Source: Mytilus californianus
Lineage: Eukaryota
Assembly (NCBI RefSeq): GCF_021869535.1
Contig: NW_026262604.1
Coordinates: 36,766,001 to 36,830,000 of the forward strand
Direction: 5' to 3'
DNA: 64,000 nt
Positions 1 to 64,000 of the stretch are shown one piece after another; the stretch's first letter is position 1; every line of letters begins with the position of its first letter. A program made the translations under genes and the position numbers. Under the pieces are notes generated by a model. That model had not been told where the DNA came from. It was given only the letters and a program-made list of their open reading frames with translations, and made no database searches.

Positions 1-695
1 TCTCCCATTCAAGACACTACAGATTACCGTCGTAAAATGGACTCCATGAACCTTTTTTCTCCGGAAACTCTCCTCCTCACTTTGGATGTCACCTCAGTGT
101 ATACTAACATACCTCATAATGACGGAACACACTTGTGCAAGGGAATAAGGGACTAGCGCACATTCTAGAACCACCCACCAAATATTTAGTTCAGCTGCTT
201 ATAAAAGATGTGGTATGGTTGCCAATAAGACAACTCTCCACAAGAGACCAAATGACACAGAAAATAACAACTATAGGTCACCGTACGGCCTTCAACAATG
301 AACAAAGTCCATACCGCATAGTCAGCTATAAAAGGCCCTGAAATGACAAATGTAAAACAATTCAAACGAGAAAACCAACTTACTCTGGTTCTGAAATGCA
401 ACAATTTCATCTTCAATGGTAAATATTATCGTCAGATAAACAAGAGAGCGTTGGGAACCGTAAATGGCACCGTCTTACGCCAATATTTACATGGGCAAAT
501 TAGAGAAACAAATCATTTCAACATCGTTATCTTAACCTCAGTTTTGGTTCCGTTTCATCAATGATGTTGACATGATATGGATTGAATCCCAACAAAATTT
601 GGATGATTTTATGAAACATGCAAACAACACCCACCAGTCAGTAAAATTCTCACATGAAATTTTCTACTCTAAAATATTTTTCTTGGACACAAGTC
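1..695 (+). mobile_element. Penelope-like retroelement reverse transcriptase fragment (decayed)
   Basis: Translation gives IQDTTDY...TLLLTLDVTSVYTNIPHNDG, then (frameshifted) LVLKCNNFIFNGKYYRQ..ALGT.MAPSYANIYMGKLE and WFRFINDVDMIW...N..H.SVKFSHE..FLDT, which are typical PLE RT motifs. Interrupted at 201-378 by a dispersed repeat and truncated by a SINE at 720. Confidence 0.85.
201..378 (+). repeat. Mytilus-type dispersed repeat (non-autonomous, probably Helitron/Helentron-related)
   Basis: agatgtggtatg.ttgccaat.agacaactctccacaagagaccaaatgacac...ggtcaccgtacggccttcaacaatg. Related pieces recur in this window at about 45985-46197, 52065-52300, 62940-63000, 63340-63470 and 63655-63800. Family assignment is from recall. 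Confidence 0.65.
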
Positions 696-719
696 AATTG
701 AAACATTATGTGCAAAAGA

Positions 720-1141
720 TTGATTGATTGTTGGTTGCTTAACGTCCAGTGGCAAATATTTCATGCATATTCAGGACGAGAACAAATTAACAATACATAC
801 AACAGGTAGGTTCTGTAATAGAGGCGTTTGGGATTGAGGTCGGAGAAATTTAGACAGCCACGGGAAATGAGGGTATATTGGATAGGGACAGAAATTTAGC
901 CTTGCAACAGGTCACATACGGACCCCTCAAAGAGTTGTTGCAAGGGTTCTTAACGTACAAAGAGCGTGGCACTCTCCTTACACGAGGCATCGGATTAAAT
1001 GTCCCCATTCTGACCGGACGTGGCTGCAAATTTGTACATCCCGCACAGCCAAACGGACGCCCCAATTTAGCAAGGGTTTTACTGCCGGTCGGAGGAAGAC
1101 CAATGGTGACCATACTTCTATTCCCCAGTCACCCTTGGGGG
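720..1141 (-). mobile_element. Meta-domain SINE, full-length copy
   Basis: Near-identical to the other ~420-bp copies. In element orientation: CCCCAAGGGTGACTGGGG head, GGGGACGTTAAATCCGATGCCTCGTGT...GCACGTTAAGAACCC Meta-like core, and GGACGTTAAGCAACCAA(CAAT)n tail. No TSD seen. Confidence 0.85.
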
Positions 1142-1354
1142 CGTCCGTGTAAGAAAGACAGTTGTAAGTCTGGTAGGTGTGAATGGTTTCTAAAATATAT
1201 AAAAACGTAGTTTTTTATGCATGCTGTAAATAATGCATCTTCTTATGCTTTTGACTATTGTTCTTTATTATCTTATAAATTTTAAACATATATTCGCTTT
1301 ATTTAAATTTACTTTCAAATTTTATACAGGTTAAAGCCATTTTTAAGCAATATT

Positions 1355-1470
1355 TTGTACATGTTATAAAATGTACGAGGTACTTCTGTACATGTTATAA
1401 CTTGTATTTTTGCATTGTACAAATTATAACATGTACAAAATTTTTGTACATGTTATAACCTGTACAAAAT
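1355..1470. repeat. TGTACATGTTATAA repeat cluster containing a perfect 35-bp palindrome (1424-1458)
   Basis: ttataacatgtacaaaa-t-ttttgtacatgttataa; the 14-mer also occurs at about 1358 and 1387. Confidence 0.8.
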
Positions 1471-2480
1471 GGTAACTTGTACACGACATATACATAACAT
1501 GTCATTGTACTGATGAGCAGTATTTGCTTTAAGTAATAAAAGAATTGAATTGAAAAAAAAATGAAAGCAAAAGAACAAATAACAACCAAGAATAACAAAG
1601 TGAAAAGTAAGAGAAGAACAGATAGGGACCGATCCAGATTCAACCAACACATGGAAAGAAAAAGACAAATACTGGAATTAACATTTCTAAACATCAGAAA
1701 TACAACCTTTATACATTTTTTGGACACAAATCATTCAGTTAAAGTGGAATTAAAAACAATTAAAGAAAAATTAAAAGAGAATAATACCAACAATAAAGAT
1801 ATCAATTATGAACCTAATATGAAAGATGAAGAAATCAGCAATCTCAAAGATCAACTATTAATAAATACAATGTGGGAAAGTACACAACTATATGTAAAAG
1901 GAAATGAGGAATTTCGCTAAGAATTAGAAAAGTATAGATCAACTCCTGAAAACCTTAACGTCCATGATTTATATTGGTAAAATGAAATGTTAAGGAATGA
2001 AAATTCAAGAATAATTTCTGTCAATAATGATTTAATAAAACAACATTTAGAGAAAAGTAAAATAGATGCAGAAAATAATGAAATTGTGATAAACCATCTG
2101 ATATACATAGAATTTCAACTTGATTACGAACAATTACAAAAGACAATAAATTTATAGAAAGAGTCATTAATGGGTAGAAAAGAAGTAGAAAAAATTAATA
2201 AAAAAATCGATCAACTTGAGATGTAGATAAAAAAATTACAGCGACTAAAACATTAGCAGATGCGGAATCAACAAGATGGGTATCATCAAAGACAATCGTT
2301 TAATCCTCATTAAACGACAGCAGAAGAGATAGGTTTTATTAACATTGAGAAACACGCGGACGTGTTTTTTTTTGTTGAGGAGGAGCAATCTGTCACCAGG
2401 CTGATTTGGACTTGTATTTTTATTTATCATTTTATTTAATAATTGGACTTTTAGAAAAGATAAGGTTTTACAAGTTTAGA

Positions 2481-2905
2481 TTGATTGATTGATTGTTGGT
2501 TGATTAACGTCCAGTGGCAAATATTTCATGCATATTCAGGACGAGAACAAATTAACAATAAATACAATAGGTAGGTTCTGTAATAGGGGCTTCCGCGATT
2601 AAGGTCGGAAAAATTTAGACTGCCACGGGAAATAAGGGTTTATTGGATAGGGACAGAAATTTGGCCTTGCAACAGGTCACCTACGGACCCCTCAAAGAGT
2701 TGCTGCAAGGGTTCTTTACGTGCAAAGAGCGTGACACTCTCTTTACACGAGGCATCGGATTTAACGTCTCCATTCTGACCGGACGTGGCTGCAAATTTGT
2801 ACATCCCGCACAGCCAAACGGACGCCCGACTTTAGCAAGGGTTTTACTGCCGGTCGGAGGAAGACCAATGGTGACCATACTTCTATTCCCCAGTCACCCT
2901 TGGGG
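2481..2905 (-). mobile_element. Meta-domain SINE, full-length copy
   Basis: Same head, core and (CAAT)n tail as the other copies; no TSD seen. Confidence 0.85.
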
Positions 2906-5039
2906 TAGGACACTAAAGAAACTAGAAACTAGAAAACGGATTAATTTAAGTTAACAGCTTTGTTTCCAGATCATATTAATTATTCGAAATCAATTGTATT
3001 AATAAGTAAATGCTAAATTGTGTACATTATTTAAATTGAATTTAATTAATAAAATATGTTAACACTAAAGAAACTAAACGCGCAGACTCCAAAATGTCTT
3101 ACTATAACTAACTAATTGAAATGATAAATTAAAAACGAATTGGTCATATTTAATATTATGTCATTTGAAGATCAAGACGAATATTAGGAGATTTGGTACT
3201 TTTTATTGACAGGTTTTGTGTAAGAGATGCTGACTACGAGTAAACAATAGTACAAAATGACATGAAAAGAGGATATTTATTGGTACAGTGTAGAAATAAA
3301 AAAAAAAAAAAAAATTTGAAATAAAAAGGTACATATGATATACTTGGTACTTTACAATCTTTGTGTGTTTAATAACATAGGTAATATGTCACGGTTACTC
3401 GTTTGCGCGAAATAAAAAGGGACGTAACTCTGCTCACGATGCGGAAAATATAACGAAAGCTCCAACACATTATGTATCGCAAATGTATTCAAATCGGCAC
3501 CTAGTCAATATGGAATCTAAAGAAAAATTCAAATCGGCACCTGAAGACGATTGAAATATGATAAGCTACTTGGTTCGATAATGTCATGAGTTTTATATTT
3601 AATTGCTGGAAAAAAACTACACTTATTCCATTAATGTGCTGGATTATCGATTGAGGTCATATGATTTACAATTAAGTGAAGTAAGTTCTATCTCCATATC
3701 ATTGACATATAATGAATAAAGTAGAAGGGTTAATGTTTCCCTTGCATGATCCAAGTTTACACAGGGTTTTAATTTGCTATCCATAGATGTAATGACCATG
3801 ATGACATTTAGTAACCTTTCCACATTTGACTAATCACTGCCATAATTTGTAATGTTATTTTTTGTAATTTCAGGATTTTAGTATTTTTGTTCAGACATAT
3901 TGTGTTTATCAAAGTATATCAATCTCCGCTCGAATCTAGTATTTTGTTTTATGTGCCAAATGTTATGTCATGCACACCTTTATAATTATATATTGTGTTA
4001 CTCGAGAATACTTTGTAAAAAATCATATTATTTGTGCATATATAGTAATCATCAATATGTGTATGTATCCTATAAACTGCATTTGCTTTTGAAATAAAGT
4101 ATTACCAAATATCGAACTGAATGGTACTGTGCTGTTCATTGATATAATTTGTATTCATATTTGGTTTTATCAAATAAGATATTAAACAATACTATTCCAC
4201 TTTTGTACATGATATAGTACCACGGATTCCCGAGTTTTATGTATACAGGACCTTTGTACCTTAAGTTTCGTGTATACAGGACCTGTGTACCTTATACAAG
4301 CAAATGAGTAAAAGCGACTGAATCAAATGAAGAATCCTCAAATTGAAGGTAAAGAAAGGAAATATTAAAAAGCCAAATGTATGACATTGGGAGAAGCAGT
4401 TATGAAGTTTGATATTGGTATAAAGGAGAGGTCATAAATCAGAGAAAACTTTAATCAAAGTTTATAGTATGTTGAGAAAAGTTCAGAACTAGCTATGTTG
4501 TTTGAAGAGGAATCTCAGGGGTCAAGACGTTTTTCTTTATCTTAAAGTCATATGAAACTTCAAATTAAAAAATATGATGCATATGTTTTTTTTTATAATT
4601 GAATGGCTAGTTTATATTATAAAATTTATGTACATATACGTTTCTATAATTTGTCCAAACTTAGAAGAAATTTACTTTTTTTTAATTGTTTGCTTCCAAT
4701 ATATAACTCAGCCTTGATAATAACAAAAAAGAATGGTTTGTTCTGTGGTAGTTTGAAAATAAATAACCTGACTTACAATGTATTGAAAATAAATAGCTCA
4801 GCATGTCTTTAAAGCCATTTTATGAATGCTATTCTAAAGTATGAGATGGCACATACTTTACTATGTGAATTACATTTTTGCTTTATCCTACATATTAGTC
4901 TTTTGATGTTGTACCTAAAAACTAAAAGTCTTACACTGAATCTATATATTTTGCTTTTGAGACCAAAATATTGTCGAAAAAGTAAAGAACGCAGAACTTG
5001 CGTTTCAGATTAAGAAAGGGTCTGGGAAACACGCAGAAT

Positions 5040-5525
5040 GCAGTATTTTGTATCATTTTTTCTATAGCTTCTTGCGGCCACCCAAACCCTTTGCCGATTT
5101 TGTTTTTCGCCTCGCTCCGCTCGGCGAATTTCTTTGTCATTACTTTTAAAGAAAACTATAGTAACAGCAAAATTAATACATTGTACGTATGCAATGTATG
5201 CAGTTTGGAATTCAGAAGATTCACTTCCAGAGGATGATGATTAACTCTGATTATATGGTGGTACATAATGACTTGCCTATACATGCAATATATATTTAAG
5301 AATAAAATATGAATTTAAAAATTGTGTGTTTTCAAATATTATATTAAAATATAATTGTGAAAATAAATGATCAGTCCCTTGTTTTAATGAAAATGAAAAA
5401 TCATGCTTCAACAGTGCAGAAAATAAATAATCTGTCCTTTAATTTCACAAAAATAAATAACCAATCCAAAACAAATCCTCCTGCCCTACCCCCTCCCCCC
5501 ACCAGAATATCAAATGGTCGTCCCC
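5040..5525. mobile_element. Non-autonomous DNA transposon fragment, one terminus visible
   Basis: Ends ...caaatggtcgtcccc|TTAA (5526-5529). No matching left TIR found. Confidence 0.35.
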
Positions 5526-7200
5526 TTAAGCTCTTGAGTTAGGTTTCCCATTTTAATGAAATAACTATTGAAAGTTACAGAGTTAATTCCCCTGATGAGT
5601 TATTCCCCTTTGAAATTAGTTGTATTTGAGAATATAAAGGCTGATCATTGTTTATTGATTTATTATTGCATGATTTATTCCTTGATTGATTGTAATTGTT
5701 TATTGAATATATAATGTTGTAGACTTGATCTTTGGAACCAGAAAAAAACATCTGTACTTATAGAACTTCTGTCAATTTTAGAAACATACATGACAAGTTA
5801 GAAAAATCCCCTAATAATCAGCACAACAAACATACCATATTCAGAAGCAACATGCATTATAATACAATTACATTCCTCGATTAAACTGTTAATCGAGTCT
5901 TTATTTACACTTGCTATATGAGGCAAAGGGGGGACATTTATATGGGCTCCGGGATTGCAAATCTATAGTAATTGATAACAGTATATTTTGATTGGTTCAC
6001 TTGCGCATTTCAATCAGTCTTTGTAATTCTATTTTATATTCGTTTTTCTGAAATATTGAATTATATGGATGTAATAAATATGTAAACTTTCCAGCGACAT
6101 ACACTAGTACTTTATATTAGAGTCAGCTTGTTTTTCCCGAAAATGTATTATATGACCGAGCCGACAAATAACCTGGTCATATATAGTGTAGGATCCGGGC
6201 AATGCATCCATCTGATACCTTGCTCTACCTCTGAAGATGACCCCCATCAACAGAAACATGAATAAACGGAGAACCAGAACTTTTGGCTGGAGATACCATC
6301 TACCAGGTGATGGAATTACCTTTCGGAACATAAATTCACAGTATATCAACTATATCCTATGGAAGTTTTGTGAAAAAACTAAACAATCAGTTTCATTTTG
6401 GACATTGTTTGAGAAAATTTCATTTATTCATATGTACAGATGTTTTGGGCATTTCGCCAGAATGTGAAAGTTACACAGACAATCGGATGTTAAAGTTATC
6501 AAAGTGAAATAAAAATCCAAATTACGTCGCGACGCAGAAAGAATGAAGGAATGTAAGGGAAAAAAGCAATGTCATTTTTTCCTTGCGCTTGACTAAATAA
6601 GATTGTAATCACGGTTTCTTTCCAAGCTTAGACTGGCATAAGGAATTCTTTGATAACGTAAGACTCAGAAATGCCCGAGGGAATTCAGAAAGAGTGATAA
6701 TCAAAATCAAAAGTATACATTATGAAAAGAAATTTAGAGAGTTGTAGCAAAAACGTTCCGGTATTGTAGACAAATTAGACCAACAACAAAAAAGGTACAT
6801 AAGATAAAAAAAAAATTACAAGAACGCGCCATTAACTTGAAGAATCTAGGTCTTAAATGTACAGTCAAAGATGTGAAGCTATCGATGAGCAATACAATTT
6901 AAACGCGAAAAAAAGCATGCAAGATAAAACCAATAAGCTGGAAGACAAATTGGACAATTTTCGTAGAAATGCATGAGAACATAATTATTTCAACCATAAC
7001 TATTGATACAAAGGACGCCATGATCACCGCAAAAACTTTCGGAACAATTTTAGATGAAGAGTAAGACCCGGGACGTGTCTTCAGGAGCCGCGGGAATATA
7101 TGACCGGACTATTTGTACTATTAAGTGTGACATTAATTTTTAAACAACATTCTATTAGTTCAAATCTTTATATATTCTTTTTATATTCTATTGTTCCTGA

Positions 7201-7623
7201 TTGATTGGTTGTTGGTTGTTTAACGTCCAGTGGCAAATATTTCATGCATATTCAGGACGAGAACAAATTAACAATAAATACAATAGGTAGGTTCTGTAAT
7301 AGGGGCTTCCGGGATTAATGTCGGAGAAATTTAGACTGCCACGGGAAATGAGGGAATATTGGATAGGGACAGAAATTAAGCCTTGTAACAGGTCACCTAC
7401 GGACCCCTCAAAGAGTTGTTGCAAGGGTTCTTAACATGCAAAGAGCGTGGCAATCTCTTTACACGAGGCATCGGATTTAACGTCCCCAGTCTGACCGGAC
7501 GTGGCTGCAAATTTGTACATCCCGCACAGCCAAACGGACGCCCCACTTTAGCAAGGGTTTTACTGCCGGTCGGAGGAAGACCAATGGTGACCATACTTCT
7601 ATTTCCCAGTCACCTTTGGGGGC
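7201..7623 (-). mobile_element. Meta-domain SINE, full-length, 14-bp TSD
   Basis: TSD tctattgttcctga at 7187-7200 and 7624-7637. Confidence 0.9.
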
Positions 7624-8857
7624 TCTATTGTTCCTGACTTTAATATATTAGAGTGATTAGTTATATTTAAGACATAAGTTTTACACCGATGAAGTGTCAT
7701 AATCTTGGATAAATGACTAAATTTCATTTAAAAATTTATTCGCTGCGACACTTTTGACAATAATTTAAAAATTGTCGGACACTTAATGACTTTTTAATCT
7801 ATTGTTATTTCTCTTTGGCATCTGTTAATCTTCCTAATACTTTAACTACATGTGCTTATCTATATTGTTAACGTTGTTATGATACTTTTCATTTAGTTTG
7901 GAGTTTGTTGTTCGGTTTTGCCGGACTCCTAAAAATAAAAGTTTTAAGGAGCGAAAAATTCCTTCTTATTCCATTTAGTCGGAACGCCATTCTACCCGGC
8001 TATATCTGGAAGAGGATCTAGATGAGTACCTCTACAGCAAAGCCAGTGCTAAATTGAACATTTGATTCAGTAATTGCTTAAAATCATCAACGTAACGTGT
8101 GCAATGAAACGTCGGAAAAAGCGAAAAATGTTGTCTCCGTTTCAACATGTTAAATGGGATATGTTTGTATTATAACTATGTTGAAATTTTAATGGAAATC
8201 TGTACGATTAAATTCACAGTAGAACCTACAAATACTTTATCAAAATTCCAAGGCGACTTTACCAAAAGCCCAAGTCGTTGGTGGAAGTTATTTGAAAATG
8301 TGAATGCTTTATATTGTAATAAATTCAAATTTTGCAATGCATTTCCCCTATTTCCAGAAGATACTGTTCAAATATGATTTATTGGATTACCGTAAGACAT
8401 AATAACCACTCAACAGTATTTAAAATGCGAAATTCTGAACAAGTACCGATTTTCATACGGCCTTTGGAGACAGTCGATGCAAACTTTCAATATTTACAAA
8501 AGTGCGAGAAGGATTCATAAAACAAAATCCTGTCAGAACTGAAACCGAAAATATAAAGAGTGTTCCAACAAATTAGTGCCGTTAACAGCAGCGAAGTACC
8601 ACATCTTAAAACCAGCCCGACAATAGTAGAACCATTCGTAACAGAGGTTTACCATAAGACAGAAGTTCAACATATGACAAGACCCATAACGGAAAGACAA
8701 CATAGATGTAATACATACAACAGATGTGGTGTGTTTGTGACCATATACCATCTCAATGTCGCTTTGTTGGAATAAAATGTAATAAATGCAATGCCATAGG
8801 TCACAAAACAAAAATGTTTAGATCACACACATTTAAAGCAAACGTTTAATAGAATTG

Positions 8858-9128
8858 TACAAATTTGCAGCCACGCTCTTTGTACGTTAAGAACCCTTGC
8901 AACAACTCTGAGGGGTCCGTAGGTAACCTGTTGCAAGGCTAAATGTCTGTTCCTATCCAGTATACCCTCGTTTCCCGTGGCAGTCTAAATTTCTCCGACC
9001 TTAATCCCGGACGCCCCTATTACAGAACCTACCTATTGTATTTATTGTTAGTTTGTTCTCGTCCTGAATATGCATTAAATATTTGCCACTGGACGTTAAA
9101 CAACCAACAATCAATCAATCAATCAATT
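8858..9128 (+). mobile_element. Meta-domain SINE, 5'-truncated and internally deleted
   Basis: TSD atagaattg at 8849-8857 and 9129-9137. Internal deletion between the two GCCACG motifs of the consensus. Confidence 0.85.
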
Positions 9129-9319
9129 ATAGAATTGCAAAAATAGAATGAGCTGTAATTGACTTGAATAGAAACACAGTACGATGAACTTTAACTCCTT
9201 GACTGAATTTATATATACACTATTCCTTTCATGTCGCGAACTGCGCGAATACACAAGACCTACTCACGATTCCTGAACTCAAGAGGGTCGTTATCTACGG
9301 AGTGTTCTGAAAAGCAAGT

Positions 9320-9620
9320 TAAACATGCAACGCTTTCTTGTTGGCAAATAAATGTGCTTTGAATTCTCTTGTTGTCCTCATTATAACGTTGATATTGTAA
9401 TTCTGGATCACATTCTTACCAACACTGTAGCAGCTTACAATGTCCGTCTTATGTAAATGTACATCCATTACCTCATACATTGATACAATGACGGAAATAT
9501 ATCTTCACCTTCCTTCTAATGTATTCCAGCGATTCTTATGTTTTCACGTTCACTGTATTATATCTGATTGTCATTGACGTAAGCGTTGAGCCTCACTGCT
9601 GAATAAAATTTTCGAATTTA
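9320..9620 (-). mobile_element. LINE ORF1 RRM-like fragment (CR1/L2-type)
   Basis: Minus strand reads Q.*YSERENIRIAGIH*KEGEDISVIV...DIVSCYSVGK...NVIMR..REFKAHLFANKKAL, matching the EQYSRRxNIRIxGI..E...DI..CHR.GK..IIVRF..KK.L pattern. Confidence 0.5.
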
Positions 9621-9772
9621 GCGTCTTGCGCCACACAGTTTTACTCAAAAGTAGATTTACGGCCGGTGACAAGCGATGCATAAAATTTATTGCAATCATC
9701 TCGAATTCGTTAAGTCGCATTAAATAATGAAGCCTTATAAACTGGCAACCCTTGAAACTGGTAGTTAAAATC

Positions 9773-9929
9773 CAGTGGCGGATCCAGAACTTTTCGTAAG
9801 GGGGATGGGGCCCGCTGACTGACCTAAGGGGGGCCCGCTCAAGTCATGCTTCAGTGATTCCCTATATAATCAACCAAATTTTTCCCACAAAAGGGGGGGG
9901 GGGGGCGGGCCCTCCAGGATCCGCCTATG
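9773..9929. mobile_element. MITE with CAGTGGCGGATCC termini
   Basis: Left end cagtggcggatcc, right end ggatccgcctatg (imperfect TIR). A similar terminus occurs near 47452. Confidence 0.65.
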
Positions 9930-10344
9930 AAATCTATAAAATTATGGTGTATTCCTGATTGTCCGAATTTTAAAATTTAAGTTCAAAGTCCCACATTATT
10001 TTATGAGATTAAATAAACATGAGAGGTGGTGTGTTGTTTGTTAGCTAAATGAATTAAAAAAAATCATAAAAATTATTGCATTTTTAAACTTGAAGTTGAT
10101 ATCAGTTTTATAAAATGTATTAAATACATTTTATTTTTATAAATTATAGGGATTTTTTTTCGGTAATGGCATGAAAATACGGATATGCGTTATTGAAATA
10201 TGTATTTTAAATTAAAAAATATATCTTCCTTATGCAAATCTGTGATTTCTTGTCCGGCTTTATCTAGATTAATTGTTCATTTTGGTTTATAAGCTCTTCA
10301 TTTAAAAAAATAAAATTTTAGAATTTCAAATATTTTGGCCTCAA

Positions 10345-10388
10345 GCATCCCTGAAAAGACATTTAGTGCCGAGATGCGCAGCTAATGC
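10345..10388 (+). ncRNA. Degenerate minimal type I hammerhead motif (probably inactive)
   Basis: gcatcc-CTGAAAAG-acatttagtgcc-GAGA-tgcgca-gc-taatgc has the same layout as the intact motif at 52437 but core positions are mutated. Confidence 0.4.
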
Positions 10389-12209
10389 AGTAAAATTGGT
10401 ACTGTTAATGTTATTATTGCACTCCTGATAAAATAATATATCATTTCTGAATTATAAAATATATATCGTCAATGCAAGATAATAAATAAAAAAAATATGC
10501 ATATATAGGTCGCAATTTAAATCGTCTATATACACCTCTCAGCATAAGCAGTTATTCCTCCTTTGAGTGAAGATGGCGCGTTTATCTGCAAGCGCGGCGG
10601 ACAGAGAACATTGTATACCGAGAGATAACAACCTACATGAAAGAACAGACGCAATAACTCTGTTTTCGAGGTGCGCTACTTAAACCTGAATTAGGCCTAC
10701 AACTATCTGCTCTCTGAACAACATGCTATTTGATCCTACCTGGCACCTGCCAAATTCGAGGTAAACAAAGTACAACAGTACAAAAAGAAGAGATGTCGGG
10801 CAGACTACTCCTGATGCAGCAATTTACAAACAGTAGATAGCGTAATTTCGTACACCAAATGAAAACAACGACACGCATTGGATACATACTGGACTTGAGA
10901 GATAAGAAATTTAGCAGTTGTTCAAGTTTGGTATTTATCGACAGCTATAAGACATTATCCTACATCTACCAATATTGATCATCAGAAAAAGTGGACCCAG
11001 ATCACTGCTGCCTTAAGATTCAATAATGGTACCTACGATAAAATATTCGACATTGAAAATTTCTTACAACTCCGAGCAAACAATATATAAAACATATCTG
11101 AGAGAATGAAAGAGCAGATTGTGACTACGAGGAATTATTGTCAACCGCGGCGAAGCCAAGGTTGACAAAGTCTTTTCGAGGGGTAGCAATCTGCTCTACC
11201 AAACTGTCAGAAGGTATTATTTGATTTATTACTGAATCTTGTTATTTTACAGTCCATTAAATTTTCAAATTCAAAGTAATAAACTTTGACGCCTTGTACA
11301 TAACAACAATTCGTATTTAGCAAAGCGCACACTTGATCAAGCGTTTCCGTGAAGGGTAATAGAGTACTTAATATGGGATAAAGAAATTATCTACCTCGTA
11401 TTAACCAATACAAATCTGGTATTTTGACATGAAGCATAATAACAAGAAATACACAATCTACGAAAATGAACACTTTCTACAATTGTCCGTCACTCTTAGA
11501 ATAGACGTACATTCTACACTCACCGTTTGATGGGAAAAAAATTTCAACCAGTCTTAGTAATTTTACAACGGAAGTCAGAAGACATAAACACAAGATTATT
11601 TACATTATTGAAAATTGCTTGCACCAAACGTCGGATTCCATGAACCTGTCAAATGTCTTCATTGATTACAAAGCAGGTGTTCAGCATTCCGCCACATCAT
11701 CATGAAATAGATTCGTAAAGACCAGACCATATAAAAACAATTGGTAAACCTCTTCCAACAATTAGTTTTTCCAACAGCTTGTTAAGCAGCTTCAAATCGA
11801 TCAGAACTAAATGCATAAGGTCATTTAGAAAATTAAGGTGAATGTTTATTTTGGTTTTCATTTTGCAATTTTTTTACACTACGTGACATAATTTATAAAT
11901 GACCTCTGCCTCAAGAGCTGACCCTGAACTGTCAACAAGATTTAGAAGAAAATAATACAAAAAACAAATAAAAGACATTAAAAGCTTGTGTTGCAGTGAC
12001 CAATCAATTAAATGGGTTGACAGAATTTTTAATTTGTTTGATGTGCATGCAAAACAGGACTTATCACCGTACATGGCATCACATGCTTAGAGAGTAGGCA
12101 AAGACATTTACCTGTCGACTACATCATGCTGAATAGTCTGAACAGTTAATGACATAGACATGATAGATTCGGGGCTAAATTTCGGCACCAAATAGAAAAC
12201 ACTACTAAA

Positions 12210-12665
12210 AGGTGTAATTGATTTCCCCTATTAGTCTTTGTTAAATTTGCACTTTTCAAAAAATTATTAAGAATTTATCTTTGTTTCAAATAAAGAAATA
12301 CTTGGCATGAGTGAAGTTTTATCCTGTTCAGTACTTTAGAAAAAAATTCACATAAATTTTCATTGCATATAAGAAAATAACCATCACTGAAAGTTTACCA
12401 AACAAATTTTCCCCCTTATTTAACCTGTGTACAAGCTTTAGTAACCGTGTAACCTCTTGTTTCCAAAATATTCTATAGAAACCCCAAATAAAAAATAATG
12501 GTGCTTTGAAATACCCAAGACATATGTTTAAGACCCAGAAATGTTTTACTGCAATAAAATGTAGGATTATTTACCTACAACTGTCAAATTCAAGGGAATA
12601 TTTTTTTCGACCTATTTTCGTATGCAACCGGATGTGACGTACCATAATTTGGTGGTATTACACCT
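12210..12665. mobile_element. Non-autonomous Kolobok-like MITE
   Basis: TIR AGGTGTAAT...ATTACACCT. Flanks are TAAA/AAAA rather than a perfect TTAA. Confidence 0.55.
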
Positions 12666-13407
12666 AAAATGGACAACCGATTTGACTAATTACGATCAAA
12701 CACATGAAAAGACATTACACGCTTACTTCTTGATATACTCTAGATAATGTAATCCAGGGCTAAGATACTAGTACTCTAGACTGACGAATAATGGATGTCA
12801 TAACATCAGGCCAAACAGTAACACTTATTTACATTTCTCTTTATGAGCCAGATTTTTTTAGATGTTGAAATGAATGTTGTCGCTGCAATGGTTCCTGCTT
12901 TAGATCAAATATTTCGGAACCAATAAAATGACCCCTTGAAAACAAACAGATTCGAGGTCGTATGAAGGTCCTGCAAAATCGTTAATTGGTTAAACTGCTT
13001 GAATATGGACACTACATATGTCAAAACTGGAGGAGATTTGATGCTTCACTCATGACAACTATTCTTGTTACTAATTTTTAAAGTGGCTTTTAAATTTGAA
13101 ATGGAAACGTGGAAAGTTTTGAAGTGACAACAAACCGAACAAAGGACTGAAAACAGCCCAAGGACATCAATGGGTCTTCAACACAGGGAGAAAATCCTGC
13201 ACCCGGAGCCGTGCTTCAGCTGTCCCCTAAACAACAATGTATACTAATTCAGCGAAAATATGACCATATACACTATTATTATATAAAAGTACATTAAGAA
13301 CATGGTGAATGGCATATCGGAACAATCTGAAGTCCAAGTAATGTATATCAAACGGAATAAACGTTGGTTTGCTTTAATATAAAAAGGCATGCACATTCAC
13401 GAAATCT

Positions 13408-13413
13408 TTTATT
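13408..13413 (-). promoter_or_regulatory. Polyadenylation signal of the GH26 gene
   Basis: AATAAA on the minus strand about 25 nt after the stop codon at 13438. Confidence 0.6.
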
Positions 13414-13437
13414 TATTTATCTTAGTGGCACTAAAAC

Positions 13438-14119
13438 TTAGCCAATAACTGGTGGATGGATATTTCCATTCGTAGAACCAAAAACTGTCACTGGGTCTTT
13501 GTAAAAATTATTGAGAAAGTCATATTCCGCTGGGTGGCCTTTGTATGGTACCCATATTTCACAAGACTGACTGTTACATATGTTGAGCCATGCATGGATA
13601 TAACATATTCGTGCTGTACCATGTCCACTTTTTATTGGGTTTAATATATGGTCAGTCCAAAAACTGTGATGCGATTCAAGCCCATTTGAGAAAATTCCCG
13701 TTTCTGTTAGCGCAGCAATTTTACCTTTAGAATGCGCTAAATCTGTCAATATTTGCATTTTATGTTGAAAATCTGAGACGGTTGGATTGAATGGGCGGAC
13801 GAAGTAATAATCAAGACCCAGCATATCAACATATTCGTCTCCAGGGTAAAATGTAAGATATTCATCCGCAGTATTGAACGGTTTATCAGGTGAGTAAGCG
13901 AATAAAATATTGTGAACTTGTCTGATATCTCGCAAGTAATGGACTGTGAACTGGAACAGCTGTTTAAAATCGTCTGGCGTATTTTCCGTTTTTGAACTGG
14001 TTCCCCACCAAAACCAACCACCGTTCATTTCGTGATATGGTCTGAAGATAACTGGGATTGTGGAACCATGCGAATCTATCAAGCTCTTTATGAAATCTGC
14101 TACTCCGTCTAGAATTCCC
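13438..14119 (-). CDS. GH26 endo-beta-1,4-mannanase-like gene, last coding exon
   Basis: Open frame with RPYHEMNGGWFWWG (acid/base Glu at 14029-14031), YPGDEYVDMLGLDYY and AALTETG (nucleophile Glu at 13702-13704). Acceptor ttgcag|G in phase 2 matches the upstream donor. Confidence 0.93.
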
Positions 14120-14244
14120 CTGCAACATTTAAAAAGGTAATGTCTAGTAATGCTTTAATATCTTTTGTTTGTATTCTCGTTGTTGATTTGATATTCATCA
14201 TACATAATGTTATTTGTTGTCCAAATTATTTATGAATTTCGATA

Positions 14245-14750
14245 CGACATGACGGAACCATCAAAGAGTTGGTGCAAGATTTTTTTAAGTGCAGAGAACG
14301 TTGCGCTGTCTACACAAGGCATACGACTTAACGTGCAATTCTGATAGGACGCGAGTGCGTACTTGTACAATCGACACATCTAATCGAAAGCCATACTTAA
14401 TCAATTGATTGTTGGTTGATTAACGGTCAGTGGCAAATACTTTATTCATGTTCAGGATGAGACCGAATTCATGATAAATGATGATAAACAGGAAAATTTG
14501 GACTGCCACCGAAAAATGAGGGTAAATAGGATAGGTACAAAATTTAGCATTGTAACATGCCACATACGGACCCCTCAAAAGGGTTCTTAACGTGCAAAGA
14601 GCGTTGCATTCTCTTCTCCTGAGGCACCGGATTTAACATCCCCATTCTGACCGGACAGTCAAATGGATGCCCCCACTTTGGCAATTTGTTTTACTGACGG
14701 TCGTAGGAAGACCATTGGTGACATGTGTTTCTATTCACACAACCTTGGGT
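14245..14750 (-). mobile_element. Older diverged Meta-SINE remnants (two adjacent pieces)
   Basis: Degenerate matches to tail (ttgattgttggttgattaacggtcagtggcaaa), core (gggttcttaacgtgcaaagagcg) and head (aggaagaccattggtgac...ccttggg). Confidence 0.7.
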
Positions 14751-15032
14751 TTATGCCACACTTTAAAATTATCTGCCAGATAGAAGAAGACCTAAGTGAC
14801 AAAACGTTAAAATGTGCAGACTTGATGTAAAGAAAACTAAATTAGATCATTTAAACAACCGCTAGAAAACACATTTACATAAAACATCAATGTTTGAATA
14901 ACAGCACTCCTGAAGGAAACGCTTTAAGATATGTGTTCGCTGTCCTAATCGTAGTATCAACATTTCTGAAAACAAAATCTGGTTTTAGAACTTAAAAGGT
15001 AAATGCTCGGAAATTTAAAGTTACGTACGTAC

Positions 15033-15331
15033 TTAAATTTGGAATGTACACCACCATTTGGAAGTATCCGCCTAATTGAATGTCTTATGTCTTTTCCTGA
15101 CTTGTCATTATTGACCCATGGACTACCATCGGAAACTGGGTTTGAAAGATGCCAAGCAATCGTAATCAGTAGACCCCGGTCAGATGCTTTCTTTATAAGA
15201 TAAGCACTACGTTTTCTGTCATCTGCAGAAAATGTGCCTCCAACGTCAAACCCAATAACTGCTGGATATTCACCCGTAATAGATTTTATATCACTAAGTT
15301 CGTCTTCCGAATTCGAATCCACTTGGCCTGG
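15033..15331 (-). CDS. GH26 gene, internal coding exon
   Basis: PGQVDSNSEDELSDIKSITGEYPAVIGFD...LITIAWHLSNP...GVHSKF(K). Acceptor ttacattgcag|CCA is phase 0 and donor AA|gtacgt is phase 2. Confidence 0.9.
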
Positions 15332-15984
15332 CTGCAATGTAAATAGCAAATCTTCAAATAAAAAAATATTAACAGTCCACCTCCCCTAGGACAATGAGTT
15401 AAAATTACACAGATATAATATACAAAAAAACTTCAACTGCAATTAAAGAAACTAAACGTGGTGGAAAATATTATTTTCTAATACTATTAATTAACATTGC
15501 CTACAACCACACAGAAAACATTGCAAATTATGACGTTTGTCTAATATGAATTTTCAGTCAGACAATGGATAGGTTGAAATCACGTGAAATCAGACGATGA
15601 TTTATACATATATATATAGATGTCTTTAAACAAAACCAAACAGCAAATTTAATTTGTACCATATCGGCTTGAATAGGCATTACTGCGCAAATATAAGATA
15701 GCAATATACGGAAAAGATGATATAAAATCGTGGTACAATGTATAAAAAATATTTCGGTAGAACATATCGAAGTCCTTTATCTAGTCAATGTTGTGTAATC
15801 ATACTGTACTAGTTGTTTATGTTTTTAAAAAAAATAGCTCAGAAATACAGGTAAATTTTGAACTATTGATTTAATCCGAAATCCTGAACCTCATAAAACA
15901 AAACTCACTAAAAGACCAGCGTGGTTACGTATCAAAACATCCTAGTTGTCAAAATGTATACGTGGTAGTTTGAGTAAATATCTA

Positions 15985-16470
15985 TCATATATAATAGATG
16001 AGCACTTCTATCAAACGTTATACCTAAAGGGTCACTTAGGTCACCTACCGACTGGTAGAAAAAAAACTCTTGCCAAAGTTGGGCATCAGTTTGGCTGTGA
16101 GGGATATACAAGTTCACAGCGATGTCCAATCAAAACCGATCCTTAGGTGGCTTGAACAGTCTAAGATCGAATAATGAAGCTTTGAGCAAATCGAATTTCT
16201 AAAATATGTTGATTTATTGATTGGTTGCTTAACGTCCAGTGGCAAACATTTTATGCATTTTCAAGACAAGTACAAATTAACAATAAATGCAATACATAGA
16301 GCATGGCACTCTCTACACGAATCATCAGATTAAGCGTCCCCAATCTGACCGGTCTTGGCTGCATACTTATATATCCGCACAGCTTAACGGACACCTTACT
16401 TTGGCAAGGTTTTTACTGCTGGTCGGAGGAAGAAATGAAGTGACCATATTTCTATTTCCCGGTGACCCCT
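15985..16470. mobile_element. Older diverged Meta-SINE fragments (one plus, about 15985-16145; one minus, about 16215-16470)
   Basis: Degenerate matches such as tttggctgtgagggatatacaagttc and ttgattggttgcttaacgtccagtggcaaac...ggtcggaggaaga. Confidence 0.65.
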
Positions 16471-16543
16471 GACTATTTAAAATAACGTGACATGAAAGCA
16501 GTTCCGGTACACGGACGTTGATATGAATTATTACTTACTTGGA

Positions 16544-16961
16544 TTGATTGATTGACTGTTGGTTGCTTAACGTCCAGTGGCAAATATTTCATGCATATTC
16601 AGGTCGAGAACAAGTTCACAATAAATACAAAAGGTAGGTTCTGTAATAGATTAAGGGATTAAGGTCGGAGAAATTTAGACACGGGAAATGAGGGTATATT
16701 GGATAGGGACAGAAATTTAGCCTTGCAACAGGTCACCTACGGACCCCTCAAAGAGTTGTTGCAAGGGTTCTTAACGTGCAAAGAGCATGGCACTCTCTTA
16801 ACACGAGGCATCGGATTTAACGTCCCCATTCTGACCGGACGTGGCTGCAAATTTGTACATCCCGCACAGCCAAACGGACGCCCCACTTTGACGAGGGTTT
16901 TACCGCCGGTCGGAGGAAGACCAATGGTGACCATACTTCTATTCCCCAGTCACCCTTGGGG
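16544..16961 (-). mobile_element. Meta-domain SINE inserted at the GH26 exon/intron donor junction
   Basis: TSD tacttacttgga at 16532-16543 and 16982-16993 contains the donor (CAA|GTAAGTA on minus). There are 20 extra nt (16962-16981) at the SINE 5' junction. Confidence 0.9.
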
Positions 16962-16988
16962 ATTTTATGACTTGCAGACAGTACTTAC

Positions 16989-17240
16989 TTGGAACAACCA
17001 ACCTTGAATCCCGCCATCATGTGGACTACCAAGTTTCCAGTATGGATTATGATATCCGTATGCTCCCATCATTGTGTCTTGTTGGTGTCCGAACAGTATT
17101 TTACCCGTATTATGGGTAATATTCATAAGTTGGTTGAAAATAAGTTTTGTTTCTGCTGTTGCATTATGGTCTACTGGTGCAGCAGTGGAAAATGAAACTA
17201 TCAGCACCGGAAAATAAACCAAGACCAACTCTAAGCCTAG
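16989..17240 (-). CDS. GH26 gene, signal-peptide-encoding exon
   Basis: LGLELVLVYFPVLIVSFSTA-APVDHNATAETKLIFNQL...KILFGHQQDT...GWLFQ. Acceptor tattttacag|CTA and donor CAA|gtaagt, both phase 0. AT.ETK.L and ILFGHQ are typical GH26 N-terminal motifs. Confidence 0.88.
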
Positions 17241-17559
17241 CTGTAAAATAAAACAAAATTAATTTAACAAATGTGTTACCTTGTTTTTGTCGGGGATCGT
17301 CTATACAGCAAATAGAGGAATGATAGATTGCTTGTTTGCTTTAGGTGCAGTGGCAAATATTGTCTACATGTTCCAGAAGATTCAAGACAAGAGTAAGTCC
17401 TGAAATATGGATCGACGAAGAACGAAAGGCTAGTATGATGGTGAGAAAATTTGGACTGCCAATGTATTGGATAGGGACAGAAATGTTGCCTAGCAAAAGG
17501 CTTCCTATGACCCATCAATTTGAATTTTCCAACAAGCACAATGAAAAGCAGAAAAAACA

Positions 17560-17945
17560 GATAAAAGGTTAAATCACAAAAATACTGAACTCCGAGGAAA
17601 ATTCAAAACGGAAAGTCCCTAATCAAATGGCAAAATCAAAAGCACAAACACATCAAACTAATGGACAATAACTGTCATATTCCTGACTTGTACAGGCATT
17701 TTCTTATGTAGAAAATGGTAGATTGAGCCTGGTTTTATAGCGCTAAACCTCTCACTTGTATGACAGTCGCATCAAATTCCATTATATTGACATCGATGCG
17801 TGAATAAAACAAGCAGACATAATTGGTAAAAATGTAATAATAGGGGTATAGCAGTCAACACAGTGTCACAATCTTAATCACAACAAAAACAAAAAAATAT
17901 TTAACAAAAAAGCACAAAAAAGCATATATCACATTTAACAACCTC
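17560..17945 (+). repeat. Mytilus-type dispersed repeat
   Basis: aatactgaactccgaggaaaattcaaaacggaaagtccctaatcaaatggcaaaatc...; a reverse-oriented partial copy lies at about 54350-54535. Confidence 0.65.
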
Positions 17946-18170
17946 GTTCATTGCTTACTTATTTTTGTATTTTACTTATGTATGTCAAATCAACCCATAA
18001 AGGATCGAGGGATTTTAAGCACTGGGATCGAATCGTAATTTTAACATTAACTCTGGCGTAGAATCGCGTGTTTGACGTCAGAATGTAAACGTCAATTTCC
18101 ATTGATTTTTAGTAATACAAATACTGCCTTCCCTACCTAATTTTCGTTGAAATCTTTAATATCTGGTTAA

Positions 18171-18592
18171 CCCCAAGGTCGACTGGGGTATAGAAGTATG
18201 GTCACCATTGGTCTTCCTCCGACCGGCAGTAAAACCCGTGCTAAAGTGGGGCGTCCGTTTGGCTGTGCGGGATGTACAAATTTGCAGTCACGTCCGGTCA
18301 GAATGGGGACGTTAAATCCGATGCCTCGTGTAAAGAGAATGCCACGCTCTTTGCACGTTAAGAACCCTTGCAACAACTCTTTGAGGGGTCCGTAGGTGAC
18401 CTGTTACAAGGCTAAATTTCTGTCCCTATCCAATATACCCTCATTTCCCGTGGCAGTCTAAATTTCTCCGACCTTAATCCCTTAATCTATTACAGATCCT
18501 ACCTATTGTATTTATTGTGAACTTGTTCTCGTCCTGAATATGCATGAAATATTTGCCACTGGACGTTAAGCAACCAACAATCAATCAATCAA
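18171..18592 (+). mobile_element. Meta-domain SINE, full-length, 12-bp TSD
   Basis: TSD ttaatatctggt at 18156-18167 and 18593-18604. Confidence 0.9.
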
Positions 18593-18702
18593 TTAATATC
18601 TGGTAAATAATATCAAAATCTGTATTTAGAGGCCGATTTTTGAAATGAAAAAAAATCGTTTGCCCTATCCACTTAAAACAATTTCGGTCTTGAAATAACG
18701 GA

Positions 18703-19125
18703 TTGATTGATTGTTGGTTGCTTAACGTCAAGTGGCAAATATTTCATGCATATTCAGGACGAGAACAAATTAACAATAAATACAAAAGGTAGGTTCTGTA
18801 ATAGGGGCTTCCGGGATCAAGGTCGGAGAAATTCAAACTGCCACGGGAAATGAGGGTATGTTGGATAGGGACAGAAATTTAGCCTTGCAACGGGTCACCT
18901 ACGGACCCCTCAAAGAGTTGTTGCAAGGGTTCTTAACGTGCAACGAGCGTGGCACTCTCTTTACACGAGGCATCGGTTTTAACGTCCCCATTCTGACCGG
19001 ACGTGGCTGCAAATTTGTACATCCCGCACAGCCAAACGGACGCCCCACTTTAGCAAGGGTTTTACTGCCGGTCGGAGGAAGACCAATGGTGACCATACTT
19101 CTATTCCCCAGTCACCCTTGGGGGG
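18703..19125 (-). mobile_element. Meta-domain SINE, full-length, 12-bp TSD
   Basis: TSD tgaaataacgga at 18691-18702 and 19126-19137. Tail-to-tail with the 18171 copy, 110 bp apart. Confidence 0.9.
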
Positions 19126-19618
19126 TGAAATAACGGACGCGACGTTGAGAGACAAGTAAGCATATTCTTATGGGAAAACCGTGCATGTGCTGACATGTAC
19201 ATGTAGATGTCATTATGTTTTATGCCCATAATATTTGTAAGTATAACACTACTTTAGTACACAACCACTTGTGCAGTGCAGTGACAAACAATGACAAATA
19301 AAAGTAAGATAATAATTGAGCTTTCTCCAATCTTTTCTTAGTATAATTGTAAATCTTTTGAGGATGTGATTAATTCAGTTTTCTGTCTTTTACGTCAACA
19401 TTAGAAATCTCTTTAATAACGGGAATGTCATATCTTTGTTATTCTTTACTTCCCCTTGAGGTACCACTGTAGGCGTCCTACCATGACATGACTTCCCTGC
19501 TTCATTCTAAGAAGTCTCTAGTGTTTAGATGACTCTGGGGAATGTCCAATATCACCATTCAACTTGAACTTGCCAACGTAAGTAACAAAATAAATATTAG
19601 TATGTGGTATATGCTTAC

Positions 19619-19621
19619 CAT
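19619..19621 (-). CDS. Putative first coding exon of the GH26 gene (ATG only)
   Basis: Minus strand reads aatcaaATG|gtaagc, a phase-0 donor compatible with the next exon, giving MLGLELVLV... This is inferred, with no transcript evidence. Confidence 0.5.
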
Positions 19622-20769
19622 TTGATTAACTGTTAGTAGTGTTACCTGTACACATTGAAGGTTATGTCAGTTGTTGTATTATCTTGTCACAACGAGTTCA
19701 AAATTATCTATACTGAAATCATGTTAAATTTGAGGAAATATAATTTAAAAATAGCCAGTGCTTCGGTACTATTATTTGATTGACACCTCTTGCCTTCATA
19801 CAACTAGCTTATTAATAATATACTAGTGCAAATATTAAATTGGAATATCCCCTCAGACAAACTTGACCGTAGACGGTTTAACTAATTAAATATTACACAT
19901 TTACGTACTCTTAAGACAGTTATTTGAACATTGTTGTACGGCGAAGAAGTAAATTTCTCCAAGAAATCAGACCAAAATGACGTTTCATTAGTCATTTTGA
20001 ATAAAATACTAGATCAATATACAGCTTTAGATGTTCGAGATGTGCATTTGTATTTAATGTCCCCAATCCGACCAAACGTGTCTTGATTGTTGTATTGACC
20101 AATTGAAAATAGTTTTCACGACGTTTAAAACATGATCATTGGCTTCGATTCCGACCAATATATTTTGATATTTTCGTATTATCCAATAGACAAAAAACTA
20201 AACGTATACCATATAAATATGAAAGTTTTATTTAGAAAATGATACAAAAATGAAATTTCTTACTTTAAAGATTTGTCGAAAAAGAAATTTTGGTAGTCGG
20301 CCACTCATTCGTTAGTAAATTCTCCCTTTGCATTGGTTTTGTAATTCATCTTCGGTAGCCAAGGGTTACGATCCAGTCACCTTCTTTCCATCCTTGGCAG
20401 ATTGAGCCAACATTTGTGATTACAATTCTGCGTCATCTTCCGGAAGATAAAAGTCACGCCCATTCTGACGTCTTCATTCTTGACCAATGGCTGCACTTGA
20501 ACTTTCTTCAGTGTAGAAGTGTAAAAATGATTCTGTCTAGTGTTTGAAAATTTCGTAAAGCAGGAAATGAAAACATATGTTGACATTCCAACATCTCTGC
20601 AAAAAAATATAACCAGGAACTTCAATTAGTTAATTCAGAACTTTAAAATTGTCACCAAATATCGTTCTTCGTTTTGGGGGTATAGACTTGTTAAATGTAA
20701 AAAAAACCATGCCATAGATGCATTTTTCCTTTCAGGTTATTAAAAGTAATTAAGTAATATTTAGAACTT

Positions 20770-22008
20770 TATATCTTATCAAGTTAAACATTATGGATGC
20801 TGAAAATTGGCTACGCGACTTGTATAACGATAGAAACTGTGAAAATTGAAATAAACTTAGGACGTTTAGACAGTACAAAAGTTATCTTGAGCCAAGCAGT
20901 TATGTGAAATCCGCCAAGTTTAGAGACTACCGTAGAACTTTATCAAACTTTCGTTGTGGCTCCTTACCACGCGCCATTGAAACCGGCCGTTACACCAAGC
21001 AAGTTACACCTTTAAATGAACGAATTTGTCAGTTTTGTGATGGAAATCCGATTGAAACTGAACAACATTTTTCAATGAACTGTAATTTTTTTTCGGACTT
21101 GAAAGATAAACTTTTAAATTCATCCATTCTATCAAATGATGTTTTTATTACCTGTAGTGAAGAAGTGAAATTTAATTATATTATGAGCTGTGATGAAATT
21201 CTATTTTTATTAGCTAAAACATTGCATTTGATGTTTAAGATTGATTGATTGTTGGTTGCTTAACGTCCAGTGGCAAATAGTTCATGCATATTCAGGACGA
21301 GAACAAGTTCACAATAAATACAATAGGTAGGTTCTGTAATAGATTAGGGATTATGGTCGGAGAAATTTAGACTGCCACGGGAAATGAGGGTATATTGGAT
21401 AGGGACAGAAATTTAGCCTTGCAACAGGTCACCTACGGACCCCTCAAAGAGTTGTTGCAAGGGTTCTTAACGTGCAAAGAGCGTGGCACTCTCTTTACAC
21501 GAGGCATCGGATTTAACGTCCCCATTCTGACCGGACGTGGCTGCAAATTTGTACATCCCGCACAGCCAAACGGACGCCCCACTTTAGCACGGGTTTTACT
21601 GCCGGTCGGAGGAAGACCAATGGTGACCATACTTCTATTCTCCAGTCACCCTTGGGGGTGATGTTTAAGAGGAGACAGATAAATTTATAACTTTAAAAGA
21701 GTTTAAATTTATAATTATTATTTATTAGCATATTATTTTAGATTTTAAAATCAATTCTACTTTTTTTGTTCTATTAAGTGAAAAATTTTTGATCTAAGAA
21801 GTAATTGATTTGTATTTTTAAATAAATTTTAATTTTGAAAATGCTTGAAATTGTGAATGCAATTAATGAACATGAGGTAAAAGTGTCTCATATGTCTTTT
21901 AAGGCAGGAATCTAATATATTTTTATGCTGCTTTTATCTGATGTATAATATATTATGTATAATGTTAGATTGTGACACTGTAATAAACTAATTACTTACT
22001 TACTTACT
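20770..22008 (+). mobile_element. 5'-truncated CR1-group (CR1/L2/Crack/Daphne-like) LINE 3' end
   Basis: NKLRTFRQYK..LE...Y...FRCGSLPRAIETGRY....LNERICQFCD...IETEQHF..NC; the ORF resumes after the SINE (LMFKRRQINL*). Ends AATAAA (21982) plus (TACT)n tail. Confidence 0.8.
21241..21658 (-). mobile_element. Meta-domain SINE, full-length, 12-bp TSD
   Basis: TSD tgatgtttaaga at 21229-21240 and 21659-21670. Confidence 0.9.
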
Positions 22009-22629
22009 CTTATTTCTCTATGTTAGATAATTTTGAAGATTTGTTAATTATTAAAAATTTGCTTTATTTTGGAATTAAGTTTCGTTTTTTGTTGACTAGT
22101 TTAATGGAACTTTTCTTAACTAAATAAACTATGGCTAATTACAAATATTTGATTATGTCACACTTGTCTCCGAGTATTTCTCTTTTTCTAAGTTATTGTC
22201 TAATTAGGTAGACTGATGCTATTTGATAATTGAGTTTAATCCTTTAATTGCCTTTGATCATATTTTCTATTCATAATTTGACATTTGAAATTTTTTATAT
22301 AGAATTATATAATTATTCGAATTAATTTATAACTTACTTGTCACGTCGAGCTCTTCTCAATTATGGTATAAATAGCGCATAGAAATTTTGATACTTCATT
22401 CGGGTTGTGAGTCTAATATCATCACGGTCGTGTTTTTCATAGCACTGCACTGAATTTAGATTTTGATTATATTCTGTGTTTATTTTGTCTTATTTTTTCA
22501 GATATTTATTTGACTTTATATATATTTTTTTTAGTATAGACTGCTATCTAAATCATTCATTCGGTGTTATTATAGCTAATATTTTCAGATATTCAAAGTT
22601 TTTGTTTTTCTGAAGTGTCTACCATTATC

Positions 22630-24070
22630 CTTTGTTGTCCGACATTATGGACAACACAAGTTCTGGTCAGTTCGATACTGACGAATTTTATAGTTCACTA
22701 AATGATACCGACTCGACATATATGGAATCCTCTGATTATGACAAACAAGGTTGGTCTACACAGAGGAAGAGACGTAACAGAATGGCAAGTACATCCCTCT
22801 ATATGATAATATCCTCCTAAATACACAGCCCCTCTCCTTCAGTAAATGGCAATCAATATTTATTAGTTCTACAAAGTGTTGACCCAGAAATTAAACTAAG
22901 CACCTAAAACCAAATTAAAATCCAAAAGATTCTCCTTGATTCAATTGGTACCCCTTAAAGAATCAAACCACTTAACAGCCTGGTACCTTCGATAACTATT
23001 AACAGTGGCAAAGTATTAGAGTATAGTATAATGACAAGGCGCAGTGAAAACAACTACCATGAATACAGCGCATAAAACTTATTTGTGAATTGCAAATTAG
23101 GAGAACATGCCCAAATTTACAACGTGGCTCTTGGCGTGAATGTCGAAGATGAAGATAAAATGTCGGTGTTAAAAGCCCAGAAAGTTAATAAAGTACAAAG
23201 GATGTCATACTCTAACAAAGAACTCGGAGAAAGAAAATCTTCTAAATTCTAAAAATTGTTTTTTCAGACACCCCAAATGCCATTAATATTGGTTATAAAA
23301 CATACTATGCCATATTATTTGTACCAAAACCAATACAATGTTTTAAGTGTAAGGGGTTTGGACATATTGCAAATCAATGCAGGAATAAGAAAAAAAATGT
23401 ATAAAATGTGGAAAGGAACAACAAACCAGCAGTGTATATCTAGATTTTTGAAATGTGTAAATTGTAAGGCCAATCATATGTCTAATGACAAGGAATGTCC
23501 TCAAAGGACTCAACAATAAATGGCCCTTAATCAAGTGAAGTAAAAAAAAAAATCACTGCAACAAGCAACTAGCCAACTTAAAACTAATGAACATCTTTAA
23601 GTAATCTTAAAAGTATCTGACAAAACCACCAAAGGTCAGCAATCGAGATCACCTAAAAAAGATAAGTGCACCACCCAAGTCTTTTATACTGTAGTAAGTG
23701 TAGTCATGCACCAGACAATGATCTCTTCTACTAAATTCATAGACTTTACTTTAAAGTCAATAATGGGTTTTGTAGGAATAGTTGTCAAACAAATGTTTGG
23801 GTCTCATTTTGACCTACCACTAGGTTTAGAAATGGCTGAAATGATATACTTTGATACTTGTTATATTATAACTATTAAACATTAAAAATGGCTACAAAGT
23901 ATACAACATATTTATCATGTTTATTATTATATATCATAATGTTCAGTATTGTTCATTGGAACTGTCGTGGCATTAACAATAATGCTGCAGAGTATATATC
24001 TATGTCACAATTTAAACCAGATATAATTTGCTTCCAGGAAACCTGGTGTAAAAACTTTTCTTGTATTAAT
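22630..24070 (+). mobile_element. Decayed I-group LINE relic (ORF1 pieces and APE N-terminus)
   Basis: KCVNCKANHMSNDKECP zinc knuckle at about 23450-23510; MFSIVHWNCRGI...PDIICFQETW at about 23938-24045. Confidence 0.7.
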
Positions 24071-24189
24071 GCCATACATAATAGAGCATGCAGATTTTTT
24101 CTTAAGGGTTGGTAAATATACTCCAAATGCTGCAGTAAATATACTCCAAATGCTGCAGTTGCCGGGGATATGGGGTGGATACCTATCTT

Positions 24190-24640
24190 TCAAAAACAAA
24201 TGCAATTCTTAATTCGACTATGATGCCGTTTGAACAATACGAGTTATTATTGGTTAAACAGAAAAGCGTTCATGTTGGAAGACATTATGAGAGAAAAACA
24301 TAATTATAAAAAATTGGAATTTTTATGTAAGGAAAACATTTTCTGAGTGTAATGCAGAACATTTGTGTATCATTACTGAATATGTTGATAGAACCTCAGT
24401 AGTCAATAATATTTTGTCTAAATTGTTTAGTAAAAATGTTTATCAGTGGCAATGCAATTTACAGTCAGAGAAAGCTTTATCTGGTAAAGAAGATAACAAA
24501 CATCGAACATATAATTGATTTAAGAACAGTTTTGAAACGGAAACTAATTGTAAAATCAAAATGCCATTTTCGCAAAGGAGTTCTTTTGCCAAATTTCGAT
24601 GTGGTGTAACACCACTAAGAATCGAAACGGGGAGATTTGG
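24190..24640 (+). mobile_element. CR1-group LINE ORF2 C-terminal fragment
   Basis: QRSSFAKFRCGVTPLRIETGRF motif (read on the plus strand at about 24570-24640). Confidence 0.6.
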
Positions 24641-24959
24641 AAAATTACTTTAAAAGGATTAATTTGGTCTGTGATAACCAAATATGTATAAATTGCCATA
24701 CACCCGAAATAATTGGTATAGGTAAGGTGTGAATAATAATTAATTGTCATCAAAAGGACAAAAATAGTAATACAAGAGTATGATATCACCTATACCTGTA
24801 TACTTTATTAGGTTTTTATAGTGGAAATGCCGAAATTGAAAATAAATGTGAATTGAGCTAGCAAAATTTAACAATTTGTGTTTATTTTTTATTATTATTT
24901 ATTTTGTGCTATATATTTTATTTCTATTTTTATTTTTAAACCATATTTTTTTCTAAAAA

Positions 24960-27900
24960 TTCAAGACAACAATCTCGATAAAACTGACCTCGACGAGGCT
25001 GTCTACATTACACTGCTGAAGTGCATCCTTAAAACGCTCAACGAAGCTGGTGTTGAAAGAATTGTTCTCTGTTACATCCTTCCGAGAAAAGTTCCTAACA
25101 GAACATCGACAGAATCTTAAAACCAACGACGAAATCTCATAAATAATCGCATTCGGTTACTAGCAAAGGAACACCAACGGCAACAGAATATCTACAAATT
25201 TCCGTCGTGGATTACGAATAAACACCTGTTCTGTTCAAATGGCATCCACTTCACTGAGTTTGGTATGGTAAAGTATTACTCCTCCATCAAAGCTGCAATT
25301 CTTAAAACCAGGGCCATTGGGACAAACAGGATGCTTGACAGAGCCAGAAGATGTAACTCTTCTTGATTAAAAAACGGCCCTTTTAAGGGCCACCAATATT
25401 GTTGAAAAAGAATAAAATTGTTGTACATTAGATCAAAATCTCATAAAAGCTAAACCCATTCTTTTTTAAAACACTTCCGTCTTTTATTTGATATCCTAAT
25501 ATTTCTTTATCTATCAAAACGATATTTGCATTTATATAGGAATCTATTACATTAAATTTAGTTTAATTTCTTAAGTAGGTATTTGAAGGTTATCATTGCG
25601 TTTGCAATGGCTGACTCAACATTTTACAGGGAATGCGAATGAGGTCGATGCCCTAGAACAATATATCGACAATCTACATGAAATTCATGTTAGTAACACT
25701 CAGAAAAGTATTAGTTCTGATGTGGATTCCACTAGTTTTAGGTTGGACACTGACAGTGAAGTTGGTATATCCGAAAATGAAGAGACCAACAAGTGGCACA
25801 CACATGACTCAATAAAAGGAAGATTAACATCTCTCCTGGTATTAAGGGTTATAGCGAAAGCATACAGAGTACAGTTTAAAAAGGCTAATACAATAAGTAG
25901 ACTTGATGTAGCCAAAACGGCTAACAAAGCGAAGAAGTTTTTAGCGGGTGTTAATTTTATTTATAAAGAAATTAAACTGGGCCTAAAAAACCCATTTTTA
26001 ATTCAAAAGCGGTTTTATTTTAATATGTCTGGTATTATAATGAATTTGAATAAAATAAAAACAGGAAATTTATTTGTAGACAATGGTCAATTTAATGAGT
26101 TAAAAGTTAGAACAAATTAGAGTGGGGAATCAGGTTAAACATGCCAAATGTTATATCCACCTCTATCGGGTGTATTTATGGATTGATTGTTGGTTGCTTA
26201 ACGTCCAGTGGCAAATATTGCATGCATATCCAGGACGAGAACAAATTAACAATTAATACAATAGGTAGGTTCTGTAATAGGGGCTTTCGGGATTAAGGTC
26301 GGAAAAATTTCGAATGCCACGGGAAATGAGGGTATATTGGATAGGGACAGAAATTTAGCCTTGCAAACAGGTCACCTACGGACCCCTCAATTGATTGATT
26401 GTTGGTTGCTTAACGTCCAGTGGCAAATATTTCATGCATATTCAGGACGAGAACAAGTTCACAATAAATACAATAGGTAGGTTCTGTAATAGATTAAGGG
26501 ATTAAGGTCGGAGAAATTTAGACTGCCACGGGAAATGAGGGTATATTGGATAGGGACAGAAATTTAGCCTTGCAACAGGTCACCTACGGACCCCTCAAAG
26601 AGTTGTTGCAAGGGTTCTTAACGTGCAAAGAGCGTGGCACTCTCTTAACACGAGGCATCGGATTTAACGTCCCCATTCTGACCGGACGTGGCTGCAAATT
26701 TGTACATCCCGCACAGCCAAACGGACGCCCCACTTTAGCAAGGGTTTTACTGCCGGTCGGAGGAAGACCAATGGTGACCATACTTCTATTCCCCAGTCAC
26801 CCTTGGGGGGAATTAAAGAAAGAGAAGGTAGGTTCAACTACCCTAATTTTTTTATAATACTCCTGATCTATTGCGAAGAGTTAATCTGGGTTTCAAAACA
26901 TATAAAGTCAAGTTATTTGTTAAAAAATCTATGCAGTGCTATGAATGTCAATGCTACGGCCTTGTGAAAAATGAATGTACAAATATACACATAAAGAAAT
27001 ATGTGTCAGATGTGGTGGAACACATACCACAACCCACTGTATTACCCCCTCCCCCAAATTGTATAATTGTAATGAGGAACATCCTGAGAGTAATAACACA
27101 GGTTGCGAAAGAAAAGTGCGGTTTTAAGGAAGCACGAACGGAGGTTAAACTTGTAAATAAAGAACAAGAAAGTGCATGCTTAAAACGCTGAACGAAGCTG
27201 GTGTTGAAAAAATTGCTCTCTGTAACATCCTTCCGATAAAAGCCCCTAATAGAACATCGACAGAATCTTATAACCAACGACGTGATCTCATAAAGAGCCG
27301 CATTCGGTTACTGACAAGGGAACACCAACGGCGACAGAATATCTACATCTCAAATTTCGTCGTGTATTACGAATAAATACCTGTTCTGTTCTGTTTGCAT
27401 CCACTTCACTGACTTTGTTATGGTAAAGTATTACTTTGTTATGGTAAAGTATTACTTTGCCATCAAAGCTGCAATTCTTAAAATCAGGGCCATTGGAACA
27501 AGCAGGAGGTTTGGGAGAGCCGGAAAATATAAGTCTCCTTGATTAAAAACGGTCCTTTTAAAGGCCCACAATATTGTTCAAAGGGAATCAAATTGTTGTA
27601 CATTAGAAGTTGGTATGTCCGGAAATAAAGAGGCCAACAAGTGGTACACACAACTACACAGAAATGGAACATTAACATCCCTCCTGGTACAAAGAGTTAT
27701 AGCGAAAGTTTACAGAGTACAGTTAAAAAAGCTCATACTAGGAGACTTGAGGTGGCCAAAACTGCTAACAACGCGAAGTTTTTCTCGGTTGTTACTTGTT
27801 ACTCGGGGAATCAGGGTCAACATGCCAAAAGTTATGTTCATTTCTTTTGGGTGTATTTATAGAACACAAACAGATTTAAGTACAGGACAGGATAAGGAAG

Positions 27901-30900
27901 CCCTATAGGCATATCAGGTTTTCAAAAAAGAAGAAATGATCTTCTAGGAAAAATTAAAGAAAGAGAAGTCTAACATCCTTCCGATAAAAACCCTAACAGA
28001 ACATAGATAGAATCGTATAACCAACGACGAGATCTCATAAATAAGCGCCTTCGGTTACTGGAAAGGGAACACCAACGGCGACAGAATATCTACGAATTTC
28101 GTCATGAATTACGAATCAAGACCTGTTCTGTTCTGATGGCATCCACTTCACTGACATTGGTATGATAAAGTATTACTTTGCCATCAAAGCTGCAATTCTT
28201 AAATAATGGGCTATTGGAGAAAGCAGGAGGCTAGTCAGAGACAGACGATATAAGTCTTCTTGATTGAAAAACGGCCCTTTCAAGGGCCACCAATATTGTT
28301 AAAAAACAATCAAATTGTTGTACATTAGATCAAAATCTTATAAAGCTAAACCCATTCTTTTTTAAAACACTTCCGTCTTTTTGTTTGTTATTCTTATATT
28401 TTTTTATCAATAAAAAATGATATTTGCATTTGTATAGGAATCTATTACATTAAATTTAGTTAAATTTCGTAAGTAGGTATTTGAAGGTAATCATTGAGTT
28501 TGCAATTGCTGACTCAACATTTTACAGGGAATGCGAATGAGGTCGATGCCCTAGAACAATATATCGACAATCTACATCTACAAACGCAAGTTAGTAATAC
28601 TCAGAAAAGTATTAGTTCTGATGTGGATTCCACTAGTTTTAGGTTGGACACTGACAGTGAAGTTGGTATATCCGAAAATGAAGAGGCAAACAAGTGGCAC
28701 ACACAAAAAAGGAAGATAAACATCCCTCCTGGTATTAAGGGTTATAGCGAAAGCATACAGAGTACAGTTAAAAAAGGCTCATACAATAAGTAGACTTGAG
28801 GTAGCCAAAACTGCTAACAAAACCAAGACTTTTTCGCAGGTGTTACTTTTATTTATACAGAAATTGAACTGGGCCTAATAAACCCATTTTTAATTCCAAA
28901 GCGGTTTTTTTTTACTCTGTTGGTATTAAAATGAATCTGAATCAAACTAAAACAGGAAATTTATTTGTAGATTATTTTAACAATGGTCAATTTAATGAGT
29001 TAAAAGCTAGAACAAATTAGAGTGGGGAATCAGGGTAAACATGCCAAATGTTATATCCACTTCTATCGGGTGTATTTATAGAACACAAACAGCTTTAAAT
29101 ACTGAACAGGATTAGTTAGCTTTGAAGGCGTATCAGGTTTTCGAAATAGAAGAGATGAGATGATCTTCTATGATAATTTAAGATGTAAAAGCAGGTACGT
29201 TCATCTATTCTCAAATTGTTTTGTAATACTCCTGATCTACCGTTTTAAAACATATAAAATCAAGTTGTTTGTTAAAATGTCTATTCAGTGCTATGAACGT
29301 CGAGGCTACGGCCTCATGGAAATTGAATGTACAAATAAGGAAATATGTGTCAGATGTGGTGGAACACATACCACAACCCATTGTAATGAGGAACATCCTA
29401 AGAGTAATAACAACATGAACAAAGGTTGCGAAAGAAAAGTGCAGTTTTAAGGACGCACGAATCAGAGGTTCAACTTGAAAATATAGAACAAGAAAGTGCA
29501 TCCTTAAAACGCTCAACGAAGCTGGTGTTGAAAAAATTGTTCTCTGTAACATCCTTCCGAGAAAAAGCCCTAAACAGAACATCAACAGAATCTTATAAAC
29601 AACGACGTAATCTCATAAATAATCGCCTTCGGTAACTGGCAAGGGAACACCAACGGCGTCAGAATATCTACATGTACGAATTTCCGTCGTAGATTACGAA
29701 AAAAACCCTGTTTTGATGTCATCCAATTCACAGACTTTTGGTATGGTAAAGTATTACTCCGTCAACAAAGCTGCAATTCTTTAAACCAGGGGCATTGGGA
29801 CAAGCAGGAGGCTTGGTTGAGCCAGAAGATACAAGTCTTCTTGATTAAAAAACGGTCCTTTTAAGAGCCACCAATATTGTTGAAAAAGAATAAAATTGTT
29901 GTACATTAGATCAAAATCTTATAAAAGCTTATTTAAACACTTCCGTCTTTTATTTGATATCCTAATATTTTTTATTAATAAAAATTGATATTTGCATTTA
30001 TATAGCAATTTACTTTTACAGGAATCTATTACATTTGATTTCTTAAGTAGGTATTTGAAGGTTATCATAGCGTTTGCAATGGCTTACTCAACATTTTTCA
30101 GGGAATGCTGATGAGTTTGATGCCCTAGAACAATATATCGAGAATCTACATGAAACGCATGTTGGTAACACCCAGAAAAGTATTAGTTCTGATGTGGATT
30201 CCACTAGTTTTAAGTTGGACACTGACAGTGAAGTTAGAATTGCCAAAAAATAAAGCGGCCAACAAGTAGCACGCCCAATGACTCAAAAAAGGAAAATTGA
30301 TATCTCTCCTTATATTAGGAGTTATAGCGAAAGCATACAGAGTACAGTTAAAAATGCTCATAATAGAAGTAGACTTGAGGTGGCCAAAACTGCTAACAAA
30401 GCGAAGAAGTTTTTCGAGGGTGTTACTTTTATTTATATAGAAATTAAACTGGACCTAAAAACCCCATTTTTAATTCCAAAGCATTTTAATTAATCTGTTG
30501 GTACATGTACTAAAACAGGAAATTTATTTGTAGATTGTTTTGACAATGCTCAATTTAATGAGTTAAAAGCTAGAACAAATTAGAGTTGGGAATCAGGGTA
30601 AACATGCCAAAATTTATGTCCACTTCTATTGGGTGTATTTATAGAACACAAACAGATTTAAGCACAGCACAGGATTAGGAAGCCCTAGAGGCATATCAGG
30701 TTTTCAAAATAGAAGAGATGATCTATGATAAATTAAAGAAAGAGAAGTTAGGTTCAACTACTCTCATTTTTTTTTATAATACTCGTGATCTACCGCGAAG
30801 AGTTAATCTAGGTTTCAAAACATATAAAGTCAAGTTATTTGATAAAAAGTCTATTCAGTGCCATGAACGTCAAGGCTACGGCCTCATGAAAAATGAATGT

Positions 30901-32305
30901 ACAAATATACACATAAAGAAATATGTGTCAGATGTGGTGGAACACATACCACAACCCATTGTATTACCCCCTCCCCCAAATTGTATAAATTGTCATGAGG
31001 TACATTCTAAGAGTAATAACACAGGTTGCGAAAGAAAAGTGCGGTTTTAAGGAAGCACGCACGGAGGATAAACTTGAAAATAAAGAACAAGAAAGTGCAT
31101 CCTTAAAACGCTCAACGAAGCTGGTGTTGAAAGATGTGTTCTCTGTAACATCCTTCCGATATCTACGAATTTCGTCGTGGATTACGAATAAAGACCTGTT
31201 CTGTTCTGATGGCATCCACTTCACTGACTTTGGTATGGTAAAGTATTACTTTGCCATCAAAGCTGCAATTCATAAAACCAGGGCCATTGGAACAAGCAGG
31301 AAGCTTGGCAGAGCCAGAAAATATAAGTCTTCTTGATTAAAAAACGGCCCTTTTAAGGGAAGGGCCAACAATATTGTTCAAATGGAATCAATAAATATTG
31401 TACATTAGAAGTTGGTATGTCCGAAAATGAAGAGGCCAACAAGTAGCATTCACAACTACACAGAAATTGAAGATTAACATCCCTCCTGGTACAAAGAGTT
31501 ATAGCAAACGTTTACAGAGTACAGTTAAAAAACTCATACAATAAGTAGACTTGAGGTAGCCAAAACTGCTAACAAAGCGAAGAAGTTTTTCGCGGGTGTT
31601 ACTTTTATTTATACAGAAATTAAACTGGGTCTAATAAACCAATTTTTAATTCCAAAGCGTTTTTATTTTAATCTGTTGGTATTATTAAAAATTTAAATAA
31701 AACCAACTAAAACGAAATTTATTTGTAGATTTTTTCACAATGCTCGATTTATTGAGGTAAAAGCTAGAACAAATTAGAGTGGGGAATCAGGGTAAACATG
31801 CCAAAAGTTATGTCCACTTCTATCGGGTGTATTTATAGAACACAAACAGATTTAAGTACAGGACAGGATCAGGAAGCCCTAGAGGCATATCAGGTTTTCA
31901 AAATAAAAGAAGTGATCTTCTATGAAAAATTAAAGAAAGAGAAAGGTACGTTCATCTACTCTCAAATTATTTCATAATACTCCTGATCTACCGCGAAGTG
32001 TTAATCTGGGTTTTAAAACACAAGTTGTTTGTTAAAAAGTCTATTCAGTGCTATGAACGTCAAGGCTACGGCCTCATGAAAAATGAATGTACAAATTGTA
32101 CAAATAAAGAAATATGTGAGATGTTGTGGAACACATACCACAACCCATTGTAATACCCCCCTCCCCCAAATTGTATAAATTGTCATGAGGTACATCCTAA
32201 GAGAAATAACACAGGTTGCGAAAGAAAAATGCGGTTTTAAGGAAGCACGCACGGAGGTTAAACTTGAAAATAAAAAACAAGAAAGTGCATCTTTAAAACG
32301 CTCAA
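24960..32305 (+). repeat. Tandem array (five units of about 0.8-1.6 kb plus the start of a sixth) of SGNH-esterase fragment, spacer and gag-like ORF1 fragment
   Basis: Unit junction AAGTGCAT at 25019, 27170, 29494, 31093 and 32283, with a variant junction near 27975. SGNH: NNLDKTD...IVLCYILPR...DLFCSDGIHF. Gag: KTGNLFVD..., NLGFKTYKVKLF, QCYECQ.YG...C, CVRCGGTH...C, NC..C.E.H...C. All copies are frameshifted. Confidence 0.85.
26183..26810 (-). mobile_element. SINE dimer: full copy (26391-26810) joined to a 5'-truncated copy (26183-26390)
   Basis: Two (CAAT)n tails. No TSD, and about 90 bp of the array unit present in sister units is missing here. Confidence 0.85.
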
Positions 32306-32644
32306 TAGGTAGGTTCTGTAATAGGGGCTTCCGGGATTAAGGTCGGAGAAATTTAGACTGCCACAGGAAATGAGGATATATTGGCTAGGGACAGAAATTA
32401 TGCCTTGCAACAGGTCACCTACGGACCCCTCAAAGAGTTGTTGCAAGGGTTCTTAACGTGCAAAGAGCGTGGCACTCTCTTTACACGAGGCATCGGATTT
32501 AACGTCCCCATTCTGACCGGACGTGGCTGCCAATTTGTACATCCCGCACAACCAAACGGACGCCCCACTTTAGCAAGGGTTTTACTGCCGGTCGGAGGAA
32601 GACCAATGGTGACCATACTTCTAATCCCCAGTCACCCTTGGGGG
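32303..32644 (-). mobile_element. Meta-domain SINE lacking its 3' tail; terminates the tandem array
   Basis: Junction acgctCAAtaggtagg joins the array to SINE-internal aaataCAAtaggtagg. Confidence 0.85.
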
Positions 32645-33199
32645 TTTTGTCCATTGACATTACTTAATCATTAAAAGAGCCACAGTCTTCTTTAAGAAAG
32701 TAATAAGTAGGATTTACTCTTAGGATTGAAATAGGGTTAAACTTTATATTTGAATAAGGGTCAAGTATAGGATTTGCTTAGGAGTATGTATTTAAGGAAA
32801 TGATTATTGTTGAATATTGTATGTTGCATTGTGTAAATATATGTTTTAGTGTGAATTAAAATATGAAAATGTTTTATCGTCTTACTGATTTACGAAAGAG
32901 AATCAGTTCCTAAAACCCGGAAGTAGTTGTTGTATGTGGTCTTGTCATCTTTCGTAGTTAAATAACTTATTGTTTCCCCTGGTTTGGAACTTTGAATTAA
33001 GACTATTCTATTGGTACGTTGTGTTGACTTTAAATATGGGCATTGCTTAGGCATCGACGTTCCAAGAATCACTCAACATTAACAAGTACCTAACATAAGA
33101 ATCCGCTTCATATTTAAAGGCCAGACTGAAACCAGAAACTTTGACTGCTTCCGGTTACAGAAGTAACGTCAACCAGTAAATTTGAAGTTTCAGCCACTA

Positions 33200-33590
33200 G
33201 TATTAGTATTATGTATAGCCAGAGACGATTATTGATTGTCAATGTATTCGATCCTCAACTTCATACATAACAGAAAGCCTATCACGATACTTTTATAGAT
33301 TAATTTGATACAGATTTTATTTTGTGTGGAGATTTAAATGCTCATCACAATGTATTGGGAAGTGAAATAATAGACACTAAAGGCAGAGAATTAGCCAATT
33401 CAATTTTAGAATAATATTTTACTATAAATGAACGATTAACTACACGCCTGAATCCTTCTAACCTTAAAACTGTTTGTATTGATTTAGCCTTTTGTAGTAT
33501 GAATTTATCTCACAGGATTGAGTGGTCAGTTTATTAAATTACTGCTCTAAATACTATTCACTTTTCTATTCCACTTAAAATAGACATTAA
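33200..33590 (+). mobile_element. LINE apurinic endonuclease fragment
   Basis: FILCGDLNAHHNVLGS..IDTKGRELA...TTRLNP....CIDLAFCS..L...IEWSV...HF motifs. Confidence 0.75.
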
Positions 33591-33600
33591 GTCTAAGTTG

Positions 33601-33659
33601 GTCTATGGAAAGGTATATACTATGAAACTTAATTTCATAGTATATATCTTTCCATAGAC
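33601..33659. repeat. 59-bp near-perfect palindrome (27-bp arms, CTTAA loop)
   Basis: gtctatggaaaggtatatactatgaaa-cttaa-tttcatagtatatatctttccatagac, with one G/T mismatch. Confidence 0.9.
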
Positions 33660-34248
33660 TATCCAATTTAGCACATATTTACAACTCGAGTAATCTTTTA
33701 ATTGGTCTATTGATAGTTTATTTTGGCTGACTACTTGTATCACAGGTGTTTGTAAAAAGGAGCTCATTAACGAAGTTTTGTAAATCTACTCACTAGTATT
33801 ATTGTAAAATATGTGATTTCAAAAGGCCCTTCACTCCAGAATGAAAAGATGGTAGCTGCTGGTGTAAGTATGTATACTGATATAAAGCGGTGTTTTACTA
33901 TACATGTTCTTCTTACATGGTAAGATGACAAAATAAATTGACCAAAAGCAGGCAATAATTAAATTGCAGTGGAAGCTTTACATGTTTTGAAAACAATTTT
34001 TAATTTCACAGTAAAACTAAAGCTATAATAAATTTGAAACATAGAGATAGTTTGTCCCCATAGATATAGTCTAGCAGATAGCCATTAAAAAGCAACTACC
34101 AATAGATCAGAGATTATAGGTTTTGTGTTGTTTTTTTTTTTTTATTATTTCAAAGTAAAAACTAAAAGATTTATCAGAATATGTTTATGTATATATATAT
34201 AGGTGGCACATTATCTTCGGACATAATCACAGTTTTTCAATTCATGAC

Positions 34249-34313
34249 ATCGTCCTGAACATGCATGAAATATTTGCCACTGGACATTAAGCAACCAATA
34301 ATCAATAAATCAA
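34249..34313 (+). mobile_element. 65-bp SINE 3'-tail-only insertion with 12-bp TSD
   Basis: TSD tcaattcatgac at 34237-34248 and 34314-34325. Confidence 0.8.
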
Positions 34314-34909
34314 TCAATTCATGACGAAATAGATCACCTTCCTTAAGAAAGTTTAAAAAATTATCACCAAGTTGCTTTAATTTTCCTTCACAAGGTTTCA
34401 TAGTACACACTTTTTTGTATACAAAGTTATTGCATGGATGATACATTATTATAATTTTAAGATATCGTTGTACTCTAATCAAGGTATAAAGAGCCATCTG
34501 TATTACCCTTTATTTAAATGATAAAATTTGCAATTGTCAAAAACATTTTTTAGATCCAAAGATTTTAATAGCAGGATATTTAAAAGTCAACGTGAAAACT
34601 AATTACAAACTATTTAATTTAATTTGGAACACAGCATTTTATTTCAAAAAAAATTTTTGTTTTAAATATCTTGATTACGATACAATGAAATCTTACCCTT
34701 GTGGTCATTCATGCGTAGTTACTTAGTACACAGGAAAAGTATGTACTATGAAAATTAGAAGGCAAATATAAGCAATTTGATTGGACGAGAAGTTGTAAGT
34801 ATGTGCTAAGGTTAACATAAATAATAACTTTAAATGAAATTTTAAAAAACCGATTGGAAGAAATTTTCCAAACCTTATGATGAAAGAGTTTCAAGAGGCA
34901 GGTTTTGAC

Positions 34910-35427
34910 GAATATGGTCAATTTGGGTACGCACTAGAATCAGAGTATTCTGAAGAGGAGCTCAAGGAAATGAGTGATGCAGAAGGTTCCCGACATCACG
35001 ATATCAAAATCAAACCTCGCCAGTTTAACACTGATTGATGTTTATGTACTAAATGTATAGTTATGCCATTATTGAAGGAATGTCGATGTTGCCCCGAAAT
35101 TACTTTCTTCGGAATTAATATCGAATTGGGTGAATGTATCAGTGACAATACCGATGTAAGAAGTGTGCCTTTTTCTCCATCTCGAAACAAAATATATAAA
35201 ATTTTAGAGGTACATGCGCCATAGATGGAGAGCTCCATACGTACTAACTCACAGGCAAAGCAGACTAATGGCTTATCGTCAGTTTGTTTGTTATGTCAAA
35301 AAAAGTCAACTACTTGGCAAGAGAAACTTTACCAGCTTGTGTTGTAAACATCATTAGGAAAGAATTTCCGTCATAAGATTGCGTTTACAAAGGCCTTAGA
35401 GAATGTGAAAGTGTATCAACAACATGA
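34910..35427 (+). pseudogene. KolX / P2X7 cytoplasmic-ballast-like gene fragment
   Basis: GYALESEYSEEELKEM; CLCTKCIVMPLLKECRCCPEI...CI; RETLPACVVNIIRKEFPS*DCVYKGL. Contains frameshifts and a deletion. Confidence 0.75.
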
Positions 35428-35505
35428 GAAATTTCTTATACATTGACCCGACAGATCCCAACATTCACGACAGGTGTTATTCAAGGAATGAAGTACCACA
35501 ATTGC

Positions 35506-35513
35506 TATAAAAA
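35506..35513 (+). promoter_or_regulatory. Putative TATA box of the tyrosine-recombinase ORF
   Basis: TATAAAAA 40 nt before the ATG at 35553. Confidence 0.35.
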
Positions 35514-35552
35514 TATGGGCACATTCTAGCCCCTGGACTGATCAATCCCAGA

Positions 35553-38500
35553 ATGCCAACAAACTTAAAAAACAGCTCCTCAGTGGGTCAGATTGGACAG
35601 ACCGACAGAAAAACAAACACTACCTACCCGGCAACGTGTTCCACTTCCATTGCCAATGAGGTCAGCCCTGATACTCGTAATTTACAGGTCATTTTCAATA
35701 AGAGTAAGCTTGATACATGTCGCCAGCTCCCTGCACCTGCTTGGTCAGACATTGACGATGACAATAACATGGCAACTGCCAACAGAAGACAAGGCCAGCT
35801 CATCAGAGCCCTGTCGTATCCTTGCACAGATCTAGACTGACGGATGGGGACATTGCACGTTTATCCTCACCATCACCTAAAAAAACAAGAAAACGTATAA
35901 AACGTATTATAAATTCTGATTCGTCGGAGCTGGCTACTCCAAAGAAACGGCCCCGCAAAGTCCAAGCTTCGGCAATCTAGGTATCGGACATGGAGGACGA
36001 CACAGACGCTGACGAGGACTTTGACACGTCATATCCTTCCAAACGACGAGTTGGAATTCATCCTTATCGTCCCAAGGCAGTATTGTACAGCCATCTCGTG
36101 CTTAATACAATCATAAAGCATGAAGAGTTTTGAAAGAATATGCCAATATGGAGAGATATAAGCAAAAATGAGTACTCTTTGCCGCACTCAAAACGTCTTC
36201 TGTAGGCAATCATAAGAGCCCTAAAACTCTGGTCAAATCCCGACAGACATACCAACAGGGCACTCTTTGACACAATGTGTTCAAAACAGGCTTTTACAGC
36301 ATCCCGTTACAATACAGCCAACGTCCTATCTTTGTTCAATTCCATGCTTTTTTTATAGACTACCAACGAAAGAAGACGGTGACAAAACGGGCAAAAACTA
36401 CTTACGTCAGACAGGTGACAATGGTCCTTTGGCAACTGGAAAAATGTAACCAAACTTTAATCTTTGACCGCACTAATTGGACAAATGTCGCTATTCATCG
36501 GGTGTTTAATGACATACTGAAAACGGGGTATAAGGCCGCTTCACTTGTAGGGTACTGCAAAAATATGATAAAGTTTTGACTTTCTGAACACCTGGATTGA
36601 CGAATTGACAACTGACGACAGGACCCATATTAAGAGGTTAAGAGATGCCATTAACCAACTACAAAGCGGGTATGACGGTATGGAACGGACGGTCAACAGA
36701 CATACGCGGTGCAGTGACATCGCAGCCCAAAACCCTCCTAGTATCAACGAGGTCACAAAGGTTGTTCCACTAGCTGGACAACCTCCACTTACAATCCTGC
36801 ATCGTGCAGAGGACAATGATTATAGAATTACTAGTTCGGACTTAATGTTCCTAAATTCTTATTTCATTGCGAAGCACTGTCTGGAAAGTGCCCAGAGGGT
36901 CAGCATGTTCATCAACATGCGGCTCTCTGAATACTATACCGCCATCCAAACCACCAAGGTCATGCGCAACCTGATGGACGGACATGGGAATGTACTTACC
37001 GATGACGAGGGTAATGTTCAGCAAGAAACCAATTGTCATTTGTATTGCATAACACAAAACAAAGGAATCCTATGAAGGTACTCTGACCATAAGTTAACAC
37101 CAGGTCCAAATAATTGACACCTACATTAAGATAAGGGCTAAGGTACTGACCGATAAGGGAACAACTTCTGAAATGCTTTTGGTAAATTATGAAGGTAATG
37201 AAATAACAAATGGGTCAGACCTTATTGCAAGATTACACAGAAACGTGGGCAAGCCCAAACTCCGGCAATCGAGGTTTCGGACATGGAGGACGACACGGTT
37301 GCTGACGAGGACTTTGACATGTCATGTCCTTCCCAGAGACGAGTTGGAATTCATCCTTATCGTCCCAAGGCAGTATTGTACAGCCATCTCGTGCTTAGTA
37401 CAATCAAAAAGCATGAAGGTTTTGAAAGAATATGCCAATATGGAGAGATATAAGCAAAAAAGAGTACTCTTTGCCGCACTCAAAACGTCTTCTGTAGGCA
37501 ATCACAAGAGCCCTAAAACTCTGGTCCAATCCCCACAGACATACCAACAGGGCACTCTTCGACACAATGTGTTCAAAACAGGCTTTTACAGCATCCCGTT
37601 ACAATACAGCCAACGTCCTATCTTTGTTCAATTCCATGCTTTTTTTTTAATAGACTACCAACGAAAGAAGACGGTGACAAAACGGGCAAAAACTACTTAC
37701 GTCAGACAGGTGACAATGGTCCTTTGGCAACTGGACAAATGTCCCCAAACTATAATCGTTGACCGCACTAATTGGACAAATGTCGCTATTCATCGGTGTT
37801 TAATGACATGCTGAAAACGGGGTATAAGGCCGCTTTACTTGTAGGGTACTGCAAAAATATAAAAAAAGTTTTGACTTTCCGAACACCTGGATTTACGAAT
37901 TGACAACTGACGACAGAGCCTTTATTTAAAGGTTAAGAGATGCCATTAACCAACTACAAAGAGGGTATAACGGTATGAAACGGATGGTCAACAGACATAC
38001 GCGGTGCAGTGACATCGCAGCCCGAAACCCTCCTAGTATCAACGAGGTCACAAAGGTTGTTCCGCTAGCTGAACAACCGGCCCTTACACTGTCTGGAAAG
38101 TGCCCAGAGGGTCAGCATGTTCATCAACATGCGGCTCTCTGAATACTATACCGCCATCCAAACCACCAAGGTCATGCGCAACCTGACGGACGGACCTGGG
38201 AATGTACTTACCGATGACGAGGGTAATGTTCAGCAAGAAACCAATTGTCATTTGTGTAGTCGAACACAAAACAAAGGAGTCCTATGATGGTACTCTGACC
38301 ATTAGTGAACACCAGGTCCAATTATTTGACACCTACATTAAGATAAGGACTAGGGTACTGACCGATAAGGGGAAAACTTCTGAAATGCTTTTGGTAAACT
38401 TTGAAGGTAATGAAATAACAAATGGATCAGACCTTATCGCGAGACTACACAAAAAGTGGGCCTAAGAGTTTCATACAGCGTGACACAAGCGCGGAAGGCC

Positions 38501-38950
38501 AGTCAGACCCTGGCAAACTGTTGTCCTGACAATGTCAAAAAGCCCTGGACTAGGAATTTAGGGCATTCAGAACAAGTTGCCTTTTAGAACTATCGTGGAC
38601 TGAACACTGACAAAGCCGTGGACGCATATTAATTTATGTCCCGGATTGGGTTTTAAATTCTGCCCATCAGAACTAAAAACCAACCACAGCAAATCCCTTA
38701 CTGGAAATTTCACCTGCCAAACATGTCAGATTAACATCCAAAAGGTCTTTAACACCTAAAAGACCGACACCCACAATTCCATTTATCACGTCATCAGCAT
38801 CCTCTGAAGATGTACCACTGATAAAATTACAAGCCAGTACATTTGCAGAGGGCAGCCTGTTAATAGTCAAAAAGAATCTTTGCACCCTATTAAAAAAAGT
38901 CATTCCATCGACCAAATCACAGGATACAAAACATTGATTGAAGAAAAAAA
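35553..38950 (+). pseudogene. Tyrosine recombinase (lambda-integrase fold) gene, internally tandem-duplicated and frameshifted
   Basis: Catalytic motifs in order: CLESAQR (R at 36896 and 38108), EHKT (K at 38268), TQARK (R at 38492), LGHS (H at 38564), NYR (Y at 38591, H-x8-Y spacing). Duplicated block about 35958-37250 / 37251-38461. Confidence 0.75.
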
Positions 38951-39133
38951 TATGACAAGTACCTTACGCAATTGTTTCCTTTTATTTTTTGTTATTTATT
39001 GGAACAGCTATAAATCTAAGGAAAAAAGGCGGAGAATGAACAAACAATTGACTGCATAATCAGAGATATTGGAAAACACTAACTCCCTTAAAATGACAAG
39101 TCCTATTTAGGTCTATTCACTTGATAAAGATAC

Positions 39134-39288
39134 CTTGGTCAGGCTGTAAGTTCGACTCTGGCAACGTGGGCACATCCAGATGCCGCATGCTTTCCCTCAA
39201 GTGAATGAGGTCTCCTATTGTCTCGACTCAAAGTCTGTGGAGATCTTCATTCGTAAGAAAATTGAAGTTATCGTCTTCAATTTTCTCA
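39134..39288 (-). pseudogene. SAM-domain exon, 3' part (split by the LINE insertion)
   Basis: Removing the LINE and one TSD restores ISLYKLDLGTLYQKFLYEKIEDDNFNFLTNEDLHRL*VETIGDLIHLRES, a SAM pattern. Donor G|gtatct at 39134. Confidence 0.7.
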
Positions 39289-39434
39289 CCCCCCGGTGAA
39301 TCGCTATCCTTGCCGTGGTCGGGGGGCTTGCGTGTCTCAGTGACCCCAAGAGCTATGCCAGCTGGAACCTAGTCTCCTGGTAGGGTTACCCATGCTGGAC
39401 AGGTCGATGGGTAGAGGCCAGACTAAAGTGATCC
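39289..39434 (+). ncRNA. Predicted HDV-like self-cleaving ribozyme at the LINE 5' end
   Basis: P1 CCCCCCG(39289-95)/CGGGGGG(39320-26); P2 AUCGC/GUGAU; P3 (C)UAU/GUG(G) with loop CCUUGCC; large P4; J4/2 CUAA (39423-26). Nested double-pseudoknot order as in L1Tc/ingi ribozymes. Folded by eye. Confidence 0.7.
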
Positions 39435-40045
39435 GAACATCGTACGAGTTGCCCGATGTTTTGAATAAAATAGGCTCTCTAACCCGTTGGCCGTGGGTTG
39501 CTACCCGTGTCGGTGGTTGACGAGATTCTTGCGGATAAGGGCTGTAGCCAGACTCCTTACGGTCAGAAAATACCCGGACGGACGAGACTATTGTTCAATA
39601 AGCTGCTTTGGCTCCAATATCATCTAAACGGGAGGTCGGATGGACCCGGTTCGATCAATCGGCTGGTCATGTCGAGCCCTTCAGTTAATTCTCAACAATA
39701 AGCTTTCTTGTAACAATTTTCATTATATACACATGTGTTTTAAATTCAGCTTTTTATATTTCAGAAAACTGAAGAAAGCGATGGCTCATGGGTCAATCAA
39801 GTGGTACGCTTTCTATTTCGCTTGATGGATACGCTCTGCTTGTATACTATTCTTGGAACATCTGGTGCTTTCCGCAGTGGATCTTGGGTGCTAATTTTGG
39901 GGACCAGCTACGTTATACATGTTATACTTGGAGCTCGTTTTCAGCATTATCACTTGACCCCGGCTCGCCACGGAAACACAGCATCGCCCTTGTAGGCACT
40001 CCGAGGTGGGTGGATGACAAGAATGGTGAATCTTTCTCATTTCCT

Positions 40046-41532
40046 ATGGCACAACAAAACCAACCCTCTAAATCAGCTTTAAAATATAAAAAAAAAGTGA
40101 TGATTCAGTTCCCAGATTTATTGTAATAAAAGGAACAGATGAAAAACCAATTTCCAAAATATCTCCCTTTGTGATTCATTAACAAATTCAAAGCGTTGCT
40201 GGTACTGTAAAAAAAGTTTCAAAAATGAGATCAGGCAATTTGTCGGTTGAATGTTCCAACAAAAGTCAATCAACAAATTTGCTTACAATGACAACAATTA
40301 AAAACTTTCCTGTTTCTGCCTCTCCTCACAACAGTTTGAACAGCTGTAAGGGGATCATTCGAGACAGAAGTCAATACCTTGGTGACCTTACCGTGGAAGA
40401 AATCTGTGAGGAACTTTCAAGCCAAGGTGTAACTGATGTTGTTAGATTTCAAATAAAAAAGAATGGAAATATAATTAAATTAAATACATATCTATTGACC
40501 TTTAGAACTCCAACTCCTCCTCCATCTATTACTTTAGGTTGCTTCGGAATCAGAGTTGACAGGTTTATCCCTAACCCAATTCGATGCTTCACTTGTCAAA
40601 AGTTTGGTCATGGAAGCAAACAATGTCGTGGTACGCAGAGATGCTTCAAGTGTTCTGACGAAGGACACGAGGGAACAACCTGTCACTCTGAATCTTCTAA
40701 ATGCGTAAACTGTGGTGAATCCCATTTTTCATCATCTAGGGACTGCCCTGTTTACCTTAAAGAAAAAAATATTATCAAAATTAAAACAGAAAGAAACATC
40801 AGTTACCCAGAAGCTAAACAGATAGCTTCTGTTTCGAATGATCTCCACGTTTCGAACAGACCATCGTACGCCAGCAAAGTTGTCCGTTCATTCAGTCACG
40901 AGCATACACAAACTCGCATGACGTGGCCAATTGATGCTGAGACATTTACAATGCTGCCTGTTGAAACAGAACCTAACGATAAAATATTAATTCCAAGAAA
41001 ACCAACACCTTCTAAAACCAGTACTCAGTCAACTCAATCTTCCTTACAGAGCTCAATGTCATCATCTAAAAATAATCAAAAAAAGAAATCAAATAAAAAA
41101 GATGCAGTTAAATCAGACAGTTGGGGCGGTGAATCTGTCTGGGGTCTTCCCAGTGACATAGATGAATCTTCCATCTCCAATAGTCTTCCTTCATCTGCAT
41201 CTAAAAAGTTATCTTCTACATCCAGTACAAAGTCTACTAGAGCCCCGTCTCCTCTTCGTTCTCCAGAAAAGAAGGATGTCCAAAAGAAGCCAGTAAATAC
41301 ATCCTCTCAGAAGTCTTCTGATTCGAGGTCGCGGGGTAGGGGTCGAGGCGGAGTAAAGCAGCCGCGTGTGGTCCTGGAGATCGACGACTCTCCTCACACA
41401 ACAGATTTTCAACACTTATCGACGAAACTGAAATGGAAATCGAAAGTGTTCCGCCACCCGAAAGATCACAATCCCAGGGTGAGCGAAATAAGAATACTGG
41501 CAAACTCGACAGCATTCGCCTTTCTATTATAA
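40046..41532 (+). pseudogene. LINE ORF1 (pre-C2HC region plus three CCHC zinc knuckles)
   Basis: RSGNLSVEC...; CFTCQKFGHGSKQC; CFKCSDEGHEGTTC; CVNCGESHFSSSRDC. Frameshift and stop near the N-terminus. Confidence 0.88.
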
Positions 41533-41536
41533 AATC

Positions 41537-44500
41537 ATGACTAATATCATCCAATGGAATTGCCGAGGTCTTAAATAAATCTTCTCGAGTTAACGCTTCT
41601 AGTTCAGTCATTTTTACCTACTGCATTTTGTCTTCAAGAAACTCATTTAAAAGAAAGTGACAATGTATCTTTAAAAGGATACAACATGTATAGCACATTT
41701 TCTAAGGTAGACGAACGTGCTGCAGGCGGATCATCAATTTTTGTGAAGGACAACGTCATTCATAGCACAGTCCAACTCACCACGGATCTGCAGGCAGTTG
41801 CAATTCGTTTATCATTAGATAAAACAATTACATTATGTTCTATATATATTCCACCCAATTCAATTATAGATAAAGCTAAACTCAAAACCTCACTGATCAA
41901 TTACCCTCACCATTTATACTTATGGCGACCTCAATGCACACAACCCCTTGTGGGAAAGCAAGTCTCATAATATCAAAGGTAAGATCATTGAGAACTTTGT
42001 CTCTCAAGAAGGATTATGCATTTTTAATGATGGATCTAATACTTATCTTCATCCTGGAAACGGGTCTTATTCTGCTATTGATATCACTATTTGCGATCCC
42101 TCTCTTCTGGATTATTCATGGCGTGTTCATGATGATCTATGTGGAAGTGATCACTTTCCAATAGTACTTGAACATCTTTTTACTTCTGCCCAACAGAGAG
42201 TACCACGTTGGAAACTTGACAAGGCGGACTGGTCCTTGTTTGAGAATCTCTGTCAAGCGGAACTTCAGTCATAGATGTTTGAGACTGTACAAGATCCAAT
42301 TTTAACTTTTAATACAGTTTTAACGTCAATTGTTGACAGAACTATTCCTAAGACCTCGGCAAATCCGAAACATCCCAGCAAACCATGGTTTGATGATGCT
42401 TGTGATCAAGCAATAGGTGACCGTAAAAAATCTGAAAGACGGTTCAATCAACAACCAACGACGGAAAACTTGAGTAATTTCTGTGTTTTTCGCGCTAAGG
42501 CACGGCGGACTTGCAGGCAAGCACGACGAACGTCTTGGAAGAAATTTGTCTCGGAGATAACATCTCGCACTCCGATGACAAAAGTATGGAACATGATACA
42601 AAAGATAAAAGGTAAAAATTCTAAAGCCACAGTTAATCATTTAAAAAATGGCAATGATTTATTAACATCTGAAAAGGATATTGCCAAAAAGCTTGGTGAA
42701 ACTTTTGCGAAATCTTCTTCTTCTAACAACTACAGGGAAGATTTTAAAAAAGTTAAAAAAAATAAAAAAAAATTAAATTAAACTTTTAATAAAAAAATGG
42801 TGAAAATTATAATAAACTCTTTTCTCTTGAAGAACTTAAAACATCTCTGTCAAAAGCCCATGATACAGCTTGTGGGCCTGATAACATTCACTACCAACTG
42901 TTAAAACACTTGCCAGATTCCTCGCTGGAAGCTCTTTTGCAGCTTATGAATAACATCTGGGAATCTGGTGATTTACCATCAATCTGGAAGCTTGCAACCG
43001 TCGTGCCTATTCCAAAACCAAGTAAAGATCACACGGATCCTATTAATTATCGGCCAATTGCTCTTACCAGTTGTGTCTGTAAAACACTAGAACGGATGGT
43101 CAATGATCGCCTTGTTTGGTTCCTGGAATCTAATGGGCTTTTAGCCAATATCCAGTGTGGATTCCGCCAAGGTCGCAGTACTCTTGACTATCTTGTTCGA
43201 TTCGAATCCTTTGTCCGTAATGGTTTTGCGAAAAATGAACATGTAGTGTCGGTCTTTTTCGATCTAGAAAAAGCCTATGATACTGCATGGAAGTATGGTA
43301 TTTTAAAAGATCTCTTTGATATGGGGTAGAAAGGCAATATGCCAAATTTTATTTCGAATTTTCTATCTAACAGACAATTTAATGTTAGAGTAAATTCAAC
43401 CATGTCTGATCTGTATGATCAAGAGATGGGTGTCCCTCAGGGCAGTATTTTATCTGTTACATTATTTAGTCTTAAAATCAACAGCCTTGTTGAAGTTTTA
43501 AAAAGTAATATTGAAGGTTCATTGTATGTTGATGATTTTTTAATATGTTATAGAGGTAAAAATATGAATAACATAGAAAGACAATTACAGTTATGTCTTG
43601 GAAGAATTGAAAAATGGGCCTCGGAAAATGGGTTTAAATTTTCCACTTCAAAAACGGTCGGGATGCATTTTTGTAACAAAAGGAAATTGCATCTTGATCC
43701 AGAAATCTCTTTGTACGGCAACCCAATTAAAATGGTTGATGAAACCAAATTTCTTGGGTTAATTTTCGACAAAAAGTTAACTTTTCTACCCCATATCAAA
43801 ATGTTAAAATCGAAAATTTAAAAGCATTAGATATTTTAAAAGTTGTCGGCAGCACCGACTGGGGTGCTGATCGCAACATTTTACTTAATTTATATAGATC
43901 TCTAGTTAGATCTAAACTAGATTATGGCTCTATAGTGTATGGCTCTGCAAGGAAGTCCTACATACAGATTCTCGATGCTGTGCATCATCAGGGTTTGCGT
44001 CTCTGTCTTGGCGCATTTAAAACCTCACCAGTTGAGAGTCTGTATGTAGAGGCCGATGAGCACTCACTCTCTAACAGACGTTTGAAGCTTGGACTTCAAT
44101 ATGCTGTCAAACTAAAAGCCTACTCAGATAATCCTGCCTACAGCTGTGTTTTTAATCCAATTTATGAAGATATTTTTGCAAAACATGAAAATAAAATTCC
44201 TCCGTTAGGTATACGTTTAAAACCACATTTAGCTTCTTTTGATTTAAAATCTGTTGCTCAAGTTGAAACTTGCAAATGTCTTCCATGGGAACTTCCCAAA
44301 CCAAAAATGATATTTGAACACAATAAAAATAAAACAAATCCTCTTTTAATTCAGCAACACTTTGCTGAAATCAAAGCCAATTATTCAGATTTTTCAACTG
44401 TCTATACTAATGGATCAAAAGATGGCGACAGAGTTGCATCTGCTGCTGTCTTCAGGGACAGAGCTGCAACTCTCCGTTTGCCATCTGATGCATCGATCTT

Positions 44501-45029
44501 TACTGCTGAAGCAGAAGCAATAATTTTGGCTTTGAAATTTATTGCTTCTTCAGATAAATCCAAATTTATTATATGTTCTGATTCACTTTCATGCTTACAA
44601 GCTATACAAAATACTAACTGTGAAATACCATATACCGATTTTAAATCTAATATTAGAGAATATGTTTTTAATATATTGAAAAATGAATGGAGTAAAAAAG
44701 ATGATAATAAATTACATGAAATTAAACCTAATTTAGGTAAACCTCTCAATAATTTTATGTGCAGAAAAAATCAGTGTGTTATTTCTAGATGTCGTATTGG
44801 TCATACTAGAATAACACACGAATATCTTTTAAAAAATGAAGTAGAACCACAATGTATACCTTGTAACTGCAAGTATACTATTAAACATGTTTTAATCAAT
44901 TGTATTGACTTTGCTGATATTCGTAAGAAGCATTTCAATGTCAATAATATGTATGATTTATTTAATAATGTTCCATTTACAAATATTGTTTCATTCTTAA
45001 AAGAAGTTGGAATATATTCTAAAATATAA
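41537..45029 (+). pseudogene. LINE ORF2 (APE, RT, RNase H, CCHC)
   Basis: IIQWNCRGL, CLQETH, IDIT, SDHFPI; YRPIALTS, FFDLEKAYD, GVPQGSILS, LYVDD; VYTNGSK..AEAEAI..CSDSLS; CIPCNCKYTIKHVLINC. Several stops and frameshifts plus a deletion in RNase H. Confidence 0.92.
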
Positions 45030-45271
45030 AAATGTTATTCTATTTAAAACGATTTTAAATTTTATCACGTTATCTTAATGTTCATTTTTATTTGTAAATA
45101 ATCAATTTGCTTTAATCTAGAATTTTAGTTTATTGAAGGGCCTTTTGTCTGATTTTAAGAATATGCTTTAAATTGTAAAAAAAATTCGAATTAGCTCTCG
45201 CCGCGATATAGCCTTGTTGTGCTAATGCGGCGTTAAGCAACCAACAATCAATCATCAATCAATTTTTCTCA

Positions 45272-45417
45272 TATAAAAACTTTTGGTATAATGTACCTAA
45301 ATCTAATTTGTACAGTGAGATACTCTTAATCTAGCAGACGACATTTTGTTGCATGTCGGTGTCCAGGAAGAAAACGTCCGTCAAAAATATCCGCGTTCGT
45401 TTTTTTCTCTCCTCCAT
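45272..45417 (-). pseudogene. SAM-domain exon, 5' part
   Basis: ATG at 45417: MEERKKRTRIFLTDVFFLDTDMQQNVVC*IKSISLYKLDLGTLYQKFLY, in frame with the part left of the LINE. Confidence 0.6.
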
Positions 45418-45464
45418 TTCTGTAATTGATTTCCCGACTTTTACTAAATCATCATAATGATACA

Positions 45465-45760
45465 TCCACTGAACATATAGTTCATTGAACCAAGTATAAT
45501 ACTGATGCGATTATGAACATAATGAATAATCCACCGAATATAAAGAAACTGGGACCACTGAAGGTAATACATAAGGTACTGCAAATTAATATTGAATCTA
45601 CTGAACATAATGAAAAATGCATTGAATATAGCGTCAGAAGTACCGAAAATAATTTTAATACCACTGTATATAATAATGAAACTACTGAACATAATAACCA
45701 AAGCACCGAAAATAATGTAAAGACTACTGAACATAATATGAAAACTACTGAAAAATAATT
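45465..45760 (+). repeat. Degenerate 21-bp minisatellite (ACTACTGAACATAAT...)
   Basis: Heptad TTEHNxx periodicity in the 45513-45758 reading frame. Confidence 0.7.
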
Positions 45761-47598
45761 TATTGTGTGTTTATTTGTGTCACTTCGTTTTTTGATTGAG
45801 TTGAGTCATTCCAATTGATATTTTATAGTGTGTCTTTCTATGTTGTGATGTTATTCTACTGTTTCAGAAAAAGGGAGAAGATTTTGTACCATTTAAAACG
45901 TTTAATCCCGCTGCAATTGTTTGCACCTGTCCTAAGTCAGAAATCTGATGTTCAGTGGTTGTCGTTTGTTCATAAGTGTTTCTCGTTTTTTTATATAGAT
46001 TAGACCGTTGGTTTCCCGTTTGAATGGTTTTACACTTGTCTAGTAATTTTTGGGGCCCTTTATAGCTTGCTGTTCGGTGTGAGCCTAGATTTCGTGTTGA
46101 AGACCGTACCTTGACCTATAATGGTTTACTTTTATAAATTGTGACTTGGATGGAGAGTTGTCTCATTGGCACTCACACCACATCTTCCTATATCTATATA
46201 ATATAAATACTACCGAACATAATGCATAAAAGATCGCACATATTAAACAATCAACATCAGAAGACAGTCATGCCGTTCCATTATAACGCTTGAAAGTGTC
46301 TTTCTTGCAGTCTAGCGTCCTCCCTACAAAGTCCTATAAGATCGCTCCACTCCAAGAGCATATCTGGATGCAACCTATTCATAAAGGAGAAAACTTCATC
46401 AAGGATGCGCTCCCAGTGCTTTATATTTTTATGGCCATATCTTGAATTAAATTCCTAGCCACAAATAATGTATTTTTTCTCTCTTGGTGTCATTGTTACG
46501 ACTTTCAAATGAAAAAAAAAATGTAAAGTTATGAAAAGTACTCGCCTGTCACTACTGAAAATCATTATCCGATAACCAATCAAATACAAACGCAGATATT
46601 GTGTATTGGTTACTTGTTTTTTTGGTTGGTCTTCTTTCTTTTTCCTTCATTATTTGTCTGTATGCCCGTGTTTGGTTTCTGTTTTAAATGATTGTATCCA
46701 TGTGGAAAAAATTAATAATGTTCATCGTCGGTATCATCTAGTGTCAAATCGATCACTTTGTGCGGCTGAGTAATGGATGTCTCAGAGCTATCAAGGTCAT
46801 GCAAAGTTCAAGATTTTGAACTTTTCGGGATATCTTGTTTCCGCCTTTATATGACAGACATGTTGTTTGTCCATCTATACTATACTGTATTGTTTTATAT
46901 TATATAACAATATTCTATTATATCTGCAGAAATTTCACAGGATTTGATTTTGTTTAATTGTTATAATAATCAATGTAATCAATATGTAATCAGTTGTTGA
47001 TTTAACTTAATTGTACTGTTCAAATTATTGGGCGTCATAATTGACAATAAAAGAATTTGTATTTGTCGTGGCAGTTTCCTCGGATGGTACAGATGAGTCA
47101 ATTATATCTACATCTGTTTCATCATCTGACTCACAATTACTGTCTTGGATACTTGTTATATTATGTTGTTATCCTTCGGTTTTTGAAAAAGAAAACTCAG
47201 AGGGATCTTCTAATGTGAAAATCGACTTCATTAACGCAAAAAAAAGCGGCATAAATGTTATGCCGGAGTACATGGTGTTTCCATGTGGGTAGAATTTGAA
47301 CCGTTTATTTTGTGGAAATGCTCTTTTGCTATTTTCCAAGAGCCTCCAATTGTATAAATACAACAATAAATCTCCTCTCCGGTATCGGTATTGACATATT
47401 TTTACTTGGATGAAGTTTTTATGGACTACACTGAAGTGTCTATATCCTAGATCAGGGGCGGGTCCGGAATTTTTTAAAGGAGGGGCGTAGAATAGATATA
47501 TGTAAAATATACAAATTTAACGGTTTCTGACTTGGGGCATGTATATTTTATGGTTAGTGTAAGAGTTAGACATTTTGTTGCCGTATTCTCCCCATTAA

Positions 47599-48277
47599 AG
47601 GGGCACTAGCTGTCAAATTCATGTTCACCGATTTGACTCAAATTCTCATATTTGTTTTATAACATTGTAAATCATTTATCCAAATTATAAAAAGTCTAAA
47701 ATAAACAGTTTACAGGACATGGGCATGATAATATGTAGCCTCGTTTCGTGTATATTTTAGTTTAGACGCCATCTAATTAAGTGTCGAGATGACCTCCCGA
47801 ATACCATCGATGCCCATATAAGCGTAATAAACATAAATAGAGATATAAATAGATAGCGGAACTCGTGGAATTGGATTCTTCTAGGTCTATTTAATTTCAT
47901 TTATAGATTAAAAATATATGTAAATCATCATTTTTACATGTATAAGAAGGACTTTTGTGAGGATCGAATCAGTCAATCAAATGATTTACCTTTGTTTCAC
48001 TGTCAATGTTGACATTCTTTTCCTTTAAATAATCAAACACGCACACATTTCATGTGTTAACTATCTCTAGCTAAGGGGTTAAATTGAAGTTCACATGAAT
48101 ACGTATTCAATGAGGTCAAATTATTCACTTGCAATGTTTCTTAGCTTATTTTGATAAAATTGGACCATACTGGCTGCTAAAATCGAATTATTATTTCAAT
48201 ATTTCACTTTCATTAAAGTTTGAACAAAAAAAATCATATTATATATATTTTTTACGTACCTCGTAGCTAGTACCCCT
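47599..48277. mobile_element. Non-autonomous Kolobok element
   Basis: TTAA TSD (47595-98 and 48278-81); TIR AGGGGCACTAGCT / AGCTAGTACCCCT. Confidence 0.85.
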
Positions 48278-48295
48278 TTAATTATCTATTAAAAA

Positions 48296-48620
48296 AATGA
48301 TTGGATGGATCCAAAGCTATGTACCAATATATTTGATGTGGGATTTGTCAGTAAAAAATGGACATGGAAAAATTCTCCCTAGCCGGCAGTCAGTCACTGA
48401 AATAGAGGTTACAACTAGCATCTGAAGAATGCATTGCGAATTTGTGATTCGCACCCCAGATGCATCTGATCATACATTCTTATATAATTGATGATTAACT
48501 TTATTCATATCAATAACAAATGAATCCACAAAAACATTTATTGAGAGTTTCTAGTGAAGAGTTATGTACAACTCTGTTGTCTAAGCCAAAGAGTTCACTA
48601 GAAGCATCTTCAAAATTATG
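48296..48620. repeat. About 310-bp segment duplicated at 53471-53780
   Basis: Both begin aaaatgattggatg.atccaaag.tatgtacc and share gtgattcgcaccccagatgcatctgatcatacat. Confidence 0.8.
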
Positions 48621-48771
48621 CAAATTTTTTATACATTTAATGCTTAATAATGTGTTGGAAATTTTTTGAAGACAAAAATCAGGGTCAGAAAAACGTACTC
48701 CATTAACATCTAACTTTCGAAGTTTGTCCAGTTAGCCTCTGTAGTCTTATAGATCAGTAATCTAGTAAGCA

Positions 48772-50612
48772 TTTTTAGATCCTCGTACGGAAGGAACATT
48801 GAGCTTCTGTCATGACTTGGCGTCCGTCGTCTTCGTTGTCCGTCCGGTTGTAAACTATTTCAAACATCTTCTCCTCTGAAACTACTGCACCTATTCCAAC
48901 CAAACTCAAGCTGAATGATCCTTATGATATCTAAAATAAAGTTTGTGTTTTATTTTCTGTTTCGTCAAAAACCATGTCCGCCAAGGCTAAAAATAGAACA
49001 TAATGGGTAAAATGCAGTTTTTGGCTTATATCTCAAAAACCAAAGCATTTAGTGCAAATCTGACATGGGGTTAAAGTGTTTATTAGTTGAATTTCTATCA
49101 GCCCTGTTCTCAGTTCTAATGTCCTCTTTTTTATGTATGACTCCAACTTATTTTCTTGTGATGATGTTGATGGATTGAATATAAAATACCCTTATCTTAA
49201 TCAGACAAATCGTGATCAGAAAGGTTCAATTCCAAATTGTCAAAAAATAATTTGTCAGTTCCCTATTTAATTTACTGTCGAATAAAACATTATAAAAATA
49301 ACTATAATATATAGATGGAGACTTAAATAAGCAAAAATGATCAGCAAGACAAGATCTATAATCAAGACAATGAAGAGGAAATTGTTCAAAGCCTCCTTTT
49401 TGGAATTAATGCCCTTCGATCACAATTTTTACCATTCTCTTTTGTGTGTTTTGCCTTATATGTTAAAAACGTTATAAATAAACAGTAGGGATGTCAACGA
49501 GTACTCGAGTATCAGTCGGTGGTACCGAGTATCGATTACCAAAATGATACTCGACTAATCGGTTTCCTGTTAGAATGTTGTTGCTTTCTTATAATTAAAC
49601 AAAAAACATTTTTATTGAGAGCGCCTCCTGGGATATAAAAATATTTATTAAAATTAATTAAATTTAAAATACGATTCGAAGGTTTGCGTTTAACTGTCAT
49701 TTATAATTCCTCCAAACATAGGTAGGCTATGAACAGGAGCACCTTTCCAAGGCTTACACTTTAAGCTGATCGTGTACCGTCATAGTATATATTTTTCATC
49801 AGAAGGACTGTAAGTTACCTAACAAAGTTGAGAAATAGCCTCGTCCCAGAAAAAGCTGACAAAATAATATTTTAAAAAAAAAGAAAAGAAATTCGTTGCA
49901 CCCTGTGTCGACCCTCAGAAAATGATGAAAGGCATCAGTAAGTTCTAATCATCACTACTTTGTTTTTATCATTTAATGTGTTTTTAAGGTTCCCAAATAT
50001 TGTTGTTTGAGTGATCATTTTCCTATAGATATTAATTAATTACTTTATTAGATTATAACCAGTTTACATAAATAGTATATGTGTTAATTAATAAGCCTTT
50101 AATTATGGTATTATTATTCTTTGGACTATTAGCTAGTCCTAGGTAATAATTTTGAGGGTTTAATGTTCATACAACGATCCACAATACATAAAATGTGTAT
50201 AAATTTGTGTTTTCATTTTGTAAATGTTTTACCGAGCGAGTACTCAAGTACTCGATTAATAAATCTTCATCGAGTTGACATCCCTAATAAATAGACACTT
50301 AATTCACAAAAATGATCAACAAGATTAGTTCAACTATCAAGTTAAAATTTGCCGATATAGTTAGTAGACTGTCAGTGTTTGTAGGAGGGATTGTCCTTAA
50401 AGTAGGATAATTTTGTGTACCCTCTATTGAGTTTTGAGCAAAACTGAATAAGAAAAAAGGACACTAAACAGACTAAATGATCAGCAATAGAAGATCAACT
50501 AAATATAGATTTTTGTCATTAATTCTGTTCTCGACTAAAATGTTGGAGTGACCTTTGTTGAATATGCTCATAGACCATGGTGAGCGACACAGGCTCTTAA
50601 GAACCTCTAGTT
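48772..50612 (+). mobile_element. HINE/DTC84-like non-autonomous Helentron element
   Basis: 5' tttttag...cttggcgtccgtcgtc...gtccgtcc microsatellite and 3' ggtgagcgacacaggctcttaagaacctctagtt end, as in bivalve HINE/pearl-type elements. Interrupted by the hAT MITE. Confidence 0.6.
49486..50286. mobile_element. hAT-type MITE
   Basis: TIR TAGGGATGTCAAC / GTTGACATCCCTA; 8-bp TSD ataaacag / ataaatag; subterminal CGAGTA repeats. Confidence 0.85.
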
Positions 50613-52436
50613 TCTCATATCCCAAATAAGACGTTGTTGTAGTTCAATTGTGACTTTGAATATATCCATCTATATATTTCTTCACAAACATCAAATAGTT
50701 TTGGATATGTCCAGAATATGTGTTCTGTGGTTTCTCTTGAGTCCGTACTAAAGTGCATTTATAGTTTTATATTACTTTAATTTTGTAGAGAAATTCACAA
50801 ATTTTATTAAATCTATATTATGTAATTATCACCAATGTCTGTCATTTTCGAAAAATCTATGCCGATCAAGGATTTTTAAAAGAGTATTGCCCCTTGGATA
50901 TATTGATTAAATGGAAATTGCATTGTTAGCGCTCTTATGTGTATTATTCTTGCTAGATTTTTTTTGAAATTTTAATTATAGGTTTATATCAGCAATACCT
51001 GGGACAAATTCGAAAATGATCAGCAATGTTTTTGACACTTTCGAAATTAAGTGCTGATCAAAAATATTAAACGAGTTATGCTCATTATAACGAAGAGCGT
51101 TTATTTTGAAGCCTTCAAGATTTTCTAAGATATATAAAAGAAAATTAAAGAAAACTTTGTTTAGGGTATTACCCTTGTACTATGGAAAGATAACATATTT
51201 GCAACGCGTGGGACATTGGAACTATGTTATTTTATTTATAATACAATAAGATAACCGAGTGGAGACCTAGTGCTATACATACCCCCTTGACTATATAGCA
51301 TGTTATAATACTTCTCTGAAAACAAGATAGTAATGTGTCCCGAGTGTTTCAGAATTGACAGCGTGCTATATATCTTTCTGTACTATATTTCAAGAATACA
51401 TTGATTCTCTGATAGTTTTCATTTATATTGTATTTGATTGTTTTATAGGATACTTTTTATATTTCCATAATCAAACACTTGAAAAATTAAACATATCTAT
51501 AAAATGAGAAACGTCTCACAGTTATATACTTGACCAAAATGTATTAGTTACATTTAATCGACTTCATATTCATTAGTGTTGACATAAACTCTGAGTAGTC
51601 ATCAGGTTTAAAGGGCGATACATAATGAATTGACATGTGAATTTATGATCTGACTTATTTAGATCATTGTGCAAACGAAAAATGCAACATCTTAAACGAT
51701 TTAGAAAAATATATAGTGTTTGCTTTATATCTAGAAGATTATTTAAATTCTTTTAACATAATCCCGACAGACACTGATAAATATGACATGATATGAACAA
51801 AGTAAAAAGTTCAATATGTCAATGCACGATAGTTTAACACGTCAAATAATTCTGCAGAATGTTTTTTTGTTTAATAATGATAACAGTATTATTTAACCCA
51901 CATTTCATATCTTATCGGTTCTGCGAATGCAGTAATATTTCGATGAAAAAAAGTCTTTTTATCAATTTAAAACGTACCACTTACGATTGCATGAAAATTT
52001 ACTGTACATGTATACATATACTTATCATTTACGAAAATTATCGCATAGATATAAAAAGATTATAGGTCAATTTAGGGTCTTTAACACGGAGCCTTGGCTC
52101 ACACCGAACAGCAATCTATAAACGGCCCCAAAAATTACTAGTGTAAAACAAATTAAACAGGAATACTAACGGTCTAATCTACATGAAAAACGAGAATCAC
52201 TTTTGAACCACATCAACAAACGACAACCACTGAACAACAGGTTCCTTACTTAGGACAGGTGCAAAAAGAGAATTTAAACGTTTTAACAGGTGACAACCTG
52301 GACCTACATATTTATTTCATATACTGTTGAGAAAAAACAAATACCACTAGGTTGCAATATATCGGGTTGTAACTCTACCTACAGCAATTTTGTGTTATTG
52401 GTGTAATATAAAGAAACTCATTGAAATTTTATATTT

Positions 52437-52480
52437 GCGCCAGACGCGCGTTTCGTCTACAAAAGACTCATCAGTGACGC
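52437..52480 (-). ncRNA. Minimal type I hammerhead ribozyme with intact core
   Basis: GCGUCA-CUGAUGA-GUCU(UUUGU)AGAC-GAA-AC(GCGC)GU-C/UGGCGC: all core nucleotides present and a palindromic stem III loop. Predicted cleavage between 52443 and 52442. Confidence 0.85.
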
Positions 52481-52689
52481 TCGAATCATAAAATGTTAAA
52501 GGCCAAAAAAAGTACGAAGTTGAAGAGCATAAGGGAGTTGTTGGTTTGAAAAAAGTAATTTATTGGTACTTGTTTCATGCTTAAGTTCCTTCATTCTCAC
52601 TTTGATCGTGATTTGTTATATGAGACACAGGCTGGAGTGCCAGTACGAACTTTGTGATCCTGTGAAAGATCCAATTCAAATGGTATAAG

Positions 52690-52845
52690 CCCCGGCTGGG
52701 GAATAGAAATACATTCTCTTCGGTCTTCTTCTTCAGACCGTAGTTGTACATGCTGTACACCCTAAAGGACGCACGGCTTTGTTAAGAGTTTTACTACTGG
52801 TCGGGTGAAGACGTGCAGTGTGACCAAATTTTATTCCTCCGTCAC
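52690..52845. mobile_element. Two highly diverged SINE-head fragments in inverted orientation
   Basis: ggctggggaatagaaatac...ggtcttc...gaccg on plus and aagagttttactactggtcgggtgaagac...gtgacc on minus resemble the SINE head. Confidence 0.45.
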
Positions 52846-53089
52846 ACTTCAGGCATCAAAGTTTGAAATGTGTTGTATAGGTTTGAAGATAAAAAAAAAA
52901 GGACGAAAGATACCAGAGGGAAATTCAAACTCATAAATCGAAAAATAAACTGACAACGCCATGGCTAAAAAAGAAAATAAAGACAAACAATAGTGCACAA
53001 AACACAACACTGAAACATAAAATTGCAGAAGCAACGGTTATTTTTTGAGACGATTATTTTTGAGAATACATGTATAAATAAAAGTTTCC

Positions 53090-53290
53090 AACAAGCTTGG
53101 TGAAACTTTTTGTCAATCTTTTTTGACAACTACATAGAAGATATCTTACAGTTGAATTTTATTTTGCTTTAGACTTGCGTTTTAGTTATATTAACTGACC
53201 TTTTGTCTGATTTTCAAAATATATTCCTTAAATTGTAATAATATTTGAATTTGCTCTTGTCGCGATATACCATTTTTGCGCTGAAGCGGG
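53090..53290 (+). mobile_element. Deleted relic of a LINE related to 39289-45258
   Basis: aagcttggtgaaacttt (compare 42690) joined to 3'UTR-like ttttgtctgatttt...gctcttgtcgcgatata. Confidence 0.6.
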
Positions 53291-55273
53291 TGAGAGATAG
53301 GCGGCAAAGCATAGAATTTTCGAAAAAAATTTCTGATCTTTTTTTACTAAAAAACATAAATTAAGTGTAAAATGCACTAATTTCACGGTTCCTGATGTGT
53401 GCATGTTATGGTTAAAATTTAAGGGTTCGACAGTTCTGTTGCTGTTTTCTATCCATAAATTGTATATTATAAAATGATTGGATGAATCCAAAGATATGTA
53501 CCAATATATTTGATGAGGGATTTGTCAGTACAAAATGGACATAGACAATTTCCACCTAGCTAAGTCAATCACTGAAATAGAGATCACAACTAGCATTTGA
53601 AGATTGCTTTGCAAATTTGTGATTCGCACCCCAGATGCATCTGATCATACATACTAATATAATTGATGTTTTACTTTATTCAAAAATAAATCCACAAAGA
53701 CATTTATTGAGAAATTCTAGTGATGACTTCTGAACAAATCTATCGTCTAAGTCATAGGGTTCACCAGAAGCTTCTTCCTCGGATTCCGTTGAGAAAAATC
53801 GTCATTAATTTTTCATAGTCCAGTTCATTATTGTTTTTACGGACATACAAAAGTAACAGGGCATTTCAGCGTTCTTTTCCCATTGTACTGCGCGAGAATG
53901 TTTAAGTATACTCTAACGTCGAGTTTGCCCTTTCTGTGGAACTGGATGTTACGCTGGTCAATGAAAGTAACGATGTTTGGAATATCTTGCTACACACTCT
54001 TGGGTCTGTTATGGGAGACATTATTGTAGACGATTTTTCGGTCTTGTTTCAGAGTTGAAACTCCTATCTAAAAGAGTTAGGATATGACACGTTAACTTTG
54101 TACTAACCGTCAATGTCTTCGATAGTATCATCTGATATTTGATGAAAGTTGCTTGGAATCAAGGCCAATGCCCTTACAAAGGAAACAGCATGTTCACCAA
54201 ACCGAATATTTAACTGCTGAGTCTAAGAATGGTAGAAAAGTAACGAACTGTTGCACAAAAATTAAATATAGGGGAAATGCCGAAGTTAACTTAATCATTT
54301 TAAAAAGTGCAGGTAAAAAGGGTGAGTACGCCCCCCGCTGGGTCCGCAACTGTAAATAGCTATAAAACCAGGTTTTATCCACCATTTTTTACATTAGAAA
54401 TGTCTGTACAAAGTCAGGAATATGACAGACGTTTTCCAATAGTTTAAAACTTTTAATTTTGCCATTTGACAAAAGACTTTCCGTTTTGAATTTTCCCTGG
54501 AGTTCAGAATGTCTGTTATTTACTTTCTTTTTTCAACATTAAATTGTTTATTGTATTGTTGGATTTTGTATTTCGCATCTCGGTATCATAGGATCTTGTA
54601 TGCATGCTTAACTTTGTTGATGACTAGTTGTTGATAGTCACATAACAAGTTATTGTCGTTTACGAGTTGAAGGTCTAACATTTGGATAATTCCTGCTGAT
54701 AAAGCAAGTTTGTTAGAAGTAGATGACATCGACATGACTTCTAAGGTGTTTTAATGTGGCATTATTTATAGGGTAACGCCTTTTGGCCACGAAGCATCAC
54801 AGCCTCTATGACGTATGGTTTATGGCTTATGAAAATTCTTTGGTTATAACGGGAGAGCTTTAAAAAGCACAATTACTGTAGGTTATGATATATCCATTAT
54901 CTTCGTAATATCTTCGCAACAAGTTGTTGGTGATGAAACAAGTTCGTTAGAAGTAGCATGAATAGGTTTTTAGTTTGAAGGTCGATTTTGTTGATCACGA
55001 ACAGAGTTTGTGATAAGGTCATCTATTACTGGTTCTATAATATCTGTTGGATACACGTTGGTATACCGCGCGAGAAGATGGCCTGTTATTTGCCATTGAC
55101 CAATTTCAAAAGTGCCTGTTGCTCTTATGAAGTGATTAATGTATATTGTTGTCAGGTCTAGCTCTTATGAAGTGATTAATGTATATTGTTGTCAGGTCTA
55201 ATTTCCTGCTTATTGTTGACACAAAGAAAGAAGTGTTTTTTTTTTTTTTTTTTTTTTTTTTCTGTTTATTTCC

Positions 55274-55694
55274 CCCCAAGGGTGACTGGGGAATAGAAGT
55301 ATGGTCACCATTGGTCTTCCTCCGACCGGCAGTAAAACCCGTGCTAAAGTGGGGCGTCCGTTTGGCTGTGCGGGATGTACAAATTTGCAGCCACGTCCGG
55401 TCAGAATGGGGACGTTAAATCCGATGCCTCGTGTAAAGAGAGTGCCACGCTTTTTGCACGTTAAGAACCCTTGCAACAACTCTTTGAGGGGTCCGTAGGT
55501 GACCTGTTGCAAGGCTAAATTTCTGTCCCTATCCAATATACCCTCATTTCCCGTGGCAGTCTAAATTTCTCCGACCTTAATCCCGGAAGCCCTTATTACA
55601 GAACCTACCTATTGTATTTATTGTTAACTTGTTCTCGTCCTGAATATTCATGAAATATTTGCCACTGGACGTTAAGCAACCAACAATCAATCAA
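55274..55694 (+). mobile_element. Meta-domain SINE, full-length, 14-bp TSD
   Basis: TSD tctgtttatttccc at 55261-55274 and 55695-55708, next to a long poly-T. Confidence 0.9.
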
Positions 55695-58025
55695 TCTGTT
55701 TATTTCCCTTTCATCCACCTTCATCGGTATATATTTCCGGCCAGTATGTGCGTGGTATGACAACAAACGTGTCATTAGGTTACATGTACTCATTTACTCT
55801 GCTGCAAATATATAAACACATATTCATTTGAACACCAATTGCTAGAACAAATAATGTATTCAGATCCAAAACAAAATGCTATTACTAGTATAGCCTTGAA
55901 GGATCATCGGATTCAATTTCAGATTAGGGATAAATGATCCCATTGAAAGATTATAATTTTGCTTTGCATTTCTTATCTTTCGGTTTTTATTATATCAAAT
56001 GATTTTAAAACGGGTTGGCTTTTTGGATATCTGTTCAATGCATGTCTTGTGTTAATTAATGTTATTGATCATAAAAAATATCCAAATTGGGTATGAACTT
56101 TCCAGCTCTGATTCTGGTAAACTTTTACTAATTTAAAAGTGAATCGTAACTGTTTGTTTTCTCTATTAGATTAGATCAATTCAAATTTTAACTCTGGCAT
56201 TAGTTAGAAATATTCGTCCATTTGAAAAAAGGATAAATTTATTTCATTATTAGAATGTCAATATTTTCTGTAATTATTTCATTGAATTTTTGTTTCATGT
56301 CGTACAGGAAATGTATTTTTCCTGTGAGTTCCAATTCCGTTTTAAGTCATTAAGACAGTTGTCTATAGTTATGGATTGTCTTTTCTGGTTGTCTTGTAAA
56401 CCTAAAAAAACATCAGCAAGTGAGTCATCATTTCAAGCTGTATAATTTCACTTTAATTTGTTCTTTTCTGTCGAAAGTTTCCTTTTAACGCTTGTTATTT
56501 CACATTAATTGCACTAGAAGAATCTGAACACAAGGCCAAAACACGAAGATTTAACTTCATTCTTCTTGAATCTTTGGTCTTTTTCAATTTGGATTTCGGT
56601 TAAAGTTGTGTGATATTTTTGCACTTATTGATTTTCTGGAAGGGGTGAAAACTAGACATTGCCTAATGTTCGATATGATAATATTTAAAACACTGTTTCC
56701 TTGTTGCGAAACAGAATGTCTCTGTATGCCGATTACTCCATCAAGCGCACGCGGGAATTTGACGCGTCTGCAAAAATCATGGTCGCTGCTTTGGCCTAGC
56801 GTTTTATTGCATCGTTGCAACTAGCTAAGATGACCGGTACTTCTCTAGGGAACTGGTTACTCACATTTTGTATTTAGATACCAGGAATCCGTGTTGAGCT
56901 ACAGATTCAAAACGACCAGAACCTGGCACCAAAGCGTTACATTATAAATAGGGTAAAAAAAATTAATATACCCAATAAAAAAACAAAGTATTTGTTTTAA
57001 CCGTTGACAATATGATAAATCTCTTTCAAATTGACTTGTTTTTTTATACACCGTTACAATTTATTTATGTCTTGCTTCATGAAATTACCGTTACATTTAA
57101 TGTAACTGGACAGCGATTTCTAATACGAAGTTAATATCTATATTAATTTGTGAGTCTTGTTCAGAATAAATGAGTCGTAGTTAATTCTAAACGCATTAGA
57201 AAAGATTGTCTTATATGATACCTTCTTGTAAATATTTGCAAAAAAAAACAACGTTGTTTTTTTTAATAGATGGGGTTTAGTTGCATATGAGTTAACTATC
57301 CATGAGATACCAACTGACACGGATTTAACACAAAAGCTACATAGACAGGTCAACATTTGACCTCCAACCACGAACCGTTAGTGTAGAATTGATTTCTTTT
57401 CTTACTCTATTTCTTCGTGTGTCTATATTCATCCATTGATCCACATAATATAAAACACTTCATCTGCTTGGCAAATCGTTACGTTTGTTTTGTGCTTTGC
57501 ACGATATTTGTTTTGGTCACATATCTTCTACAGTTTATATTGAATTTATTTACAACTCATAGTATACATTGATTTGTTTTAATTAAAGACCGGGTCTGGG
57601 GTATAAATAGCAGCCAATAAGAAAAATGAAGGGAAATTCAAGTTTCTTTGCAGGTTTCATGATTGGGAAGCATTTTTATGTTTTACTAAATAAATGATAT
57701 AAAGTTTAACTTGATATTATATTCATAAGTGCAGAACATACTTATGAAAAAAATATAAGTTAAAACAAAGTAATTTGATAAATTAGTTTTTATGTAATTG
57801 TAAAATAAAATTCAGAAGTGGTCAATTTTTTGAATTTCAAATGGTTTGATTGACTCACTTGAGGCGGAGCCTCCTAATGTTTGTAAACACAACAGAATGC
57901 ACATGCTACAGTCTAAATAGACCTCCTCAGAATACTAATAGTTTAAAAAAATTCTCAAAGTATGTTTGAAAATGTGTTAATTGGCTTAATGATATTGTTC
58001 ACAAATTTAATTTGTATATATATAA

Positions 58026-58569
58026 TTATTCCAACATGTGGCCCATGTATGGTACATTTGGTAAATTGGGGAACCATGATCTTACTAATTCAATGACACA
58101 TTTTTGCATCAAGTCTCGCCTATGATAAATATAGTTCTTTCTTCTGGGATCCTGACGGAGAGCTGCACGTTTTCTTTCTATATATATATAGGATCCTGCC
58201 ATACATTTTTATTGAAAAGATTTGTCCAGAAATATTATAGTCCGTTATTCTTAAGGAAGAATTTCTTATATGTGCCATTTGTATTTCACTCTCCCACTAC
58301 ATGTGTCTGTTATGATCATGTGTTATGCACGGTTTGCATTAACAGTACTGACATTCTTCAAAATTATTATTTTGCTCTATCAAAAAATCATCAAAATCTT
58401 CTGAATTTCCTGCCCCATTTTTCTCTTTATTTTCATCTCTGTTTTCTTTAATTTCAATTTCTTTATAATCCTAGTTATGGTGAGCAAATAAATTATAAAT
58501 AGTTTCTTTTTGTTCTTCTGTAACTTCAAGAGCCAAAATAGATTTTCCTTGATTTACACTGTCGTCCAT
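58026..58569 (-). pseudogene. KolX (P2X7 ballast-like) accessory gene of Kolobok
   Basis: ECQYC*CKPCIT...FWTNLFNKNVWQDP...HRRDLMQKCVIELVRSWFPNLPNVPYMGH. Confidence 0.75.
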
Positions 58570-59414
58570 TTTCTGTTGATAGCATAAAGATATGACCAGA
58601 AACTTTGCCCTCCAAAAATGTGAACCAAATGCTCCAAGAGAAATAGAAAATACAAGGAACTACTGGGGGGAAATAAATCATATTTTTTAAGTAAAAGGTA
58701 CTAATTCATGTTTGTAACTGCTCTTTTATTCTGTTTTAGATAAAATAATATTGTCTATATCAATTTTGTTTCTTTAGTTGTTTACATGCTGTTCTACTGA
58801 GGTAATAAATCCTGAAAGAACCTCAAGTAATGATAAACCCCAGCATCATAAATTATCTCTCAAAGAATTTCCACTATTTTGGCGGGAACTGTTTACTTAT
58901 GTATATGTTTGTGTAATATTATATTTCAGGACAAGTGCAATCTACAAAGAGGGATGGAGAATGTAATCCTATCCTGTTATATTATTTGTTTTTGTCATTA
59001 GTCATTAATACTTTAAAAAGAAGAATTCTTATACATGTATCTTTGAAATAAAATATAAAAATAAGATAAAGACATAATCTTTAAATTATAATTATGTTTT
59101 TTGTCATATATATTATCCACCACTCCCTTTTCACTCAATTTACAATATAAACTCATCCATAATCTGTATGGGAACTCGATTGTTTGGTTATTTCAGTATT
59201 AATAAAAATCTGTAAAGACAAAATATGGCTATTCCAAAAAAAAAAAAACGAAAAAGAACCCAAAGTTTCAGAATGGAGTTTTCGGGAAGCGATGAAAAGA
59301 AGGCAGAAATTCCTGGTACAATACTGGAAATTAGGAATATTGACTCAAAAATTGGTTAAACAAACCTACAGGAAATTTGCAAGTTTTAGAAACTTTATTG
59401 GAGATGTGGTCTAG

Positions 59415-60800
59415 TCAGGAAGTAGGAAATGCATCTGATGAACAATCTATACATGTACCACATCCAATACCAAGTACCTACGTTAAAGCTAGGAGAAAAG
59501 ATGTCAACCAAAAAATATTCATGTGTGCAGAGGACTCACTAAAACGTTACAGAAAAGTGGTGGAGGCTCATTCCAGATACTACAAACACAACCTAATTAT
59601 AGAGAAATGGACAACATGAGGACATATAATTATGACAAGAATGAAATGTGAATCCTCTCACACTTTTCTGTGGTCTTCTTCGCCATACATGCAGAACAAT
59701 GAATACTTGGTGAATAACAGAGTGCAACATGGTCTGATCTGTAGTGGAATGTTGCCATCCCATTATACCAAGTTGTAGATGGTGCTGGAATCGGGAAAAT
59801 TAATAAGGAAAAACGAAATAAGTTCTTCAACTCATATGAAAACCTCATTCAAACAGAATACCACAAGTCTACAACAACAGCCTTGCTTGACGAATCAGCC
59901 TCATATTATGGTGACAAATAAGGAGAAATAGACATTTGAACTGACGCAAGGCATGGCTGGCGTAACAACGCTAAAAATGCAAGTATTGTTGCGATTGGTG
60001 AGAAAACCCACAAAGTTTTATCTTGTCAACATGTAACCAAAGCTGACGATGTTGTGTCCCAAAGACACGAACGTATCGGTACTGATAGGGTGTATACATA
60101 TTTGGCTGAAAAGGAGGTTGCTGTAGGTGTCCATTGCCATGACAAGAATCTATCTATTAACAAATACATTCGTGAAGAAACGGATGCAATTAATCGAATC
60201 GATACATGGCATTGTGTTAAAGCAGTAAACACAGCTCTGAAAAAAGTTGCATCTGTCTCAACTCAATCACTGGGCAATCAGAAATTGTAACAATGATCCA
60301 GAGAAATTAAAGTCAGCAATTCTGAATGTAGTTGACCATTACAAAAACAGACATTTATCTTGTGATCCTTCCTCTAGATGTAAATATGATAAAAATTATG
60401 AACCATCAATAATTGTTTTGACTGATCCAGTGGCTGAAAAACTGTTACTTGGAGTACTTTTAAATTCCAACATTTTTAAATATCTTCAGGATTATGATTT
60501 AGGAAAAGACATTTTATGTTGAAAGTTTCAACAACGTTATAAATATTGATCAGGATAAGCGTATTGCGTTTGGTGACAAACAGTACAATGCACGTTCAAA
60601 CTTGGCAGTTTGTCAATGAAATGAAAATGTTGACAGGGACTTCACTTCTATTTCTAATCCGCGAAATCCTAGAACCCCTAGAAGTGTAAGAGGCAAGAAA
60701 AATTATAAACAGAAAACATTTAAACTTCGAGGAAATATATGGAAAACTTTTGTAAATGTTGAATATTCAAGGAAAAGAAACACTTTACAGGAGGAATTAA
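59415..60800 (+). pseudogene. Kolobok DDE transposase
   Basis: TDARHGWRNNAK, HCHDKN, IDTWHCVK, HYKNRH.SC..SSRC, YVESFNN motifs; stops and an internal deletion. Confidence 0.8.
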
Positions 60801-60875
60801 TTCTTAAATAATTATAACTATATATCATCAAAATTGCACATTTAATGTTTGAATTTATTTTATTTTCTACTTTTA

Positions 60876-60949
60876 TTGATTGATTGATTGTTGTTTGCTT
60901 TACGCCGCATTAGCACAGAAAGGCTATATCGCGGCGAGAGCTAATTCGA
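60876..60949 (-). mobile_element. 74-bp 3'-end-only copy of the I-group LINE, 14-bp TSD
   Basis: Reverse complement of LINE 45186-45255; TSD attttctactttta at 60862-60875 and 60950-60963. Confidence 0.88.
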
Positions 60950-63209
60950 ATTTTCTACTTTTACTTTAAATAACTGGATGATTTTAAGTGTTTATTTTAT
61001 ACCTTTTGTCAGTCTGGATTTAACAAATAGTACTGCATTAAATGAATGGTTAGTATAAATCTCTTTCTCACTTAATTGATAAGCCATGCACATAAACAAA
61101 CTATTTTTAACACAGATTATGATAACACACTGGTAAGCTCCGCCTCATATCAATATTGGCTTAATCACTTACCACCTGGTAAAAGTTTTAGGTCAGACCC
61201 GGTCTTTAAGTAAACATTATCTTCGTCTATTACGTTCTTGGGACAACATAGGTTTGATTAAAAAGGTTTTATGTGATAAAGGTCTACAGGACATCGAATA
61301 ATCTATTAAGACAAGCAAGAGAATCATGTCATGACCAATGCAGCTATGTATATAAATTCAAACAAGAGGTTTTCATAGCAGATAACTACATTTCTAATTT
61401 AAACACCATCTACCTCCATAAAACAAATAACATATTTGGGAAAACAAGTCTGCCATTTTTGTCTTATCGATCGATACCCAAATAAATCATATTCAAAATT
61501 ATTACACAATGTTACAGTAGGATATTATAAAAAAAAGGTCATCAATGTCCATATAGTAAAACACACCTTAAAATTATAGTAGTTATGTATGTCACATATC
61601 TAAATGTTAACAGTTACACCAAGTTGAAAAAAGCGTTCACAAAAACTTGTTCTAAGTAATTTTTCAACAGAATCGTGGTTAACAATAACATACTAATGAT
61701 AATTATCAATAATTAATAGTTTTATCAGTACAGACTACCCATTACGAAATAAATAATTTCTGAGACGAATTGATCGTATTTCAAACACCATAATAAATCA
61801 TACACCAAACAAACAAAAAAAGAAGAAAGTATGTATATATAGATGTCACAACATCGGTACAATATTTGTCTTTATCATTTATCGGTCAAAAACAGGTCTC
61901 GAGAGAAATCTCATATCCGTAATAAATATTAACCCGATAAAAACCTAGTTGAGATAACCAAAATTCTCAGAATGCCTGAGCATTACAAGAAATTTTAAAA
62001 AGAAAGTCTTACCAAGAAAAATAGAATTTAAATCAATATTATTATATTTTAATCAGACCATTTGCTATAAATTTGAGTGTCATTTATTCATTTTTTTAAG
62101 ATTTTTCATTTCATCAATAGGAAAGCAGACTTTTAAGAACAGGTCGGAGATGATGGTATGTTTTCATTTGATAATTTTTAAAAGGAAACATTTAAGAGTA
62201 CATATATTTATTTGTTTTGCATCTGTTTGAAAACATTAGTTTCGTCTTCATAAATTTGTTTTTTTAAAGTGTTTTTGTCTGATAAATGAAAATAGATACC
62301 ATTAAGTGTTTTTTGTAATGATTCGATGAACCATTTAAAATGGAAATTTGAATTAACAATCAGTATCATTATTTCACATTGTAACCGACATATGGAGATT
62401 TATGAAATAAATACTTTTATCACGTGCTAATGCATGTTGTATATCGAAGTATGAACAACTTTTAAAACAACATTTGCATGGGAACATATTTGAAAACTTA
62501 TAATAAACGTAAAATGCTTCAGTGTCCTTCAACGTTTAGTGTCCCTCTGGTCACATTTAAAAATATGATCCTTGTCTATGCATTGAAGCCAATAAAAACA
62601 ACCGTAATGCATATTTAAATCGTACTTCAATAAGAAAATTTTGCCACATGCATGATGAAAGATTATTTTTATATACATAACTATTTTGGTTATTAAGAAA
62701 TAATTGTAATATTAATAATCATTACATCTGAATTCAACCATATAAGATCACGTATAATAGAACATCTTATTTACGACAGCATGATGTTACAGCAAACGAA
62801 ATATGGATTGAAAATATCAAATTAAAAACTATGTTTATCGAGGAACGGTATTATCCTGTAGTACATATTTTATAACCTTTTATCTGTCCAAATCAACTTT
62901 TTAACTGACATAATTAACCGTGTACGGTGTTGCAAATATAAAAAAGAAGATGTGGTATGATTGCCAATGAGACAGGAGACCAAATGACACAAAACACCAT
63001 ACCTAATTAATATAACCTAAATAAATACCCATTTATTTACATTCCATATTTGGTCGAGTAAACAATTGATCATGACGTAATGTAGGTTGTGTTCTCGCAG
63101 ATTTCTCATTGTTGATTTCAAATCTTTTCGAGGGAAGGGAAATAAATGTATATGCCGTGTAGCAATTTCAAAAAAAAAAAAAAAGAAACAACACGTGAAA
63201 TAATTTCAT

Positions 63210-63252
63210 GCGTCAGAAGCGCTTTCTGGATGTACCTTCACAAGGAACGCTC
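63210..63252 (-). ncRNA. Degenerate minimal hammerhead motif
   Basis: GAGCGUUC-CUUGUGA-AGGUACAUCCA-GAAA-GCGCUUC-UGACGC: the CUGAUGA core is mutated. Confidence 0.5.
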
Positions 63253-64000
63253 AAATCCGAATATTTGAAAGCCAAGGTTGACGAGAGTAAGACACATATA
63301 TATAGTTTAAGCTTCACAAATTTTTCGGTCACTATATGCCTGTTTGGTTAAACATATGTGTAAACTTCCATAAAATGTAGGTCGTACGGGTGCCTATTAT
63401 TGATTACATCCACTTCATTTGAACTTTGGTGATTAGTTGTCTCATTGACAATCATACCACATCCTTATTTTTATATTATTAGAAATGTTGTTAAGTTATA
63501 TCGGATGTGTAGGAGATACGTCCAAATGGATCAGAAGCACAACAAAAAAACAAATAACATTTTTTTTATTTTCAATTTTGCCATTTGTCTAATGAAGATT
63601 GTATCTAACACATTTCATAAAAATATCACGTTTGAATTGATTATCATTTGTGATTTTGGGGCCTATAATAGCTGACTGCGGTATGGGCGTTGTACATTGT
63701 TGGGAGGCCGTACGGTGTCCTAAAGCTGTTAACTTGTGTCATTTGGTCTCTTGAGGAGAGTTGTCTAATTGGCAATCATACCACATCTTCTTTTTTATAT
63801 TTGTATTTTTATACAATTGTAGGCTTTCATCTTTATCCTCTATTGGATGATTGGTATCACAGCTGGTTTTCATTGTGATGAAAATGCTGACCATTGTTTT
63901 ACATCTATCGACATAAAATCCGCTTTTACTATGAATGGTAATGAAACAATTAGCCAGGTATACGCCAAAGATAGGAAACTATATTCATTTAGTACAAACG

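What the first reader, a model, noticed from the sequence alone, without database searches (positions are those of the whole stretch)
35553..38950. Intronless tyrosine-recombinase gene: remnant of a possible uncharacterised integrative DNA element or endogenous virus
Seen: the R..K..(T)xxR..H..Y catalytic order, a TATA-like box, no introns, no RT or gag nearby (so not DIRS/Ngaro), and convergent or adjacent orphan genes (SAM exon, heptad repeat, ORFs at 46.2-47.4 kb). Established: eukaryotic YR carriers include Cryptons, DIRS-type retroelements and some large DNA viruses. Inference: the QR..F.NM..EY / HKT / TxxRK / LGHS..A...Y signature may define a multi-gene YR-mobilised element not well described in molluscs. 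I could not find its ends.
Basis: partly seen in the sequence, partly recalled or inferred. Interest (0 to 1): 0.7.

Follow-up and report, generated by a model that had tools for sequence, protein, structure and literature searches.

The report
Dead recombinase-methyltransferase transposon gene in mussel
This is a broken, partly duplicated piece of a DNA-recombinase gene in a mussel genome; intact relatives in clams, fish and frogs join that recombinase to a domain resembling a histone-methylating enzyme, so it is likely the remnant of a little-described jumping gene and probably not a virus.

Summary
The tyrosine recombinase (YR) is real: motifs are at the stated places, and an intact homologue folds like Xer/Cre/lambda integrase. 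But it is a truncated, stop-ridden fragment (35414-38957) with a 1.3-kb internal duplication. The 'TATA box' lies inside coding sequence, a LINE with gag-like and RT frames starts 0.3 kb away, and the neighbouring 'orphan genes' do not accompany other copies. No viral genes lie near the copies. Best reading: a dead member of a single-gene, Crypton-like YR-SET DNA transposon family. Ends, target sites and transposition were not shown, and most copies here arose by segmental duplication. Ten literature searches found no description, but Repbase CryptonV/H could not be checked. This scan noted YR-SET fusions earlier in two other genomes.

The parts
35414..38957 (+). Remnant of a YR-SET family gene, cut at both ends (5' part and the helical/SET part are missing), with frameshifts and stops
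   Evidence: 80-86% identical to 9 other loci; similarity starts at 35414 and ends at 38957 while sister copies continue both ways
35472..35540 (+). Tail of the conserved N-terminal region (RCYSRN...YGHILAP); contains the supposed TATA box at 35506
   Evidence: same stretch of a sister copy matches homologue N-termini weakly (hhalign E 6e-4, prob 29%)
35958..37250 (+). Copy A of the internal tandem duplication: acidic linker, core-binding helices, R-I (36890) and K (37053) motifs
37251..38461 (+). Copy B of the duplication, 93% identical to A, lacking about 80 bases
   Evidence: junction spanned by contigs of 3 of 3 DNA runs laid
38450..38647 (+). C-terminal catalytic part: TQARK (38483), LGHS (38558), NY (38588); two stops inside
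34894..35413 (+). Unrelated neighbour: fragment of a P2X7-ballast-like (KolX) gene of Kolobok transposons, abutting the YR remnant
   Evidence: 9 of 9 other copies examined carry no YR DNA; an intact copy hits PF20478 at E 2.5e-10; KolX link from PMC9587614 passages
39288..45230 (+). Unrelated neighbour: non-LTR retrotransposon (three-knuckle ORF1, RT)
   Evidence: copies at 83-99% elsewhere, not in a fixed position to the YR

Best explanation
The stretch is a broken, end-truncated and partly duplicated copy of a tyrosine-recombinase gene whose intact relatives carry a SETD8-like SET domain in the same protein, and it is likely the dead remnant of a single-gene, Crypton-like DNA transposon. 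SHOWN: family architecture Cys/His N-terminal region - acidic linker - core-binding and catalytic YR - helical region - SET, about 800-1160 aa; multi-copy in bivalves, fish and frogs; all copies found in this genome are broken. INFERRED from the YR family: an active element of about 4-5 kb would excise as a circle by recombining its two ends and re-integrate at a short matching sequence, leaving no inverted repeats. INFERRED from the SET8 match: the SET domain would methylate H4K20 or a similar lysine near the bound DNA, and Phe at the switch position predicts more than one methyl group, which could steer chromatin state or repair at the insertion site. This copy died, lost both ends (its 5' end now abuts a Kolobok fragment) and duplicated 1.3 kb internally.
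For: Fold. SET in sister copies of this genome: hhalign prob 98.8, E 5e-17; scallop YR-SET protein hits SET-region frames at two family-1 loci; second copy reaches the SET C-terminal strand. SET in 11 of 49 homologues scanned (10 above the Pfam cut-off; many others are fragments), closest solved relative SETD8. Switch residue F in 9 of 14 SET-bearing rows (two rows are one species). Multi-copy clusters within single species, e.g. 20 members in piranha, one model holding four tandem repeats of the gene. Purifying selection between the window copy and sister copies, dN/dS 0.29-0.47 in four comparisons of 61-150 codons (three other rows were mis-framed and dropped). A second YR-SET family has two copies on different chromosome-size contigs that share about 3.1 kb and no flanks. 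Shared unit of family 1 is about 4-4.5 kb.
Against: No termini, terminal direct repeats, empty site or circle junction were found. Most family-1 copies here lie in segmental duplications (93-99% flanks), so they do not count as transposition events. No intact copy in this genome. Some homologues lack SET even when long (P0079), and the mussel protein has no supported place in the tree. No enzyme activity was tested. Repbase CryptonV/H could not be compared, so the family may already be named.
Confidence: 0.65

Rival explanations
1. The YR-SET gene is the 'captain' of a much larger cargo-carrying element (Starship-like), of which only decayed pieces remain here.
For: Ends were not found. Several family-1 copies are joined to, or lie 4.7 kb upstream of, a fragment of another uncharacterised ORF. 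7 of 10 loci... precisely 8 of 10 family-1 loci lie on small unplaced contigs.
Against: That other ORF occurs at loci with no YR in 20-30 kb. Flanks of independent copies share only common repeats. Frames near the copies match ordinary LINE, LTR, MuDR, THAP or host domains only.
Confidence: 0.13
2. A host multigene family of chromatin proteins derived long ago from a YR element, now spreading by tandem and segmental duplication rather than transposition.
For: Segmental duplication explains most copies here; tandem arrays in piranha; fusions to KRAB and PWWP-type domains in a frog and a fish.
Against: Catalytic residues are kept across very distant animals; copies are intronless and decay quickly; all copies in this genome are broken; family-2 copies have unrelated flanks.
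Confidence: 0.12
3. Integrase of an endogenous DNA virus (nimavirus, nudivirus or adintovirus-like).
For: Nimaviruses use YRs with Zn-finger and SAM-like parts (PMC10871703 passages). Viral YRs appear among fold matches.
Against: Those matches are as distant as phage ones (8-17% identity, best E 4e-4). No relatives in viral contigs for 2 queries, none in PHROGs for 4 proteins, no capsid, polymerase or packaging families in 63 frames scanned. These searches need close relatives or intact frames, so they are weak.
Confidence: 0.08

Closest known systems
Crypton DNA transposons (CryptonA, I, F, S; Kojima and Jurka 2011, PMC3212892; passages and section 5 read)
   Same: Single YR gene, no RT, no inverted repeats found, ends hard to define, present in animals including molluscs.
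   Different: The paper says animal Cryptons have no C-terminal domain; this family has a helical region plus SET. DUF3504 (CryptonA/I) and GCR1_C (CryptonF) were hit by 0 of 49 homologues.
CryptonV (Kapitonov and Jurka 2012, Repbase Reports; seen only as cited in PMC8869645) and Crypton-H (label seen only in search listings)
   Same: YR DNA transposons reported from animals.
   Different: Domain content and sequences not available here; CryptonV is said to target microsatellites, which was not seen at these decayed copies and could not be tested without ends.
SETD8/KMT5A (H4K20 methyltransferase)
   Same: Best sequence and fold match of the SET part (E 1e-19; TM 0.7); GRG, YHG and NHS motifs mostly kept.
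   Different: Fused behind a recombinase, extra CxCH insert, and usually Phe where wild-type SETD8 has Tyr334 (top matches are the Y334F mutant chains).
SETMAR/Metnase (recalled, not tested)
   Same: SET domain and transposase in one protein.
   Different: SETMAR is a single domesticated primate gene with a mariner DDE transposase; here the partner is a YR and the gene is multi-copy in many animal groups.
Starships and nimavirus integrases (PMC10871703, PMC10175614 passages)
   Same: YR-driven eukaryotic elements.
   Different: Large multi-gene elements; DUF3435 not hit by homologues; no cargo or viral genes found here.

Membership tests
Tyrosine recombinase superfamily | Lambda-integrase fold | tested here: met
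   Model of intact homologue P0002: (Xer 4a8e Z 11.6, rmsd 9.2, 221 aligned; 3nkh Z 10.9, rmsd 3.6, 172 aligned)
Tyrosine recombinase superfamily | R-K-(H)xxR-H-Y catalytic set | tested here: met
   33, 37, 38, 37, 36 of 38 rows; first His replaced in all. Present in the window but split by breaks
Crypton (general) | YR is the only mobility gene; no RT in the unit | tested here: met
   Shared unit about 4-4.5 kb holds one gene; RT neighbours differ between copies
Crypton (general) | Defined ends with 4-6 bp direct repeats or none, no TIRs | tested here: inconclusive
   Ends eroded by other repeats and deletions
Crypton (general) | Dispersed copies at unrelated sites | tested here: inconclusive
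   Window copy and two family-2 copies have unrelated flanks; most others are segmental duplicates
CryptonA / CryptonI | DUF3504-type YR, no C-terminal domain | tested here: not met
   0 of 49 homologues hit DUF3504; 11 of 49 have SET
CryptonF | C-terminal GCR1_C domain | tested here: not met
   0 of 49 homologues
CryptonV / CryptonH | Sequence similarity to Repbase families; microsatellite targeting | not testable with these tools
   Repbase not available; review not held; searches gave no domain description
DIRS / Ngaro | gag, RT-RNaseH and YR in one unit with split or inverted repeats | tested here: not met
   No RT is shared among copies; nearby RTs belong to LINEs that differ by locus
Endogenous large DNA virus | Capsid, polymerase or packaging genes linked to the YR | tested here: inconclusive
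   None in 63 frames (mostly 140 aa or more) from flanks and window, but flanks are decayed and Pfam misses many viral genes
SETD8-like methyltransferase | SET fold with SAM-binding motifs | tested here: met
   In homologues and sister copies; absent from the window fragment itself
SETD8-like methyltransferase | H4K20 methylation activity | not testable with these tools
   needs an assay

The most novel reading that the evidence does not exclude
An undescribed, animal-wide group of DNA transposons whose recombinase carries its own H4K20-type methyltransferase with a multi-methyl switch, so the element writes a chromatin mark at the site where it excises or inserts; many genes annotated as 'KMT5A-like' in fish, frogs and bivalves are these transposases.
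Probability: 0.3. Interest if true: 0.8.

Novelty: new variant of a known kind. Interest (0 to 1): 0.52.

Why it matters
This copy is dead and changes nothing for the mussel. The family matters more: if active members exist, a mobile element would carry a histone-methylating domain on its recombinase, a direct way to shape chromatin or repair at its own insertion sites, and a testable one. It would also explain multi-copy 'KMT5A/SET domain-containing' gene models in fish and bivalve annotations as transposon genes.

Tried and rejected
TATA-box promoter and start at 35553: rejected, coding sequence continues upstream in sister copies. Cargo role for the heptad repeat and ORFs at 46-47 kb: rejected. 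Duplication as an assembly error: rejected, junction spanned in 3 of 3 DNA runs from 2 studies. Kolobok-YR composite element: rejected, 0 of 9 other KolX loci hold YR DNA. C2H2-like finger behind SET in one copy: first taken as part of the gene, then found to belong to another ORF joined by deletion. Pfam on window frames and P0002 gave no YR family. Search for longer homologues found none. Viral and metagenome contig scans found no relatives; alignment-based scans could not run. A mixed N-terminal profile found nothing in the fetched DNA. Right end of family 1 is overwritten by a common repeat. Family-2 tail motif occurs exactly at 3 places only and also at a locus with no YR, so it did not define an end. 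Expression: no RNA holder listed; one RNA run, about 6% read, gave 0 reads on 34890-39280, a single sample. A read-based test of the left end gave no result, so that end stays open. Literature: 10 searches listed no paper describing a YR-SET element; I saw passages of PMC13465315, PMC8869645, PMC5753468, PMC9587614, PMC11071296, PMC9945428, PMC10871703, PMC10175614, PMC6431247, PMC4738411 and passages plus section 5 of PMC3212892; no supplements were read, and Repbase entries may bear on novelty.

Full report
1. Observation. The stretch has frameshifts and stops, and 35958-37250 is repeated at 37251-38461 with 93% identity. The duplication is real: contigs of 3 of 3 DNA runs laid (2 studies) span its junction. 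The closest named homologues are Mytilus proteins at 70-76% identity, so the host is taken to be a mussel.

2. It is a tyrosine recombinase. An intact homologue (P0002) found 52 relatives at E up to 0.001. In 38 aligned rows the R, K, R, H and Y positions are held by 33, 37, 38, 37 and 36 rows; the first His of HxxR is never His. The model (pLDDT 87) matches integrases, Xer, Cre and lambda Int in Foldseek and VIA-align (top Z 11.6). Viral YR folds are no closer than phage ones.

3. Limits of the window copy. Nine other loci are 80-86% identical; all are broken. Similarity starts at 35414 and ends at 38957, while sister copies go on both ways. Left of 35414 lies a fragment of a P2X7-ballast-like gene whose other copies carry no YR DNA (0 of 9); PMC9587614 ties such genes to Kolobok transposons (passages). 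The TATA-like box at 35506 is a chance change inside coding sequence. A LINE starts near 39290. DNA at 45-52 kb recurs near other copies only as common repeats.

4. Two sister copies continue past the YR into a helical region and a SET domain; the profile match is strong (prob 98.8, E 5e-17). Eleven of 49 homologues hit Pfam SET, none hit DUF3504 or GCR1_C. Named members come from scallop, clam, oyster, seven fish and five frog genera, often in several copies per species (30 clusters looked up); one is filed under a bacterial bin on a 2.5-kb contig, probably host DNA (inference). The SET part is closest to SETD8/KMT5A by sequence and fold. At the position of SETD8 Tyr334, 9 of 14 SET-bearing rows have Phe, and the top PDB matches are the Y334F mutant; that this switch allows more than one methyl group is recalled knowledge. 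A second, divergent YR-SET family has two broken copies on different large contigs sharing about 3.1 kb.

5. Mobility. For: catalytic residues kept across distant animals, intronless spacing, multi-copy and tandem gene models, unrelated flanks for the window and family-2 copies, and dN/dS 0.29-0.47 between the window copy and its sisters (four comparisons, 61-150 codons; three mis-framed rows dropped), meaning the lineages diverged while the protein still worked. Against: most family-1 copies lie in segmental duplications, and no terminus, direct repeat, empty site or circle was found.

6. Virus or giant element. Sixty-three frames from the flanks and window matched only ordinary transposon or host domains. 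Viral contig, metagenome and PHROG searches were blank. These tests are weak for decayed DNA, so the rivals keep 8% and 13%.

7. Mechanism. Most likely (0.65) a single-gene element of about 4-5 kb that excises as a circle and re-inserts by tyrosine recombination, as proposed for Cryptons (PMC3212892 passages), with a SET domain that would mark chromatin where the protein binds. Architecture and fold are shown or predicted here; transposition and methylation are inferred.

8. Known or new. It works like a Crypton but fails the tests for CryptonA/I and CryptonF; Kojima and Jurka state that animal Cryptons have no C-terminal domain. CryptonV and Crypton-H could not be compared. Ten searches listed no paper on a YR-SET element. 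Two earlier notes of this scan report YR-SET fusions in other genomes; I read them after finding the SET domain and did not check them.

9. Verdict. A dead fragment, so ordinary as a locus, but it points to a widespread YR-SET family that I could not find in print. New variant of a known kind; interest 0.52.

Noticed in passing
G000:C2:54401300-54401760, C1:35296800-35297450, C143:45811200-45824350: The 3' tail of the family-2 YR-SET copies holds five spaced copies of a roughly 20-base motif; the same tail occurs three times at a locus with no YR. Could be recombinase binding sites or an unrelated repeat.
   Followed up: partly
L106:132-2791 (G000:C24 near 15.17 Mb), also L107 and L109: Large ORFs (296 and 571 aa) with no Pfam match and motifs that recall DUF6589/KDZ-type transposases (recalled, untested); a fragment is joined to several YR-SET copies by deletion.
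   Followed up: partly
window 13438-15385, minus strand: Exons of a glycoside hydrolase family 26 (mannanase-like) gene, Pfam E 9e-38.
   Followed up: no
window 25019-32302: Degenerate tandem array of a unit of about 1.2 kb with short coding-like frames.
   Followed up: no
window 33594-34780: Very high-copy repeat with inverted repeats and a 27-bp hairpin at 33601-33659, MITE-like.
   Followed up: no
window 59940-60290: Fragment that looks like a Kolobok-type transposase (motifs recalled; no Pfam match).
   Followed up: no
window 718-1141 and about ten other places: A 420-bp SINE-like repeat at 94-99% identity, also inserted in many YR-SET copies.
   Followed up: no
proteins P0015/P0062 (frog) and P0036/P0101 (fish): YR family members fused to a KRAB box or a PWWP3-type domain, possible domestication events.
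   Followed up: no

What the first reader, a model, noticed from the sequence alone, without database searches (positions are those of the whole stretch)
39289..39434. Full-length I-group LINE starts exactly at a predicted HDV-like ribozyme
Seen: the TSD places the element's first base at 39289, the first base of a nested double-pseudoknot fold (P1 C-run/G-run, P3 with CCUUGCC loop, J4/2 CUAA, P2 closing at 39433). Established: HDV-like ribozymes process the 5' ends of R2, RTE and L1Tc/ingi retrotransposons, and the L1Tc ribozyme also starts with C and uses CUAA. From recall, the long P4 (GCTTGCGTG...GACCC.AAGAGCTATG...CCTGGTAGGG) resembles RTE 5'UTRs. Inference: an RNase H-containing mollusc LINE uses self-cleavage to define its 5' end, and the module may have been exchanged between clades. 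The P1/P1.1 register is ambiguous.
Basis: partly seen in the sequence, partly recalled or inferred. Interest (0 to 1): 0.75.

Follow-up and report, generated by a model that had tools for sequence, protein, structure and literature searches.

The report
HDV-like ribozyme fold heading mussel LINE
The first 146 bases of an abundant mussel jumping gene (a LINE) fold like the small self-cutting "HDV-type" RNA that some other LINEs use to trim their own transcripts; related elements keep the fold through matching base changes, but actual cutting has not been shown.

Summary
A 5,975-bp non-LTR retrotransposon (CCHC ORF1; APE-RT-RNase H ORF2; CAAT-repeat tail; 8-bp duplication TTTTCTCA) starts at 39289. 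An empty-site contig and 48 other genomic copies put the 5' end at the same C-run.

Bases 39289-39434 fit the HDV-like nested double pseudoknot:
- P1, 7 bp
- P2, 8 bp in the family consensus
- P3/L3, UUGCCGU
- a 1-bp P1.1
- a 94-nt branched P4
- J4/2 CUAA, with C39423 as the candidate catalytic base

Rfam does not recognise the mussel sequence. Divergent relatives nonetheless keep P1, P2 and P4 through compensatory changes. An abalone relative carries a compact, near-canonical HDV-like motif at the same place (Rfam RF02682, 29 bits, below threshold).

Cleavage is untested. The few RNA reads available mostly run uncut across the site. The window copy is dead: ORFs are broken and G11>A weakens P2.

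I found no support for exchange of the module with RTE elements.

Verdict: a new member of a known kind, since HDV-like ribozymes already head R2, R4, Dong, Baggins, RTE and L1Tc elements. The scan had already flagged this same family on other DNA of this genome (s1-318119, s1-307213, s1-330656, s1-330734).

The parts
39281..39288 (+). 5' copy of the target-site duplication TTTTCTCA
   Evidence: Repeated at 45264-45271. The empty-site contig carries a single copy.
39289..39295 (+). P1 5' strand CCCCCCG. The predicted cleavage site is immediately 5' of C39289, which is the element's first base.
   Evidence: Pairs 7/7 with 39320-39326. Relatives have CCCACCC/GGGTGGG, CTCTACC/GGTAGAG, CTTCCCC/GGGGGGG and GGCACTC/GAGTGCT.
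39296..39297 (+). J1/2 (GU)
   Evidence: Descriptor fit.
39298..39305 (+). P2 5' strand. The family consensus is GGATCGCT; the window copy has A at 39299, giving an A.C mismatch.
   Evidence: Pairs with 39427-39434. All 10 RNA reads show G at 39299. P2 covaries in relatives.
39306..39309 (+). P3 5' strand A(U)CC, with U39307 bulged
   Evidence: Relatives L033, L091, L092, L093 and the abalone locus have a clean ACC/GGT; L038 has GCG/CGC.
39310..39316 (+). L3, UUGCCGU. U at position 1 and CG at positions 5-6 match HDV (UCCUCGC, from my recall). G39312 is the candidate P1.1 partner of C39327.
   Evidence: The conserved C and G of L3 are described in PMC3774820.
39317..39319 (+). P3 3' strand GGU
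   Evidence: Invariant in all homologs.
39320..39326 (+). P1 3' strand CGGGGGG, directly after P3
39327..39327 (+). C39, the single-pair P1.1 candidate (with G39312)
   Evidence: Conserved in the mussel-type relatives. The abalone relative has the canonical CC/GG instead. Not testable by covariation within the group.
39328..39421 (+). P4 domain, 94 nt: base helix, two further helices, then a junction carrying two hairpins
   Evidence: RNAalifold and pair counts on 8 sequences. The 25 P4 pairs (P4 pairs's table) include 12 with changes on both sides, e.g. U47-A129 > U.G (window) > C-G (second mussel family).
39423..39426 (+). J4/2 CUAA; C39423 is the candidate catalytic cytosine
   Evidence: The C is invariant in all 8 aligned sequences, and a CNAA stands at the same place in the abalone locus and L038. 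Variants are CUAA, CGAA and CAAA.
39427..39434 (+). P2 3' strand AGUGAUCC
39435..39787 (+). Rest of the 5'UTR, beginning with a local hairpin ACATCG...CGATGT at 39437-39462
   Evidence: Intact family copies have a 577-aa ORF1, which places the ATG at 39788. The UTR from about element nt 187 onward is conserved in L031, L032, L033 and L036.
39788..41532 (+). ORF1 (homologs named CCHC-type), broken by stops in the window copy. The longest open piece is 40225-41532.
41948..45029 (+). ORF2 remnants (APE, RT, RNase H-like), fragmented in the window copy
   Evidence: Pfam PF14529, PF00078 and PF13456. Intact homologs carry PF03372/PF14529, PF00078 and PF00075.
45230..45263 (+). 3' tail ...GCGTTAAGCAACCAACAATCAATCATCAATCAA
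   Evidence: The SINE at about 55272-55695 ends in the same tail.
45264..45271 (+). 3' copy of the target-site duplication TTTTCTCA

Best explanation
Window 39289-39434 is the 5' module of a Nimb-like (I-superfamily) LINE of Mytilus and encodes an HDV-like self-cleaving ribozyme.

Proposed mechanism:
1. The element is transcribed, often as part of a longer host or read-through transcript.
2. The nascent RNA folds into the nested double pseudoknot: P1 1-7/32-38, P2 10-17/139-146, P3 18-21/29-31, L3 22-28, P1.1 G24-C39, P4 40-133.
3. C135 (C39423) in J4/2 catalyses cleavage of the bond just 5' of C1.
4. The retrotransposition template therefore begins at C39289, and every full-length cDNA copy starts with the same CCCCCC.

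Shown here: the exact 5' end, the fit to the fold, and evolutionary maintenance of P1, P2 and P4 at the RNA level.
Inferred: catalysis, co-transcription, and any extra role of the conserved 94-nt P4 (protein binding, translation or promoter, by analogy with R2 and L1Tc).

The copy in this window is a dead insertion, so the inferred activity belongs to the family consensus.
For: 1. Boundary. The TSD, an empty-site contig, and 48 other copies that start at the same C-run (41 of the 49 with exactly six C's). There are 376 5' modules in the genome.

2. Descriptor. It hits exactly at base 1, with about 1e-4 chance per position.

3. Covariation.
- P1 is CCCCCCG/CGGGGGG in mussel, CCCUCCG (U.G) in L103, CCCACCC/GGGUGGG in L033, CUCUACC/GGUAGAG in L091, CUUCCCC/GGGGGGG in L092 and GGCACUC/GAGUGCU in abalone.
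- P2 is GGAUCGCU/AGUGAUCC, GGAUCGC/GCGAUCC, GGGCU(U)GUC/GACAGCCC, AGAUUGC/GCAAUCU, GGAUGC/GCAUCC, GGGUUUG/CAAACCC and GAAGAGC/GCUCUUC.
- In shuffle tests anchored on L3 and CNRA, the informative lineages give p of about 0.001-0.03 for P1 (all lineages except L038) and about 0.001-0.05 for P2 (all except L091's bulged helix).
- On alignment A2 (P1 + P4, 32 pairs), 94.9% of cells are paired. 16 pairs changed on both sides, against 6.3 +/- 1.6 in shuffles (0/500) and 2-4 when partners are slid.

4. Core residues. The C of J4/2 is invariant, and L3 keeps U1 and C5-G6 (PMC3774820).

5. Abalone relative. The ORF1 homolog locus L031 (47% identical over the aligned part) has a compact motif at L031:3339-3396, just upstream of the 5'UTR block it shares with the mussel. 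It scores 29 bits, E 0.18, to Rfam RF02682 HDV-F-prausnitzii.

6. Precedent. Active HDV-like ribozymes head R2, R4, Dong, Baggins, RTE and L1Tc. L1Tc/ingi ribozymes have C1 as the +1 base and a 1-bp P1.1 (PMC3774820, PMC6765202, PMC4035085, PMC3185411).

7. No excess of G at position -1 (14/49), which a capped 5' end might have left. This is weak evidence.
Against: - No cleavage assay exists.
- In raw RNA-seq of the same species only 25 reads were laid. About 8 of the roughly 10 reads over base 1 continue into unlike upstream sequence, and no pile-up of read starts appears at 39289. These reads could be uncut RNA or DNA carry-over.
- Rfam finds no HDV-family match in the mussel sequence, even in a 166-nt search.
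- P3 needs a bulged U in the mussel version.
- P1.1 is a single, non-covarying pair.
- The +1 pair is C-G rather than the G.U of HDV.
- A precise 5' end can also come from an internal promoter.
- L038 has an imperfect P1 (6/7, not significant). Several other relatives' 5' regions (L034, L035, L036, L045) showed no convincing motif, though their true 5' ends are unknown.
Confidence: 0.65

Rival explanations
1. This is a conserved structured 5'UTR domain with HDV-like topology that no longer cleaves, or never did. The 5' end is set by an internal Pol II promoter that starts at C1. The RNA fold serves translation, ORF-protein binding or stability, as the R2 5' pseudoknot also does.
For: - RNA reads mostly cross the site uncut.
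- There is no Rfam hit.
- P3 and P1.1 are weak.
- The strong primary-sequence conservation of P4 and L3 across 33-53% ORF1 relatives exceeds what a stem needs and would suit a protein-binding or promoter element.
- L1Tc Pr77 is both a promoter and a ribozyme (PMC3383444).
Against: - The exact set of residues that catalysis needs is invariant or correctly placed: the J4/2 C in CNAA directly before P2', L3 U1/C5/G6, and P1' abutting P3.
- P1 starts exactly at base 1 in every lineage with a readable P1.
- The abalone relative keeps a minimal motif with almost no P4.
- There is no extra-G signature at the 5' junction.
Confidence: 0.22
2. The ribozyme module was acquired laterally from an RTE-type or other LINE clade.
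For: HDV-like ribozymes are scattered across LINE clades (PMC6765202, PMC3774820).
Against: - The module sits upstream of ORF1 homologs of 33-53% identity and changes gradually along with them.
- The downstream 5'UTR block is also shared.
- No RTE sequence was found to match.
- The claimed likeness could not be checked with any tool result.
Confidence: 0.05
3. The resemblance is due to chance: a GC-rich 5'UTR that happens to satisfy a loose descriptor.
For: The loose descriptor hits about once per 8.5 kb, and MFE stability is unremarkable.
Against: - The hit is exactly at base 1.
- P1, P2 and P4 covary.
- The abalone relative has a sub-threshold Rfam hit at the equivalent place.
Confidence: 0.02

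Closest known systems
L1TcRz / Pr77 HDV-like ribozymes of trypanosomatid L1Tc/ingi-clade LINEs (PMC3185411, PMC4035085)
   Same: - The ribozyme occupies the very first bases of an APE-RT-RNase H LINE.
- The +1 base is C, paired to G in a P1 whose 5' strand begins with C.
- P1.1 is only 1-2 bp.
- Non-autonomous partner elements exist.
   Different: - The mussel module is 146 nt, with a conserved, branched 94-nt P4, against 77 nt for L1TcRz.
- No promoter activity has been tested.
- The host is an animal (bivalve).
- I could not establish sequence similarity, because no L1Tc sequence was available to the tools.
R2, R4, Dong, Baggins and RTE 5' HDV-like ribozymes (PMC3774820, PMC6765202; Ruminski et al. 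2011 as cited there)
   Same: - Same double-pseudoknot order.
- P1 of 6-7 bp sets the cleavage site.
- P1' abuts P3/L3.
- P4 is highly variable.
- A catalytic C precedes P2'.
- The role is to release the element RNA from a co-transcript.
   Different: - Those elements belong to other LINE clades, and R2, R4 and Dong are site-specific.
- Many of them have been shown to cleave in vitro; this one has not.
Rfam RF02682 HDV-F-prausnitzii and the HDV ribozyme core
   Same: The abalone relative (L031:3339-3396) matches the model end to end: G1.U closing pair, ACC/GGU P3, UCCUCGU L3, CC/GG P1.1, GCUAA.
   Different: - The abalone score of 29 bits is below the gathering score of 44.
- The mussel sequence does not score at all. 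It differs by its long P4, its L3 of UUGCCGU, its C1-G pair and its 1-bp P1.1.
Large HDV-like ribozymes with peripheral domains (PMC4908430, abstract only)
   Same: An oversized peripheral domain is attached to a minimal core.
   Different: Whether the mussel P4 activates folding is unknown. Its sequence conservation hints at an added function.

Membership tests
HDV-like self-cleaving ribozyme | Strand order P1-P2-P3-L3-P3'-P1'-(P1.1)-P4-J4/2-P2', forming a nested double pseudoknot | tested here: met
   My own descriptor hits at 39289-39434 and nowhere else in the element's 5'UTR.
HDV-like self-cleaving ribozyme | P1 of about 7 bp starting at the cleavage site, with its 3' strand immediately after P3 (PMC3774820) | tested here: met
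   7/7 Watson-Crick pairs. Five different P1 sequences in relatives stay fully paired. On A2, 4 of the 7 P1 pairs changed on both sides.
HDV-like self-cleaving ribozyme | P2 of at least 5 bp joining the segment 5' of P3 to the segment right after J4/2 | tested here: met
   8 bp in the consensus; 1 pair + A.C mismatch + 6 pairs in the window copy. Seven different P2 sequences pair in relatives; p 0.001-0.05 in all but L091's bulged helix.
HDV-like self-cleaving ribozyme | P3 of 3 bp closing an L3 of 7-8 nt with conserved C and G | tested here: met
   L3 is UUGCCGU, with U1 and C5-G6. P3 is ACC/GGU in relatives but needs a bulged U39307 in the mussel; L038 has GCG/CGC.
HDV-like self-cleaving ribozyme | P1.1, 1-2 bp between L3 and the bases after P1' | tested here: inconclusive
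   Only G39312-C39327 is possible, and it is invariant in the mussel-type set, so there is no covariation. Abalone has CC/GG. One-pair P1.1 is known in L1TcRz (PMC3185411).
HDV-like self-cleaving ribozyme | Catalytic C at the start of J4/2 (C-N-R-A) directly before P2' | tested here: met
   C39423 in CUAA. The C is invariant in all 8 aligned sequences, and CNAA is also present in L031 and L038.
HDV-like self-cleaving ribozyme | Match to a curated Rfam HDV-family covariance model at gathering score | tested here: not met
   No hit at E<=10 on 10 kb or on 166 nt. The abalone relative scores 29 bits against a gathering score of 44.
HDV-like self-cleaving ribozyme | Mg2+-dependent self-scission giving a 5'-OH product | not testable with these tools
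   Needs a bench assay.
HDV-like self-cleaving ribozyme | Element RNA in vivo ends at +1 | tested here: inconclusive
   Only 25 reads were laid. About 8 of 10 over base 1 run on upstream, and there is no pile-up of starts.
I-superfamily (Nimb-like) non-LTR retrotransposon | ORF1 plus an ORF2 with APE, RT and C-terminal RNase H | tested here: met
   Pfam hits in the window fragments and in intact homologs. Sources name the ORF1 homologs CCHC-type.
I-superfamily (Nimb-like) non-LTR retrotransposon | RT-domain phylogeny placing it in Nimb | not tested
No reference RT set was at hand.

The most novel reading that the evidence does not exclude
The 5' HDV-like ribozyme is an ancestral, vertically inherited feature of the I/Nimb/ingi group of LINEs, shared between molluscs and trypanosomatid L1Tc/ingi. 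In the bivalve lineage it has gained a conserved 94-nt branched P4 domain with a second job of its own, such as ORF-protein recognition, cap-independent translation or promoter activity. That would make the 146-nt head a composite control module rather than a bare ribozyme.
Probability: 0.25. Interest if true: 0.6.

Novelty: new member of a known kind. Interest (0 to 1): 0.45.

Why it matters
If the family consensus cleaves, this would be an HDV-like ribozyme in a mollusc Nimb-type LINE; two full-text searches of the held paper library listed no paper with such a case in its title or abstract.
- It would explain why hundreds of full-length copies share one exact 5' end.
- It would extend the link between 5' ribozymes and RNase H-bearing LINEs beyond trypanosomes.
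- It would offer a natural series, from the compact abalone core to the mussel core with its large conserved P4, for studying how peripheral domains tune HDV-like ribozymes.
- For annotation, it gives a sharp marker for full-length copies of an abundant bivalve LINE.

Tried and rejected
- Rfam cmscan on 10 kb and on 166 nt gave no HDV-family hit for the mussel sequence.
- Plain RNAfold stability is not distinctive.
- An exact-word TSD search of 9 nt or more missed the 8-bp duplication. It was found by reading the 3' end.
- A search of the genome itself for P1' variants (non-G at position 4) gave only 6 scattered mutant copies. There is no compensated subfamily inside this genome.
- Upstream regions of the ORF1 relatives L032, L034, L035, L036, L045, L046 and L047 gave no convincing motif. 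Several are cut by contig ends or 5'-truncated, so this is not evidence of absence.
- L038 fits P2, P3, L3 and J4/2 but has an imperfect P1.
- In the metagenome pattern scan, 61 stretches matched and most are unrelated bacterial chance matches. Only L091-L093, L103, L106, L111, L118, L121, L127 and L128 are homologous, and L111/L121 and L118/L128 are 5'-truncated or rearranged at L3.
- MAFFT did not align the P2 strands in register, so P2 was counted with my own anchored script rather than with the count of structure pairs.
- RNA-seq contigs that end at 39289-39291 were not used as evidence, because assembly graphs break at repeat borders.
- The SINE head at 55272 was tested against the descriptor and does not fit the HDV-like order.
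- RT-clade phylogeny was not attempted, for lack of reference sequences.

Full report
**The element and its 5' end**

The window carries a 5,975-bp non-LTR retrotransposon on the + strand, at 39289-45263.
- Its 3' end is a CAAT-type repeat tail followed by TTTTCTCA. The same octamer lies directly before 39289.
- A 405-nt contig from a public mollusc RNA-seq run reads 39189-39288 and then continues with the bases that follow 45271. That is the empty target site with one copy of the duplication, which fixes both borders.
- ORF1 is open from 40225 to 41532. Intact family copies have a 577-aa frame, so the ATG is at 39788 and the 5'UTR is 499 nt.
- ORF2 survives as fragments with APE, RT and a weak RNase H-like match. 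Intact relatives show APE, RT and RNase H.
- ORF1 homolog names identify the host as Mytilus and the protein as CCHC-type.
- The copy in the window is dead.

All 29 other copies fetched with the 5' region begin homology at element base 1, with unrelated flanks. Among 49 copies, 41 start with exactly six C's and none shares sequence further 5'. The genome holds 376 copies of the 5' module at up to two mismatches.

**The fold**

Numbering takes 39289 as base 1.

| Feature | Position | Detail |
|---|---|---|
| P1 | 1-7 / 32-38 | seven G-C or C-G pairs |
| J1/2 | 8-9 | GU |
| P2 | 10-17 / 139-146 | 8 bp in the consensus; the window copy has G11>A |
| P3 | A18, C20, C21 / G29-U31 | U19 bulged |
| L3 | 22-28 | UUGCCGU |
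| P1.1 | G24-C39 | one possible pair |
| P4 | 40-133 | 94-nt branched domain |
| J4/2 | 135-138 | CUAA, C135 = C39423 |

- RNA reads show G at base 11, matching the consensus rather than the window copy.
- A descriptor I wrote for this order of helices hits exactly at base 1. It gives 15 hits in 128 kb of window, counting both strands, and the other 14 have A/T- or G.U-rich P1 helices.
- Ordinary MFE folding is not unusually stable.
- Rfam gives no HDV-family match, even when only 166 nt are searched.

**Comparative evidence**

I searched for ORF1 homologs and fetched their contigs. I also scanned public metagenome contigs for the L3-P1'-P4 core. The homologous modules found are listed below. 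ORF1 identity is to the window copy over the aligned part; a dash means no ORF1 identity was measured for that locus.

| Locus | ORF1 identity | P1 | P2 | Other |
|---|---|---|---|---|
| L033 | 53% | CCCACCC/GGGUGGG | GGAUCGC/GCGAUCC | clean ACC/GGU P3; CGAA |
| L091 | - | CUCUACC/GGUAGAG | GGGCU(U)GUC/GACAGCCC | CAAA |
| L092 | - | CUUCCCC/GGGGGGG | AGAUUGC/GCAAUCU | - |
| L093 | 33% | C7/G7 | GGAUGC/GCAUCC | - |
| L103/L106/L127 | 86-96% (near-identical mussel-type copies) | CCCUCCG (one U.G) | as in mussel | - |
| L038 | 39% | imperfect | GGGUUUG/CAAACCC | P3 GCG/CGC; L3 UUGUCGA |

- With positions anchored on L3 and on CNRA, P1 is 7/7 in nine of ten lineages and P2 is 6-9 bp in nine of the ten; L091's bulged P2 has only 5 contiguous bp. 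Shuffle probabilities are about 0.001-0.03 for P1 (except L038) and about 0.001-0.05 for P2 (except L091's bulged helix), in every informative lineage, although the sequences differ.
- On the eight-sequence alignment A2, the consensus of P1 plus a branched P4 has 32 pairs, with 94.9% of cells paired. 16 pairs changed on both sides, against 6.3 +/- 1.6 in shuffles (0 of 500) and 2-4 when partners are slid.
- A second mussel family (P0016-like ORF1) shows U47-A129 > C-G in the P4 base helix, and the window copy has the U.G intermediate.
- The C of J4/2, the GGU of P3' and the whole of L3 are invariant.

**The abalone relative**

In the Haliotis cracherodii locus L031 (ORF1 47% identical over the aligned part), a 58-nt compact motif lies at 3339-3396. 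That is just upstream of the 5'UTR block that aligns with mussel UTR bases from about 190 onward.
- It matches Rfam RF02682 (HDV-F-prausnitzii) end to end at 29 bits, E 0.18. This is below the gathering score of 44.
- It has the textbook features: a G1.U closing pair, ACC/GGU P3, UCCUCGU L3, CC/GG P1.1 and GCUAA.
- The mussel module reads as the same core with an expanded P4 and a P1.1 reduced to one pair (C-G flipped to G-C).
- I could not confirm that 3339 is the first base of the abalone element.

**What is not shown**

Catalysis is untested.
- In raw RNA-seq of the same species only 25 reads fell on the 600-nt stretch.
- About 8 of the roughly 10 reads over base 1 continue for 80-100 nt into unlike upstream sequence.
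- No pile-up of read starts is seen at 39289.
- Both mate orientations are about equally represented, so DNA carry-over or unstranded read-through cannot be told apart.
- This counts mildly against efficient cleavage in vivo, but it is too thin to decide.
- The -1 base is G in 14 of 49 copies. That is no clear extra-G footprint of a capped 5' end, and it is weak evidence.

**Comparison with what is known**

- HDV-like ribozymes at LINE 5' ends are established for R2, R4, Dong, Baggins, RTE and L1Tc (PMC3774820, PMC6765202).
- The family tolerates P1 of 6-7 bp, P2 of 5 bp or more, any P4 and few fixed bases (PMC3774820).
- Active L1Tc/ingi ribozymes have C1 as the +1 base and a one-pair P1.1 (PMC4035085, PMC3185411).
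- The two library searches I ran listed no paper whose title or abstract describes such a ribozyme in a mollusc LINE.
- A SINE in the same window ends in the LINE's tail. Published work pairs Meta SINEs with Nimb LINEs of the I superfamily (PMC11481361). This suggests a Nimb assignment, but I did not run an RT phylogeny.
It is found with ORF1 relatives down to 33% identity.

**Verdict**

This is a real, evolutionarily maintained HDV-like fold exactly at the head of an abundant mussel LINE.
- It most likely acts as a self-cleaving 5' processing ribozyme. My confidence in that full mechanism, cleavage included, is about 0.65.
- The main rival is a non-catalytic structured 5'UTR combined with an internal promoter.
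- It is a new member of a known kind.
- The scan had already noted this family on other DNA of this genome. Those notes gave the abalone lead and the observation of mostly uncut reads. I reproduced both independently here.

Noticed in passing
window 55272-55695: A SINE flanked by the duplication CTGTTTATTTCC(C) ends in the same tail as the LINE (CGTTAAGCAACCAACAATCAATCAAT). Its head starts with a C-run and contains GCTAAAGTGGGG, but it does not fit the HDV-like strand order in my descriptor.
   Followed up: partly
window 39189-39288 joined to 45272 onward (run X12, contig 1): An empty-site version of this locus exists in a public mollusc RNA-seq assembly, with 5 differences in 100 nt. The insertion is therefore polymorphic or specific to one species or lineage.
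   Followed up: partly
L031:2742-2951 (-) and L031:1563-1759 (-): A full U2 snRNA gene (Rfam 122.7 bits) lies about 390 nt upstream of the abalone element's ribozyme-like motif, and a weaker U2 match lies further up.
   Followed up: no
L033:1217-2064 and 3378-4224; L063:663-838 and 3099-3253: Two copies of the 5' module occur in tandem a few kb apart on one contig. The L033 upstream copy has a broken P1. The L063 copies share the same flank and carry expanded G-runs in P1'.
   Followed up: no
L048, L062 (5' junctions): A few copies have the initial C-run expanded to 12 or 19 C's.
   Followed up: no
window 39437-39462: A perfect 6-bp hairpin (ACATCG...CGATGT) directly follows the P2 3' strand. 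It might insulate the fold from downstream sequence.
   Followed up: no
window 45451-45756: Just downstream of the element there is an array of degenerate 21-nt repeats (units of the type ACTACTGAACATAAT...).
   Followed up: no
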